From an uncultured delta proteobacterium (GTDB lineage: Bacteria > Desulfobacterota > Desulfobacteria > Desulfobacterales > Desulfosalsimonadaceae), in the NCBI GenBank assembly GCA_963826785.1, contig CAWGYD010000004.1, positions 96,001 to 160,000 on the forward strand: a stretch of 64,000 nt of DNA, written 5' to 3'. A program made the translations under genes and the position numbers. A model generated the notes under the pieces. The model was given only the letters and a program-made list of their open reading frames with translations, was not told the DNA's origin and did no database searches. Positions within the stretch are counted from its first letter, which is position 1, and each line of letters opens with the position of its first letter. Positions 1 to 64,000 of the stretch are shown here, in pieces.

Positions 1-2
1 GC

Positions 3-293
3 GTCTGGTCGGAACGGTGCCAGGGATGCGGGGATTGCGTTCTGGGCATCACCGGCGGCATCTGCCCGATCGCCCGCTGCTCCAAAAGCTTGCTGAACGG
101 CCCCTGCGGCGGTTCAACCAAGGGAAAATGCGAGATCGACTCCAACGTGGACTGTGCCTGGCAGCTCATCTGGGACCGGCTCAAGGCGCTGGGACTGGAA
201 AAGCGGTATGAAGAGGTCATGGAAGCCAAGGACTGGCGGACCAGCCGGGATGGCGGACCGCGGAAAATTATCAGAGAGGATCTGGCATCATGA
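3..293 (+). CDS. metV: Methylenetetrahydrofolate reductase small subunit (MetV), 5' truncated by the window edge
   Basis: Frame reads ERCQGCGDC..GGICPIARCSKSLLNGPCGG..KCE..CAW; stop overlaps metF start (ATGA). Confidence 0.85.
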   Translation, partial: VWSERCQGCGDCVLGITGGICPIARCSKSLLNGPCGGSTKGKCEIDSNVDCAWQLIWDRLKALGLEKRYEEVMEAKDWRTSRDGGPRKIIREDLAS

Positions 294-1213
294 AAACGGA
301 AAGCAGACTGGAAAAGGTATTTAAATCGGGAAACCTGGCGGTCACCTCCGAGTGCGGCCCCCCCCGGGGCGCTGCCCCCGAAAAAGTCAGAGAAAAGGCG
401 GAGATGCTCAAGGGCTATGTCGACGGCATCAACGTGACCGACAACCAGACCGCCATGGTGCGGATGTCGAGCACAGCCGCCTGCATCATGATCAAGCAGA
501 TGGGCCTCGATCCCATCCTGCAGATGGTTTCCCGGGACCGGAACCGGCTGGCCATGCAGAGCGACATCATCGGGGTGTATTCCTTCGGAATCAATACCAT
601 GCTCTGCCTGTCCGGGGATCATCCCCATTTCGGGGACCATCCCATGGCCAAGAACGTCTATGATCTTGATTCCGTGCAGATGATCCAGATGGTGAAAAAG
701 ATGCGGGACGAAGGGAAGTTCCAGGGGGGCGCCGATATCCTCAATCCCCCGAAGATGTTCATCGGCGCAGCGGCCAACCCGTTTGCCGATCCTTTCGAAC
801 TCCGGGTGGCGCGGCTGGCCAAGAAGGTCAAGGCAGGCGTCGATTTCATCCAGACCCAGTGCGTCTACAATCTCGATAAATTCGAGACGTGGATGGAAGG
901 GGTCTGCGACAGAGGGCTCCACGAAAAGGTCTATATCATGCCGGGCATTACCCCGATGAAGACCGTGGGCATGGCCCGGTACATGAAAAACAAGGTTCCG
1001 GGAATGGATGTTCCCGATGCCATGGTCAAGCGGATGGCGGGGGTCCCCAAAGAAAAACAGGCCGAGGAGGGAATCAAGATCGCCGTCGAGTCTATCCAGC
1101 GTCTACGGGAGGTCAAGGGCGTGGCCGGATTCCATATCATGGCCATCGAATGGGAACAGATCGTCCCCGAGATCATAGAAAAAGCTGGTCTTTATCCCCG
1201 GCCGGAAGTATAA
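290..1213 (+). CDS. metF: 5,10-methylenetetrahydrofolate reductase
   Basis: NVTDN, RDRNRLAMQ, LCLSGD and FIQTQ motifs. Confidence 0.93.
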   Translation: MKTESRLEKVFKSGNLAVTSECGPPRGAAPEKVREKAEMLKGYVDGINVTDNQTAMVRMSSTAACIMIKQMGLDPILQMVSRDRNRLAMQSDIIGVYSFGINTMLCLSGDHPHFGDHPMAKNVYDLDSVQMIQMVKKMRDEGKFQGGADILNPPKMFIGAAANPFADPFELRVARLAKKVKAGVDFIQTQCVYNLDKFETWMEGVCDRGLHEKVYIMPGITPMKTVGMARYMKNKVPGMDVPDAMVKRMAGVPKEKQAEEGIKIAVESIQRLREVKGVAGFHIMAIEWEQIVPEIIEKAGLYPRPEV

Positions 1214-1264
1214 CCGACTTTTGACAGGCACTGATCAATCTATACAGGCAAAAGGAGTGGCAAG

Positions 1265-1651
1265 ATGAACGAGCAGAAATTAATTTTGGTCGTAGACGAT
1301 GATCCGGATCTGGTGGAATCGGTTTCCATGAAGCTGGAGGCAGCCGGATACCGGACCGCAAAAGCCTATGACGGCATCGAAGCCATGGACCAAATCAAGG
1401 AAGAAAAGCCGGCGGGAGTGATTCTCGATGTCATGATGCCCCGCAAGAACGGCTGGAAAGTCTGCGAGGAAATCAAGACCAGCAGCGAACTCAAGAACAT
1501 CATCGTGATCATGCTGACCGCTGTGGCCGATGCGGTGCAGACGACAAATTATACGCACCACGACGGAAAATCGACTCTGGCGGACGATTACATTCCCAAA
1601 CCCATTGATCTGAACAAGCTCATGGAAATCGTCTCAGACCAGGTGGGATGA
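1265..1651 (+). CDS. Single-domain response regulator
   Basis: VVDDD, LDVMMP, MLTA and PKP receiver motifs; AAGGAG RBS. Confidence 0.92.
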   Translation: MNEQKLILVVDDDPDLVESVSMKLEAAGYRTAKAYDGIEAMDQIKEEKPAGVILDVMMPRKNGWKVCEEIKTSSELKNIIVIMLTAVADAVQTTNYTHHDGKSTLADDYIPKPIDLNKLMEIVSDQVG

Positions 1652-1895
1652 CCCGGCCGGGAATTTTTTATCTACCCGGAGCCTTAAAATTTATAAAGAT
1701 CACCTGCATTTTCCCGACCGGAGCGCTTCCGGCCGGGAAAGTGCAGCGATCAAATTCCTATCGGACATCCTTTCGCTCTGATTTTTGCGCCGAAACTGCA
1801 GGGCTTTGCTGCTGTATGACGGGAAAATCGAGGAGCACGCGCCAAAACAGGCAGCGACTGAATGCCAGATCAGAATGCCGCCAGGTGAACCCGTC

Positions 1896-2918
1896 ATGAA
1901 TTCCATCCGGATGAACGGTATCAAGCTGAGCCAGCCCTATGTGCAGGCGGGCGAGACATTTGAACACGCTTCGCCTGACGGTCTTGTCCATCTGTACCAG
2001 CTTCTGTCAGCCGATCGCATCAACATCGCTTTTCTGCTCCTTGATTTTTTGCACTCCCCGGCAATGGTCGACTGTCTGGTGGCGCCGGAGCATCTTGGCA
2101 GTGTCCGACACTATCCCACCCAGGCCAATGCCCCGGGAACCCTGTTTTCCTGCCGGACCGCCATGGGAACCCTGTCCCTGTATCCCCATCGATATGATCT
2201 GAAATCTCTGGGATATGTCTTGAAGCTCATGGGGAAAAGCGGCTTTGAATTTTTTCGGATGGCCTCTTCCACCGCCACACTGACCTTTGTGGTGAAGTGT
2301 CAAGACCAGGAAAACCTGGCGGCATTTTTCGCCGATCGCCTGGACTTGCCGCATACCCATACCCCTTTCCTGCAGGGCCCCATCGATGAGGAGCATCTCC
2401 CCAAAAAGGCGCTGGAAACGGTGGCGACCTATGTGGAACAAAAGATCAAGGTTTACGGGATACAGAGCCGGTCCATGCTGATGCTGTGCCGGATGGATCT
2501 GGACGGCGGGCAGCTGGAAGCCGCCGGTGTCCAGCTGCAGGAACTGGGCGAACAAGGGTGTAAATTCGCCTTTGCATCCATATCCAGAAGACCGGATGGC
2601 GGCTTGCGGATCTTTCTGGTGGTGGAGGAAACAACCCCGGGCGGTCAATCAAAAATGCCGATCAATGGTGCGGCTGCTCAATGGGAAACCCGGTTTGAAT
2701 CGGCCCAGCTTTTTTCGCCGGTGGCCCTGATCTGCCTTCAGGGCCCGCATTTCGGCGATCGCCACGGCATTGCCGCCCAGGCTTTTTCCGCTTTGCTGAG
2801 CCGGTCGATTCCCCTGTGGATCGCCGGGTGCGCCGGTGCTGCCATCCACCTGGTGGTTCCCCAGGAAGCGCTGGCAGACGCGGAAGCCGCACTGGGTCAT
2901 GTTTTTCAGATGCCTTGA
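1896..2918 (+). CDS. ACT-domain protein resembling aspartokinase regulatory regions, no kinase domain
   Basis: C-terminal ALICLQGPHFGDRHGIAAQAFSAL..IHLVV ACT-like repeat; AGGTGA RBS before ATG 1896. Confidence 0.6.
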   Translation: MNSIRMNGIKLSQPYVQAGETFEHASPDGLVHLYQLLSADRINIAFLLLDFLHSPAMVDCLVAPEHLGSVRHYPTQANAPGTLFSCRTAMGTLSLYPHRYDLKSLGYVLKLMGKSGFEFFRMASSTATLTFVVKCQDQENLAAFFADRLDLPHTHTPFLQGPIDEEHLPKKALETVATYVEQKIKVYGIQSRSMLMLCRMDLDGGQLEAAGVQLQELGEQGCKFAFASISRRPDGGLRIFLVVEETTPGGQSKMPINGAAAQWETRFESAQLFSPVALICLQGPHFGDRHGIAAQAFSALLSRSIPLWIAGCAGAAIHLVVPQEALADAEAALGHVFQMP

Positions 2919-3045
2919 TGGATAAATTTGCGCGGAATTTTCGCGGCAAAGGCGCTTAAATATAGGCGCTTAATAGAGATAAAAGGGATATGATATCATT
3001 CTGAACGACGGCAAAATTGAGATCACGAAAGAGCAATTCTGGCGA

Positions 3046-4524
3046 TTGCGGGTTTTTGATTCCCTGTCTTATCCAACCATTATCATCAAACCGGATAAGA
3101 CGGTCGTCAGTGCCAATCAGATCTTCGTGGAAACATTCGGTTTTAGGACTGAATCCCTTTTCGGCAAGACCTGCAGTGAAGTATTTTCCGACGGCACCAC
3201 CCAGTGCGATACGGATGAATGCCCCATCCACCAGGTGCTGAAACGGAAAAAAGGGTATTCCATGACCCGGCGAAAAGAAAATCGCTGGGAGGACCGGGTG
3301 TTTTCGCCCATCCTCGATGACCAGGGGGAGGTCGCCTACATCATCGAAAGCATCCGGGATGTCACCCGGTTGAAATTGCTGGAGAGCGAACTGGCCGGCA
3401 TCAAGGAGTTTATCAGCCGGGTGGTGCACAGTTCGGCCAGTGCCATCGTGGCTGCAGACCGGCAGGGAAATCTCGAGCTGATGAACCGGGCCGCCCGGGA
3501 ATTGTTCGGCACCGCCCACCAGAACGGAGGCCGCCGGATTCGGCGGGCCGAAGATCTGTACCCGCCGGGAAAGGCCAAGGAGATCATGCGCATGCTCCGG
3601 GATGAGCAGATCGGCGGCAAGGGAAAGCTGCCCAGCACCATGATCACCATCATCAATTCGGACGGGTTGGAAATACCGGTGGAAATGACGGCGGCCATCA
3701 TTTACGACGATGAGGGCCATGAAACCGCCACCATGGCGATTTACAATGATTTGAGGCATAAGCTGGAAGTCGAAAAGAAGCTTGAGGAAGCCAAGAAACA
3801 GCTGGCCCAATCCGATAAAATGGCCTCCCTGGGGCAGCTGGCTGCCGGTGTGGCCCACGAGATCAATAACCCGTTGACCGGGATCCTGTTCAACTCCAGC
3901 CTGATCCTGGAAAAACTGGAAACGGATCACCCCCTGCGCTCCGACCTGGAATATATCGTGGAAGATGCCAACCGGTGCAAGGATATTGTCAAGAGCCTGC
4001 TGGTTTACAGCCGCCGGACGGATTCCAGGAAGAGCATCGTCCACATCAATGAGGTCGTGGAGCAGAGCCTCCGGCTGACCCGGGACCAGAAGATCTTCGG
4101 AAATATCACAGTGAAAAGAGAGCTTGCCGATGACATGATGCTGGTCCATGTGGATGCCAACAAGCTCCAGCAGGTCATCATCAATCTGGTGATGAACGCA
4201 GCCGACGCGATGAAGGGCCGGGGTGAACTGACGTTGAGAACCAGCCGGGACAAATTGAACAAAAAAGTATTTCTGGAGGTGCAGGACACCGGCTGCGGGA
4301 TTCCGGATGAAAACACCTCCCGGATATTCGATCCTTTTTTTACCACCAAGGAAATTGGAAAGAGCACGGGGCTCGGACTTTCCATCGCCTACGGCATCGT
4401 CGAGGAACACGGCGGCCGGATTGCGGTGAAAGCCACCGGTTCGTCGGGGACCACCTTTATCCTGGAGCTCCCCCTGTATGCACCGACCGCGGATGAGCCG
4501 ATGATGTCCGGTGCGCTTTTATAA
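3046..4524 (+). CDS. PAS-domain sensor histidine kinase (NtrB-like)
   Basis: GVAHEINNPL H-box, NLVMNA, DTGCGI, FDPFFTTK, GLGLSI; two PAS regions. Confidence 0.93.
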   Translation: MRVFDSLSYPTIIIKPDKTVVSANQIFVETFGFRTESLFGKTCSEVFSDGTTQCDTDECPIHQVLKRKKGYSMTRRKENRWEDRVFSPILDDQGEVAYIIESIRDVTRLKLLESELAGIKEFISRVVHSSASAIVAADRQGNLELMNRAARELFGTAHQNGGRRIRRAEDLYPPGKAKEIMRMLRDEQIGGKGKLPSTMITIINSDGLEIPVEMTAAIIYDDEGHETATMAIYNDLRHKLEVEKKLEEAKKQLAQSDKMASLGQLAAGVAHEINNPLTGILFNSSLILEKLETDHPLRSDLEYIVEDANRCKDIVKSLLVYSRRTDSRKSIVHINEVVEQSLRLTRDQKIFGNITVKRELADDMMLVHVDANKLQQVIINLVMNAADAMKGRGELTLRTSRDKLNKKVFLEVQDTGCGIPDENTSRIFDPFFTTKEIGKSTGLGLSIAYGIVEEHGGRIAVKATGSSGTTFILELPLYAPTADEPMMSGALL

Positions 4525-4527
4525 AGA

Positions 4528-6030
4528 GTGTTGATAAAAATGGAAACAGAAGATCAAAGTAATCAGCAATCGACCCCGAACATGTTTTTCCAGCCGCGGG
4601 TGCTGGTCATCGATGACGAAAAGCGGATCAGGGATTCCTGCTGCCGGTTTCTGAGTGGTGAGGGATGTTTCACTCAGCAGGCCGAAAACGGGGAAATCGG
4701 GCTCAAGATGATCGAGGTGAATCATTTCGATATCATCCTGCTGGATTTGATGATGGCCGGGATATCGGGGATGGAGGTATTGTCCAGGGTCAAATCCCTT
4801 CATCCCGACACGGTAATCATTGTCATTACCGGGTATGCCACCATCGAGCACTCCATCGAGGCCATGAAACGGGGGGCGTTTGATTTTCTCCCCAAACCCT
4901 TTTCCCCCCAGGACCTGCGCCTGGTGGTGACCAAGGCCATTGAGTTCATCCGCACCCTTCAGGATATCGCCACGGAAAAATCACGCATGCGGGTGATGAT
5001 CAACCTGCTGGGCGACGGGGTGCTGATCACGGACAACAAGAAGCGGGTGGCGCTGGCCAATCCCACCTTCATGAAAATTCTGGGCTGCCGTGGGGGAAAC
5101 ATTATTGGCGGACCGGTCAGCGATATCGTCTCAGAGCCCAAAGTGCTGGAGATGATCGATCAGGCCCTGGCCCAGCCTTTGGAGGAATTCGTCGAACTGA
5201 CCGAAGAGATCACCATCGCCGACAATGGCCATGACCGGGATCTGATCATCGGCGCCCGCTGCATCCCTTTCCGGGACCGTCTGGGGCGGAACCTGGGAAC
5301 GGTCACCGTGCTGCACGACATCACGACGCTGCGCCGGCTCGACCGGATGAAATCGGATTTCGTCTCCATGGTGGCCCATGAGATCAAGAGCCCGTTAAAT
5401 ACGGTTTTGATGCAGCTCAACGTCATTTTAGACGGGCTGGCCGGTGACCTGACTGATAAGCAGAAGGAGATGCTGACGCGTTCGTCGGACAAGATCAAGT
5501 CGCTCTCCAATCTCTCGGCGGAGCTTCTGGACCTGGCCAAAATCGAATCGGGCCTGATCAACCAGGACAAGGAAAAACTCAATATTGTCGATCTGATAGA
5601 TGAACAGGTTAAATTTTATCAGGACCAGGCCGGTGAAAAATCGGTGAAGCTGGTCATGGAAAACCCCGGCCGGGCGATTGCCATCATGGGCAATCGGACC
5701 AACATCGGCGAGGTGATTGCAAACCTGATCACCAATGCCATCCGGTACAATCGGGAAGGGGGCACCATCACCGCATCGGTCCAGGAAGATGAGCACTATG
5801 CCGTCATCCGGGTTTCGGATACGGGTTTCGGCATCCCCGAGGAAGAGGCGGACCGCATCTTTGATCGGTTTTACCGGGTGAAAAATGAAAAGACCCGATT
5901 TATCAACGGCACCGGTCTGGGGCTGGCCATCGTCAAGAGCATTGTCGAAGCCCACAACGGCATCATCAAGGTGGACAGCCGAATCGACGAAGGGACCACC
6001 TTTTCGGTCTGCCTGCCCCGACTGGCGTAA
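4528..6030 (+). CDS. Hybrid receiver-PAS-histidine kinase
   Basis: N-terminal receiver (IDDE, LDLMM, ITGY, PKPF); VAHEIKSPL, NLITNAIRY, GTGLGL. Confidence 0.92.
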   Translation: MLIKMETEDQSNQQSTPNMFFQPRVLVIDDEKRIRDSCCRFLSGEGCFTQQAENGEIGLKMIEVNHFDIILLDLMMAGISGMEVLSRVKSLHPDTVIIVITGYATIEHSIEAMKRGAFDFLPKPFSPQDLRLVVTKAIEFIRTLQDIATEKSRMRVMINLLGDGVLITDNKKRVALANPTFMKILGCRGGNIIGGPVSDIVSEPKVLEMIDQALAQPLEEFVELTEEITIADNGHDRDLIIGARCIPFRDRLGRNLGTVTVLHDITTLRRLDRMKSDFVSMVAHEIKSPLNTVLMQLNVILDGLAGDLTDKQKEMLTRSSDKIKSLSNLSAELLDLAKIESGLINQDKEKLNIVDLIDEQVKFYQDQAGEKSVKLVMENPGRAIAIMGNRTNIGEVIANLITNAIRYNREGGTITASVQEDEHYAVIRVSDTGFGIPEEEADRIFDRFYRVKNEKTRFINGTGLGLAIVKSIVEAHNGIIKVDSRIDEGTTFSVCLPRLA

Positions 6031-6050
6031 GTTGATTTAAAGCCTCTCTC

Positions 6051-6082
6051 AAAGGCGCAAGGATTCAGCTTGCGCCTTTTTT
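6051..6082 (+). terminator. Intrinsic terminator
   Basis: AAAGGCGCAAG / CTTGCGCCTTT stem followed by a T-run, 20 nt after the stop. Confidence 0.85.
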
Positions 6083-6184
6083 GCGCGTGCGGGAAAAATA
6101 TTTCCTTTATCTACCATTGCTTTGTATTCTGCAGGCGGCTTTTCTCCGGAAATATAGGCAAATGTGAAAATGGATATCTGCGAT

Positions 6185-6228
6185 GACAATTTTGTCTAAA
6201 ATATGCTGTCGGTCTTACAAAATTGTAA
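6185..6228. promoter_or_regulatory. Two palindromic candidate enhancer (bEBP) sites
   Basis: GACAATTTTGTC (6185-6196) and TTACAAAATTGTAA (6215-6228), centres 31 bp apart, upstream of a sigma54 site. Confidence 0.6.
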
Positions 6229-6306
6229 ATCAATTTAAGGAATCAATTATGATATAATAAAACTTAAAATTAATTAATTCAATTATTTATTATTAATAAT
6301 CGGAAA

Positions 6307-6322
6307 TGGCACGCCCTTTGCT
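6307..6322 (+). promoter_or_regulatory. Sigma54 (-24/-12) promoter of amtB
   Basis: TGGCACGCCCTTTGCT with GG-N10-GC spacing, preceded by an AT-rich tract. Confidence 0.88.
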
Positions 6323-6402
6323 CATATGGTGATGACACTTGGAGAAGACGAATTCAAAGATTGCTCTTTTGATGTTAACGATTATGGGGAAAGGATGGAA
6401 AA

Positions 6403-7806
6403 ATGAAAATCTTGTCAACTGTCATTATGTTCGTGCTCGCAGGGGCGACCGCGGCATGGGCGGAGGATGCCTCGCCCGCTGATGCGATTGCACTGGTACA
6501 GACCCATGCCGATTATATGTGGACGCTAATGGCGGCCGTGCTGGTATTTTTCATGCAGGCGGGTTTTGCCATGGTGGAAGCCGGATTTACCCGGGCGAAA
6601 AATGCGATCAACATCATGATGAAAAACCTGATGGATTTTGCCATGGGCTCTATCGCCTTCTGGGCCATCGGGTTTGGTCTGATGTTCGGCGCCACCCGGA
6701 CCGGCTGGTTCGGCACTTCCGGTTTTTTCCTGAGTGATTTCACCCCCGGCGGCGATCCCTGGGTGCTGGCCTTCTGGATGTTTCAGGTGGTGTTTGCCGC
6801 CACTTCCGCCACCATCGTGTCCGGGGCCATGGCGGAAAGAACCAAGTTCATCGGCTATATTCTCTATAGTGTCGCCATTTCCGCGGTAATTTATCCCGTC
6901 TTCGGCAGCTGGGCCTGGGGGAGTCTGTTCCACGGCAGCGGCTGGCTGGAAGGGTTTGGGTTCATCGATTTCGCGGGTTCCACGGTGGTTCATTCCGTGG
7001 GCGGGTGGGCCGCCCTGGCCGGCGCCATCGTTCTGGGTCCGCGCCTGGGCAAATACGGCAAGGACGGCGGCATACGCCCGATACTGGGGCACAATATTCC
7101 CCTGGCGGCACTGGGGGTGTTTATTCTCTGGATGGGCTGGTTCGGGTTCAATGCCGGCTCCACCACGGCCGCCAATACCGATATCGCCATGATCGCGGTG
7201 AATACCAACCTGGCTGCCGCGGCCGGTTGTATCATGGCCATGATCATTTCCTGGATCAAATTCGGGAAGCCGGAAGTGGGTATGAGTCTAAACGGCGCTT
7301 TGGCGGGTCTGGTGGGGATCACCGCCGGATGCGCCAACGTGACGCCGACCAGCGCGGTGATCATCGGTCTGGTCGCCGGCGTGCTGGTATTCGTCTCGGT
7401 CCTTTTCTTTGACCACATCAAGATCGACGACCCGGTGGGTGCGGTATCGGTGCACGGCGTAAACGGTGCCTGGGGAACACTGGCTGCGGGGCTGTTCAAC
7501 ATCGGCGGAACATCGGCCAAAATCGTGGGCGTCCAGCTGCTGGGCATCGGCGCGGCCTTCGTCTGGACCTTTGCCGCCGCATTTATCGTGTTCAAGCTGA
7601 TCGATGCGACCATCGGACTGCGGGTTACGCCAGAAGAAGAAATAGAGGGACTCGATTTTGCCGAGCACGGTGGAAATGCCTACCCGGATTTCGAGGTGTA
7701 TTCCTATTCGGGCACGACTTCTCTTCCCGGTCGGCCATCGGGGCCGGCTTCCCCCGTAAATGCCCTGAAAGCGGCAAAAATGTCCAAAGAAGGCGGGATC
7801 GCCTGA
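6403..7806 (+). CDS. amtB: Ammonium transporter
   Basis: FMQAGFAMVEAG, SGAMAER, DFAGSTVVH, GWFGFNAGS, IDDPVGAVSVHG. Confidence 0.97.
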   Translation: MKILSTVIMFVLAGATAAWAEDASPADAIALVQTHADYMWTLMAAVLVFFMQAGFAMVEAGFTRAKNAINIMMKNLMDFAMGSIAFWAIGFGLMFGATRTGWFGTSGFFLSDFTPGGDPWVLAFWMFQVVFAATSATIVSGAMAERTKFIGYILYSVAISAVIYPVFGSWAWGSLFHGSGWLEGFGFIDFAGSTVVHSVGGWAALAGAIVLGPRLGKYGKDGGIRPILGHNIPLAALGVFILWMGWFGFNAGSTTAANTDIAMIAVNTNLAAAAGCIMAMIISWIKFGKPEVGMSLNGALAGLVGITAGCANVTPTSAVIIGLVAGVLVFVSVLFFDHIKIDDPVGAVSVHGVNGAWGTLAAGLFNIGGTSAKIVGVQLLGIGAAFVWTFAAAFIVFKLIDATIGLRVTPEEEIEGLDFAEHGGNAYPDFEVYSYSGTTSLPGRPSGPASPVNALKAAKMSKEGGIA

Positions 7807-7873
7807 GCAATTAAACCTTAAATCTTCCGAGGCAGCCGATGCCGGCACTACATCGGACTGTTTCGGTCTTCAG

Positions 7874-7900
7874 CCGGGCCGGTAATCGTTACCGGCCCGG
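7874..7900. terminator. Hairpin between convergent genes
   Basis: CCGGGCCGGTAA-TCG-TTACCGGCCCGG perfect 12-bp stem. Confidence 0.65.
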
Positions 7901-7935
7901 TCTGTTTCCGATCAGATGGCAGCAAAAGCGGATCT

Positions 7936-8670
7936 TTACTCCACCGTCCCCCGGACATTGATGGTTAAATCCGGCCGGATCGGGCTGTCGGTCTGAAGAT
8001 GGATTTTTCCCATGTACTTGACGGGCGCCTGGGCGGTGCTTTTTGCAGTGACGATATATTTCCCTTCCACCTGGCGGATATCGACAACGGATAGCTTGTC
8101 TGCGAGGATATCGTCCACGGATGACCCGTTGATCTTAAACGGATATTGGGGCCGGGGAGTGATGGCGATATCAAAGGTTTCACCGCTTCCAGGAGCGGTC
8201 TTGATCCGCAGCGCCCGGGGATCCATTTCCGCGAATTTTTCCACGTCGCCTTCGATGTATAAATAAAAGACGCCTTTGTCCGGATCATTGCTGGATACCA
8301 GTATCTTTCTGGAAAAATTCTGCCCGCCGTACCCTTTGGTGTCCATGGTAAAAGTGATTTCTCCTTCCTCGCCGGCCGGGATCTCTTTGGGATAAGCCGC
8401 GGTGGTGCATGCGCATCCGGTGATGATGTCCCGAATTTCGAGGGGGAGGCTGCCGGTGTTTTTCACGATGAAGGTATGATCAAACCGGGTTCCGTCCACC
8501 ACCGGGGAAAATTCAAATACCTGCTGGGGGATTTCCGCCACCGGCCGTTTGGCTATTTTTTCGGCCTGCAGATAATCCGGCAGGGGCTGGTCATTTTCAC
8601 CGGCAAATGCCGAGGCCGGAATGATCAGGCAAAAAATCGTCATCCATATTTGAAACGTACGCATTTTCAT
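7936..8670 (-). CDS. Secreted DUF1573-type Ig-like protein (Cys version)
   Basis: Signal peptide ending AFA; F..KNTG..PL.I..I.TGCACT..IPAGEEG; NDP motif. Confidence 0.8.
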   Translation of the reverse strand: MKMRTFQIWMTIFCLIIPASAFAGENDQPLPDYLQAEKIAKRPVAEIPQQVFEFSPVVDGTRFDHTFIVKNTGSLPLEIRDIITGCACTTAAYPKEIPAGEEGEITFTMDTKGYGGQNFSRKILVSSNDPDKGVFYLYIEGDVEKFAEMDPRALRIKTAPGSGETFDIAITPRPQYPFKINGSSVDDILADKLSVVDIRQVEGKYIVTAKSTAQAPVKYMGKIHLQTDSPIRPDLTINVRGTVE

Positions 8671-8774
8671 GGTTGCAGATCCTCATTGAAATCAGAATTC
8701 GAGTTTAGGGTCCAAGTCTCAGATCTCTTTTTGCCAAAACCCCGGTTGCGGTACAAGCGCTTTTTACGAGAGGG

Positions 8775-9527
8775 TCATTTTGGGTTTTCGGGTTTTTCTT
8801 CCAGAGGGGAGCGGCGCTGAAAGATCCGTGCGCCGATGATGCTGATTTCATAAAGGATCATCAGGGGAAAAGCCATCATGACCTGGGTCACCACATCCGG
8901 GGGGGTCAGAATTGCGGCAATGACAAAAAACAGCAGGAGGGCGTATTTTCGGTTTTTTTTCAGAAAATCGACGGAGACCAGACCCAGCCGGGCCAGAAAG
9001 GTAATCACCAGGGGCATTTCAAACACCAGGCCGAAAGCGATCAGCAGCTTGGCGGCGAACCCCAGGTATTCCTTCATGGAGGGCAGCGCCCGGATGTTCT
9101 GGGTGGCAAACCCCAGCAGAAACTTGAACCCGTAGGGAAAGACGATGAAATAGCCGAACAGCGCCCCCGCCAGAAAGAAAAAGGAGGAGACGATGACGAT
9201 GGGGAGCATGATCTTGCGCTCCTCCCGATAGAGCCCCGGGGCGACAAACATCCAGAACTGGTAGAGAATCACCGGGACGGCCAGCATAATGCCCGAGAGC
9301 AGGGAAACCTTGAGATAGGTGAAAAAGGCTTCCGGAATGCCGGTGAATATCAGGGTATCCCCCTGCTGAAGCGCCGCCAGAAGCGGCTTCGTCAGCAATT
9401 GGAAAATTTTCTCCTTGAATACATAGGACACCCCGAACCCCACGGCGATGGCGATAAAGCAGCGGATCAGGCGACTGCGAAGCTCTTCCAGATGGGTGGT
9501 AAACGGCAGCTTCTCTTCTTCATGCAT
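8775..9527 (-). CDS. tatC: Twin-arginine translocase TatC
   Basis: [33 protein letters not shown]; start overlaps the tatB stop. Confidence 0.95.
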
Positions 9528-9906
9528 CTGTTTTGTTTTCGCTCTCTTCCTGTTTTCCGCCGTTCTTGTCTTCAGCAGGCGGCTGCGGCTGCGGACCGTC
9601 CGCCTGGGGATGATCCGATTCATAGGGGGTCAGCGGCTGGATTTCGACCTTGTCCGCGGGGCTCTGCTTCCGGGTGGTGGCCTTGAGTGCACCCCGCACA
9701 TCGTCATTGATTTCTGTCAGGTTTTTTTTGATGTCGGACAGGTTGTCATCGATGTCGAGGGAATCCTTGAAATCGCGGGAGGCTTTTTTGAATTCATTCA
9801 ACGCCCGGCCCAGGGACTGGGCCAGGTCAGGCAATTTTTTCGGGCCGATCACGATCAGGGCGACGGCCAATATGACGATCAGTTCGGGCATTCCGATGCC
9901 AAACAT
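9520..9906 (-). CDS. tatB: Twin-arginine translocase TatB/TatA
   Basis: [26 protein letters not shown]. Confidence 0.88.
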
Positions 9907-9930
9907 GAAATTTAACTCCTTGGGAAAAAA

Positions 9931-10437
9931 TTAAATGCTGCAGACATGAGCAACAATATGACCGGCTTCGGGAAAAATCAAGGCCTTGCAGGCGAGTTTG
10001 CACGCATTCAGACTGCCCGGCAGGCAAAAAACCGCACTCTTTCCGATCACACCGGCAACTGCCCGTGAAAGCAGGGCCGCAGAAGCGATTTCGGAGTAGC
10101 TGAGTTGTGTGAACAGCACCGCAAAAGCAGTCATCTCCTTTTCAAACAGCGGCCGGATGGATTCGATGGTGACGTCCTGCGGCGTCAGTCCGGTGCCGCC
10201 GGTGGTGATCAGCAGATGGGGGGAATGGGTGCCGACGGTCTTTTTGACCAGATCTGCAATCTGGGGCCGGTCATCGGATACGACCTGGTGTAGCACCACC
10301 ATATGGCCTTCTGCTTCCGCCTGCTGCCGCATCCAGGCTCCGCTCTGGTCATCGGCCAGGGTGCGGGTGGATGAAACCGTGATGATGGCCACTCTCAGCT
10401 GCCTGGGAGCGTCTTTGACGTGTTCTTTCCGGCCCAT
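9931..10437 (-). CDS. moaB: Molybdenum cofactor biosynthesis protein, MoaB/MogA family
   Basis: IITVS, ITTGGTG..DVT, SRAVAG, FCLPGS. Confidence 0.88.
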   Translation of the reverse strand: MGRKEHVKDAPRQLRVAIITVSSTRTLADDQSGAWMRQQAEAEGHMVVLHQVVSDDRPQIADLVKKTVGTHSPHLLITTGGTGLTPQDVTIESIRPLFEKEMTAFAVLFTQLSYSEIASAALLSRAVAGVIGKSAVFCLPGSLNACKLACKALIFPEAGHIVAHVCSI

Positions 10438-10443
10438 GATCGC

Positions 10444-10980
10444 CTACCCGGTGATGAGATCGACCCGGTCGATGCCGTCGCTTTCCGTGAGCAGCACGTT
10501 AACGGCCTGGTCCGGTCGGGTATCGATGGTCTTTCCGGCATAATTGGCCTGGATGGGAAGCTCCCGGTGGCCCCGGTCGATGAGCACGGCCAATTCGATC
10601 CGGGCGGGGCGCCCGAAATCCATGATTGCATCCATGGCGGCCCGGATGGTCCTTCCGGTAAACAGCACATCATCAATCAGGATGATCTGCATGTCATTGA
10701 GGTTAAATGAGATGTCCGTGGCTTTCACAACGGGCTGCTGGGCCACCCGGGTCCAGTCATCCCGGTATAAATTGATATCCACGGCGCCTGCGGGAAGTTC
10801 GGTTCCGGTTTGATGCAATATCATCTCCCGGATGCGCCGGGCCAGGTAAACCCCCCGGGTGTGGATGCCGATCAGGGCCAGATCGTCTATATCCCTGTGC
10901 GATTTGATAATATCATCTGTGATCCGCTTCAGAATCCCGCCCATGTCCGGTGCCTCCAGAAGAGGGATGCGGTCGCCCAT
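10444..10980 (-). CDS. pyrR: PyrR regulator / uracil phosphoribosyltransferase
   Basis: GIHTRG, LYRDD, LIDDVLFTGRTIRAA, DRGHRELPI. Confidence 0.93.
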   Translation of the reverse strand: MGDRIPLLEAPDMGGILKRITDDIIKSHRDIDDLALIGIHTRGVYLARRIREMILHQTGTELPAGAVDINLYRDDWTRVAQQPVVKATDISFNLNDMQIILIDDVLFTGRTIRAAMDAIMDFGRPARIELAVLIDRGHRELPIQANYAGKTIDTRPDQAVNVLLTESDGIDRVDLITG

Positions 10981-11278
10981 TTTCATTTCCTTGTTGGGTT
11001 TAAAATGTAAAAAAACAGCCGACAGTCTACCCCGGAAGGTGGCCAAGATCAAGTTTTTAAAAAATATGACCCGGGAGAGACATTGCCCTCTGGTCGGAAG
11101 GCCGATGATGATATTCCGGAAGTCGGCCCTATCCATTGCGGTCGCGATGGTTGCTGTCGCGAGTGGGCATTGACTTCTCATCGATTATTTTTTAATGTCG
11201 GGGTGATGCGGAGATTGGGTGTACTTTCCATTTATTGCGTCATGCAAGAAAAATGGTCGAATGAGGCGGTCGGCACTT

Positions 11279-11890
11279 ATGCAAACCAGGGATGTTTCCT
11301 GCAGCGGCGTTATCCTGGCCGGGGGGTTGAGCACCCGCTTTTCCGGCAGGAACAAGGCTTTTCTGGAAATCGACGGTGTTCGGATCATCGACCGGATCTA
11401 TTCGGTCTTTGCCGCCATATTCGACGAAATCATCATGGTGACCAATGACCCGGTCAGCTACCTGGAATACAATGCCCATATCGCCTCAGACATTCATGAC
11501 ATCCGCAGTTCCCTCACCGGCATTCACACCGGCCTGTTTTACGCAAGCCATCCCTTTATTTTTGTCACTGCCTGCGACACCCCGTTTTTAAAATCTGAAA
11601 TGGTGAAAACCGTCATAGGCGAGATCGAACCGGACGCGGGGGTGGTGATTCCGGAAACATCTGCCGGCCTGGAGCCCATGTGCGCGGCGTATTCCCGAAA
11701 GTGTCTTTCCCTGATGGACCGGCATATCCGGGAAGAAAAATTGAAAATTCAGATGGTGATGCGAAAAACCCGGGTGAAAAAAATCGGGGAAAAGACGCTT
11801 CGGTCGGCCGACCCGGAACTGCTTTCCTTTTTTAACATCAATACCGCTGAGCATCTGGCACAGGCACGCTCCCTGAGCAAGGGGAAATAG
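11279..11890 (+). CDS. mobA: Molybdenum cofactor guanylyltransferase
   Basis: ILAGGLSTRF..NKA, ACDTPF, FFNINT. Confidence 0.92.
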   Translation: MQTRDVSCSGVILAGGLSTRFSGRNKAFLEIDGVRIIDRIYSVFAAIFDEIIMVTNDPVSYLEYNAHIASDIHDIRSSLTGIHTGLFYASHPFIFVTACDTPFLKSEMVKTVIGEIEPDAGVVIPETSAGLEPMCAAYSRKCLSLMDRHIREEKLKIQMVMRKTRVKKIGEKTLRSADPELLSFFNINTAEHLAQARSLSKGK

Positions 11891-11932
11891 GGGAGGTGCC
11901 GAAGGATTGCGGTCACATTCAGGAGCAAAAAA

Positions 11933-12298
11933 ATGAATATCAATGGCTACATTACTCAGGTAAAGCAGCACCCCGATTTTCACAAGGCCGGAATGGTTCT
12001 GTGCCATAACGGGGTCGTCCGGGGCACTTCCCGGGATGGAAGACCCGTTTCCGGGCTGATGGTGTCGGTGGACCACGACCGGCTCGCCCGGATCATCGAG
12101 AAAGAAAAACAGTCTGAAGGGATTGTCGAGATTGTCATCCACATCGCGGAAGGCCGCCGCCTGGCGGTGGGAGAGGACGTGATGGTCATCGTGGTGGCCG
12201 GCGATATCCGGGATCATGTGATCCGGGTGCTGGAGCGTACCTTAAATGCGGTCAAGCAGACGGTGACCACCAAGACCGAATTTTTCGAAGGGGAATGA
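11933..12298 (+). CDS. moaE: Molybdopterin synthase large subunit-like protein
   Basis: GMVLCHNGVVR, VVAGDIR, K.E C-terminus; located in the Moco cluster. Confidence 0.82.
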   Translation: MNINGYITQVKQHPDFHKAGMVLCHNGVVRGTSRDGRPVSGLMVSVDHDRLARIIEKEKQSEGIVEIVIHIAEGRRLAVGEDVMVIVVAGDIRDHVIRVLERTLNAVKQTVTTKTEFFEGE

Positions 12299-12300
12299 GC

Positions 12301-12798
12301 ATGGCCGATGAATTGACCCACCTGGATGAAAAGGGGCGGGTGCAGATGGTGAATGTTTCGGAAAAACCATCCACTTGCCGCCGGGCGGTGGCCCGGGCGG
12401 TGGTTTCCATGAAACCGGCCACATTTGCGCGGATCATGGAAAACGACATCAAGAAGGGCAATGTACTGGAGACCGCCCGAATCGCCGGCATCATGGCGGC
12501 AAAGAGGACACCGGACCTGATTCCCCTGTGCCATCCCTTGAATATTTCCCATGTGGCGGTGGAGTTTTTCCCGGATGCGGATCGATGCCGGATCGAAATT
12601 CGCGCCACGGCGGAGATCTTCGACCGCACCGGGGTGGAGATGGAAGCGCTGACCGCAGTTTCTGTCGCCGGACTGACCATCTACGACATGTGCAAGGCGG
12701 TGGACAGGGAAATGGTGATCTCCGGCATCTGTCTGCTGGAAAAGTCCGGCGGCAGGAGCGGGACTTTTGTGCGCAACCCGGCCGACCCCGAACGATAA
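12301..12798 (+). CDS. moaC: Cyclic pyranopterin monophosphate synthase
   Basis: LTHLD, LIPLCHP, TGVEMEAL, IYDMCKAVD, KSGGRSG. Confidence 0.96.
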   Translation: MADELTHLDEKGRVQMVNVSEKPSTCRRAVARAVVSMKPATFARIMENDIKKGNVLETARIAGIMAAKRTPDLIPLCHPLNISHVAVEFFPDADRCRIEIRATAEIFDRTGVEMEALTAVSVAGLTIYDMCKAVDREMVISGICLLEKSGGRSGTFVRNPADPER

Positions 12799-12897
12799 AC
12801 CAGCGATGACCGTCCAGCCGCCATTTAATATTGAGGGACATGAGCAATTGCACAGCAGAAACACCAATGATTCATTGAAGCGCGGAGCCCCGAAATC

Positions 12898-14418
12898 ATG
12901 TCCGAACCCCTGATGCTCTATGGCCTGATCGCCGCCGGAACCGCTGCCGGTTTTTTGGCCGGCTGGATCATTACCCGGGCGGTTCTGCGCCGCCGCCTGG
13001 CCTCTTATGCATCCGTCAATGACCGGCTGGCAGGTGACCTGGAGCGGGCCGGGGCGGAGAAGGATTCCCTGAAAGCCACCCTGGAGCAGTACCACCAGGA
13101 ACTCCAGGCAGCCGACCGAAGGTACCTGGAATTGTCAAACGCCCATGCGGCATCTGAAAACAGCCTGGAACAGATGCAGGCCCTGAAAACGGACCTGGCG
13201 GCGAAAACCGCTGAGGTGCGAACGCTACTGGAGACGGTGTCGGAATTAAAGCAGCGCCAGGCCGAGCTGGCGTGCCGCATGGAGAGCGAACGGGAGGCCG
13301 CCCGGGAAAAGGCGGTTTGGTTCGAGGAAATGCGGGCGCGGATGATCGAGACATTTACGGCATTGTCCGGCCGGGTGCTGCAGGAAAACAACCAGGCATT
13401 TCTGGACCTGGCGGGTCAGACGTTTTCCGGATATGTGGCGGCGGCCAGAACCGATTTTGAAGGGAGGGAAAAGGCGGTCCGGGAAATGGTGAAACCGGTG
13501 GCACAAGTCCTGGAAAAGTACGATCAGCAGGTCCGGTCCATGGAAAAGGCCCGTGAAAAGGCCTATGGCGAACTGACCCAGCAGGTCCTGGCCCTGTCCC
13601 ATACCCAGAACGAACTGCAGCGGGAGACCGGAAAGCTGGTCAATGCCCTGCGCATGCCCCATGTCCGGGGCCGCTGGGGGGAAATCACCCTGCGCCGGGT
13701 GGTGGAAATATCGGGCATGCAGAACCGGTGCGATTTTTTCGAACAGCCCACGGAAAAGGACGGTCAGAACACCGTTCGGCCGGACATGATCATCCAGCTG
13801 CCGGGGGATCGGCGCATCATCGTCGATTCCAAGGTGCCCATCACCGCTTACCTGGATTCTCTGGAGGCCCCGTCCAGGGACGGCACGGAGGAGATGCTGG
13901 AACGGCATGCCCGGCACGTGCAGACCCATGTTCAGAAACTGGCCCAGAAGGAATACTGGACCCAGTTTGCGCCCACCCCGGAATTCGTGATCCTGTTCAT
14001 GCCCGGGGAAAATTTTTTCAGCGCGGCCCTGGGGAAAATGCCCGGGCTGATCGAAGAGGCGGCCGGAAAAGGGGTGATCCTGGCCACGCCCACCACCCTG
14101 ATCTCCCTGCTCAAGGCCGTATCCTACGGATGGAAGCAGACGGCGGCGGCCGATAATGCCAGGGCGGTGTCTACGCTGGGAAATGAACTCTACAATCGTC
14201 TGGCATCACTCGTGGATCATTTGAACAGCCTGGGTCGGGACCTGGAGAAATGCGTCTCCACTTTCAACCAGACCGTGGGTTCGCTGGAACGGCGGGTGCT
14301 GCCGTCCGCACGGAAATTCGAGGAGATGGGGGTGACGGTCAAGGGCGGAAAAACGCTCATCGCGCTTTCACCGGTGGAAAACAAGCCCCGCCGGATGGTC
14401 GTGGAAGAGGACGCATGA
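12898..14418 (+). CDS. rmuC: DNA recombination protein RmuC
   Basis: N-terminal TM and coiled coil; RGRWGE, RPD, IVDSKVP, ATPTTLI. Confidence 0.93.
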   Translation: MSEPLMLYGLIAAGTAAGFLAGWIITRAVLRRRLASYASVNDRLAGDLERAGAEKDSLKATLEQYHQELQAADRRYLELSNAHAASENSLEQMQALKTDLAAKTAEVRTLLETVSELKQRQAELACRMESEREAAREKAVWFEEMRARMIETFTALSGRVLQENNQAFLDLAGQTFSGYVAAARTDFEGREKAVREMVKPVAQVLEKYDQQVRSMEKAREKAYGELTQQVLALSHTQNELQRETGKLVNALRMPHVRGRWGEITLRRVVEISGMQNRCDFFEQPTEKDGQNTVRPDMIIQLPGDRRIIVDSKVPITAYLDSLEAPSRDGTEEMLERHARHVQTHVQKLAQKEYWTQFAPTPEFVILFMPGENFFSAALGKMPGLIEEAAGKGVILATPTTLISLLKAVSYGWKQTAAADNARAVSTLGNELYNRLASLVDHLNSLGRDLEKCVSTFNQTVGSLERRVLPSARKFEEMGVTVKGGKTLIALSPVENKPRRMVVEEDA

Positions 14419-15638
14419 GCCGATCTGCATTTTCTGAAGCGCAGAACCCTTTTGATACTCGCGGCAGCTGCATGGGTTCTGTTTTTGCTGACCCCGGGCG
14501 ATGATATCGCGCTTGCCGAAGGCGGGCATGCATCCCTGGTGCGGATGGATGAGGCCGATATTCCCGTGTTCGTCGATGATTTGATGTACCAGCACCTGAC
14601 CGATTGTATCGACGGAAGCATTTCTTATTTCAAAAAGCTGCCGGAACAGACCCGTATCCTGTACGGGCGGGATGCGTACACGGCGGCTCACATGGTAAAA
14701 TCCCTTGAATGCTTTGCCGAATTTATCCGCACCGGCCCCGCCCCCCTGCCGCTGAGCGATTTTATCCGCAGGAATTACCGGGTCTATGTATTTTCAGAAG
14801 ACGATGCCGGCGTCCCCGTGCTGTTTACCGGCTATTACCTGCCGCAGCTTGCGGGCAGTCTTCTGCGCACGGACAGATTCTGCCATCCCGTGTACGGCCG
14901 GCCCCAAGACCTGGTCGTGATCCCGCAGCCGGATCTTTCGAGTGCCGGCAAAGACCGCGAAACCATCGGCCGGAAAGTCGGCAGCCAGGTGGTCCCCTAT
15001 TACACCCGCCGGGAAATCGAGGAGGGAAGGGGGGCTGAGACACTGAGGCCCATTGTGTGGGTGGATGATCCTGTGGATCTGTTTTTCCTGCACATCCAGG
15101 GATCGGGTTCGGTCCGGCTGCCGGGGGGCGATCTGTTACATCTTCATTTTGACACCACCAATGGTCAACCCTACCGCAGCATCGGCAAGTACCTGATCGA
15201 AAATGGAAAAATGAAAAAGGAACAGGTCTCCATGCAGTCCCTTCGGGCGTATTTGAAAGCACATCCGGAGGAGATGAACGACATCTTCAACTCCAATGAC
15301 CGTTACGTCTTTTTTAAGAACTTCAGACCGGGGGGCCGTGGGATGTTACGACATCGAACTCACCCCGGGGCGGTCTCTTCGCCGCCGACCGCCGCATCTG
15401 TCCGCCGGCCGGGCTGGTCTACATGGAAGCGCAGAAGCCGGTAAATGCGCCCGAAGGCAGAAAACCCGAGTGGATCGATTGCTCGCGGTTCATGGCCAAC
15501 CAGGATACGGGCAGCGCCATCACCGGTCCCGGCCGGGCGGATATCTTCTGGGGAAGCGGCCCCTATGCGGAAATGGCCGCCGGCTATATGAAACATCCCG
15601 GCCGCCTGTTTTTCCTGGTGCTGAAGCCGGAGGAGTAA
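14415..15638 (+). pseudogene. mltA: Membrane-bound lytic transglycosylase MltA, frameshifted (pseudogene or sequence error)
   Basis: FTGYY, LHIQGSG, RYVFF in one frame; LTPGRS in the next; QDTGSAI.GPGRADIFWG in a third. Confidence 0.8.
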
Positions 15639-15706
15639 AGAAATCGTTCACGTGCACAGATCCTTTGTGGCGGTACAATCTTTTTTGAATTGCCGAACGG
15701 AAAAGC

Positions 15707-16834
15707 CTATCTGCTTCTGTTGAAAAACAGCAGCACGCCCCCTGCACAGGCAAGCCCCGAACTGAACAGAAACAGGGGCCCCGCGCCGACCTTGTCGAAA
15801 AAATATCCGTTGATCAGAAATCCCGCCATGATGCCGAATCCGTAGGTCACCGCGTTGTTCACCGACTGGCCCAGGGTTTTGGCCTCTTTCGGGGTCAGCT
15901 GGTCGATGTAGAGGATGCTGGCCATGTGAAAGGCGCCATAGGAGAAGGCGTGCAGCATCTGGGAGGCGATGATCGGCACGGGAGAGGAGACGAAGAAAAG
16001 GATCAGCCATCGCAGAGCGGCCGCCATGAATGCGCCGATAAGCACATGCTCATAAGAAAACCGCGCAAAGAGCGGCTTTGAAAACATCATCACCCCGATT
16101 TCCGCCGCCGAAGCCAGCGCCCAGGTCACGCCGATGAAGGTGGACGAAAACCCCAGGTTGTCCAGGTGGATGGAAAAAAAACCATAATAGGTGCCGTGGC
16201 TGGCCAGCATCAGAAAGGCGCAGAACAGAAAGACGAACACCCGGCGATTGGCCAGGGTTTTCACGCCGGCGGAAAACGGGGATTTTCGGGTCGTTCGAAC
16301 ATGTGGAATTTTCAGGGACACGGCCGACTGGACCAGTGATCCGGCCAGGATCAGGACGATGATGACGCTGACGCTGTAATAATCAATGATGCGTCCCACC
16401 GCCACCACGGTGAGGATAAACCCGATGGAACCCCATGCCCGAAGCTTTCCGTAGCCGGTCTTTTCCGTGTCCAGCAGGTCCATGGAAAACGATTCCAGAA
16501 AGGCGATGACGGGCGCGAAAAAGATGCCGTAAACGGCGGTGATCACAAGCATCGCCTCAAAATCGGTGGTAAGCAGGTAAGACGCCCAGAGGGCTGCGCT
16601 GATGAAGCTGCAAAAGATGTAGATGGGTCTGCGGATCAGGTATTTATCCGCAAGCGCCCCCCACGCCAGGGGAAACAGGGCCGTGGCCAGTGTCCGCACC
16701 GAGGCGAGCACGCCGATCTGGAAACCCGAAAAATTCAGATGGTAACAGTACAGGTTGAAATAGGGCAGAAAGATGCCCAGTACGGAAAAATAAAGAAAAT
16801 ACTGGGAACTGAGGATCAGGCGGACCGGTTTCAT
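15707..16834 (-). CDS. MFS transporter (HcaT/nucleoside-symporter-like)
   Basis: About 12 TM segments; WGALADK, YGKLRAWGSIG, QMLHAFSYG. Confidence 0.85.
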   Translation of the reverse strand: MKPVRLILSSQYFLYFSVLGIFLPYFNLYCYHLNFSGFQIGVLASVRTLATALFPLAWGALADKYLIRRPIYIFCSFISAALWASYLLTTDFEAMLVITAVYGIFFAPVIAFLESFSMDLLDTEKTGYGKLRAWGSIGFILTVVAVGRIIDYYSVSVIIVLILAGSLVQSAVSLKIPHVRTTRKSPFSAGVKTLANRRVFVFLFCAFLMLASHGTYYGFFSIHLDNLGFSSTFIGVTWALASAAEIGVMMFSKPLFARFSYEHVLIGAFMAAALRWLILFFVSSPVPIIASQMLHAFSYGAFHMASILYIDQLTPKEAKTLGQSVNNAVTYGFGIMAGFLINGYFFDKVGAGPLFLFSSGLACAGGVLLFFNRSR

Positions 16835-16847
16835 ATCGCCCAGCGGC

Positions 16848-17915
16848 TCACTCCTGGGGAGGCATTGCCGGCAGGGTGGTCCGTGAAGGATTGACGCCCA
16901 GCATGACGGAGATCCAGCGGGTCTCTTCGTTGCTCTCCAGCGCAATTTTGATGATCATGGTCAGCGGCACGGACAGGAGCATTCCCACCGGCCCCAGCAC
17001 CCATCCCCAGAACACCAGGGACAGGAAAACCACCAGTGTGGACAGTCCCAGTCCGCCTCCCATGAACCGGGGTTCAAGGATGGTGCCGAATACGATGTTC
17101 ACCCCTAAAAATCCGGCGGTGGCCAGCAGCGCATGCAGCAGTCCCAATTGCACCAGGGCCAGCAATACCGCCGGAACCGCCGCCAGGATCGACCCGATGT
17201 TGGGAATGTAATTGAGCAGAAACGCCAGCAATCCCCACAGGAGGGCAAAATCAACTCCCAGAATGGCCAGCCAGGCAAACACGGCCAGCCCGGTGAGCAG
17301 GCTGAAAATCGTCTTTAATGCCATGTACCGGTTGACGCTTTCCATGAACCGGCTGAAGCCGGAAAGTGATTTTTCCGGCGATTTGAGGGCGCTTCGGATC
17401 TTGTTGGGAAAACCGGCCGCTTCCAGCAGGATGAAGATGACCGTCAGCAGGATCAAAAAGGCGTTGGTCAGCGCGCCGCTGAGCCCCGTGAGGGTTTTGG
17501 CCGCCATCTGCATGGCGATGCTCGGGTTTAAGGTTTTGCGCAGCATTTCATCGGTGATCTCGATTCCCATCCGGGCCAGCCATTTCTGAAAACTGGCCGA
17601 CTGAACGATGAGCATTTCCCGATAGGTGGGAATTGAATTGGTAAAATCGTCCACGCTGCTTCCGACGAACCGGGCAATTCCGTACCCGATGGCGACCATG
17701 CAGGCGATGATAAAAATGATGGCCACGATGCCGGGCACGCCTTTGCGCTGAAGCCAGAAAAGCGGCGGGGTGAATATGATGGCGATGAAGACGGACAGCA
17801 GAAAAGGGATCAGCAGATCGGCCGCATTTTTCATCCCCGCGACGATGACCACAAAACATGCCGCCGCAATCAGAAAGGTGACGCCCTGGGATAAGCCGGT
17901 GGTGTTTTGTTCCAT
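16848..17915 (-). CDS. AI-2E family transporter
   Basis: FLLNYIPNIGS, LEPRFMG, FWGWVLGPVGMLLSVPLT. Confidence 0.92.
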   Translation of the reverse strand: MEQNTTGLSQGVTFLIAAACFVVIVAGMKNAADLLIPFLLSVFIAIIFTPPLFWLQRKGVPGIVAIIFIIACMVAIGYGIARFVGSSVDDFTNSIPTYREMLIVQSASFQKWLARMGIEITDEMLRKTLNPSIAMQMAAKTLTGLSGALTNAFLILLTVIFILLEAAGFPNKIRSALKSPEKSLSGFSRFMESVNRYMALKTIFSLLTGLAVFAWLAILGVDFALLWGLLAFLLNYIPNIGSILAAVPAVLLALVQLGLLHALLATAGFLGVNIVFGTILEPRFMGGGLGLSTLVVFLSLVFWGWVLGPVGMLLSVPLTMIIKIALESNEETRWISVMLGVNPSRTTLPAMPPQE

Positions 17916-18228
17916 CCTGTTTTCCAATCGTGTGCGTGTTTCGTTTTATGATCTTGAAATATTGCGCCTGAAATGCCTGAAACGAAAAATCATGGATTTT
18001 GGGCTTTGAGACCAGGGCCGTCATTATGGGCCATAGATCCGCTTTGCCTTCAGATAGTTAATATCAGAAGCGATCTCCCCGCGCAAGCCCCATGACGCCC
18101 GGAGTTATTCACTTGACAGAAAACCCGATATCCCTTATGTGTTCAGGAAATTGTGCAAAGGGCGTTCGGCAGAGGCGCGCCGTTCTCCTGCATATGGTAA
18201 AATTTCAACAACATCGAAGAGGTATGGT

Positions 18229-18960
18229 ATGAAACACAAGATGCGTTTTACCGGTATCATGATCCTGATGATCATACTGGTCTCCGGAATGGTCACTTTG
18301 GCATTTGCCGAAGGACAGGTACCCAAGGCGGTCGCCGAATCCGATTCGTACGATTTCGGCATGGTGGCCGAAGGAAAAACCGTGAAGGCCGATTTTGCCA
18401 TTAAGAATACCGGCAATGCCGACCTGGTCATCAAAGAAGTCAAAACCGGGTGAGGGTGCACCAAAGCGGCTTCTCCCGATAAGCCGATCCCTCCGGGCGA
18501 GGAGGGAATCATTTCAGTACTGGTGGAAACAAAAGGTTACGGCGGCAAAGATCTTCACAAAACCATCCGGGCAATTACCAATGACCCGGAAAACAACGAA
18601 ATAAAACTCAATATCAGCGGCAAGGTCAGCCAGCTGGCCACCATCGAGCCCAGCCGGGTGAACCTGACCGGGTATGTGGGCGAATCCATCACCCGGACCG
18701 TCAAGATCATCCCGGAAGGCAAGACCGCCTTTAACATCTTGAAAATCACTCCCCAGCTGGGGACGGACATTTCCGTGTCTGTAAACGAAAAGGATGAATC
18801 CGGCCAGAAGGTCTATGAATTGACCGTGGCGAACACCAAGCAGACTGAAGGCCGGTATTACGACAAGATCATCATCCTGACCGATCAGAGTGATTATCCC
18901 CCGCTGACCATCGTGGTCACCGGCTACATCCGGCCCAAACCGGAAGAAAACAAGGGCTGA
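18229..18960 (+). CDS. Secreted DUF1573-type protein with in-frame TGA at 18451-18453 (probable selenocysteine)
   Basis: One frame across the TGA: VKTG*GCTKA aligns with ITGCACTTA of the paralog at 7936-8670; hairpins follow the TGA. Confidence 0.8.
18467..18509 (+). promoter_or_regulatory. Candidate bacterial SECIS hairpin(s)
   Basis: CGGCTT-CTCCCGAT-AAGCCG starting 13 nt after the TGA, then TCCCTCC-GGGCGA-GGAGGGA. Confidence 0.5.
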
Positions 18961-19580
18961 TGGGCCGATACCGGGTACTGGCCTTCGACTGCGACGGGGT
19001 GATGTTCGATACGCAAAAGGCCAATTCCGCGTACTATAACGACATCCTGGCAAATTTCGGCCGGCCTCCCATGACGCCGGACCAGTATGCGTATGCCCAG
19101 ATGCAGACGGTGGACCGGGCGATTGCCCACCTCTTTGAAGATGAGGATGCCATTGCCGCGGCCCATGCTTTCCGCAGAACAAACGGGTACGACCCGTACA
19201 TCCCCATGATGGAAATGGAGCCGGACCTTGTCCGGCTCCTTGATTTCTACCGGGGCAGGATTTATCTTACCGTGGCCACCAACCGCTCCGACACCATGGG
19301 CAAGGTTTTAAAAATCCACGGCATCGAAGACTATTTCGACCTGGTGGTCACCGCCTTGGATGTGCCCCGCCCCAAGCCGCATCCGGATCCGCTGCAAAAG
19401 ATCCTTGATCATTTTGACGTGCCGCCGGATCAGATGCTGTACGTGGGGGATTCGAAGCTGGATGCGCTTGCGGCCCGGGCGGCCGGCGTTCCCCTGGCGG
19501 CTTACGACGATCCGGACCTGGACGGCGATTACCATATCCAGCGTTTGAGTCAGCTCTACGATATCTTAAATTCCTCATAA
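18960..19580 (+). CDS. HAD family hydrolase (phosphoglycolate phosphatase-like)
   Basis: FDCDGV, VATN, KPHPD, YVGDS. Confidence 0.92.
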   Translation: MGRYRVLAFDCDGVMFDTQKANSAYYNDILANFGRPPMTPDQYAYAQMQTVDRAIAHLFEDEDAIAAAHAFRRTNGYDPYIPMMEMEPDLVRLLDFYRGRIYLTVATNRSDTMGKVLKIHGIEDYFDLVVTALDVPRPKPHPDPLQKILDHFDVPPDQMLYVGDSKLDALAARAAGVPLAAYDDPDLDGDYHIQRLSQLYDILNSS

Positions 19581-19584
19581 GCCC

Positions 19585-22260
19585 ATGACAGAAAAAAGAC
19601 CCACCCTCTATCTCATCGACGGCACCGCCTATATCCACCGGGCCTATCATGCCATCCGCAGCCTGGCCACCTCCAAAGGGTTTCCTTCCAATGCGGTGTT
19701 CGGGTTCACCCGGATGCTGATCAAGCTGATGAACGAAAAAAAGCCCGGGTATGCGGCCATGTTTTTTGATTCCAAGGGGGCCACCTTCCGGCATGATCTC
19801 TATGCCGACTACAAGGCTAACCGGCCGTCCATGGCCGATGACATGGCCGTGCAGATTCCCTACATCAAAGAAGTCACCCGGGGGTTTGGTCTTCCCATAT
19901 ATGAACAGCAAGGTTTTGAAGCCGACGACCTGATCGGCACCCTGGCCAAAAAGGCGGAGCAGCAGGGGTTTTTCGTGGTCATGGTCACCGGCGACAAGGA
20001 TTTCGTCCAGCTGGTGACGGACAACATCATTATCTGGGATCCCATGAAAGACCTGCTCATCGACCCCGGGTCCGTGCGGGAAACCTACTGTATCGAACCG
20101 CAGCAGATGGCCGACGTGCTCGGGCTGGCCGGAGACGCCTCGGACAACATTCCCGGCGTGCCGGGCATCGGCCAGAAGACCGCCCTCTGCCTGCTCCAGA
20201 CGTACCGGGACATGGATGACCTGTACGCCCGCATCGATGAGATCAAGTCGGCCAAGCAGAAGGAAAAACTCCTGGCCCATGAGCCCCAGGCCCGTCTGAG
20301 CCGGCAGCTGGCCACCATCCACACCGACTGCCCCGTTGACCTGGACATAGACGCCTTTACCTACCGGGGTCCGGACAACACCAGGCTGGCGCATCTGTTC
20401 AAGGAGCTTGAATTTCGGCAGCTGCAGAAGGATTACCCCATTTCTTCCGATCTGTCCAAAAAGAATTACCACACCGTACGGGATGAACAGGGATTGTCCG
20501 CGCTGGTAAAAGAGATCGAAAAGGCGGGCATCTGTGCGCTGGATACCGAAACCACGGCTCTGGACACCATGACTGCAAATCTGGTGGGGCTTTCATTCGC
20601 CGTGCGGCCGGATGAAGCCTGGTATATCCCCTGCGGACATGACCCGGCAGAGGATCAGCTCGATCTGGAGGTGGTGCTGACGGCGCTGCGGCCGGTGCTG
20701 GAAAACGCCGATATTGTAAAGGTCGGCCAGAATCTCAAGTATGACTGGACGGTGCTCAGGCGCCATGGGGTCGAGCTGTGCGGGAAGATTTTCGACACCA
20801 TGCTGGCATCCTACCTGCTGAGCCCGGAAAAGCGGGCCCACAGCCTGGACCAGATCGCCATCGATTACCTGGACCACAAGATGGTCTCCTATGAGGAGGT
20901 GATCAAGGCGGCCGGCAAGGTGGATAATTTTTCACAGGTGGGTGTGGAAGCGGCCACCGATTATTCATGCGAGGATGCGGACTGCACGCTGCTGGCCTAT
21001 GAAAAATTCAAGCCGATGCTCGAATCCGCAGGGCTTGCCCCTCTCTTTGATACCGTGGAAATCCCCCTGATTCCGGTGCTGATGAAAATGGAGATGACCG
21101 GCATCCGGGTGGACAAAGACCGGTTAAATGAATTGTCCAAGGATTTCTCCTTCCAGCTGGAGCAGACCTGCAAGCAGATCTATGCGATTGCCTGCTGTGA
21201 ATTCAACATCAACTCCTCCCAGCAGCTGGGCCAGATCCTGTTTGAGCAGCTGAAACTGCCGGTGGTGAAAAAAACCAAGAAAAAAACCGGGTATTCCACC
21301 GATGTGGAGGTGCTCACCGAGCTTTCGGTCCGGCATGAACTGCCGGCCCTGGTGCTGCGGCACCGGACCCTGAGCAAACTGAAATCCACCTATGTGGACG
21401 CCCTGTTCGGCCTGATCAACCCCGAAACCGGAAGAATCCACACTTCCTTCAACCAGACCGTGACCGCCACCGGTCGCCTGTCCAGCTCCCAGCCCAATCT
21501 CCAGAACATCCCCATCCGCACGGAAGAGGGCCGGGATATCCGGCGTGCGTTTATCCCCCGGCCCGGGTGGCAGTTCATATCCGCCGATTACTCCCAGGTG
21601 GAGCTACGGCTGCTGGCCCACTACTCGGATGATGAAATCCTCATCGATGCATTTTTAAAAGATGAAGACGTCCATACCCGCACCGCCGCGGAGGTGTTCG
21701 AAGCCCTCCCGTCCATGATCACGCCGGACCTGCGGCGCCAGGCCAAGGTGATCAATTTCGGGATCATCTACGGTATGGGTGCTTACAGCCTGGCCAAGGC
21801 GCTCAACATCTCCCAGAAAATGGCCAAGACCTACATCGATCATTATTTCAGGCGGTACAAAGGCGTAAAAGCTTTCATCGACGAGAGCATCGCCATAGCA
21901 CAGCAGACCGGAAAGGTGGAGACGGAACTGGGCCGCATCCGGTTCATCCCGGATATCAACAGCAATAACGTCAACCTGCGGAAATTTGCCGAACGCACGG
22001 CGGTGAACACACGGATTCAGGGGACGGCCGCGGACCTGATCAAACTGGCCATGATCCGGATGGACAAAGCCCTTTCGGAGCGAAATCTCAAATCCGCCAT
22101 GCTGCTTTCCGTCCATGACGAACTGGTGTTTGAAGTCCCGCCCGAGGAAATGGAGAGGGTAAAGGCACTGGTGAAAGAAATCATGGAAAATATCTGGGAA
22201 TTCAAAGTGCCCCTGAAGGTGAATGTGGCCGCAGGAGATGACTGGGCAGAGGCGCATTAA
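19585..22260 (+). CDS. polA: DNA polymerase I
   Basis: 5'-3' exonuclease (EADD, GDASDNIPG), DTET, TGRLSS..PNLQNIP, ADYSQVELR, NFGIIYG, VHDEL. Confidence 0.98.
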   Translation: MTEKRPTLYLIDGTAYIHRAYHAIRSLATSKGFPSNAVFGFTRMLIKLMNEKKPGYAAMFFDSKGATFRHDLYADYKANRPSMADDMAVQIPYIKEVTRGFGLPIYEQQGFEADDLIGTLAKKAEQQGFFVVMVTGDKDFVQLVTDNIIIWDPMKDLLIDPGSVRETYCIEPQQMADVLGLAGDASDNIPGVPGIGQKTALCLLQTYRDMDDLYARIDEIKSAKQKEKLLAHEPQARLSRQLATIHTDCPVDLDIDAFTYRGPDNTRLAHLFKELEFRQLQKDYPISSDLSKKNYHTVRDEQGLSALVKEIEKAGICALDTETTALDTMTANLVGLSFAVRPDEAWYIPCGHDPAEDQLDLEVVLTALRPVLENADIVKVGQNLKYDWTVLRRHGVELCGKIFDTMLASYLLSPEKRAHSLDQIAIDYLDHKMVSYEEVIKAAGKVDNFSQVGVEAATDYSCEDADCTLLAYEKFKPMLESAGLAPLFDTVEIPLIPVLMKMEMTGIRVDKDRLNELSKDFSFQLEQTCKQIYAIACCEFNINSSQQLGQILFEQLKLPVVKKTKKKTGYSTDVEVLTELSVRHELPALVLRHRTLSKLKSTYVDALFGLINPETGRIHTSFNQTVTATGRLSSSQPNLQNIPIRTEEGRDIRRAFIPRPGWQFISADYSQVELRLLAHYSDDEILIDAFLKDEDVHTRTAAEVFEALPSMITPDLRRQAKVINFGIIYGMGAYSLAKALNISQKMAKTYIDHYFRRYKGVKAFIDESIAIAQQTGKVETELGRIRFIPDINSNNVNLRKFAERTAVNTRIQGTAADLIKLAMIRMDKALSERNLKSAMLLSVHDELVFEVPPEEMERVKALVKEIMENIWEFKVPLKVNVAAGDDWAEAH

Positions 22261-22273
22261 CCATTAAGCGTTC

Positions 22274-22441
22274 TTAATCTTCTTCCTTTTTACCTTCGGC
22301 CTTCACCGCATCTTCCACCGTCTTGTAGATATTTTTGAAATGATCATGGAAACTCGTTGGCGAAATGTTGCCCACCTCGATGAATTTTACCACGATTTCC
22401 TTGGCGGCTTTTAATATCATCTCATCGGTTTTTGATCCCAT
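22274..22441 (-). CDS. Small conserved hypothetical protein, 55 aa (below ORF-track cutoff)
   Basis: Manual translation MGSKTDEMILKAAKEIVVKFIEVGNISPTSFHDHFKNIYKTVEDAVKAEGKKEED. Confidence 0.75.
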   Translation of the reverse strand: MGSKTDEMILKAAKEIVVKFIEVGNISPTSFHDHFKNIYKTVEDAVKAEGKKEED

Positions 22442-22621
22442 ATTGTACCCCGCGCGCTAAAAACAGACATTTTTTTCAATGCCGTGCTGCCAAGTTCAAA
22501 TTGTGGGCAAACAAGCGGCTTGATGCGATGCGGACGCGCCGGTTTCAGGCCTTCGGTCGCAAATCCACTGCAATCTTTTCCCGGTATATAGCAGATGGGA
22601 ATATGGCGTGCAATCCATTAC

Positions 22622-22651
22622 TTGACACTCCCGCTGCACGCTTATTATATT
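22622..22651 (+). promoter_or_regulatory. Sigma70-type promoter upstream of map
   Basis: TTGACA-N18-TATATT. Confidence 0.5.
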
Positions 22652-22724
22652 CTTCAATACGGATTGAATCGGAATAAATATTGTTCACCGTCTGGATTTT
22701 GTCGGGCGGAAAAACCGGGAGCAA

Positions 22725-23618
22725 ATGATGCTGAAAAATGACATGTTCGGAGTCGGAAGAAATGCGCCGTGTCCCTGCGGCAGCGGGAAAAAATTTAAAA
22801 AATGTTGTATGAGCGCCGATTCTCCGCAGCCGGTGGACATGAAGAAGCTTTATGCCCGGAAGTACGACATCCGGCTCAAAAGCGGAAATGAAATAGAGGG
22901 GATCCGCAAAAGCGGCGGCCTGGTGATCGAAACACTGGACCTGCTGGAGTCCCATATTCGACCGGGCGTCACCACGGATGAACTGGACCGGATTGCCCAT
23001 GAATTTGCCCTGGACCATCAGGCGATTCCGGCGCCCTTAAACTACAGGGGGTTTCCCAAGAGCATCTGCACGTCGGTCAACGACGTGATCTGCCACGGGA
23101 TCCCCGGAAAGCAAGCCCTGGTCGACGGCGATATCATCAACGTGGATGTCACCCTGATTTACCAGGGGTATTTTGCAGATGCCAGCAAGACATATTTCGT
23201 GGGAAGGCCCGGCCCGGATGCCCAAAAAATCGTGCGGGTAACCGCCGAGTGCCTGAAGGCGGCCATGGAGGTGCTCAAACCGGGTAATACCATCGGCGAT
23301 ATCGGATGGGCCATCCAGTCCTGCGCGGAGCCGCAGCAATGCTCCGTAGTCCGGGAATTCGTGGGCCACGGCATCGGCTCCGAGTTCCACGAACCGCCCC
23401 AGATTCCCCACTATGGCCGGAAAGGCTCCGGCATCCTCCTGGTGCCGGGAATGGTGTTTACGGTGGAGCCCATGATCAATCTGGGAAAACCGGATCTGTT
23501 CGTGGCCGCCGACAATTGGACCGCCATCACCCGGGATCGCAAGCTCTCGGCCCAGTTCGAGCAGACTTTCTTGATCACCACGGAGGGTTACGAGAGCCTG
23601 ACGCCCTATGACTTATAG
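22725..23618 (+). CDS. map: Type I methionine aminopeptidase with N-terminal SEC-C motif
   Basis: GRNAPCPCGSGKKFKKCC; ICHGIP, GHGIG..FHEPP, FTVEPM, AQFEQT. Confidence 0.95.
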   Translation: MMLKNDMFGVGRNAPCPCGSGKKFKKCCMSADSPQPVDMKKLYARKYDIRLKSGNEIEGIRKSGGLVIETLDLLESHIRPGVTTDELDRIAHEFALDHQAIPAPLNYRGFPKSICTSVNDVICHGIPGKQALVDGDIINVDVTLIYQGYFADASKTYFVGRPGPDAQKIVRVTAECLKAAMEVLKPGNTIGDIGWAIQSCAEPQQCSVVREFVGHGIGSEFHEPPQIPHYGRKGSGILLVPGMVFTVEPMINLGKPDLFVAADNWTAITRDRKLSAQFEQTFLITTEGYESLTPYDL

Positions 23619-25210
23619 ATCATGAAGTAACGGTCGGCCACGCACCGTGCGGCGGCCGCGGCGGTAAAATCGATGAGTTCCGGAAGGGAGATCCGCTGAT
23701 TGAACCCGCCCAGGTGCGGACCGGTCAGGATGGCGATGTCCCGTGCCCCTTGTTGCATGCGCTTGATTTCTTCGGCACCCAATCCCCGGCTATTCAGAAA
23801 AGAGGCAAATTCCGTTTTGGTCATGGACTTCTGATCGGCGACCCGCAGTACTTCTTCCATGTGGTGATCGACCCCCATTTCCGCAATCATGCGCAAAACC
23901 AGCTTTCTGGATGCCGCCGGCAGATCTCCGGAAAAGGCTTTCCCGGTAAATCCTTCGTAATATTGAATAAATACCGATTCAACGGTCCGTTCGGCCAAAT
24001 CCGGGTCAAACAGGTCCCGGGCGTCGACCGGGTTTCCATTCCCGTCGACACCCCGCCGATCCGGTTCCAGATTCCTGAAATAACTTCCGATCACCAGGAG
24101 CAGACTGAACAGGTGGGTGCCGATATGCCCGTAGAGCTTTCGCGGCGAATCGGCAAATGAAACAAGGTGTTCAAAGTCCCGGATACCGGTCCTGCCGATA
24201 TTCGGATACCGGCAGGAATCGAGCCATTGGTCCAGGCGGCCGCCCCGGTGCCATTCGTACACCCCCTGGTCGGTCCGCCGCTGGCGCTGCACCCGGTTGT
24301 GGAACAGGGGAATGGGGGCGGTATGGACGATGCCCGAGGCGCACAGCCGGCCCAGTGTCCCGGCGCTGCGGCCCATGATATCCAGAAAGCGGTCCGGGGG
24401 CAGGGGATTTGGATGATGCTCGTTGGGATACGAAAAATATTTTGCCGGTGCGAGAAAAGCAATGCCGTAATAAGGAGGGCCGGACAGGCATTCCGGGGGG
24501 ATGGCGGGAATCTGCCTGAGTTTAAAAACATATCCCTTGTCGACCCGGATGGGGACGGGCACTCCGAAGCCGTCCGGATCATCCCACTGCCGGATGGGGT
24601 CCGACAGATAGGCCTGCCACGTGCTTTCCCGCTCCAGAAGGGGGCAGTCCTGAATCGACCCGGTCAGTTTGACCACCAGCAAGGGGGCATCATTCGGCGG
24701 TTGAATTACCAGGTTGCGGCCCTTCCATGAGGGAAGCCGGGCTGTTTCGGGAATGCCGGCGGCCTGCAGCAGGCCCTGCCAGGAGATTTCGGCGATGGAT
24801 GATGGGTCCGGCAAATCCGGCAGGCATGGCCCCCGGATGATCAGGGGAAGACTTCCCAATGCTTCGGCAGCGGCCTTGAAGGGCTTGCCGGAATGGGCGC
24901 TCACAATTTGATTCAGCGCCTGCAGGGCTTTTTGGGCCAGCACGGGGTCGTTCGTCCGGGAAATGACGGAACCAAGCGCGTCCGCCGCTTTTTTATACAG
25001 GAAATAGGCCTGGCGCTGGCGTCCATGCACGGTGCCGGCCAGAACGGAGAAAAGTGCGGCCACTGTGGTTTCCGTGACGCATTCGATTTCCCGGCCGATC
25101 AGAAACTGAAGGCTCGCCACGGTCATGTAGGTGGCGGCAAAATCACCCTGGCCGTGGATCAGGTAGTCTTCCGCATCCCGGCGCTCTTTTTCGGAAGTCT
25201 GGATGTACAT
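23606..25210 (-). CDS. SidJ-related pseudokinase
   Basis: LVVK; PLFHNR..RTDQGVY..GRLDQW..YPNIGRTGIRDFEH resembles the SidJ catalytic region. Confidence 0.72.
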   Translation of the reverse strand: MYIQTSEKERRDAEDYLIHGQGDFAATYMTVASLQFLIGREIECVTETTVAALFSVLAGTVHGRQRQAYFLYKKAADALGSVISRTNDPVLAQKALQALNQIVSAHSGKPFKAAAEALGSLPLIIRGPCLPDLPDPSSIAEISWQGLLQAAGIPETARLPSWKGRNLVIQPPNDAPLLVVKLTGSIQDCPLLERESTWQAYLSDPIRQWDDPDGFGVPVPIRVDKGYVFKLRQIPAIPPECLSGPPYYGIAFLAPAKYFSYPNEHHPNPLPPDRFLDIMGRSAGTLGRLCASGIVHTAPIPLFHNRVQRQRRTDQGVYEWHRGGRLDQWLDSCRYPNIGRTGIRDFEHLVSFADSPRKLYGHIGTHLFSLLLVIGSYFRNLEPDRRGVDGNGNPVDARDLFDPDLAERTVESVFIQYYEGFTGKAFSGDLPAASRKLVLRMIAEMGVDHHMEEVLRVADQKSMTKTEFASFLNSRGLGAEEIKRMQQGARDIAILTGPHLGGFNQRISLPELIDFTAAAAARCVADRYFMIYKS

Positions 25211-25292
25211 GGGACGGATTTCATATCACATCTGGTGCCTGAACGGAAAGCACATCTTTTGGCCCGGATGAAGCATGGAAGCACTATTGGCA

Positions 25293-27296
25293 TTATCGGA
25301 TATTCAGCGCCGCCAGAAATCCCCCGTGAATGGCATCGTTGATTTTACCCGGCGCAATGCAGTCTCCCACGCAGGTGTGGGCAAGGCAAAGGCCCTGAAC
25401 CGCCCTGGACAGCGTCTGAACCGGGCGGGAGCCGGCCGCCAGGATGATGGAATCAAACTGTTTCGAATTTTTTTCCCCTTTGACGTCAAAATGCACGGTT
25501 TTGTCTTCAATGCGGCTTACCGTGGCCTCCGTCAAAATGGTGACCCCGTAGCGGGCCAGTTTGTCCATCAGCACCCAGCGGGTGGATCGGCCCACATCCT
25601 TGCCCGCCCGGGGGAGCATCTCAAATACCGTCACCTTCGAAGTCCCTTCAAACATCAGCGCTTTGAGCCTCTCGGGCGGTTCGGCATCGTATTCAAACAG
25701 AAACTGCAGGATATCGGGGGTGAGCGTCCCTTTGGCGGCGGCAAACAAGGCGGTCTCCAGCCCCACGGCCCCGCCGCCGATGACGGCCACTTCTTTTCCA
25801 AGGACCGGGTTGTCCTTCATCACCTGCCAGGAGGACATCACCGCGGCACTGTCCGCCCCCTGGATGGGCGGCATCAGGGGTTTTGCCCCTTCGGCGATGA
25901 TCAGGTAATCCGGGTTGGCGTTTTGAATAAAATCCGGGGTGACTTCGGTATTGAGAAAAACGGGGATGTCGTATTTGTTGACCATGGCCCGGTAGTAGCG
26001 GATGAATTCGAACAATTCCTGCTTGTGGGGCGGCGCGCCGGCAATCCAGATCTGTCCGCCGATGTCGCCGTCCTTTTCATAGACTTCCACCCGGTGTCCC
26101 ATCTGAGTTGCGGTGACGGCGGCCTCCAGGCCGGCGAGTCCCGCCCCGATGATCATGACCCGTTTGGGCGCATCGGTTTGAACGATCTTTCGCTCTTCCT
26201 CGAACCCGGCCTGGGGGTTTCCGGCACAAAACACCGGCATGCCGGCAAAGATCTGGTCCGTGCACCCCTGGGAGCAGGCGACACAGGGACGGATTTCATG
26301 GGCCTTGCCGGAAAATGCTTTTTGGGGCCAGTAGGGATCGGCGATGAGCACCCGGCCCAGGTTGACCATGTCCGCGCACCCGTCTCTGAGCATCTTTTCG
26401 GCTGAATCGGGATCTGCAATCCGGTTGGAGGCCATCACCGGCAGGGATACCGCTTTTTTGATATTCAACGCCAGGTAGGAAAAGGCCCCCCGGGGCAGTT
26501 CCATGGGAAGCTGGGGCACCTTGGTGACGTGCCACCCGCCGGTGACATTGAGTGCATCCACACCGGCCTGTTCATAGGCTTGTGCGATGAGCGGGGTCTG
26601 TTCGTCCGTGTTGCTCCCCGGCACGAAATCGTTTCCGGCCATGCGGATGGTGAGCGGTACATCGGGGCCCACTGTTTTTCGGGTCAGTTCCAGCACCTCC
26701 ACGGGAAATCGGAGCCGGTTTTCAAAGCTTCCGCCGTAGCGGTCCTGGCGCTGGTTGGTCAGCGGGGAGAGAAACTGGGTCAACAGATACCCCGCCGATC
26801 CGATAATCTCCACCCCGTCAAAGCCGGCTTCAACTGCCCTTACGGCCGCCCGGGCAAATGCGTCCTTGACCCGTTCGATATCCTCTATGGTCATTTCCCG
26901 GGGCGTGGTTTTGGAATAGGTGCAGTAAATCGCAGACGGTGCAATGGGGGTCTGGTTGTTGATCAGCATGGGATGGGAAAAGGCGCCGGCGTGAAACAGC
27001 TGAATCCAGGCCCGGGCCCCTTCGGCCCTGATCAGGCCGGCCAGTTTCCGGAAAGAGGGGATGGCTTCATCGTCGGCAATGGACAGCGCGGCCAGCCCGG
27101 CTCCCAGATCATCGATTCCCACAGGCCCCACGGTGACCATGCCCGCCCCGCCACGGGCCTTTTCCCTGAAATAATGATAATACCGGTCATTTAATTTGCT
27201 GTCATAGGAGTACAGCAGACCCAGGGCCGGATAGGCGATCCGGTTCTTGATTTCCATGCGGTTGATGGTGATCGGGGAAAAAAGGGTTTTATACAT
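25293..27296 (-). CDS. NADH:flavin oxidoreductase, 2,4-dienoyl-CoA reductase-like (OYE barrel, 4Fe-4S, FAD)
   Basis: QLFHAG, GYLLTQFLSP..NQRQDRYGGS, CVACSQGC..C, IIGAGLAG, IGGGAVG. Confidence 0.9.
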   Translation of the reverse strand: MYKTLFSPITINRMEIKNRIAYPALGLLYSYDSKLNDRYYHYFREKARGGAGMVTVGPVGIDDLGAGLAALSIADDEAIPSFRKLAGLIRAEGARAWIQLFHAGAFSHPMLINNQTPIAPSAIYCTYSKTTPREMTIEDIERVKDAFARAAVRAVEAGFDGVEIIGSAGYLLTQFLSPLTNQRQDRYGGSFENRLRFPVEVLELTRKTVGPDVPLTIRMAGNDFVPGSNTDEQTPLIAQAYEQAGVDALNVTGGWHVTKVPQLPMELPRGAFSYLALNIKKAVSLPVMASNRIADPDSAEKMLRDGCADMVNLGRVLIADPYWPQKAFSGKAHEIRPCVACSQGCTDQIFAGMPVFCAGNPQAGFEEERKIVQTDAPKRVMIIGAGLAGLEAAVTATQMGHRVEVYEKDGDIGGQIWIAGAPPHKQELFEFIRYYRAMVNKYDIPVFLNTEVTPDFIQNANPDYLIIAEGAKPLMPPIQGADSAAVMSSWQVMKDNPVLGKEVAVIGGGAVGLETALFAAAKGTLTPDILQFLFEYDAEPPERLKALMFEGTSKVTVFEMLPRAGKDVGRSTRWVLMDKLARYGVTILTEATVSRIEDKTVHFDVKGEKNSKQFDSIILAAGSRPVQTLSRAVQGLCLAHTCVGDCIAPGKINDAIHGGFLAALNIR

Positions 27297-27358
27297 GTCC
27301 GCGCCCCCAAATAGTGAGTTAAATTTTTAAATTGAATTATATTCAAAAGTCGAGGCTC

Positions 27359-27387
27359 ATTATAAATTGGCGGTTTCTGCTTGTCAA
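27359..27387 (-). promoter_or_regulatory. Consensus sigma70 promoter for the oxidoreductase
   Basis: Minus strand TTGACA-N17-TATAAT. Confidence 0.85.
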
Positions 27388-27451
27388 GGTTATCATAAAT
27401 TGAATAAAAAGAGTTGATGCGATATAGACGCATGGGAAATGGCATTTAAAA

Positions 27452-27508
27452 TAGTGGCCGAACGAAAACCGGATACCGGTGGATACCCTGGTTTTTGCTC
27501 GGCCACTA
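27452..27508. repeat. 57-bp inverted-repeat element (MITE-like)
   Basis: TAGTGGCCGAACGAAAACC ... GGTTTTTGCTCGGCCACTA. Confidence 0.6.
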
Positions 27509-27541
27509 ATAGGTTGTTAACTCAATTTCGGGTCGTAAGAG

Positions 27542-28561
27542 ATGAAAATATTATTGACGGGCGGTGCCGGTTTTATTGGGAGTCACACCTGTGTCCTGCT
27601 GCTGGAAAGTGGGTATGACGTGGTCATTATTGATAACCTTTCAAACAGCAAGGCAGCGGCCCTGACCTGCATTGAGGAAATTACCCGAAAAAGGGTCGCT
27701 TTCGTGCACGCGGACCTGCGCAATCGGGACGCGGTGGAAAACTTATTTTCAAATCATCGCTTCAATGCGGTCATCCATTTTGCGGGGCTCAAATGCGTGT
27801 CCGAATCCGTCGAGAACCCGTTGTCCTATTATGATAACAACCTCGTGGCGACAATGGTGCTGCTGGATGTGATGCGGCGGCATCATGTCCGGCAACTGGT
27901 ATTCAGCTCCTCGGCCACGGTATATGGTGAGCCCGAAACAATCCCCCTGCCGGAAAGTGCCGCCCTGCGCCCGGTCAACCCCTATGGCCGGACCAAACTG
28001 ATGGTCGAAAAGCTCCTGAAGGACGTTCAGGCCTCTGATCCTTCATGGCGGATTGCCATCCTGCGGTATTTCAATCCTGTGGGCGCGCATCCATCGGGAT
28101 TGATCGGAGAGGACCCCTCGGATATTCCCAACAACCTGATGCCCTACATCAGCAAAGTGGCCGCCGGCGTACTGCCGCAACTCCGGGTCTATGGAAACGA
28201 TTACCCGACTCCGGACGGCACCGGCATCCGGGACTACATTCATGTGATGGATCTGGCGGAGGGGCATTTAAAAGCCATGGAAAGCATCGGCAGGAAAAGT
28301 GGACTGCTGATCTGCAACCTGGGCACGGGCCGGGGGTACAGTGTCCTCGAGATGATCGCTGCATTCGAGGAAGCCTCAAAACGCAAAATCGCATATCAGA
28401 TTGTGGGCCGCCGACCGGGCGATGTCGCAGTCTGTTATGCCGATCCCGCGCTTTCTGAACGGCAGCTGGGATGGAAAGCCGGGCGCGATCTGTCCGCCAT
28501 GTGCAGGGATGCCTGGCACTGGCAGTCGATGAATCCGAAAGGGTACCCGGCGCCAAATTGA
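27542..28561 (+). CDS. galE: UDP-glucose 4-epimerase
   Basis: TGGAGFIGSH, FSSSATVYG, YGRTK, LRYFNPVGAH, RDYIHV. Confidence 0.96.
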   Translation: MKILLTGGAGFIGSHTCVLLLESGYDVVIIDNLSNSKAAALTCIEEITRKRVAFVHADLRNRDAVENLFSNHRFNAVIHFAGLKCVSESVENPLSYYDNNLVATMVLLDVMRRHHVRQLVFSSSATVYGEPETIPLPESAALRPVNPYGRTKLMVEKLLKDVQASDPSWRIAILRYFNPVGAHPSGLIGEDPSDIPNNLMPYISKVAAGVLPQLRVYGNDYPTPDGTGIRDYIHVMDLAEGHLKAMESIGRKSGLLICNLGTGRGYSVLEMIAAFEEASKRKIAYQIVGRRPGDVAVCYADPALSERQLGWKAGRDLSAMCRDAWHWQSMNPKGYPAPN

Positions 28562-28713
28562 ATTGATGGCTGAAAGCTTTCCTTTTCTGCACGCCCCGAT
28601 GTTTTTTCTCATTTCGATATCCATTCAGCAAAAAACAATTGTCCGGCCTTTATTGACATCAACAACATCCTGTATTACTTATCCAGTTTGAATCAGAAGA
28701 GGAAAGCCAATCC

Positions 28714-29409
28714 GTGAATCGCATGAGAGAGCTGCACTCAGTTGAGCGGCAGCAGTTTGAAAAGTTATTCAAGCAGGAAAAAATCGACCGGTTCGATGAC
28801 CGCTTCAAGGTATTGGAAGCGTTTTTGAATAAGGAGCGGCACATGACCGCATCCGACCTTGCAGGCGTGCTCAAAGACCAGAAAGTCAGCCTCCCCGAAG
28901 CGTTCATCGAAGAAACCCTGGAATTGATGTGCTACTTCGGGTTCGCCCAGAAGAACCGGTTCAAGAACGGGGACATCCACTATGAACACCGGCACCTGGG
29001 GCAGCATCATGACCATTTGATCTGCACCAAATGCGGCGACATATCGGAATTCAAAAACGACCGGCTGGAGCAGCTGCAGGGCCAGGTATCCTCCCAGCTG
29101 GGTTTTCACATGCTGCAGCACCGGATGGACATATACGGCATCTGCGGCAACTGCCTGAAGGCAAGAGACCAGCAGATGCCGCTCACCGCCGCCAAACAGG
29201 GGGAGCGGGTGGTCATACGGGATTTTCTCGGGGGCGGCGATTTTAAGCTTCGGCTGCTGAGCATGGGGCTGCGGGTGGGAGACGAGCTCGAGGTGATCAC
29301 CAATCATGGCAAAGGGCGGCTGGTGATTGCCGCGGACTACCAGCGATATGTCCTGGGGCCCGGCATGGCCCAGAAAATCATCGTGGCCCAGATGGCCGCG
29401 GCCGACTGA
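28714..29409 (+). CDS. Fur-family regulator fused to a C-terminal FeoA domain
   Basis: HHDHLICTKCG..CGNC followed by RLLSMGLRVG FeoA motif. Confidence 0.87.
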   Translation: MNRMRELHSVERQQFEKLFKQEKIDRFDDRFKVLEAFLNKERHMTASDLAGVLKDQKVSLPEAFIEETLELMCYFGFAQKNRFKNGDIHYEHRHLGQHHDHLICTKCGDISEFKNDRLEQLQGQVSSQLGFHMLQHRMDIYGICGNCLKARDQQMPLTAAKQGERVVIRDFLGGGDFKLRLLSMGLRVGDELEVITNHGKGRLVIAADYQRYVLGPGMAQKIIVAQMAAAD

Positions 29410-29453
29410 TTCCCGAAATTAAATTCCATCCGATTTTATCATAAAGGACAGAT

Positions 29454-29684
29454 ATGCGCTTGAGTGACATGAGAGCGGGCCAGTGCGCGCTCATCATCAG
29501 TATCGGCGGGGAGCCCCGGCTTAGGCGGCGTATCCTGGAGATGGGGCTGACCCGGGGGGCGGAAGTCTACGTTGAAAAATATGCGCCCCTGAAAGACCCC
29601 CTGGAACTGGTGGTGCGGGGAAATCACATTTCCCTGCGGGTGAAGGAAGCCGAAGAAATCATCGTCGAACCCAAGGCCACCTGA
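29454..29684 (+). CDS. feoA: Ferrous iron transport protein A
   Basis: RRILEMGL, APLKDP, ISLR..EA. Confidence 0.93.
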   Translation: MRLSDMRAGQCALIISIGGEPRLRRRILEMGLTRGAEVYVEKYAPLKDPLELVVRGNHISLRVKEAEEIIVEPKAT

Positions 29685-29692
29685 AGGCGGAT

Positions 29693-31855
29693 ATGGAAAC
29701 AAAGCAGATCCGGATCGCCCTGACCGGAAATCCCAACTCCGGAAAGACCACCATCTTCAACCAGCTCACCGGGACCCGCCAGAAAGTGGGGAACTGGCCC
29801 GGGGTGACGGTGGAAAAAAAAGAGGGCGACATCCAGCGTTTCGGATACGATCTGCAGATCATCGACCTGCCCGGCACCTACAGTCTGACCCCCTTTTCCA
29901 TCGAAGAGATCGTGGCCCGAAACTTCATCCTGGATGAAAAGCCGGATGTGGTCATCGATATCATCGACGCATCCAACCTGGAGCGCAACCTCTATCTGGC
30001 CAATCAGCTGCGGGAACTCGACTGCAAAGTCATATTTGCACTGAACATGGCGGATCAGGCCCGCTCCCGGGGTTTTCGGATCGATGCCAAAAAGATGTCC
30101 GAACTGCTGGGCGTTCCGGTTCTTTTTACGGTGGGCAACAAGGGTGAGGGGCTCGATGAACTGATCCAGACCGCCATCGAACTTTCCAAGACACCCATGG
30201 ACATCCCGGAGGAGCGCAAAGTTCGATACAGCCAGGATATCGAGGCGGCCATCCGCGTGCTCAGACCCTGCATCGCAGAGCGGATCGATGCCTCTTTCCC
30301 CTACAATCTCCGGTGGACCGCCATCAAGCTCCTTGAAGACGACCGGATCATAAAAGAGCGGATCACGCAACGTCTGGGGGCGGAAGGCCGCAAAGTTTTA
30401 GAAAAGGCCCAGGACCTGCGCGGCCGCCTGATGGACCGGTTAAATGACGATCCGGAAATCGTCATGACCGACGAGCGATATGGATTTATCGCCGGCACCG
30501 TCAAGGAAGTCGTGTCTTCCACCACGCACCGGCGGGTGGATATTTCACGCAATATCGACCTGGTCCTCACCAACAAGTTCCTGGGATTTCCCATCTTTGT
30601 TTTCTTCATCTGGGCCATGTTCCAGATGACGTTTACCCTGGGCGCCTATCCCATGGGCTGGCTGGATACCGGGGTCAACGCCCTCTCGGCGGGCCTTGCC
30701 CACCTGCTGCCGGCAGGAATTTTAAAGGATCTGCTCCTGGAAGGAATTATCGCCGGGGTCGGAAGCATCATCATATTTTTGCCCAACATCCTGATTCTGT
30801 TCTTCTGCATCGCCCTGTTTGAAGACACCGGGTACATGGCCCGGGCCGCCTTTTTAATGGACAAGATCATGCACCTGATCGGGCTGCACGGAAAATCCTT
30901 CATCCCCATGCTCATGGGGTTCGGGTGCAGCGTGCCCGCCATCATGGCCACCCGCACCCTGGAAAGCCGCAAGGACCGGATCCTCACCATCCTGATCACC
31001 CCGTTCATGTCCTGCTCAGCCCGGCTGCCGGTCTACATCGTGCTGGCCGGGACTTTTTTTGCCGCCCATGCCGGCACGGTCATTTTCATGATCTATCTCA
31101 CCGGAATCGTCGCGGCCATTCTCACCGGCAGATTGTTCAGGACCGTCCTGCTGAGAGGCGAAGACGCCCCCTTTGTGATGGAGCTTCCCCCTTACCGGGT
31201 CCCCATGATAAAGAGCCTGGTCATCCACATGTGGGACCGGAGCAAGATGTTTTTAAGAAAAATGGGCGGCATCATCCTGATCGGTTCGATTGTGGTGTGG
31301 GGGTTGACCAATTTCCCGCGCAACATTTCCTATTCAACCGATTATGAGACCCGGATCAACGAAATACAGCGGCAGATTCCGCCGGATCAGGCCCTTTCGG
31401 CAGCGCAGAAAACGGAATTGCTGCAGCTTCTCAAAACAGCCCGGGAAAAGGAACGGGCGGAAAAATCATACATCGGGCAAATCGGCAAATTCATCGAGCC
31501 GGCGTTTGCGCCTCTGGGGATCGACTGGCGGGGAAGCGTGTCGCTGCTCACCGGTTTTGTCGCCAAGGAGATCGTGGTGAGCACCATGGGTGTGCTCTAT
31601 GCGGCCGGTGATGCAAACGGTGCCGAATCCGAAGTGCTGCGAAACGCACTGAAAGAATCGGGCATGACCCCGCTGTCTGCGCTTGCCATTATGGTATTTG
31701 TTTTGCTCTATGTCCCCTGCCTGGCCACAGTAAGCGCCATCACCCGGGAAACCGGGTCTCTCAAATGGACCTTCTTCAACATCGGATACACCACCGGCGT
31801 CGCCTGGATTGCTGCGTTTCTTGTTTTCCAGGGGGGGCGCCTGCTGGGGTATTGA
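29693..31855 (+). CDS. feoB: Ferrous iron transport protein B
   Basis: GNPNSGKT, GNWPGVT, DLPGTYS, GFGCSVPA, PFMSCSAR. Confidence 0.97.
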   Translation: METKQIRIALTGNPNSGKTTIFNQLTGTRQKVGNWPGVTVEKKEGDIQRFGYDLQIIDLPGTYSLTPFSIEEIVARNFILDEKPDVVIDIIDASNLERNLYLANQLRELDCKVIFALNMADQARSRGFRIDAKKMSELLGVPVLFTVGNKGEGLDELIQTAIELSKTPMDIPEERKVRYSQDIEAAIRVLRPCIAERIDASFPYNLRWTAIKLLEDDRIIKERITQRLGAEGRKVLEKAQDLRGRLMDRLNDDPEIVMTDERYGFIAGTVKEVVSSTTHRRVDISRNIDLVLTNKFLGFPIFVFFIWAMFQMTFTLGAYPMGWLDTGVNALSAGLAHLLPAGILKDLLLEGIIAGVGSIIIFLPNILILFFCIALFEDTGYMARAAFLMDKIMHLIGLHGKSFIPMLMGFGCSVPAIMATRTLESRKDRILTILITPFMSCSARLPVYIVLAGTFFAAHAGTVIFMIYLTGIVAAILTGRLFRTVLLRGEDAPFVMELPPYRVPMIKSLVIHMWDRSKMFLRKMGGIILIGSIVVWGLTNFPRNISYSTDYETRINEIQRQIPPDQALSAAQKTELLQLLKTAREKERAEKSYIGQIGKFIEPAFAPLGIDWRGSVSLLTGFVAKEIVVSTMGVLYAAGDANGAESEVLRNALKESGMTPLSALAIMVFVLLYVPCLATVSAITRETGSLKWTFFNIGYTTGVAWIAAFLVFQGGRLLGY

Positions 31856-32432
31856 CCATCCATTTTTACTTAATCCAATCCGTTATGGTCTTCTCGGCTC
31901 GCCGGCAAATTATAGGAGGCCGTCCTTGACAGGGGTGCCCGTTTGTGGCATATGGTAAAAAAATAACATTTACGACTTCTTCTTAGCCATAATTGATGAT
32001 TATCCGATCAAACAGAACCGCCGGTACGTCATTTCCGATTCTCTCTCATTCATCTGAAGATCACGGCTGCGTAGTCAACATCGGCGCGGTTTGCACTGCC
32101 TTCATGTCGAAGGCGGCCAGGAGAAGCCCCATTTCTGTAAGAGGTATTATTGTAGCAGCATCCCGTCAACTCTGTCCACGATGACACCCATTCGGCCTTG
32201 AGCCGGCCGTCCTGAGCGGCGCTTTCCATTCTTCTTTCCCGGCTTCTTTTCCGCGCTGATCCATTCCGTGCGGAATTCGCCCGCCTGTTGCGCTTTCAAG
32301 GAACCCCCTTTTGGGCATTGATCCGCCCGGCCGTTTCCGTTTGTGTCTGAACAGATGGGATATCACAGTTATCATCAGTTAACACCGTTCATGTATGTAA
32401 ACGGCAGTTATCCTTGAAAAGGAGAAATTTAA

Positions 32433-34412
32433 ATGAGCAAAATCATGCAGCTGATCCAGGAGCACCAGAAAGAGCGTAAGAATAAAAAGAAAGAAGATCA
32501 GACATATCCGAAGAATGCCACCTGCAGCCAGTATCTGGAATTGGTCAAACAAAACCCCGAAATCGCCCAGCATGCCCCTTCCCGCATTTTCAACGCCATC
32601 ATGGAGCGCGGCATCGAGGAAATCCCGGGTCGGGAAGCCTGGGGCGATGCGGTCCAGCGCTACCCGTTTTTTTCAGACTCCATGTTCGGCCAGGAAGAGA
32701 CCCACGAGAAGCTGGCCCAGTTTTTTGCAGCGGGCGCCCGGCGCACGGAGACGGGCAAACGGATTTTGCTGCTGATGGGCCCCCCCGCGGGCGGCAAGAG
32801 TTCCATCGCCTCCATATTGAAAAAAGGTCTCGAGGAGTACAGCCGGAAGGTGCCGCTTTATGCCATCAAGGGATGTGACCTGCACGAGGAGCCGCTCCAT
32901 CTTATCCCCCGCCACTTGCGCACCAAAGTGGAAGAAGCGCTCGGCGTCAAGATCGAAGGCGACCTGTGCCCCCAGTGCCGGCGTATGCTGTTTGAGGAAT
33001 ACGCGGTGCGCGATGAGGCCGGCGACGTGGTGGAGATCAAATGGGAGGATGTTCCCGTAAACCGTATCACCCTGTCCGAGCGGGCCCGGGTGGGAATTTC
33101 CACCTTTCAGCCCGGCGATCCCAAGTCCCAGGACATCAGCGACCTGATCGGGCATGAGGATGTGGCCAAATCCGCCCGGTTCGGCAAGGCCGACCCCAGA
33201 AGCTACAGCCTCACCGGGGAGTTGGAAAAGGCCAACCGGGGCATGGTGGAATTCATCGAGATGCTCAAGTGCGACAAAAAATTCCTGTGGTGCCTGATAT
33301 CGGTGGCCCAGGAGCAGGTGATCAAGGTCCAGGGCTCCACCTTTCCCCAGATCTACGTGGATACCGTTATCCTGTCCCACACCAACCAGCCGGAATTCGA
33401 GGAGTTTTCCAAGGAAAAAGAGCCGGCCCTGCACGACCGCATCTACATGATCAAGGTCCCGTACCCCCTGCGGGTCCAAGATGAGAAAAAAGTGTACGAG
33501 AAGCTGCTGAGTCAGAGCAATTTCAACGATATCCATGTTTCCCCCTATGCCCTGGACGTGGTCTCCATGTTCACCGTGCTGACCCGGTATGCCAAGAGCA
33601 ACATCTGCGAGGACCCCATCAAGAAGATGAAATATTACAACGGCGACCGGGTGTCCGAGGACAAGTACCGGGACCCGGTGGATATCCGGGAGCTGCGCAA
33701 GGAAGGGGAGAAGCAGGGGGAGGGCTATTTCGGCATCAGCTCGCGATATGCCATCGACGCCATCAATACCGCCCTGGTGGGCAACGGCGCCAAATGCCTG
33801 ACCCCCCGCATGGTGATCCGTGCCCTGCAGAAGCATTTTGAGCATCACATGGGGTTTTCCAGGGAGGAAGTCCAGCATTACCAGTCCCTGCTCCAGGAAA
33901 CCCGGGAAGGGACGGTCACCGGCGAGTACAAGCAGATCGTGGAAAAAGAGGTGACCAAGGCCTTTCTCCGCGCCTACGAGGACCTGGCCCGGGAGCAGTT
34001 CAACAAGTACATCAGAAACATCACTTCCTTCTGCCGCAGGGAAAAAATAGTCGACGACTTTTCCGGCGAGCGCAGGGATCCGGACGAAAAGTTCATGCGG
34101 TCCATCGAGGAGGTGATCGGGGTGACCGAAAACCGCAAGGACCAGTTCCGCCAGGAGGTCCTGGTGTACAAGGCCACCGAGAAGAACTTCGGATACGAAA
34201 CCTATGAACCGCTCCAGGAAGCCGTGGAGAAGAAACTGCTCCACCAGATGAAGGACACCCTTTCCCTGGTGGTCTCCTCGGAAAGGCCCAAGGGTGACGA
34301 GGAGCGCGCCCGCGCCCGGGACCTGTTCGACACCCTGGTCAACGAGCGCGGATTCTGCGAAACCTGCGCCCGGGAGTTCATCGAGGACGCCGCCCGGTTT
34401 CTCTCCGAGTAG
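32433..34412 (+). CDS. prkA: PrkA/YeaG family AAA+ serine kinase
   Basis: GPPAGGKS P-loop, HEEPL, GDLCP.C, ANRGMVEFIEMLK, ALHDRI, GISSR. Confidence 0.92.
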   Translation: MSKIMQLIQEHQKERKNKKKEDQTYPKNATCSQYLELVKQNPEIAQHAPSRIFNAIMERGIEEIPGREAWGDAVQRYPFFSDSMFGQEETHEKLAQFFAAGARRTETGKRILLLMGPPAGGKSSIASILKKGLEEYSRKVPLYAIKGCDLHEEPLHLIPRHLRTKVEEALGVKIEGDLCPQCRRMLFEEYAVRDEAGDVVEIKWEDVPVNRITLSERARVGISTFQPGDPKSQDISDLIGHEDVAKSARFGKADPRSYSLTGELEKANRGMVEFIEMLKCDKKFLWCLISVAQEQVIKVQGSTFPQIYVDTVILSHTNQPEFEEFSKEKEPALHDRIYMIKVPYPLRVQDEKKVYEKLLSQSNFNDIHVSPYALDVVSMFTVLTRYAKSNICEDPIKKMKYYNGDRVSEDKYRDPVDIRELRKEGEKQGEGYFGISSRYAIDAINTALVGNGAKCLTPRMVIRALQKHFEHHMGFSREEVQHYQSLLQETREGTVTGEYKQIVEKEVTKAFLRAYEDLAREQFNKYIRNITSFCRREKIVDDFSGERRDPDEKFMRSIEEVIGVTENRKDQFRQEVLVYKATEKNFGYETYEPLQEAVEKKLLHQMKDTLSLVVSSERPKGDEERARARDLFDTLVNERGFCETCAREFIEDAARFLSE

Positions 34413-34473
34413 TCTCTGCGGCATCCCTTAGGTGGTTTATCGATAACAGCAGGGAAAATAACTACGAGAAAAA

Positions 34474-34609
34474 GGAATGATGGAATAATGGAATAATGGA
34501 GTAAAGGGTAAAAGCAAGAATCTCCCAGATGGATTGCAAATTCAAGTCCCCCTTTTTCAAAGGGGGATTCAGGGGGATTTTCCCATCATTCCAACATTCC
34601 ATTATTCCA
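34474..34609. repeat. Nested palindromic intergenic element
   Basis: (GGAATAAT)n inverted against (CCATTATT)-like octamers, enclosing CCCCCTTT..AAAGGGGG-ATTCAGGGGGATT. Confidence 0.7.
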
Positions 34610-34681
34610 GTCCTTCAATCTCGGACAACCAAACAAGTGCCCACCCAAAAAGGGCAACTGGATGAGTATAAGGACTGTCAT

Positions 34682-35995
34682 ATGCCAATTTACGAACGGC
34701 ACCGGGAGACCAAGCAGGGCCCCATGGACGCGGCCCGGCACCGGGAAAAGCAGCGCGAAGCCATCAAGCGGGGCATGCGCGAAATCGTGGCCGATGAAAG
34801 CATCATCACCCGCCGCAAGGATGAAAAGGTGAAAGTCCCCATCCGGGGGATCAAGACCTACCGCTTCATCCACGGAAATCCCGGGGGTTCCGGCGGGGGC
34901 GGCGTGGGGGAAGGCGAGGGCAAGCCCGGCGACGTGATCGGAAAACGGCCCGGTCGGGGACGCCCCGGCCAGGCCGGGGACCAGCCGGGTGAGGATTACA
35001 TCGAGACCGAGATCGAGCTGTCCGAACTCATCGAGTTCATGGTGGAGGAGATGGGGCTGCCCAAGATGGCCCCCAAGGACGTGGCCAAGCTGGTGACGCC
35101 GGAAGGGTGGAAATACCGCAGCATCTCCAAGACCGGCCTGCGTCCCAACATCGAGAAGAAGCGCACCTTGAAGGAAGGGATGAAGCGGCTGATCTGCTTT
35201 ATCGAGGAACTCAAGCGGGAAACCGGCAGATCCGATGAAGACTGCGAAACCGCACTGGAAATGGCCCAGGGGGACATCAACGAGGCCCTTGCCATGCTCT
35301 CGGACCCCGCGTTTTGTCCGGAGTGCCATCTCACGGCCGCACCCATCATCACCCGGGAGGATCTGCGCTACCGGGTCCTGGAAAACGAATACGCGTACCA
35401 CTCCAACGCGGTGGTGCTGGCCATGATGGACGTGTCCGCCTCCATGGGGATGGAGAAAAAGTACATCGCCCGCTCGTTTTTCTTCTGGCTGGTGGAAATC
35501 TTGAAGCACCTCTATGAGAACGTGGAGATCCGGTTTATCACCCACACCACGGACGCCAAGCTGGTGGACGAATACAATTTCTTCCACAAGGGGGAATCCG
35601 GCGGCACCCTGTGCCACACCGCCTTCGATCTGGCCGCCGAACTGGTGGAAAAGCAGTACCCCGTGGAAAAATACAACGTCTACGGCTTTCTGTTTTCCGA
35701 CGGGGACGACTGGAGCCCGGAAAAGACGGTCAAATCCCTGCGGCACCTGATGCAGCTGGGGGTGAACATGGTGGGCTACGGCGAGGTCATGGATCGAAAC
35801 GTCATGAGCAACCTCATGCGCATCGCAGAGGATGTGTTTGTCTTAAAACCCCTGACCTCCAGGCGGGACTCTTCCGTGGTGGTTTCCCAGAGCGAGACCC
35901 ACCCCTTCCTGGCCGTGTTGTTTCGGGATGAAAAGCAGATCCTGCCGGCCATCGAGGAATTTCTGAAAAAGGAGCGCTGGCAGAATGAAAAATGA
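34682..35995 (+). CDS. yeaH: YeaH/YhbH (DUF444) vWA-type protein
   Basis: VKVPIRG, Gly-rich linker, MMDVSASM, ESGGT, FSDGDDW. Confidence 0.9.
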   Translation: MPIYERHRETKQGPMDAARHREKQREAIKRGMREIVADESIITRRKDEKVKVPIRGIKTYRFIHGNPGGSGGGGVGEGEGKPGDVIGKRPGRGRPGQAGDQPGEDYIETEIELSELIEFMVEEMGLPKMAPKDVAKLVTPEGWKYRSISKTGLRPNIEKKRTLKEGMKRLICFIEELKRETGRSDEDCETALEMAQGDINEALAMLSDPAFCPECHLTAAPIITREDLRYRVLENEYAYHSNAVVLAMMDVSASMGMEKKYIARSFFFWLVEILKHLYENVEIRFITHTTDAKLVDEYNFFHKGESGGTLCHTAFDLAAELVEKQYPVEKYNVYGFLFSDGDDWSPEKTVKSLRHLMQLGVNMVGYGEVMDRNVMSNLMRIAEDVFVLKPLTSRRDSSVVVSQSETHPFLAVLFRDEKQILPAIEEFLKKERWQNEK

Positions 35996-37490
35996 TACCC
36001 AACGCCTGGCGCGCATCGACGCTCGCATCCAGGAGATCATGGAAGAGTGGGGGCTCACCGTGGTCCCCACTGATTTTGAAATCATTCCCGCCCAAAGAAT
36101 GTTTGAGATCATGGCCTACGGCCTGCCGGTCAATTTCCGGCACTGGTCCCGGGGCCGCGACTACGAGCGGGTCCGCACCATCTACGAGCACTCGGGGCTG
36201 GGACTTCCCTATGAAACCGTGCTCAACACCTCGCCCCCAAAGGCGTTTCTCATGGAGACCAACCCCTTTGCCATACAGGTGATGGTCATCGCCCACGTGT
36301 ACGCCCACGTCGATTTTTTCCGGGAGAACCTCCAATTCAAGGAAGCCCCGGAAGACATCCTCCCCAAGGCATACGAGATGGCCAAGCGGTTTGATTATTA
36401 TGAACACCACTACGGCATCTCCCGGACCGAGCCGCTCATCGATGCGGGCCTGGCGCTTCAGTTCAACATCGATCCGGACATCCATAAATCCCTGGAAAAC
36501 CGGGACGAGCAGTTCGAGCGGCTCTATGGCGAGACCGATGACGGCGGAAAACCGGTGGATGCGTTTTATAAACTCTTCCCCCGCCAGAAGAAGAAGCGGC
36601 CGGACTTCTGGGAACTGGCCCACAAGACGCCGCTGGAGCCGGAGCGCGACCTGCTGGGCTATCTCATCGACCATTCGCCCAAACCCCTGGATCGGTGGGA
36701 GCAGGATGTCCTGTCCTCCATCCGCACCCAGGGGATGTATTTCTATCCCCAGCTGCGCACCAAGATCATGAACGAGGGCTGGGCCTCCTACTGGCACGAG
36801 CAGGCCATGCGAAAGCTTTTCGAGGAAGGGCTGCTCAATACGGAGGAGCACGGCTACTATGCCCAGTACCACGCGGCGGTCCTGGCACCCAACCGGTTTC
36901 AGCTGAATCCCTACCGGGTGGGCCGGAAGATGTTTGAAGACATTCGGAAACGCTGGGACTGCGGCCGGTTCGGCCGTCAGTGGCGGGAATGCGAGGACGA
37001 CCGGGAGCGGGAGTGCTGGGACAAGGGGCTGGGGGAGGGGCTCGAAAAGATGTTTTCCGTGCGCCGGATCTACTCGGACCGGATGTTTATCGAGCATTTC
37101 CTCACCGACGACCTCATCCATGATATGAATCTCTATATCTACGAAGAGCGAAAAACCATGGATGGCGGCAGCGAGATCGTGATCGCGGAGCACCGCCCCG
37201 AAATCATCCGGCAGCAGCTCAAGGAAGTGCACGCCGACGGCGGCCAGCCCCGCATCGTGGTGGAGGACGGCAACTACCGGGGCCGGCATGAACTCTACCT
37301 GCGCCACATATTCGAAGGCGCTCCGCTCGATTACGAATACCTCCAGAAAACCGTCGAGCACATCTACCACCTCTGGGGCCGCAACGTGCACCTGGAAACC
37401 GTGGACGTGCTCAAAAACGACCGCGGCGAGCTTTCCCGCCGAAACGTAGTCTACCAGTACGACGGCATCGGCCATTCCAAAAAAGGATAG
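35985..37490 (+). CDS. spoVR: SpoVR/YcgB family protein
   Basis: HWSRG, YETVLN, AHVYAHVDFF, YFYPQLRTKIMNEGWASYWH, NPY. Confidence 0.93.
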   Translation: MKNDTQRLARIDARIQEIMEEWGLTVVPTDFEIIPAQRMFEIMAYGLPVNFRHWSRGRDYERVRTIYEHSGLGLPYETVLNTSPPKAFLMETNPFAIQVMVIAHVYAHVDFFRENLQFKEAPEDILPKAYEMAKRFDYYEHHYGISRTEPLIDAGLALQFNIDPDIHKSLENRDEQFERLYGETDDGGKPVDAFYKLFPRQKKKRPDFWELAHKTPLEPERDLLGYLIDHSPKPLDRWEQDVLSSIRTQGMYFYPQLRTKIMNEGWASYWHEQAMRKLFEEGLLNTEEHGYYAQYHAAVLAPNRFQLNPYRVGRKMFEDIRKRWDCGRFGRQWRECEDDRERECWDKGLGEGLEKMFSVRRIYSDRMFIEHFLTDDLIHDMNLYIYEERKTMDGGSEIVIAEHRPEIIRQQLKEVHADGGQPRIVVEDGNYRGRHELYLRHIFEGAPLDYEYLQKTVEHIYHLWGRNVHLETVDVLKNDRGELSRRNVVYQYDGIGHSKKG

Positions 37491-37552
37491 ACGATTTCCC
37501 CAATTTTGAATCCGTTTTATCAAAACCCTCTCTTGAGTCTTACAAATCTCAA

Positions 37553-37618
37553 AAAGCCCCCCCATTTCAAAAAGTCCCCTTCTAAACTTTTTAAAAGGGG
37601 GATTTAGGGGGATTTTCC
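37553..37618. repeat. CCCCCTT/AAGGGGG palindromic repeat copy
   Basis: AAAGTCCCCTT..AAAAGGGGGATTTAGGGGGATT, same family as the 34545 and 42230 copies. Confidence 0.65.
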
Positions 37619-37808
37619 CTCAGAATACACGACCCTTCCCCCGCCCCCCCCACCCTTCCCTTCTGCGAAAAAGGTCGCCCGTGCGCCCGCCGGGAATAAC
37701 CCGAGCAGGCCCTGCCCGCATTCGATTGCAAACCCATTGAAAAAAAGATCCGGATATCATAATGATTTTGATTTGGCATCGGTGATTGGAATGCAATCAG
37801 GAGGTTTG

Positions 37809-38279
37809 ATGAATCAAAAGAAAAACCAAAGCACCGGGCCGCACACGGTGAAGCTGGATCAATGGATCGACTGCGCGCCGTTTGAGCGGCTGCTGAACAT
37901 GGAGATCGTGGAGGCGGCCGGGGGCAGGGCGGTGTTGACCATGCCGTTTTATGAACAATATGCCCAGGGAGCCGGCCTGATGCATGGCGGCGCACTGGTC
38001 AGCCTGGCCGACACGGCCGTGGGGATGGCCATCAAGAGCCTGCTTCCGCCGGACACGCATTTTGCCACCACCCGGTTGGAAACCGTCTTCCTCTACCCGG
38101 TCACAAAAGGCGTGGTGACCGCCGAAGCCAGCGTGACCCGCCGGGAAGGCCGCATCCTCGAAGGAAGCGCCGTGGTCAAAAACGAGGAGGGCCGTGAAGT
38201 GATGCGGTTTAACTCCGAGTTCAAGGTGGCCAGGGAAAGAAAGCAGACACTGCTTCCGCGCCTCGATCTTGAACGGTAG
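37809..38279 (+). CDS. PaaI family thioesterase
   Basis: GLMHGGALVSLADTAVG. Confidence 0.92.
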   Translation: MNQKKNQSTGPHTVKLDQWIDCAPFERLLNMEIVEAAGGRAVLTMPFYEQYAQGAGLMHGGALVSLADTAVGMAIKSLLPPDTHFATTRLETVFLYPVTKGVVTAEASVTRREGRILEGSAVVKNEEGREVMRFNSEFKVARERKQTLLPRLDLER

Positions 38280-38331
38280 GGGAGGGTTTTACGCCTGCCC
38301 GCTCCTGTCGGGCATCCCGGCCAACTTGTCG

Positions 38332-38838
38332 TCATTTTTCTTCATACAACTGCCGCAAGGTTTCCTGAAGGACCGCCAGCCGCTGCTTATCCGCCGGATC
38401 ATTTGACTTTCTTTTCAGTTCAACCAGCATCCGGATATCGAGCACGCGTAAAGTATATCCCCTGAATTCCAATTCTATGGTTTGACCCAGAAGATCTTCA
38501 TATGTTTTTCCGTCTTCAATAAACGCCAGGACATCCAGCGGGCCCAGAGGGGTCGATAAAAGCACATGCCCTTCAGAAAAATCTTCCTGTTTTGGCGCTA
38601 TGACTTTGTCATCAGGGCGACGATAAATAGCGCCTATCGATTTTAGAAATGAAAAGAGCGTTGAAATGTTTTCGGAAGACCGGCGATGCAGGATATCCAC
38701 ATCCAGTGTCGTGACCGGCGCCCCCTGCACCACCGCCGCCAGGCCGCCCACCAGGATAAACTGGATTTCCGCCTTGAGCAGCCCCTCAAGTATCGCGCTC
38801 AGATCTGCGCCTGTCGTTTCTTTGCTGTTTGAATGCAT
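38332..38838 (-). CDS. Pol-beta-fold nucleotidyltransferase-like protein
   Basis: FILVGGLAA..G..TTLDVD, GPLDVL, LVELK..D. Confidence 0.75.
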   Translation of the reverse strand: MHSNSKETTGADLSAILEGLLKAEIQFILVGGLAAVVQGAPVTTLDVDILHRRSSENISTLFSFLKSIGAIYRRPDDKVIAPKQEDFSEGHVLLSTPLGPLDVLAFIEDGKTYEDLLGQTIELEFRGYTLRVLDIRMLVELKRKSNDPADKQRLAVLQETLRQLYEEK

Positions 38839-38962
38839 TTCTCAATTCCAGAATCGCCCGTACCGCATTGTCATTTGCCTTCAGGCGTTCCTCCGGTGTC
38901 ATTTTGAGGAACATAATGATCAAGCCTTTATCAACGTCTTTTTTTTCTTGTTCGCCGGTCAT
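38786..38962 (-). CDS. Small helical partner of the nucleotidyltransferase (antitoxin-like)
   Basis: VDKGLIIMFLKMTPEERL; overlaps the NTase start. Confidence 0.6.
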   Translation of the reverse strand: MTGEQEKKDVDKGLIIMFLKMTPEERLKANDNAVRAILELRNAFKQQRNDRRRSERDT

Positions 38963-39242
38963 AAGATATGAAGAATTTCCCATAGATGCTAACATTAATG
39001 AAATCGTAAAAGTCGTATTTTAGGCTTTCGTCATTCCAGCGGATGCGGGAATCTATAGGCTCCCGGAATTTTCAAAATCAGACAGCGACTCCGTTGAATC
39101 CAATATAAATGGTTCGGCAAGGCCTTTATAACCGTTTTTATCATATTTATTGTGGCCAAGAATGTTACACTGTCAATAGTTTTATTACAGATGAATGCGC
39201 AAGGCATATTCAGGTAAACCCCAAAGCCAGGAGGTGATTGCC

Positions 39243-40946
39243 ATGACCAGCCCCTATGATGCCAGGCCATGGGTTTCGGCTTACGACCCGTGGGTTAACC
39301 CGGAGATCGATCTTCCGGAAACGACCTACAAGGACATGCTGGAAGAGGGGCTTTCGGTTGCGCCCGGGCGGCCGGCCATGATTTTTTTCGACCGGCCGAT
39401 CACGTTTGCCAGGCTTGACGAACTGTCCGCCCGGTTTGCCGCATATCTTTGCGCTTCCGGGTGCCGGGCCGGGGACGTGGTGGCCATCAACATGCCCAAT
39501 CTCCCCCAGTACCTGATCGCCTTTGCCGGGGCGGTGCGGGCCGGGTGCGCGGTTTCCGGGGTTTCGTTTCTGCTCACCCCCAAGGAATTGTCCTACCAGC
39601 TGGCCGATGCCGAAGCAAAAGTCCTGGTCACCCTGGACTCCGTGTTCGAGGAAAAGGTAGCGCCGATTGCGGACCATCTGCCGGCATTGAAGGCGGTGGT
39701 GGCAGCCGGGGTGGCCGATTTTCTGCCGCCAATCAAACGGATGCTGGGAAAGCTGTTGAAAAAGATCCCCACCGGCAGGGTTTTTCCCCTGGCCGGAAAG
39801 CAGGTGGTATCCTTTCAGCAGGCAATATCTCATCATCGACCCAAATTGCCGAAAGTAGTTTCTTCCCCGGATGAACCCTGCCTGGTCCAGTACACCGGCG
39901 GGACCACGGGGCGGCCCAAGGGAGCGCTTTTGACCCACCGCAACATTGCCGCCAATGTGCTTCAGGCCCGTCAGTGGATTAATCTCAAGCCGGGCGATCC
40001 GGAGGTGGGGTGCTCGGCATTTCCCTTCTTCCACCTGGCCGGAATGATGCTCGGAATGATGGGGCTCTGCTCGGGCATGACACAGCTGCTGATCCCGGAC
40101 CCGAGGGATACGAAGCTGATCTGCCGGCTGATTTCCAAATACCGGCCCACGATCATGGCCAACGTGCCCTCCCTTTACCAGATGCTCATGGACGAACCGA
40201 AATTTTCAACACTTGATTTCTCTTCCCTTCGCCTGTGCATGTCCGGCGCGGCCCCCTTTTCCGCCGAATCCATCCGCCGGTTCGAGTCCATGGCGGGGGC
40301 GGGCAAGGTGCTGGAAGTCTACGGCATGACCGAGACCAGTCCCCTGCTCACCATGAATCCCCACAGCGGCAGAAAAAAGATCGGTTCCGTGGGTATACCG
40401 GTCCAAAGCACCCGGATCAAACTGGTGGACGTGGATACCGGAAAGTGCGAAGTCCCGGTGGGGTCCGAAGGGGAGCTGATCGCCCGGGGGCCCCAGGTGA
40501 TGGCCGGCTACAAGGGGATGCCCGAAGAGACCGCCCATGCCCTGCGCGAATTTGAAGGGGAAACATGGCTCTACACCGGGGATGTGGCACGGATGGATCC
40601 GGATGGTTATTTCACCATCGTGGATCGGACCAAGGACATGGTCAATGTGGGCGGCTACAAGGTCTTTTCGCGGGAGGTGGAGGAATCCCTCTACCAATTT
40701 CCAGGCGTGGAGTTCTGCGCGGTCATCGGCATCCCCGATCCGAAGCGGCCCGGCTCCGAGCGGGTCAAGGCGGTGATTCAGCCTTCATGGGATATCGATT
40801 CGGCCGATATCGACGCCAGGCGAGAAGAACTCCTTAAATACTGCCGGAAGACCATGGCCCCCTACAAGGTTCCCAAAGCGGTGGAATTCACCCGATCCAT
40901 TCCGCTCACTGCCGTGGGGAAGGTGGACAAGAAGGCGCTTCGTTAG
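39243..40946 (+). CDS. Long-chain fatty acid-CoA ligase
   Basis: QYTGGTTGRPKG, YGMTE, TGD, DRTKD, VGKVDKK; AGGAGG RBS. Confidence 0.93.
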   Translation: MTSPYDARPWVSAYDPWVNPEIDLPETTYKDMLEEGLSVAPGRPAMIFFDRPITFARLDELSARFAAYLCASGCRAGDVVAINMPNLPQYLIAFAGAVRAGCAVSGVSFLLTPKELSYQLADAEAKVLVTLDSVFEEKVAPIADHLPALKAVVAAGVADFLPPIKRMLGKLLKKIPTGRVFPLAGKQVVSFQQAISHHRPKLPKVVSSPDEPCLVQYTGGTTGRPKGALLTHRNIAANVLQARQWINLKPGDPEVGCSAFPFFHLAGMMLGMMGLCSGMTQLLIPDPRDTKLICRLISKYRPTIMANVPSLYQMLMDEPKFSTLDFSSLRLCMSGAAPFSAESIRRFESMAGAGKVLEVYGMTETSPLLTMNPHSGRKKIGSVGIPVQSTRIKLVDVDTGKCEVPVGSEGELIARGPQVMAGYKGMPEETAHALREFEGETWLYTGDVARMDPDGYFTIVDRTKDMVNVGGYKVFSREVEESLYQFPGVEFCAVIGIPDPKRPGSERVKAVIQPSWDIDSADIDARREELLKYCRKTMAPYKVPKAVEFTRSIPLTAVGKVDKKALR

Positions 40947-41848
40947 CTTTTGACCGCCTCCGCCCGATTTTCATCGGGCACGCACACCCGGTTTTTGCCC
41001 CTATCTTTAGCCTGATACAGCGACTGGTCGGCTTTTTGGATCAGGCGGTAGACGGAATCGGCATCTGAGGGGAATTCTGACACCCCGACGCTGATGGTGA
41101 CCTTTCCGCCGGGTTGGGTCTCCCGGTGGGCAAATGGGTATTGCGCCACGGCTGTGCATATCCTTTCCGCCAGCGCCGCCGCTTCTGCCTTTGCGGTTTC
41201 GGGCATCAGGATGACAAATTCCTCTCCACCGTACCGGGCGGCCACATCCGTTTTCCGGGTCAGGCCTTGAAAACAGCGCGCAAGATCCTGCAGCAGCCGG
41301 TCTCCGGGCTGGTGCCCATGGGTGTCGTTATAGTGCTTGAAGTCATCCAGATCGATCATTAAAAAAGACAGGTTCCGCTGATACCGCCGGGCGCGTTCCA
41401 GTTCAAGCTCTATTCGGTCCATGAAAAAATGACGGTTATGCAGGCCGGTCAGTTCATCCGTCACGGCCAGCAAGCGGACCTCTTCATTCAATCGGGTGAT
41501 GATATGAATATAGGTGCCGTGAATCATGCCGAAAAAGCTGCCGACCAGAATGAAAAAGATGGCCATGGGAACATGCTCGAAGGTAAAGGCCCTGGCCAGT
41601 GCCGCAAAAATAGTGCCCGGGGTCAAACTGTAAAAGTCATGGGCGATCATGGACAGGGGATGAAGGATGGCGATGCCGAAAAGGGCGCCGGCCAGCGTAT
41701 GAACGCAAAGACGGCGACCGATGCCGATACGGTTTTCCTGAAACCGTCCGGGCCTGAAAGTTCGTTTGCGATTGCCGTTTTTCACAGACCGGCGGGCCGC
41801 CTGGAATATCGACCGGATGGTCATGACACGTTGCTCCAAAATTTTCAT
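40943..41848 (-). CDS. Membrane-anchored diguanylate cyclase
   Basis: Two TM segments; DELTGLHN, RKTD I-site, RYGGEEF. Confidence 0.9.
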   Translation of the reverse strand: MKILEQRVMTIRSIFQAARRSVKNGNRKRTFRPGRFQENRIGIGRRLCVHTLAGALFGIAILHPLSMIAHDFYSLTPGTIFAALARAFTFEHVPMAIFFILVGSFFGMIHGTYIHIITRLNEEVRLLAVTDELTGLHNRHFFMDRIELELERARRYQRNLSFLMIDLDDFKHYNDTHGHQPGDRLLQDLARCFQGLTRKTDVAARYGGEEFVILMPETAKAEAAALAERICTAVAQYPFAHRETQPGGKVTISVGVSEFPSDADSVYRLIQKADQSLYQAKDRGKNRVCVPDENRAEAVKS

Positions 41849-42048
41849 ATCTGTTCTTGAATCTGACACAAGATAGACATCAATGCATTAATTTCAAAGG
41901 ATACAGGCCTGCTGCCGCCCGTTAAGCGATTGCCCCCGATCATGCTTTGAAACGACTTTGATCAGGCATTATTTTTAATGAAGGCGTAAACAGCTCCCCA
42001 TCCGCCGGGCTGTGGTTTTTTTACATGAAGAAACTTTTTAACCTCGAG

Positions 42049-42112
42049 GGTACACCCCCCTTGAGGGCACACCTTTAATTCCCCCCTCGAGGGGGGACCA
42101 AGGGGGGTGTAC
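42049..42112. repeat. CCCCCC/GGGGGG palindromic repeat cluster
   Basis: TACACCCCCC..TCCCCCCTCGAGGGGGGA..GGGGGGTGTA. Confidence 0.6.
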
Positions 42113-42146
42113 GGCCCGGCAAAAACAAAAAAATAAATTTGTTTTT

Positions 42147-42306
42147 CTGGTTATCCCGAAAAAACCAGTAATCGTTTTTCTCCCCCCTTTTGAAAAGGGG
42201 GGCGGGGGGGATTTCTCCCGGGAGGCGCCAAATCCCCCTAAATCCCCCTTTTCCAAAGGGGGACTTTGAATCCGGAATTCTGACTGGAGTAATTCCGGAT
42301 AACTAG
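42147..42306. mobile_element. 160-bp MITE with 10-bp target-site duplication
   Basis: ATTTGTTTTT at 42137-42146 and 42307-42316; imperfect TIRs CTGGTTATCCCGAA and (reverse complement) CTAGTTATCCGGAA. Confidence 0.7.
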
Positions 42307-42507
42307 ATTTGTTTTTACCGTTTGCCGAGTCAACTTATTTCAGAAGCGCCTGATTCTGTTTGCGCGGCGTTTTTGCAGAAAGGAACTTTTGCAACCTTGC
42401 CGTCAGGACACCCCCCTCTGCCCTACAAGGGGGGAATAAATCAGGAAGCTGCCTCAAACTCTCCTTGGGTGATGCCAGGGGAATTAGCGTATCCGGGAGG
42501 TTTTCTC

Positions 42508-43650
42508 ATGTACTGCATCAGGGCCGATACAGTTTATACGGGCAGGGAAGTGCTCGGAAACCACTATCTGAAGTTTGAGGGCCAGGCCATAAAGGGCATT
42601 TCAGCCCAGGCGGAAGGCGAACTGCTGGGGGAATACGCGGTGGTGACGCCGGCGTTTATCGATGCGCATAATCATATCGGCATGGTCCGCGCCGGGGAAC
42701 CCAATGCGGAGGGTGAATCCAATGACCGTCAGGATCCGGTCCTGGTGCTGGCGGATGCCCTCGACTCGCTGCAGATGGATGACGCGGCTTTAAAGGATGC
42801 CGTGGAGATGGGGGTGCTCTATTCCTGCATCGTCCCCGGCAGCGGCAACATCATCGGCGGCCGCTCCGCGGTAATCCGCAACTATGCATCCCACAGCAGC
42901 GCCGCCTTTATGGGGCGGGCCGGCATGAAGGCGGCGCTCGGGTACAACCCCATGTCCACTACCGAGTGGAAGGGCAGCCGGCCCACCACCCGCATGGGCA
43001 CCATCGCCATTTTGCGCAATCGACTCGAGGCGGTGCACCGAAAAGAAAAGCAGTTTGCGGCGGCCGATGATGAGGAAAGAAAGAAGATGGTGTTTACGGC
43101 CGAAGAAGAGGCCCTGGGTAAAATCCTGTCCGGGAAGACCGTTTTGAGAACCCATGTCCATAAGATCGATGATATCGCGGTGCTGCTTCGCCTGGTGGAC
43201 AGATATGGAATCCGGGTCACCGTTGATCATGCCATGGGGGTCAATGATCCCGGGATTTTCCGGGAGTTGAAAGCGCGCGATATTCCGGTGATTTACGGCC
43301 CCATCGACGCATTTGCCTACAAGGTGGAGCTCAAGCATGAAAACTGGCGCAACATCGCCCATCTTCTGGAATCGGGGGTCGAGTTCGGGCTGATGTCCGA
43401 CCACCCGGTGACGCCATCGCGCCAGATTCTGCTTCAGACCCGCTGGTTTATGCGCCTCGGGTATTCACGGCAGCAGGCCATCGAGCTGATTACCCGCAAA
43501 AATGCCCGTATTTTAACCATTGAGGATCGGGTGGGCACCCTGGAGACGGGAAAATGGGCCTCTTTTATCTGCTGGAACGGCGACCCCTTTGATCTGTCCT
43601 GCTATCCCGTACAAGTTTACGGGGAGGGAAAGCTGCTGTATCAGGCGTAA
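42508..43650 (+). CDS. Amidohydrolase family protein
   Basis: PAFIDAHNHIG, HVHKIDD, SDHP, GTLETGKWA; GGGAGG RBS. Confidence 0.9.
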   Translation: MYCIRADTVYTGREVLGNHYLKFEGQAIKGISAQAEGELLGEYAVVTPAFIDAHNHIGMVRAGEPNAEGESNDRQDPVLVLADALDSLQMDDAALKDAVEMGVLYSCIVPGSGNIIGGRSAVIRNYASHSSAAFMGRAGMKAALGYNPMSTTEWKGSRPTTRMGTIAILRNRLEAVHRKEKQFAAADDEERKKMVFTAEEEALGKILSGKTVLRTHVHKIDDIAVLLRLVDRYGIRVTVDHAMGVNDPGIFRELKARDIPVIYGPIDAFAYKVELKHENWRNIAHLLESGVEFGLMSDHPVTPSRQILLQTRWFMRLGYSRQQAIELITRKNARILTIEDRVGTLETGKWASFICWNGDPFDLSCYPVQVYGEGKLLYQA

Positions 43651-43728
43651 AAATCAATTTGATCCACATTCGCGGCGTTTTTGAAGAAAGAAACTTTCAA
43701 ATCGTAACGAAACGACCGCCGCCGCCGG

Positions 43729-43938
43729 TACACCCCCCTTCGCCCCCCTCAAGGGGGGGCATTGAATTCGATCAATTCCCCCCTCAAGGGGGGACTTCTT
43801 TTTCTATCCCCCCTGCCGAGGGGAGACTCCATTTCTTATTCCCTCCTACCGAGGAAAGACTCTATTTTCTATTCCCACCTGCCGAGGGGAGACTTCTTTT
43901 TTTATTCCCCCCTGCGAGGGGGGATCAAGGGGGGTGTT
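43729..43938. repeat. Palindromic repeat expanded into an approximately 33-bp tandem array
   Basis: Units like CCCCCTGCCGAGGGGAGACT-(pyrimidine tract)-TATT repeated 3-5 times between ACACCCCC and GGGGGGTGT ends. Confidence 0.75.
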
Positions 43939-44106
43939 GGACCTGCGGATAACAAAAAATGAAGTCACTTAAATTAACCGGTTCGCCAAATCAAGTTCCT
44001 TAAAAGCCCAATTCCACCATACATCCAGCTATATATCCAGGCGGCAAAGAGGAGGGGACGGCGATGCGGCCACGAAGACAGGCTTGAATGCGATATGGAT
44101 ATGGAA

Positions 44107-45093
44107 TCAATAGTCGAAAGGCGGATGGATCGGGGCGAAGTGGTATCTCTGTTCGAAAATGGAGGCCACCGGCGCCAGATGCCTGCTGAGAGAAGGAATT
44201 TTCAGATCGTTTTTCTTTGATCCGGGCGTGAGAAGTTCGTCCGGTGCGGCGATTTCATTTGCACTGCTGGGTGTAAAATCGACCATATCGGTATCCACGC
44301 TGCCGATGAACAGATCACTGGAGATCTTCAAAATTTCCCGGTCGCTCCCCGAAGAAATATAGATTCGGGCCTGTTTGAGCTTCTTCTTTTTGGAACCCGT
44401 ATCCATCAGGTTCTTTACGGAAGGGGAGATGACGATCGCCTCCCGGGATCTGCCGTCGACGGTGATGGTCGTCTTCTCCACGGCGGTCAGTTCGATCAGA
44501 TAGCGGCTCTTGCCGTTAAAGGTGTCAAACTGCCGGGTCTCCCCGACTTTCCAGTCCATGGACAGGGCCAGAAAGGCTGCGGAATAGGGGTCAACGGTGA
44601 AATTGTCCGATTCGAATTCGATGGATTTTACTCTCCCTTTGTGGTCCTTGCGCACCGATTGAATCATCCCGTCCGGCCGGAAGGTCACCTCGGTTTCCTT
44701 TTTCCGTGAATTTTCCCTGGAGTGGTAGACGGAATGCTTTGGAAGCAGGGTTTCAGCTGAAATGACGGCTTCGGTGCTGTACCGGAGTTTGTAAAAAAAA
44801 TCGATGAACTTGACGGTCTGAGCGCTGGCCTTGATTTCGTAATCGGCTCCGTTTCTGATCAGTTCCAGTACCACGCTTCCGGCCGGAATACCGTTCCACG
44901 AAACCCTGTAATCGTATTTGCCCATTTTAGGAGCGAATTTCGAAATATCCGGAGTATATACCGGTGTGGTGATCTTGACCTGGTCGATGGGGATATCTTC
45001 TGCCCAGCCGAGGGTTCCGGCAAGAAAAATAACCACCAGAACGGCCGCCAGCTTAAAAACCGTATTTATTTTTCCATTGATTGCAGTTTTCAT
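44107..45093 (-). CDS. Exported DUF3108-type protein
   Basis: Signal peptide; Y.VSWNGIPAG, DPYSA, FNGKSRY beta-rich pattern. Confidence 0.72.
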   Translation of the reverse strand: MKTAINGKINTVFKLAAVLVVIFLAGTLGWAEDIPIDQVKITTPVYTPDISKFAPKMGKYDYRVSWNGIPAGSVVLELIRNGADYEIKASAQTVKFIDFFYKLRYSTEAVISAETLLPKHSVYHSRENSRKKETEVTFRPDGMIQSVRKDHKGRVKSIEFESDNFTVDPYSAAFLALSMDWKVGETRQFDTFNGKSRYLIELTAVEKTTITVDGRSREAIVISPSVKNLMDTGSKKKKLKQARIYISSGSDREILKISSDLFIGSVDTDMVDFTPSSANEIAAPDELLTPGSKKNDLKIPSLSRHLAPVASIFEQRYHFAPIHPPFDY

Positions 45094-45403
45094 TTCGAAA
45101 TCTGACCTCTTGGTTTAAAATATTCCTTTTTCACATGCCGCGCAGGGGGAAATTGGCCCCGTTACCGGCGCATTTAGTTGGAAAATAGGAATATTAAGCA
45201 ACTTGTCAAGATCATATCATGTGTTTCGCCCCACACCATCCGCGCCGCGCATTTGATCTTGAAATTATTACCTAAACCATTATGTTACCCTCTTATCATG
45301 AGAAATCAAGAAAATTTACAGACGTGTGGCCGCGAAACCGTCTTCCCGTTGATTGCAGGAAAAGATGGGGGAAAGGTCTTACCGTTTAGCAGGAGAACGT
45401 ATT

Positions 45404-45829
45404 ATGGCAGATGAAACAAGTGATTTCTGGCAGCATCATTCAGACGAGTACTTGAAGATGGCCTTTCGCGCGGATCGATCCGAAATCCTGGAGAATCCGG
45501 ATGGCTACGGTAAAAATACCGGTGATTGCGGGGACACGGTGGAGATTTATTTGACCGTCGAAGAAGACCATGTCCGGTGGGTCAATTACATGACCCAGGG
45601 GTGCATCAACACCCGGGCGTGCGCCGGAACGGTGTCGCTGCTGGCCGAAGGCATAAGCGTGCCCGAAGCCTGGGAGATTAAGCCGGAGGATGTCATTTCC
45701 TATCTTAAAACCCTGCCCGAAGCATCCGAACACTGCGCCGAATTGGCCGTTGGCGCGCTCTATCGGGCACTGGCGCAGTATCGCACCCACCTTCGGGATC
45801 CCTGGAAGAAGGTTTACCGGAAAAGATAG
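45404..45829 (+). CDS. NifU/IscU-like Fe-S scaffold
   Basis: CGDT, GC...AC, HCAELA. Confidence 0.88.
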   Translation: MADETSDFWQHHSDEYLKMAFRADRSEILENPDGYGKNTGDCGDTVEIYLTVEEDHVRWVNYMTQGCINTRACAGTVSLLAEGISVPEAWEIKPEDVISYLKTLPEASEHCAELAVGALYRALAQYRTHLRDPWKKVYRKR

Positions 45830-45881
45830 ATCGGATCTCTTTTTCTATTACATTTCAAATAGTGATCAGGATACCGCCTTC

Positions 45882-46802
45882 ATGCACATTTTAAAGCCCC
45901 TGCCCGCAATTGCCGCCATTTACGGCATGTGGATGTTTGCATCACTTGTGGTCTATGGCCTGGGCGGATTGATTCCGGACGCAGCATTTCATCCCCTGGC
46001 CATTCCATTGATCACCCTGATTTATGTGCTGCTGGGATTTTATCTGACCGTATATTTTCTCATCCATGCCGAAAGCGCCTTTCATAAAAAGGACGCACTT
46101 CGAACCGGGTACATCATCGGGACAGCCGCCGTCGGGGTGCTGATTTACGGTGCGGCCCGGATATACCACATCTCCGGTCCCCTGATGCAGATGCTCAACA
46201 CGGCCAATCTGCTGGTACTGGCCAATCTGGTGGGTGCCTGGATCATTACACCGGTTTTGCGCATGGCCGAGCTTTCCATGCTGTGCGTGGTGGCGGCGCT
46301 GGCGGACCTGTTCAGCTTTCTGCGGGGACCCACGCGGGCAATCGCTGAAAGCATTCATACCTACTACTCCGGGGGCCTCCAAGGCCCACCGCCGGCCGGC
46401 GATTTTCTGCTCATCAAGGTCGCCGTTCCGGGAATGTATTATCTCAAGCCGATTTTCGGCGTATCCGACTGGATCATCATGGCCTTTTTATCGGCTGCGG
46501 CCGTCCGCTTCTGCATCGACGACAACCTGGCCGGAAAAAGCCTTCCGGCCATGGTTCGGGAAAAACGAATTTCATTGTATTTTCCCGTCCCGGGAGCGGC
46601 ACTGGTCATCGCCGTTTTGCTTGCCTACCGCTTCAATATCTTCATCCCCGTGCTCCCGATGGTGGCTGCAGTATTCATATCCTACCTCCTGCTGGGCTAT
46701 CCCGCCGCCAGACAGTTCACCCGTCGGGACTGGATTCTTCTGGCGGGGTTCTCTTTGGGAATGCTGGTGCTCTTGAGCGTCGGGGTAATGCTGGCCACCT
46801 GA
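45882..46802 (+). CDS. Polytopic membrane protein, candidate SPP/presenilin-like aspartyl protease
   Basis: LADLFS, IFGVSD and IPVLP in the order of the YD, GxGD and PAL motifs. Confidence 0.55.
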   Translation: MHILKPLPAIAAIYGMWMFASLVVYGLGGLIPDAAFHPLAIPLITLIYVLLGFYLTVYFLIHAESAFHKKDALRTGYIIGTAAVGVLIYGAARIYHISGPLMQMLNTANLLVLANLVGAWIITPVLRMAELSMLCVVAALADLFSFLRGPTRAIAESIHTYYSGGLQGPPPAGDFLLIKVAVPGMYYLKPIFGVSDWIIMAFLSAAAVRFCIDDNLAGKSLPAMVREKRISLYFPVPGAALVIAVLLAYRFNIFIPVLPMVAAVFISYLLLGYPAARQFTRRDWILLAGFSLGMLVLLSVGVMLAT

Positions 46803-46858
46803 TCCGAAACCCGGCCTTCTATCACCCGAAACCTTGCCCTCTTGCATAGATTTGTTTT

Positions 46859-47032
46859 TCAGGAAATTTCGGCGATGCAGTCCCTCGCAGCCATGCCGCT
46901 TTTCCGGGCAACATCCCGATAGCAGGAGTGCCGCTCCCCGGATCGGCTGTCACATCTGTCCAACCGCTCCATCACCTTACTATATTCTCTATGGCAACAT
47001 CGTTTGGCTTTCTCTCTGAATTCAGAATCCAT
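46859..47032 (-). CDS. Small Cys-rich protein, 57 aa (below ORF-track cutoff)
   Basis: GGAGGTGA RBS; MDSEFREKAKRCCHREYSKVMERLDRCDSRSGERHSCYRDVARKSGMAARDCIAEIS. Confidence 0.7.
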   Translation of the reverse strand: MDSEFREKAKRCCHREYSKVMERLDRCDSRSGERHSCYRDVARKSGMAARDCIAEIS

Positions 47033-47257
47033 AGGATCACCTCCATTCTGCTTTTTAAGGAAAAGTATAAAAAACCATCAGGTCCATTGCTTCCTGTTTA
47101 TCTCCAAATTAAGCATGGATATATGAAAGCAAATGGGGGCAATTCGGTAAATTTTCTCCCGCGCGGAGGGGGCCTGTCCGTTGCATGAAACTTCGCTGCG
47201 AACGACACAGCCATTTCTGCAACCTGTTTTAAATGCTCCTTGATGGGCTGCGGCCGA

Positions 47258-50200
47258 GTTTCAATCCTTGTTCTTATGGATAGTTCCCGTCAATGCTATA
47301 CGGCGCTTCATCCTGGCGCCGGTAAGCTAGGGTTTCAATCCTTGTTCTTATGGATAGTTCCCGTCAATGATCGGCTATGCCGCCGTGTATATCGGTCGAA
47401 AATAGTTTCAATCCTTGTTCTTATGGATAGTTCCCGTCAATTGGCGCGACCTGCGGCCGCGGTCGATCTGCGGCTACAGTTTCAATCCTTGTTCTTATGG
47501 ATAGTTCCCGTCAATCCACTAGAGCCGACGGCCACCCGGACCGCCTGGTGTCGTTTCAATCCTTGTTCTTATGGATAGTTCCCGTCAATATGGCCAACTT
47601 CATCATCAAGCGGCGACTGGATGTGGTTTCAATCCTTGTTCTTATGGATAGTTCCCGTCAATAACCGGGCCGTCGATTTAATCGAACGAATACCTGCTGT
47701 TTCAATCCTTGTTCTTATGGATAGTTCCCGTCAATAAGTGCCCTGGAAGATCATGTGGTGGAATCCAATTGAGGTTTCAATCCTTGTTCTTATGGATAGT
47801 TCCCGTCAATAAGGATGCGATTTCTGACGGCCCACTCGGTGCCGTTCAATCTGTTCTTATGGATAGTTCCCCCCCCGATGGGTTTCAATCCTTGTTCTTA
47901 TGGATAGTTCCCGTCAATCTGCCTGCGGCTCGGGCTGCCGCGAGCTCTGATTTCAATCCTTGTTCTTATGGATAGTTCCCGTCAATGGCCGTGGAGCTGT
48001 TCGAACGCGATGTTTCAATCCTTGTTCTTATGGATAGTTCCCGTCAATGATCGGCTATGCTGCCGTGTACATGGTCGAAAATAGTTTCAATCCTTGTTCT
48101 TATGGATAGTTCCCGTCAATATGGCTCCACCTCCGGCCGGGTCATCTGCCGCTCCAGTTTCAATCCTTGTTCTTATGGATAGTTCCCGTCAATCGGATCG
48201 GCGGCCGCCCAGGAATGGCTGTTCTTTCAGTTTCAATCCTTGTTCTTATGGATAGTTCCCGTCAATGTCTTCCCGCTGCAGGTTTTCGATGGTCATCAGA
48301 TGTTTCAATCCTTGTTCTTATGGATAGTTCCCGTCAATAATACGCGGTCGAATACGCGGCCCCGAACCTGGCGTTTCAATCCTTGTTCTTATGGATAGTT
48401 CCCGTCAATATAAAATCTGGGCGGACATTTTTACCAGTTCGTCAGAGTTTCAATCCTTGTTCTTATGGATAGTTCCCGTCAATCCGGGAGTCACCCGTAC
48501 TGCAGATATTGACTGTTCCCGTTTCAATCCTTGTTCTTATGGATAGTTCCCGTCAATATGTCCAGAGTCCCAAAAGGGGCACTATCTGGATTGGGTTTCA
48601 ATCCTTGTTCTTATGGATAGTTCCCGTCAATCCGATCTGATGGCGGCTTACGGTGAACTGGTCATGGCGTTTCAATCCTTGTTCTTATGGATAGTTCCCG
48701 TCAATACGGCATGAACGCATCATACCATTATGCTGATGACAGTTTCAATCCTTGTTCTTATGGATAGTTCCCGTCAATTTTAATGCGCCTTTGGTTTTGA
48801 GTGCGCTTAAAAATGGTTTCAATCCTTGTTCTTATGGATAGTTCCCGTCAATTGTGGCAACCGGCTTGTGGCAGGCGTGGCAATTTATGTTTCAATCCTT
48901 GTTCTTATGGATAGTTCCCGTCAATTCGCATTGTCAAGCTGTGGGACAATCTCAGTACAGTTTCAATCCTTGTTCTTATGGATAGTTCCCGTCAATTTTT
49001 AACTTACTGATTATTGTTGTGTATTCAAAGGTTTCAATCCTTGTTCTTATGGATAGTTCCCGTCAATTGAATTTAACCGCTACATCGGCCCGCACCCGAT
49101 CCGGTTTCAATCCTTGTTCTTATGGATAGTTCCCGTCAATCTGGATGCCGGGGTGCTCTATTTCTTTTGTAAAATGTTTCAATCCTTGTTCTTATGGATA
49201 GTTCCCGTCAATGTGGCTCTGTGGCGATCTGACGCGGCCTTAAATTGGTTTCAATCCTTGTTCTTATGGATAGTTCCCGTCAATATGACACCCGCGGCAT
49301 CCTGCGTGCCGTCCACTGCGTGTTTCAATCCTTGTTCTTATGGATAGTTCCCGTCAATTTGCCGGTGGTTTGGCGCAGGCTGACGGTGGTGGAGTTTCAA
49401 TCCTTGTTCTTATGGATAGTTCCCGTCAATACCGTGGAGCCGGTAGGGGTCATTGGTGAGTGCCGGTTTCAATCCTTGTTCTTATGGATAGTTCCCGTCA
49501 ATCCGGTTTCAACCACAAGGAGGCGATATGCCAATTGATGTTTCAATCCTTGTTCTTATGGATAGTTCCCGTCAATTTCAATCCACTACTCGCTGTTTTC
49601 GCCACCGTTTGGTTTCAATCCTTGTTCTTATGGATAGTTCCCGTCAATGCGTGATGTTTCCGAACGATCCACCTGTTTTTCAATTGTTTCAATCCTTGTT
49701 CTTATGGATAGTTCCCGTCAATTCGAAGGTCTTCGTCTCCACAGGGCCGTACCCGGAGTTTCAATCCTTGTTCTTATGGATAGTTCCCGTCAATAAAAAC
49801 TCCAGATCGTGTGCATATTCCGCGATTGGTGTTTCAATCCTTGTTCTTATGGATAGTTCCCGTCAATACGGATTACGTTTACATTGACGAGTTGCAGAAA
49901 TGTTTCAATCCTTGTTCTTATGGATAGTTCCCGTCAATACCGATTTACCAGTATCAGCCGCATCCAGAACAACAGTTTCAATCCTTGTTCTTATGGATAG
50001 TTCCCGTCAATCCCATGTCCCGCCCATGCTCTCCCAAAACACCCCGGGTTTCAATCCTTGTTCTTATGGATAGTTCCCGTCAATGGTATATTCAATACCG
50101 CCAGCGGGGGCCACCACGCGTTTCAATCCTTGTTCTTATGGATAGTTCCCGTCAATCGGCCTCAACATCAAAATCGACGTCACCAAACTGGACAAGTTTC

Positions 50201-53200
50201 AATCCTTGTTCTTATGGATAGTTCCCGTCAATAAGTGCGACCAGGGCAGACTAAGGCAGATCGTAAGTTTCAATCCTTGTTCTTATGGATAGTTCCCGTC
50301 AATGCCGGTTTTGGGCCGACTGAAAAGCCGGTGCATGTGTTTCAATCCTTGTTCTTATGGATAGTTCCCGTCAATATCCAAAGGTGGTTCATCTCTGCCT
50401 CGCAGCCAGGTTTCAATCCTTGTTCTTATGGATAGTTCCCGTCAATATGGCGGCGAAAAAAGAGATAGCGATTCCTGACCAGTTTCAATCCTTGTTCTTA
50501 TGGATAGTTCCCGTCAATGACATGAGGCTTAAGTCATACACCCAATCCCCCGGTTGTTTCAATCCTTGTTCTTATGGATAGTTCCCGTCAATGATTGATG
50601 ACACCAAGGATGCGGACAGCGATACACCAGTTTCAATCCTTGTTCTTATGGATAGTTCCCGTCAATATTATGGCGGAGTGGTAAAATGTCGAATGAATTA
50701 CTGTTTCAATCCTTGTTCTTATGGATAGTTCCCGTCAATCAAGACACAGATTGATTCTGAGTTTGGGCTGAGGAGTTTCAATCCTTGTTCTTATGGATAG
50801 TTCCCGTCAATAATAGTCCAGGCATTGCGGGAACACGGATTATCCAAGTTTCAATCCTTGTTCTTATGGATAGTTCCCGTCAATGACCGGCTTTGGGTGC
50901 GGGAAACCCATGCGGATATGTTTCAATCCTTGTTCTTATGGATAGTTCCCGTCAATCTCGAACAAAGGAGCCCATTCGAGTCCATTAGTTTCAATCCTTG
51001 TTCTTATGGATAGTTCCCGTCAATCGGGCGGGCGCATACCGCTCACGTGCACGCGAGTTTCAATCCTTGTTCTTATGGATAGTTCCCGTCAATGAATTCT
51101 GCCGAGCATTCATGGCTAGTAAAAGTCGGGTTTCAATCCTTGTTCTTATGGATAGTTCCCGTCAATTCGTATTGGCACGTGCACAACCTTCTCAGTGTCA
51201 GTTTCAATCCTTGTTCTTATGGATAGTTCCCGTCAATTCATATGGCCGGTACTAGAATAGCGGCAATTTTAGTTTCAATCCTTGTTCTTATGGATAGTTC
51301 CCGTCAATTAGTGTAGAATTCCGTTCAGCTCCGGTGTTCAGTGTGGTTTCAATCCTTGTTCTTATGGATAGTTCCCGTCAATACGGACAGGTAAGGCCTG
51401 GGAGATCTGGACGACATTTATTGTTTCAATCCTTGTTCTTATGGATAGTTCCCGTCAATATGTCGGTGTTGGCGTAGTCATCGATATCTGGTTTCAATCC
51501 TTGTTCTTATGGATAGTTCCCGTCAATCCAATGTGGGCTATGTATAATGCGGCACCGTTGTTTCAATCCTTGTTCTTATGGATAGTTCCCGTCAATCGCC
51601 CAGGCACATTGATCACCAAGTCGAATACCGTGTTTCAATCCTTGTTCTTATGGATAGTTCCCGTCAATACTTAAGCACCGTCGCAGATGACGGCCTGTAT
51701 CATTGTTTCAATCCTTGTTCTTATGGATAGTTCCCGTCAATCAGGATTTCGGTTTCAATCCTTGTTCTTATGGATAGTTCCCGTCAATCACATTCCACCG
51801 TCTATGAAGCCGAACATTGTGTTTCAATCCTTGTTCTTATGGATAGTTCCCGTCAATGATACCGATTGCGATCTGAGGCGCAATGGGTTTCAATCCTTGT
51901 TCTTATGGATAGTTCCCGTCAATGCGGTTTCAGGACCACCAGCTCTGTTTCAATCCTTGTTCTTATGGATAGTTCCCGTCAATATGCGATGAACGATTGC
52001 CACGTGTTGCCACTCAACAGGTTTCAATCCTTGTTCTTATGGATAGTTCCCGTCAATCACAGACCGTGGAAGTGGCGGCGATCGCAAATCTACTGTTTCA
52101 ATCCTTGTTCTTATGGATAGTTCCCGTCAATAAACTGTCGGGCAACTAAGAATCCGGTATTGGAGTTTCAATCCTTGTTCTTATGGATAGTTCCCGTCAA
52201 TATAGTCACGCGTATGACCCATCACGGTAGTGCGCGACGTTTCAATCCTTGTTCTTATGGATAGTTCCCGTCAATTGGCGCGGTCCGTGAAATTCTATGT
52301 CGCGGCGTACATGAGTTTCAATCCTTGTTCTTATGGATAGTTCCCGTCAATATAATGTTTCAGGATAGTGTTTCAGCTCGATTGTGGTTTCAATCCTTGT
52401 TCTTATGGATAGTTCCCGTCAATCAACCGACTACCTGATATCAGCGGCCGCGTATAAGTTTCAATCCTTGTTCTTATGGATAGTTCCCGTCAATCATGGG
52501 CTTCATGCCGAGATGCCCGCATTGCAGTGACCGTGTTTCAATCCTTGTTCTTATGGATAGTTCCCGTCAATTGACGGAGGCGCCGAATCATTGCGCATAA
52601 TATGATGTTTCAATCCTTGTTCTTATGGATAGTTCCCGTCAATTAAGTTGCCATCTTAGTCTCGTTATCCGAATCAAGTTTCAATCCTTGTTCTTATGGA
52701 TAGTTCCCGTCAATCCAATGTCGCCAGCTCGATCGCACTTGGTTTCAATCCTTGTTCTTATGGATAGTTCCCGTCAATCCTTACCCTGTTTCGAGCAAGC
52801 TCCGTTTCCTGGTTTCAATCCTTGTTCTTATGGATAGTTCCCGTCAATGCCATCGATCGGAGATACCAGTCGGCACTACATCAATGTTTCAATCCTTGTT
52901 CTTATGGATAGTTCCCGTCAATAGCTGGCATCTGGGCTCGCAAATGGATCAACTTCATGGTTTCAATCCTTGTTCTTATGGATAGTTCCCGTCAATGATC
53001 ATCGGACATGGTCGACATGTGACTGGACATCGGGTTTCAATCCTTGTTCTTATGGATAGTTCCCGTCAATTGAATCTGACAGCCGCATCAACAGATCCGC
53101 ATCAACGGTTTCAATCCTTGTTCTTATGGATAGTTCCCGTCAATCGGGCTCGGCATGACTCCAGAGCTATGTCGCTACCATGTTTCAATCCTTGTTCTTA

Positions 53201-53651
53201 TGGATAGTTCCCGTCAATCTGAGAATCACGATGCGACGACTGCTGGAGGCATTCGGTTTCAATCCTTGTTCTTATGGATAGTTCCCGTCAATCCGTAATT
53301 CTGTGCCCATATGCCGTTCATTGGTGTTTCAATCCTTGTTCTTATGGATAGTTCCCGTCAATTCGATCGCGTCTGCCGGATGACATCAGCAGGTCAGTTT
53401 CAATCCTTGTTCTTATGGATAGTTCCCGTCAATCGGTGCGTCGGCAATTCACGGCGTCACCAGCACCGTGTTTCAATCCTTGTTCTTATGGATAGTTCCC
53501 GTCAATTTGATTGCATCGGCATGCAGAACTGTTATGCCATTCGGTTTCAATCCTTGTTCTTATGGATAGTTCCCGTCAATTAGTGAGACTGCCCAGTCAA
53601 TTGACCTCTTATATGTTTCAATCCTTGTTCTTATGGATAGTTCCCGTCAAT
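47258..53651 (-). CRISPR. CRISPR array, about 90 repeats of 37 bp (transcribed ATTGACGGGAACTATCCATAAGAACAAGGATTGAAAC)
   Basis: Manual count of 90 copies including a degenerate one near 47844; spacers mostly 34-39 nt; orientation from the ATTGAAAC end and leader position. Confidence 0.99.
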
Positions 53652-53858
53652 CCTCCTTTCTGGAAATATGATTTTAAATCAAGTAGTTGAAAATATTTTG
53701 ATTCGTTTAGAATCATATCCGTGCTCCAATTTTCATTCAAAAAACCCAACTGAAAGGTACTTCAAAGTGGAAATAAATTTCTGATATTTCAGCTGATAGA
53801 GTTATTTATAGCTATTTTCGGTATATTTTTGCATCCCTAAGAAATAATGAAGAAGGGA
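53652..53858 (-). promoter_or_regulatory. CRISPR leader
   Basis: AT-rich non-coding segment between the cas4 stop and the first repeat. Confidence 0.85.
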
Positions 53859-54464
53859 TCAAATGGATTTTTCACACAGATTACCATAGCAGCAGTCCGC
53901 GCATCTTGCCTTGTACTTGGTCGGCGCCGGATAAATACCTTTTTGTACAACATCCAGCAACTGCCCGATCATTGTTTTAAGCTCATCAAAAATCCTTTCC
54001 GGAATCGGCACTTCCACCAATTTGTTGTTGCTGCGGGTGTAGACGATAAAACCCCGTTTCACAGCTATGCTGAAATTATCCTTGATCAATTGAGCATAGA
54101 AGGCAAGCTGAAACCGGTGATTTTTGAAGGTGCGCTCCTTGTATTCGGCATATTTATAATCGAGCGGGGCCGCGGTGCCGTCATCCAGAAAAAGGATTTC
54201 ATCGATGATCCCGCGGATGCCCATTCCGGAAGCAAGATGGACTGATTTTTCCCGCCGGATGCACCCAATCTTCTTCCTCAGGTAATCCGGGTTGAACCTT
54301 GCTTTGTCTTCGTGAACTGTCCGGCCCTTTGTCACCTTGAAGCGCTTTTCCTGGTGCTCGGGAATTTTCAGGTACAGCTCGAAATATGTAAAGCGCGGGC
54401 AGTAGAGGAACTCCAGCAGGTCGGTTGCGGTAACGCTTATTGCCGTGCTTTGATATTGCTCCAT
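53859..54464 (-). CDS. cas4: CRISPR-associated Cas4
   Basis: YCPR, G..VH, GIID, DYK, QL..Y, C..C.Y...C; start codon uncertain. Confidence 0.93.
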   Translation of the reverse strand: MEQYQSTAISVTATDLLEFLYCPRFTYFELYLKIPEHQEKRFKVTKGRTVHEDKARFNPDYLRKKIGCIRREKSVHLASGMGIRGIIDEILFLDDGTAAPLDYKYAEYKERTFKNHRFQLAFYAQLIKDNFSIAVKRGFIVYTRSNNKLVEVPIPERIFDELKTMIGQLLDVVQKGIYPAPTKYKARCADCCYGNLCEKSI

Positions 54465-54678
54465 ATCCAAATCGGTATCATTATCCATTTTAAAAGATGG
54501 AAGATGCAGTGCTGCTTTCCGCCGGACTACCATTTTCCAGAAGCCCAAGCTGCTCCGAGTATTCGGATGGCCCAGTTCGTAATCGAAAAAGCCGTCCCCC
54601 GGTACGTGCTCATGCTGCTCGAATTCGTACTCCAGCAGGAATTGATGTCATACCGAATTAACCGAGCAATAAAATGTA

Positions 54679-55203
54679 TCATCCATATCGCTTAATTTGC
54701 TCCTTTACTGTAAACCCGATCCCCTTTTTCGCTTTGTTTTCCGGATTCAACAACTGATCGAGCACCTGAAAAACCACCTGGAACCGCTCATCCGTTTGTT
54801 TCCGAAGTCCCTCTATTTCCTTCTTTAATTCCTCACTGACTGAAACCAGATGGCGAATGCGGGTAAAGGTTCGCATGATCTCTATATTGACCCGAATGGC
54901 TCGATCATTGTTGAGAACGCTGGAAAGCATGGCGACGCCCTGTTCTGTAAAGGCAAACGGTTTGTATCTTGCACCTCCCCAACTTGAGGTCACAATTTGT
55001 GACCTCAAGTTGGTAAATTCTTCTTTACTCATTTCAAACATGAAATCAGGGGGGAATCGATCAATATTGCGCCGGACCGCCTGTTTTAGGACCTTTGTCT
55101 CGACTCCGTACAATTCGGCAAGATCTCTGTCTAACATCACCCTAAGGCCACGTATGTGATAAATTTTTGATGCAACCGCGTCCGATGAAATCATATTCGG
55201 CAT
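54679..55203 (-). CDS. ORF6N-domain DNA-binding protein
   Basis: IRGLRVMLDRDLAELYGVET..QAVRRN..RFP.DFMF, FTEQGVAMLSSVL, IGF tail; GGGAGG RBS. Confidence 0.92.
   Translation of the reverse strand: MPNMISSDAVASKIYHIRGLRVMLDRDLAELYGVETKVLKQAVRRNIDRFPPDFMFEMSKEEFTNLRSQIVTSSWGGARYKPFAFTEQGVAMLSSVLNNDRAIRVNIEIMRTFTRIRHLVSVSEELKKEIEGLRKQTDERFQVVFQVLDQLLNPENKAKKGIGFTVKEQIKRYG
54979..55013. repeat. Perfect palindrome inside the ORF6N gene
   Basis: CCAACTTGAGGTCACAA-T-TTGTGACCTCAAGTTGG. Confidence 0.95.
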
Positions 55204-55226
55204 CTCAAACCTCCCAGCATGCTGGA

Positions 55227-55349
55227 TTAAATAAAAAACTTTGCCAGAATCTCTTCGTTTACCAGTTTCTTGTCGAATCCCTGGCCCAAGACCTTGATGC
55301 GCCGGAAATCCTCTTGGCAGAAGGGGAAGAGGTAGACGCTCGAAGACAA
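55227..55349 (-). pseudogene. cas2: cas2 remnant with in-frame 180-bp internal deletion (40 aa)
   Basis: TTG-SSSVYLFPFCQEDFRRIKVLGQGFDKKLVNEEILAKFFI matches the C-terminus of the intact cas2. Confidence 0.88.
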
Positions 55350-55351
55350 AT

Positions 55352-55503
55352 TCAGATCTCCTTGATCTCCAGCCAATCGGGCCGCTTTTAACCGTATTCG
55401 GCCAGAAGTATATTGGCCAGCCGGTGGGCTTCGTGCTGGATGATGTGCCGGCGCTTGATGTTTTTCCGGCGGTACGCATCGATTCGTCGAAGTGTGCGTT
55501 CAT
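55352..55503 (-). pseudogene. cas1: cas1 3' remnant
   Basis: Aligns to about 63201-63353, with a 1-nt deletion and an internal TAA. Confidence 0.88.
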
Positions 55504-56204
55504 GGGTTACTTGTAACTTCAGGTTTCTCGAATGGTTTAATCCATCCGAAGCCATGACTTACTGCATGGCCAATTGCAAATTCATCGGGAAGGATTGCAT
55601 TTGTGGCGAATCTGCCCAGGACGCCGGTCAGTTGTTGTCCTTTATAATTGCAAGTGACAGTCCTTCTTTCCGTAAAAGTGGCATATAGTCTTTCAGGAAA
55701 AATGATATTCAGTCCTTTCAAAGAAGTGAGGATCTGCGCCCGAAGCAGTCTGTCTTCCTCGTATAGCTTGTCCGTAAACTTCATCGGCTTATACTTGGCG
55801 TAATTTTTCTGATTGAACAAAAGAACAGGGGTCGCCAGGCGATAATGTAAAAGCCTTTCCGAAATGCCGAACTCGGCGGATGCGGGCTTCAGGAATATAT
55901 CTGTGGGGCGAACCTCATTGCCGTTTATCGAGATGTTCAGATCAAGCCAGGGGAGTTGAAGGATTTTTTGTGCCGATTCCATCCAGCCGAGAACGAGCCC
56001 GTTGTTATTCCGCCATTGATACTGAACCCTGGGGTATCGATAGATGAAAGCGCCGCTTGGATCATGCTGATGAAATTCGTTATCCGGAAAGGCATTGAGT
56101 ATTCCACCCCGGAGTTGGGCGGCAAGGGTCTGCCTGAATCCTTTAATCGAACTGTCAAAAACAAGTTCCACTACCGTTTTAGGGCGCTTTTCTAAAATGT
56201 GCAT
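55500..56204 (-). CDS. cas6: CRISPR endoribonuclease Cas6 (Cas6b-like)
   Basis: LRG, FHQH, YRYPRVQY, C-terminal IGHAVSHGFG loop. Confidence 0.88.
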   Translation of the reverse strand: MHILEKRPKTVVELVFDSSIKGFRQTLAAQLRGGILNAFPDNEFHQHDPSGAFIYRYPRVQYQWRNNNGLVLGWMESAQKILQLPWLDLNISINGNEVRPTDIFLKPASAEFGISERLLHYRLATPVLLFNQKNYAKYKPMKFTDKLYEEDRLLRAQILTSLKGLNIIFPERLYATFTERRTVTCNYKGQQLTGVLGRFATNAILPDEFAIGHAVSHGFGWIKPFEKPEVTSNP

Positions 56205-58558
56205 GTGGATTCCTTTTCCGGGAGTTTCAAAAATCCGGTTTCTTTTGAGTAATACTCTTCAGAATCAAGAAGTATGACGGGATCGCGTTCCGGATCTTTC
56301 CCGGCATAAACCTGGATAACTCTTTCATAGAACTTGTGCCGGATTTTTCGGAATTGCTTTTTCTTTTCAAGAGCGTCGAGATCACTGTTGCATATCTCCC
56401 GGTATTGTTCCCAGATAGCCTGGTCTGCCGGATTCCGATTTACAAAGCAGGTTACCTGGGGCGGGCCTTCCTCGATAAGTTGGAATTGTTTTTCAAGCTC
56501 GGGAAAATTTCCTTCCAGCCAGTATGTTTCAAGATTGACCTGGTCGATGCGCCCCCAGCAGTTTTCAAAATAAATCCGGCTGAGCCGAAGAAAATCTTTT
56601 TCCTCAAATTCCAGGGTCGTACCGGAGGATATTTCTGAAAGGCCAAGGGCATCGATGGTAGCGTCAATAAGCGGCACATCGTAGATTTTGGACCATAATG
56701 GCGCCTTCAATTCACCGTTTTCATCTTCCTTGTACAGTTTCCAGATGTGCACTTCGCCGGGCGTGCCGCCGTCATGACGATTGGATCGACCGCAGCTCTG
56801 GATGATCGAATCAAGGGGCGCGATTTCCCGATGAACTACAGGAAAGCTGAAATCGACGCCGGCCTCGACCAGTTGGGTGGAAACCACTATGCAGGGAATG
56901 TTGCGTTTCAGATATTTTTGAACAAGTCGGATCCGGGCGCGGCGGTCCCATGGGGTGAGGTTTGTTGACAGCATGATGATCCGGGAATCCGGGAATGCTT
57001 CTTTCAATTTGTCAAATATGTTCTTCACCGATGCCCGGCGATTGAGAATAATCAGGGTGGAACTGAATTCTTCTTTCAAATCCGCAATAATCCGGCCACA
57101 AAATGTGGGAAGACTCAGTTTTTCGGTATGGCAGAAAAGCGACACCCGGGAGAGTTTATGGAAATAGCCCGGATGTTTGGTGAGCAATTCTTTTATATCG
57201 GGATCATCATGTCTGAAAATCAACGGCCGCGTGGCTGTCAGCAAAACGAATGTCATATTCAGGGCAGCCGCGGCCTCACCAAAAATATGGCGGATGGTTT
57301 TCCAGTAACGAAGCGGAACGGCCTGGACTTCGTCCATCAGTACGATGCTGCCGCATAATTGTCCCGCTCGCTTGAGTTCCGAGTTGCTTGCGGAAATCAG
57401 GCTGTGAAGGAACTGGTAAAAGGTCGTGATCACAATTTCACTCTGCCAGCTTTCCGTCAGGAGCGCGCCGGCTTCCTCCGCATCGAATTCGGCTACTTTT
57501 CCCCGGTAAAGTCCCGGCACCAGATGATGATGTTTCAACAGTACGTCTTCACGGTTTCCCAATCCGCAAAGCCTCATGACATCCGCCATGACCTTGTGAT
57601 TCTGGTCGATTACCGAGGTGAACGGGAGACAATAAATGATTCGTGGCGGTCTCTTCCGGTTTTTTGAAATGTTTTTCCGGGCATTCAAAGCGGCGTTGAA
57701 TATAGCCAGGGTCTTGCCCGAACCCGTAGGGGCGGTGAGCGTAAAAAGCCGGTGCTCCGGATTTGTCGCCCATTGATCATTCACTTCACCGGAAATGGCT
57801 TCCCGCAGATGGTCCATATTAGAATCCGGCTGCCCGAATTTCTCCGCTTTGTATCTTCCTACCATATCAGCCGGAATTTCGGGCCGGTTCAGGACATAGC
57901 CGATGGCTGAATCGATTTTATCCGCAGACAGAAGGGCGCCGTATCCCACCAGAAAGCCAAGGACGCCCGGCGTCTTCATTTCCGGAAAACAGCGGCGGAT
58001 CTGTGACATCCGGATCTTGCCGAAACTCTCTTGAATGGCCGCGACTGTGAAGTCCTGGTGGTTTAATACCGGCAGGTCTTTGCTATGAAAATAACGGGAA
58101 AGGCCCGGGGCGACCCATGCGAGTATATTTTCAATATCAAGACTTTGGAGTTGCAGGGGCAGGGTATCGTCGGATTTAATACGCTGGCGGATATTGCCGT
58201 AGGCATTTTCCCAGGAGTCGAATCCCAAGTTTCCATGATGCCGCAAAACGGCAATAAGGATGCTCAGCCTTTTCCACAGGGGCAGATCCAGATATTCGGT
58301 AATCTTCCACCCGATACAGGCGCTGCATTCGGAATGGCTTGTAAACCGGTTCCTTTTTTTCTTCTGAAGCCGGTCAACCTGGAAATAAGGAGTGGATTTG
58401 CCGATATCGTGGAACAGGCCGGATAAAAATGCGATCTGCCTTAAGTCTTCGCCGGCTTCGAAAGCTGCGGCTTCCGCCGATTCGGCGACCCGGAGAAGAT
58501 GCCCGGAAAGCGGATCATTTTCGTGCGCCAGACATTCATAGAAAGGAAACAATTTCAT
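56192..58558 (-). CDS. cas3: Cas3 HD nuclease-helicase
   Basis: HDIGK, HHG, APTGSGKT, DEVQ, TAT, TQLVEAGVD, Q..GR.NR. Confidence 0.97.
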   Translation of the reverse strand: MKLFPFYECLAHENDPLSGHLLRVAESAEAAAFEAGEDLRQIAFLSGLFHDIGKSTPYFQVDRLQKKKRNRFTSHSECSACIGWKITEYLDLPLWKRLSILIAVLRHHGNLGFDSWENAYGNIRQRIKSDDTLPLQLQSLDIENILAWVAPGLSRYFHSKDLPVLNHQDFTVAAIQESFGKIRMSQIRRCFPEMKTPGVLGFLVGYGALLSADKIDSAIGYVLNRPEIPADMVGRYKAEKFGQPDSNMDHLREAISGEVNDQWATNPEHRLFTLTAPTGSGKTLAIFNAALNARKNISKNRKRPPRIIYCLPFTSVIDQNHKVMADVMRLCGLGNREDVLLKHHHLVPGLYRGKVAEFDAEEAGALLTESWQSEIVITTFYQFLHSLISASNSELKRAGQLCGSIVLMDEVQAVPLRYWKTIRHIFGEAAAALNMTFVLLTATRPLIFRHDDPDIKELLTKHPGYFHKLSRVSLFCHTEKLSLPTFCGRIIADLKEEFSSTLIILNRRASVKNIFDKLKEAFPDSRIIMLSTNLTPWDRRARIRLVQKYLKRNIPCIVVSTQLVEAGVDFSFPVVHREIAPLDSIIQSCGRSNRHDGGTPGEVHIWKLYKEDENGELKAPLWSKIYDVPLIDATIDALGLSEISSGTTLEFEEKDFLRLSRIYFENCWGRIDQVNLETYWLEGNFPELEKQFQLIEEGPPQVTCFVNRNPADQAIWEQYREICNSDLDALEKKKQFRKIRHKFYERVIQVYAGKDPERDPVILLDSEEYYSKETGFLKLPEKESTCTF

Positions 58559-59255
58559 CGTCTACCCGGTAAATTTCTGATCCTTTCGAAATTTGACATT
58601 CAATCGGGCCGGCATCCTCGGCCAGGAGGATCTCCTGGTAACGGTGGACAATACGATCGCCGTCCATCACCGCCGGAATCCGGGTCCGGTGATACCGCCG
58701 GTCGGCTTCATATACGGGAGTAACCCCTTCTCTCAGGGAGATCACCGAATCCGTTTTTGCCGTACCCTCGGGCATTATGTGCGCGGCCGCTTCGCCAACC
58801 CAGTTGATATCCGCCAGGCATTGGGCAAGGCCAAGTACCGGTGTGTAAACAGATCGTTGGTCCTCAAGTAGATTCTTCAGCGGGTCATGCATATCGGCCG
58901 GCAATCCGCCGATAAATACCCGGAACGCCGGCTCTTTTAAAAATTCGTAATTGACCTGAATATGGGTATTGGTATGGGCGCGCGGCCGCAGATATTTGTC
59001 GGTGCCGTCCTTGGTGTTGAGAAGATTGATCGCCGCACGGAAGATCCGCACGGGGGCAAGCAGCCGAATGCCGATTTTGATTTTTTCCCAACACAGTTTT
59101 TCATGATATTCCGTTTTCGACAAGCCCAGGACAGCGCCCAGAATTCCCAGCACAGCCGGCGGCGGCGGAAGCGGGAATGTCACCGGGCTCATGGGTGAAT
59201 ATGGTTTTTTGAAATGTCCATATTCTCCGTGGATATCAAAAACCAGGATTTTCAT
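58536..59255 (-). CDS. cas5: Type I-B Cas5
   Basis: GEYGHFKK, PPP.AVLGILGAVLG, YTPVLG. Confidence 0.92.
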   Translation of the reverse strand: MKILVFDIHGEYGHFKKPYSPMSPVTFPLPPPPAVLGILGAVLGLSKTEYHEKLCWEKIKIGIRLLAPVRIFRAAINLLNTKDGTDKYLRPRAHTNTHIQVNYEFLKEPAFRVFIGGLPADMHDPLKNLLEDQRSVYTPVLGLAQCLADINWVGEAAAHIMPEGTAKTDSVISLREGVTPVYEADRRYHRTRIPAVMDGDRIVHRYQEILLAEDAGPIECQISKGSEIYRVDDEIVSFL

Positions 59256-59258
59256 TAT

Positions 59259-60245
59259 TTATATCTCCAGGTTTTCAGCGGCGATATCCCTTGCCTTGAG
59301 CAGGTCGATTGCGGCCGCCTCCCGTTGTACGTCCTTGAGGCGGAGCCTTGAATTCTGGCGGACCCGGACGGAAACCACTTTGTCGTTTTGTTTGAAGGCA
59401 TCGAGCAACTGCGATAGATCAATGCAGAATTGATTCGAATCCCGGATACTTGTTTCTTCTTCAGGCTGATCCGTCATCTTGATCCTGCGATGTAGTGCAC
59501 CGATTTTGTACCCCTTCCGGTTTTCAATCACCATCAGCAGCATGGGATCATGCCCCATTTTCGAATGGGTGTTGAGCTCGGCGGTGCCGCGCCAAAGGGC
59601 ATCCAGCATCTGATTCAGATCTTCTTCGGACATTCCGGTAGTGCGGGCGGCGTTTTCGTTGGCAACCCCATAGACGCCGATAAGGGCGTAGGGGAGAAGC
59701 CACCGTTCGGCAAACGATTTCTGCGATGCCGAAGCCGAGCCGGCGAAAGCGGCGGTCTGCTGCACCATTTGCGGCGAAACGCGATGCAGGCTGCGGTTAA
59801 ACGGCATAAACTGGACCGGACCCGTCACTTTCAGGGAAGCCTCATTTTTGCCCATGGGAAGGGCACACCCGAACAGACGGGCATCAATGCATTTTTTCAT
59901 GATGATGTCCTGAAGTGCATTCAACTTTTCAAGCCCTTTTTTCCCTTTTACGGCTTCATCAATGAAGCTTTCCGCCCGGTCCTTTCCCTGGGATAAAAAA
60001 CCGTCCGGCTTGAAAGTATCTCGGATCAGAATCTCTGTGCCATTGGCGATCCTTTTTTCCACGTCCGGTTCGCTCGCCAGGAAAAAGTCCCGGACCGTCC
60101 GCTTGATCCGGACATCGGTCACCGTCGCTTCGCCGGTTTCCGGGTCCGTGCGGGGCCGGTTTTCATCAAGAGGATCACCATTGGGATTACAGTCCTTGGC
60201 CTCATAAAGAAACAGCATTTCATAACGATTTTCAATTGGACCCAT
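59259..60245 (-). CDS. cas7: Type I-B Cas7/Csh2
   Basis: NPNGDPLDENRPR, TDVRIKRTVRD, DARLFG, TGPVQF. Confidence 0.94.
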   Translation of the reverse strand: MGPIENRYEMLFLYEAKDCNPNGDPLDENRPRTDPETGEATVTDVRIKRTVRDFFLASEPDVEKRIANGTEILIRDTFKPDGFLSQGKDRAESFIDEAVKGKKGLEKLNALQDIIMKKCIDARLFGCALPMGKNEASLKVTGPVQFMPFNRSLHRVSPQMVQQTAAFAGSASASQKSFAERWLLPYALIGVYGVANENAARTTGMSEEDLNQMLDALWRGTAELNTHSKMGHDPMLLMVIENRKGYKIGALHRRIKMTDQPEEETSIRDSNQFCIDLSQLLDAFKQNDKVVSVRVRQNSRLRLKDVQREAAAIDLLKARDIAAENLEI

Positions 60246-60687
60246 TGTCTTCCGCCTCCTCGACATATTCAGAGATTTCTGCCAGTTCCTTGTTGCCGGA
60301 AAGCGCCCTGATCCTGCCTTCCAGGCTGTAGCCGATCGTGAATGCAAAAGTGGCTTCTTCGTTCGTGATTTTCCAGGTTTCCCCGCACCTTACCCATGCC
60401 TGGGCCAGGTCCGGATCCATGGTTTTCGCAACCAGACCCAGGGCCTCATACTGCGCCAGTTTGTCATGACCTTCCCGGTAGAGCCGTTTCAGATGATCCC
60501 GCGGCAGAAGCCGCCCTACAAACTTCTTGGCAAACGGCGTGGTTTTTCGCTTTCCATATTGAACGCTGGTGACAACAGACATGTAGCATCCTGTCAGAAA
60601 AGCAACGACTTTTTCCGGCTGGTCAAAAAATTCCGGGTGCTCAAGGATATACTGCCCATAGGGGCTTGCAGGGACTGCACCTTCCAT
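60232..60687 (-). CDS. cas11: Probable internally initiated Cas11 (151 aa)
   Basis: AAAAGGAG-TTCCC-ATG in frame within cas8b, before the helical domain (FF..AFLTG..Q..PF). Confidence 0.7.
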   Translation of the reverse strand: MEGAVPASPYGQYILEHPEFFDQPEKVVAFLTGCYMSVVTSVQYGKRKTTPFAKKFVGRLLPRDHLKRLYREGHDKLAQYEALGLVAKTMDPDLAQAWVRCGETWKITNEEATFAFTIGYSLEGRIRALSGNKELAEISEYVEEAEDNGSN

Positions 60688-62034
60688 GGGAACTCCTTTT
60701 CTGTTCGGGATTATGAGTTGCGTAAGGCATGCATAGCGGTAAAAAGCCCATGCCTGGCGCAGTGTCCAATTGAGCATGGAACTTTCTTTTTTGCCGACGG
60801 AGATGATTCGGTTGACCAGGTGATGCAGAAATTGGTTGTACCTGATCTGTTTATGTTCAAACAGGGCGACAAGCCATGCGCGGAAAACTTCTTCGCTCTT
60901 GCTTTCGGATGCTTCCGAAAAATTGTGGATCAGCCTGGCATTGATTTCGATCGGCTTTTCCGCCCCATTTTTATCGATAGAGGTCAGGTCATCCGCCGAC
61001 TTGATTTTCCTGCCGGCATTATAAATGGCTTTCATCCGGCTGGGCAGGACCTGCTGAACTTCCGCCTGAATTCGCCAGGCGGCATTTTCCTGTTTGAAAA
61101 AAATCAGGGCAAAAGCCATTTGATCGGAATGGCCGGTAAAATCTTCTAAAAAGTTCTCTTCCTGTGCGATCAGGTCAAACTGCTTGCTGTTTCCCAGCTT
61201 GAACCGCCCCGGGTTGGTGGTCAGCAGGTGTTTCATCTCTTCCCGGACTTCTTCGGAATTACTGTAGGGGAGGATCATATAGCTCTGGCCGGCCATGGTG
61301 CCGGTCAGATCATCCCCAATGCGGATCACCGCGCCTGAAATTTTTATGGCGCATTCCTCGCATACCGGGAAGTTTTTAACTCCGTCCACCTCTTTGAATC
61401 CCCCGGCAATGCTACCGATCTTATCGAGATTGTAGCAGGCCAGGAGTGAATAATTGCCGAAAACAAGTTTGTCTTTTCGACCGCAGACAAAACATGTGCC
61501 TTGCGCCCTGATGCCGCCTCGCGTTTTCCAATTGGCCAGAACCGATTGCTGCATGTGGCGTTTGCAGGATTCCCATTTATAAACCGGCAGGACATTGCCA
61601 TTTGAATTCTTCGCCCAGAACACATACCCGCGATGTTCTTTTCCATCAATTCCAGAGTCTTTGGATTGTGCCTCGACTTCAGCCCAGATGGATTTCAGGT
61701 TTTGGGAATAATCGATGACGGTGACATCCAGCCATTTTTTTTCCTCGGGAGTCAGTTCGCCGGATTCCAGGAGATTTTTCACAGCTTTCAGGAGCCGGTT
61801 GTCGGTGGTTTTCGCCTGCTTGCAGCAGGGGGTATAATCGGTCCCGTTCGAAGGGCCTGAACGATAAATTACATCTTCCCTTTTATGCAGAACCTTGACG
61901 GAATCGAATCGTCCGGTTTCATCAAAGCAGATGGCAAGCCCCCGATCATAAATTTCCGGCATTCCTTCGTTCAGGTATTCGATCAATTCCGAATCCGGCA
62001 GGAGTTTACTGTACTCGGAAAGTTTCTGGAACAT
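60232..62034 (-). CDS. cas8b: Type I-B Cas8b/Csh1
   Basis: C..C, Y..DK.G...GF..KNFPVC..C, VLPSR; position upstream of cas7. Confidence 0.88.
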   Translation of the reverse strand: MFQKLSEYSKLLPDSELIEYLNEGMPEIYDRGLAICFDETGRFDSVKVLHKREDVIYRSGPSNGTDYTPCCKQAKTTDNRLLKAVKNLLESGELTPEEKKWLDVTVIDYSQNLKSIWAEVEAQSKDSGIDGKEHRGYVFWAKNSNGNVLPVYKWESCKRHMQQSVLANWKTRGGIRAQGTCFVCGRKDKLVFGNYSLLACYNLDKIGSIAGGFKEVDGVKNFPVCEECAIKISGAVIRIGDDLTGTMAGQSYMILPYSNSEEVREEMKHLLTTNPGRFKLGNSKQFDLIAQEENFLEDFTGHSDQMAFALIFFKQENAAWRIQAEVQQVLPSRMKAIYNAGRKIKSADDLTSIDKNGAEKPIEINARLIHNFSEASESKSEEVFRAWLVALFEHKQIRYNQFLHHLVNRIISVGKKESSMLNWTLRQAWAFYRYACLTQLIIPNRKGVPMEGAVPASPYGQYILEHPEFFDQPEKVVAFLTGCYMSVVTSVQYGKRKTTPFAKKFVGRLLPRDHLKRLYREGHDKLAQYEALGLVAKTMDPDLAQAWVRCGETWKITNEEATFAFTIGYSLEGRIRALSGNKELAEISEYVEEAEDNGSN

Positions 62035-62056
62035 GTGGTTTTCCTTTATTGTTCCC

Positions 62057-62467
62057 TTACAGATTGATTATCTGGGCATTTAATTTATCAAAATCCCGGT
62101 CAAAAGAAACAACCGGATGGGTGGGAGAAGAACAGGCATACAAAAGGCAATCCACGAAATCGATGCCATGCTTTTCGTACGCCAGCAGGGCGTTGATCAA
62201 TATAGCCTTGTTTGAATTGACAATGCCGTTGAAGCTGATGACCCGATTCAGCCGGTCCACGATTTCCCCGCGTGGAATCTTATAAAAACTTTCCATGACG
62301 TAAATGCATTCCAGCAGGACAGCATCAAGGATCTTGGCTTTTTTTCTGGAATGCGAAACTTCGATCATGAACCGGGTGGCTCTGGGACTGAATTCAGGAT
62401 GATCATCCAGTAGATAGCGGAGAATGACATTGGTATCGATCAAATGGATTGTTTCGTGAGAATTCAC
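62057..62467 (-). CDS. vapC: PIN-domain VapC toxin
   Basis: IDTNVILRYL, E..YV, DFVD, SFDRDF. Confidence 0.88.
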   Translation of the reverse strand: MNSHETIHLIDTNVILRYLLDDHPEFSPRATRFMIEVSHSRKKAKILDAVLLECIYVMESFYKIPRGEIVDRLNRVISFNGIVNSNKAILINALLAYEKHGIDFVDCLLYACSSPTHPVVSFDRDFDKLNAQIINL

Positions 62468-62485
62468 TCGAAGATGCCTGCTTGT

Positions 62486-62752
62486 CTATGATTTTCGCTC
62501 ATGTTCATTATTAATTTCCCAGGCAATCTCCTCCTGGATTTTCCCCCTGATCTTATCCAGCGGCTCGTATTTTTTGGCGTAGGCCTTCAGACTGCCGGCC
62601 AAGCTTTCCGCTGTTCCGGCGGGCACGCCCTTGAGTTTAACTTCCCCGTTTTCCACCACAAACAATACCGAGCCGTCTTTACTGATATTCAGCTGCTTCC
62701 GGATTTGCTTAGGGATGGTCACCTGTCCTTTTTTAGAGACCTTTGCGTACAT
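62486..62752 (-). CDS. AbrB/MazE/SpoVT-family antitoxin
   Basis: KVSKKGQVTIPKQIRKQL. Confidence 0.9.
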   Translation of the reverse strand: MYAKVSKKGQVTIPKQIRKQLNISKDGSVLFVVENGEVKLKGVPAGTAESLAGSLKAYAKKYEPLDKIRGKIQEEIAWEINNEHERKS

Positions 62753-62861
62753 TTGGTTTTGTCCATATTATAGTGAATATCCTTTATTTTTATTTTTTTC
62801 TTTACAATTACAATATTTCATTCATTTTGGAATTTGTCAAACCTCATGTATTGCATCAGGC

Positions 62862-62898
62862 AGTAATTGGAGGTCACAAATTGTGACCTCCAATTACT
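62862..62898. promoter_or_regulatory. Perfect palindrome abutting the cas2 stop; shares a 21-bp core with the ORF6N palindrome
   Basis: AGTAATTGGAGGTCACAA-A-TTGTGACCTCCAATTACT. Confidence 0.75.
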
Positions 62899-63198
62899 TC
62901 AAAAAAACTTTGCCAGGATCTCCTCGTTCACCAGCTTCTTGTCGAATCCCTGGCCCAGGACCTTGATGCGCCGGAAATCCTCCTGGCAGAAGGGGAAGAG
63001 ATAGACGCTGTCCTCTTCCTCGTCGATGATCTCCCGGCAGATTTCGCCCAGTTCATCGAACCGGCTGCTTTCAAGCCGGCCCAGAAATACGCTCTTCTGG
63101 ACCCGGACGAGGCCGGCCTTCTTGCAGGCCTTGGCCACCTTGTTCCGCTTCTTGTTTTCCACAATATCGTAGATGATCCAGGTCAGAATCGAAGACAC
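62899..63198 (-). CDS. cas2: Cas2
   Basis: IIYDI, RVQKSVF; GTG start with GGAG RBS. Confidence 0.95.
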   Translation of the reverse strand: MSSILTWIIYDIVENKKRNKVAKACKKAGLVRVQKSVFLGRLESSRFDELGEICREIIDEEEDSVYLFPFCQEDFRRIKVLGQGFDKKLVNEEILAKFF

Positions 63199-63200
63199 AC

Positions 63201-64000
63201 TCAGATCTCCTTGATTTCCAGCCAATCGGGCCGATTTTTGCCGTCTTCGGCCAGAAGTATGTTGGCCAGCCGGTGGGCTTCGTGCTGGATGATGTGACGG
63301 CGCTTGATGTTTTTTTTGCGGTAGCGCACCGACTCATCCAGGTGCGTGTTCATGGCCTCCACCACCACGGGTTTGCCGTTCTGGTTTAAGCTGACCGCCT
63401 GCTCGCCGGCCTCGAAATAATCATCCTTCATCCGGCGGCCGGTGAACAGGTACACGCCGGTCTGCTCGGCAAAGATGCGGAAGGGTTCGATCAGGTCGAA
63501 CACCAAAGACTTCTTGTTGTAGTTGTCCGTGTGCAGAAAGCCCACATAGGGGTCGAGGCCGGAGAGGATGCAGGCTTTTTCCACCAGGCTGTAGAGGATG
63601 CCATAGCAATAGTTGAGCACCGCGTTGAAAGGGTCTTTGGCCGGCTGGCGGGAGCGGCCGGAGAAGCGGTATTTTTCCGGCAGCAGCTGTGAAATGCACT
63701 GAAAGTAGGCCCGGCCGGCGGCCCCCTCGATTCCCATCAGCCGGTTGCGGATGTTCTCTTCCGTGTCTGCCGTAAGCTCCGCCAGATTTTCAAGCGCCTT
63801 GGCGATTGCGGCCAGCGGCTTTTCAAACTGCGGCTCCTTTCCGGGGCGGGCATACATCAGCTTCTTGAGATACTGGCCCTGGTTGTCGAATTTCTGCCGG
63901 ATCATGTCCGTGACCAGCTTGAGGCCGGTTTCCCCGTGCACCGCCGCGTCGAGCTGCCGTCGCCGGATCAGGGCCGTGCTGCCGGTTTTGGAAAACCAGA
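63201..64000 (-). CDS. cas1: Cas1, 5' part outside the window
   Basis: GIEG..R.YF, DPFNAVLNY.YG, GLDPYVGFLH, DLIEPFR. Confidence 0.96.
   Translation of the reverse strand, partial: WFSKTGSTALIRRRQLDAAVHGETGLKLVTDMIRQKFDNQGQYLKKLMYARPGKEPQFEKPLAAIAKALENLAELTADTEENIRNRLMGIEGAAGRAYFQCISQLLPEKYRFSGRSRQPAKDPFNAVLNYCYGILYSLVEKACILSGLDPYVGFLHTDNYNKKSLVFDLIEPFRIFAEQTGVYLFTGRRMKDDYFEAGEQAVSLNQNGKPVVVEAMNTHLDESVRYRKKNIKRRHIIQHEAHRLANILLAEDGKNRPDWLEIKEI

Follow-up and report, generated by a model that had tools for sequence, protein, structure and literature searches.

The locus and its reading frame

The window (the whole stretch of DNA analysed, 64,000 nucleotides) carries on its plus strand, at 18229 to 18960, an open reading frame of 243 codons whose single internal stop is the TGA at 18451 to 18453, codon 75; two same-frame fragments split only by this codon had already been described in the initial annotation of the DNA. 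Reading through the TGA yields K-T-G-U-G-C-T, where U is selenocysteine (Sec). As had also been proposed, the TGA falls on the first Cys of the CxC motif of a paralog elsewhere in the window, which reads C-A-C; the placement of that paralog and its Cys motif stand, but it lies on the minus strand, which the annotation omitted. Judged from sequence, the gene at 18229 to 18960 is a genuine selenoprotein gene with good support, and its family is known (Table 1).

Table 1. Features of the selenoprotein locus and its paralog (positions in the window)
Feature	Positions	Strand	Remarks
Shine-Dalgarno-like GAGGT	18219..18223	+	5 nt upstream of ATG; seen in sequence
OS_HP2/DUF1573 selenoprotein gene	18229..18960	+	243 aa with TGA75 as Sec; Pfam DUF1573 match; NF041425, 127.5 bits
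Probable export signal peptide	18229..18309	+	Judged by eye; basic start, then a hydrophobic core, closing in A-F-A
Domain 1, DUF1573 / ASH-PapD-like Ig fold	18334..18627	+	Residues 36-133; U-G-C in loop between two strands; Pfam, model, fold searches
Sec-Gly-Cys motif TGA-GGG-TGC	18451..18459	+	Sequence and relative loci
Hairpin 1	18467..18486	+	Usual SECIS position; loop CUCCCGAU, no G among first two positions
Hairpin 2	18488..18507	+	Loop GGGCGA, 41 nt past UGA, coded by I-P-P-G-E-E-G
Domain 2, second Ig-like beta-sandwich without Cys	18637..18933	+	Model, fold search
HAD-family hydrolase	18960..19580	+	ATG overlaps selenoprotein stop; conserved downstream neighbour, HAD cluster downstream in 41 loci
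Cys paralog, same family	7936..8670	-	244 aa; C-A-C; without tandem hairpins; NF041425, 116.2 bits

The selenoprotein stop and the HAD start share the sequence TGATG at 18958 to 18962, and the polA start follows the stop of HAD by 4 nt (19580 to 19585). Neither a sigma-70-type promoter nor a terminator was found over 17900 to 18300, and Rfam returned zero matches over 17900 to 19100. The terminal TGA was considered as a second Sec codon and rejected, because the HAD start overlaps it and the frame closes again after 13 codons. A 151-nt DNA piece (run X1) spans 18312 to 18462 without a difference; it ends 9 nt past the TGA, at depth 3, may not be independent and is left uncounted.

The arrangement recurs in relatives, with priA upstream and the HAD hydrolase and polA downstream; the gap to the HAD gene is mostly -20 to +16 nt, and Cys versions of the gene are arranged likewise. 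Around the 139 genes examined, no redox or metal gene recurs as a neighbour, and the neighbourhood (priA, HAD, polA) gives no redox clue. Speculatively, termination at UGA75 under selenium shortage could be polar on HAD and polA.

A further member of a catalogued family

Both copies match Pfam DUF1573 (PF07610) and exceed the curated cut-off (100 bits) of the NCBIfam profile NF041425, OS_HP2, and the U-G-C motif of the Sec copy lies inside the PF07610 domain. A 2007 study (PMC1976440) introduced six new families, among them OS_HP2 with 2 genes, and a DUF1573 domain-containing protein with the motif UGC is tabulated as a selenoprotein in two reviews that cite the 2007 Olavius symbiont paper (PMC9312934, PMC13188914); we equate the two names based on the NCBIfam match and the shared citation. 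Whether this family has a place in the selenoprotein catalogues had been left open; these entries, together with NF041425 itself, answer with a yes.

As far as the parts of these sources consulted go, the protein is thus a further member of a family predicted since 2007, for which the literature gives a prediction and no characterisation. It shares the U-G-C motif, the broad lineage and the Cys homologs of the published family and differs from it in nothing at the protein level; the tandem-hairpin signal described below is absent from the published descriptions consulted. In the 2007 paper, the text states that all six new families had SECIS-like stem-loops, and the figure legend covers drawings for five of them, OS_HP2 omitted (PMC1976440). 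One BSepDB supplementary file has no DUF1573 or OS_HP2 row (PMC13326102), and the sections seen of PMC10434189 and PMC13326102 give no function for the family.

A search for loci with the single protein as query returned 1 locus only. A third paralog in the source genome carries a C-C motif, E-G-C-C-G, in place of C-x-C (L003, G000:C6:190209-190832, minus strand), a form seen in 9 of 150 collected family genes. Sec and Cys copies of the family stand in tandem in three genomes (L110, L117 and L128; genomes G125, G114 and G029).

Evidence that codon 75 encodes Sec

Is the TGA a Sec codon? Among the 29 best relative loci, all from other genomes, the column of codon 75 holds TGA in 27 and TGC in 2, so the in-frame TGA at this conserved Cys position recurs across independent genomes and is not peculiar to the source assembly. 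The protein has matches in 39 of 41 genomes near the source genome; across the order, 113 of 121 genomes have a match, and across the phylum 95 of 251. The frame downstream of the hairpins is under purifying selection: of 10 close pairs, 9 give a dN/dS of 0.04 to 0.24 and the last gives 0.55; the three pairs that contain the gene itself are near dS saturation and weakly informative. Within the common spacing class of TGA genes, all 84 have G after U and 83 of the 84 have C after that, and on a quick tree we count at least 14 Sec/Cys switches. The Sec recoding first proposed from the window is supported by an in-frame TGA that is conserved where the family otherwise has Cys, by selection on the frame that follows it and by the use of Sec in the lineage, and codon 75 almost certainly encodes Sec on this comparative evidence.

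Two hairpins downstream of the UGA

The two hairpins that had been reported within about 55 nt of the TGA are present. The 57-nt fold of this gene alone is unexceptional against dinucleotide shuffles (z -1.54; 18 of 200 shuffles fold as well). With synonymous-codon shuffles, hairpins 1 and 2 of the Sec gene give p values of 0.01 and 0.007, versus 0.54 and 0.48 for the matching windows of the Cys paralog.

The comparison was extended to 150 non-redundant genes, of which 139 have U/C-x-C and a downstream Pro-Gly: 93 TGA genes and 46 Cys genes, the latter deliberately over-sampled. Left out of the counts were 11 of the 150 (9 with the C-C motif, 1 without the first Cys and 1 without Pro-Gly) and 2 motif-less domain matches. 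Both hairpins reach at least 4 expected pairs in 68 of 93 TGA genes versus 2 of 46 Cys genes. Scored with 300 synonymous shuffles for each gene, hairpin 1 reaches p ≤ 0.05 in 66 of 93 TGA genes versus 2 of 46 Cys genes; for hairpin 2 the counts are 45 of 93 and 3 of 46, and the z score of hairpin 2 lies below 0 in 92 of 93 TGA genes versus 24 of 46 Cys genes. A TGA copy that reads U-G-L, its second Cys lost, keeps both hairpins (L129:2404-2466, minus strand).

The two elements differ in form. Hairpin 1 starts 8 to 15 nt past the UGA (11 nt in 40 of 93), with its loop at 13 to 19 nt; its pairing register varies among genes, and its loops have no common sequence. An early loop G is present in hairpin 1 of 10 of the 93 TGA genes and in hairpin 2 of 87. 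The loop of hairpin 2 lies 37 to 42 nt from the UGA, a distance that becomes 16 to 25 nt (mean about 20) once the span of hairpin 1 is subtracted. We scored the canonical SECIS form as a G in the first two loop positions and a loop 16 to 37 nt from the UGA, using our own script written after the published rule rather than bSECISearch; 11 of the 93 TGA genes pass, as do 6 of the 46 Cys genes, and the gene at 18229 to 18960 fails.

Compensatory changes exceed those of 500 of 500 shuffles, mostly in hairpin 1 (7 of 7 pairs) and few in hairpin 2, and the covariation score of the structure slid by -1 is close (0.181 versus 0.204). RNAalifold recovers 3 pairs of hairpin 2, none of hairpin 1 and no two-hairpin consensus, which we attribute to the shifting register of hairpin 1. 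On quick trees, the independent Sec/Cys pairs on well-supported branches number 5, all in the same direction and too few for significance (median p 0.0625). Protein sequence constrains the GG of hairpin 2 as well, which is conserved at 95% in Cys genes too, so its conservation is no proof of SelB binding.

Other selenoprotein genes of the lineage served as controls. The canonical test was passed by 21 of 21 selD genes (those of 24 loci that match the search pattern), with the G loop at 19 to 20 nt in 18 of them, where a Pro-Gly codon pair usually encodes it, and a selected second hairpin in 1 of 21. In the two fdhA genes of the genome, GG loops lie 18 nt from the UGA, and G loops are found in 2 genuine mvhD genes, 3 of the 5 hits to the mvhD pattern being spurious. 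The tandem form is thus, on these comparisons, particular to the OS_HP2 family and not to the SelB of the lineage. Measured against the canonical bacterial SECIS as described in the part of PMC13188914 consulted, the OS_HP2 signal is likewise an in-frame stem-loop downstream of the UGA, and hairpin 2 has a loop of 3 to 9 nt with the early G; in contrast to the 16 to 37 nt given there, its G loop lies at 37 to 42 nt, behind a hairpin without that G, and 82 of 93 genes fail the rule. In total, there seems to be a family-wide, Sec-linked signal of two hairpins that breaks the canonical SECIS rule.

How the two hairpins may work

How might such a signal be read? We posit that the constraint is set by the protein. 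Among the residues shortly after Sec is a conserved Tyr or Phe, with codons starting UA or UU, which would tend to exclude a loop-start G at the normal 18 to 20 nt. Instead, the CC-GG of the Pro-Gly codon pair, at about 39 to 42 nt, would serve as the SelB-binding loop, and hairpin 1 would fold about 19 nt away, bringing loop 2 to an effective distance near 20 nt, as in the selD genes of the lineage. In this model, the OS_HP2 genes would form a distinct class of bacterial SECIS, in which a sequence-free spacer hairpin puts a GG-loop hairpin about 20 nt from the UGA, where SelB canonically expects it. We offer that class tentatively, and hold it about equally tentative that hairpin 2 is the SelB binding site. 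That both hairpins are needed for Sec insertion is somewhat better favoured, and we lean towards it.

Could hairpin 1 suffice? It begins at the usual place, is tied to Sec more tightly than hairpin 2 (66 versus 45 of 93) and shows the clearer compensatory changes, all of which would suit a mechanism in which Sec is inserted with hairpin 1 alone as the SECIS, its loop lacking the G, and in which hairpin 2 is a helper (a ribosome pause or a folding guard) or a codon by-product of IPPGxEG. We regard this as possible but somewhat doubtful, given that hairpin 1 loops share no sequence and seldom have an early G, while selD (21 of 21), fdhA (2 of 2) and mvhD (2 genes) of the lineage use G loops, and given that hairpin 2 is tied to Sec as well, as its z scores in TGA and Cys genes indicate.

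Fold, export and possible function

Based on its N terminus and a structure model, the initial description of an exported, Ig-like UxC protein appears sound. A crude hydropathy rule finds a hydrophobic N-terminal stretch in 89 of the 93 TGA homologs. The model, built from 104 sequences (pLDDT 96.6), has two beta-sandwich domains, with the motif in a short inter-strand loop of domain 1. By sequence, the PDB yields 2qsv only, from Porphyromonas gingivalis, rows for troponin being noise. By fold, the nearest matches listed are ASH/PapD-like Ig domains, among them those of VesB (4lk4; Z 12.5, rmsd 2.0 over 97 residues) and Hydin (2e6j; Z 10.9, rmsd 2.1 over 100 residues). Identity to these ASH/PapD-like Ig domains (Hydin, VesB, 2qsv) is 11 to 18%, and fold likeness alone shows no function; the matched domain of 2qsv has the same fold without the CxC.

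Precedents for a redox motif of this kind come from elsewhere. CsgC has an Ig fold and a CxC with an E0' of -139 mV, and the parts of PMC3173608 consulted support for CsgC and the DsbD N-terminal domain a periplasmic Ig-like sandwich with C-x-C in a loop; neither CsgC nor nDsbD is among the fold-search matches listed, the analogy is functional only, and the OS_HP2 protein differs in having two Ig domains and Sec. MauE, as described in the part seen of a preprint, has a CGC active site and occurs in the same phylum (bioRxiv 10.64898/2026.03.05.709764). By such analogy, we give an envelope thiol-disulfide redox role for the Sec protein an even chance. After export, U-x-C would form a reversible selenenyl-sulfide, envelope proteins may be its substrates for thiol-disulfide oxidoreduction or isomerisation, and domain 2 may be a binding or spacer module.

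Export and a two-ligand loop motif would also suit an envelope protein that binds or delivers a metal (Cu, Hg or Ni), with U-x-C as ligands and not as a redox switch. We think this unlikely: no metal-handling gene recurs next to the 139 genes, no His, Met or additional Cys stands in a column with conservation of 90% or more, and in 68 of 93 TGA genes the region counted is free of any other Cys. An Ig module with a role in structure or adhesion, its Se-S bond serving only to stabilise the loop, would accord with closest folds that are nonenzymatic and ASH/PapD-like (Hydin, the VesB Ig domain, chaperones) and with the Cys-free 2QSV domain of the same fold, but it appears improbable: through 14 or more Sec/Cys changes on the tree, Sec is kept along with an RNA structure whose presence goes with altered amino-acid choices in that stretch, which is hard to reconcile with an inert bond. 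Sec is usually catalytic.

As a whole, the best explanation, and in our view a probable one, is an exported OS_HP2/DUF1573 protein with Sec at codon 75 and a tandem-hairpin signal, to which a redox role in the envelope can be added at even odds.

Sec machinery of the source assembly

The initial annotation had named selA, selB, selC and selD as genes whose presence would bear on the claim, and the outcome is mixed: tRNA-Sec (selC) is present, selA is present although split over two frames by a frameshift whose break lies beside a G run (L035, G000:C3:45512-46608), and selB and selD were not found in the assembly, which is 87.8% complete. Near-complete relatives have selB in 33 of 33 genomes and selD in 32 of 33. 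In relatives, selB often stands with tsaD, purM and mltG, and selD with uvrA and pdxA; none of these five has a counterpart in the source assembly, and tsaD is normally essential. Because these usual neighbours are missing too, the absence of selB and selD looks like an assembly gap rather than a true loss. Frameshifts also affect 2 of 68 other genes tested, plus yedF and mltA; the latter, at 14452 to 15690 of the window, shifts near 15400, its C-terminal part continuing in another frame, and this is probably an assembly indel.

Other TGA genes of the genome include two encoding FdhA with R-x-U-H-S and four of the MvhD family, the motif scans for TGA selenoproteins across the genome being mostly noise except for these two groups. 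True loss of Sec in the source strain was rejected on the missing neighbours of selB and selD and on the intact state of these other TGA selenoprotein genes. It is very improbable that the strain's TGA is a real stop in a fresh pseudogene left by decay of the Sec machinery, or an assembly error, as the absence of selB and selD and the frameshifted selA might suggest, given the missing selB neighbours (tsaD, purM, mltG) and selD neighbours (uvrA, pdxA), the frameshifts in further genes, the several other intact TGA selenoprotein genes and the fact that TGA is the common state among relatives.

Three observations lie beside this argument. An in-frame TGA follows a long open frame in N-L-A-G-G-U-G-S-K-I, with stems further downstream (G000:C3, minus strand, near 25914), and by its sequence is a probable further selenoprotein. 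Some relatives have a second, divergent SelB-like open reading frame (L229:9220-11220, G013:C108:97974-99851, G039:C31:144350-146230), near selD in L229. Two matches to the MvhD family contain two in-frame TGA codons (G025:C7:154988-155356, G007:C314:14426-14794).

Implications

Gene callers that halt at the TGA would truncate the OS_HP2 protein to 74 residues. What is new here is the recoding signal, a candidate that comes with 93 natural examples, Cys-type negative controls and testability by short synonymous mutations. In the literature searched, largely papers outside subscription, we found no account of a tandem or noncanonical bacterial SECIS of such form. Reviews hold that uncharacterised classes of bacterial SECIS must exist (PMC13326102, PMC13188914, as far as consulted), and the portion seen of PMC13326102 gives a canonical SECIS for 87.4% of catalogued bacterial selenoprotein genes. 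If the spacer model is true, the rules for SECIS prediction would be wider, and Sec could be placed in recombinant proteins without forced residues right after it. For the bacteria themselves, Sec would be encodable even where protein sequence works against a G at the usual place in the loop, and a spacer class could explain some of the catalogued bacterial selenoprotein genes without a canonical SECIS, which make up 12.6%.
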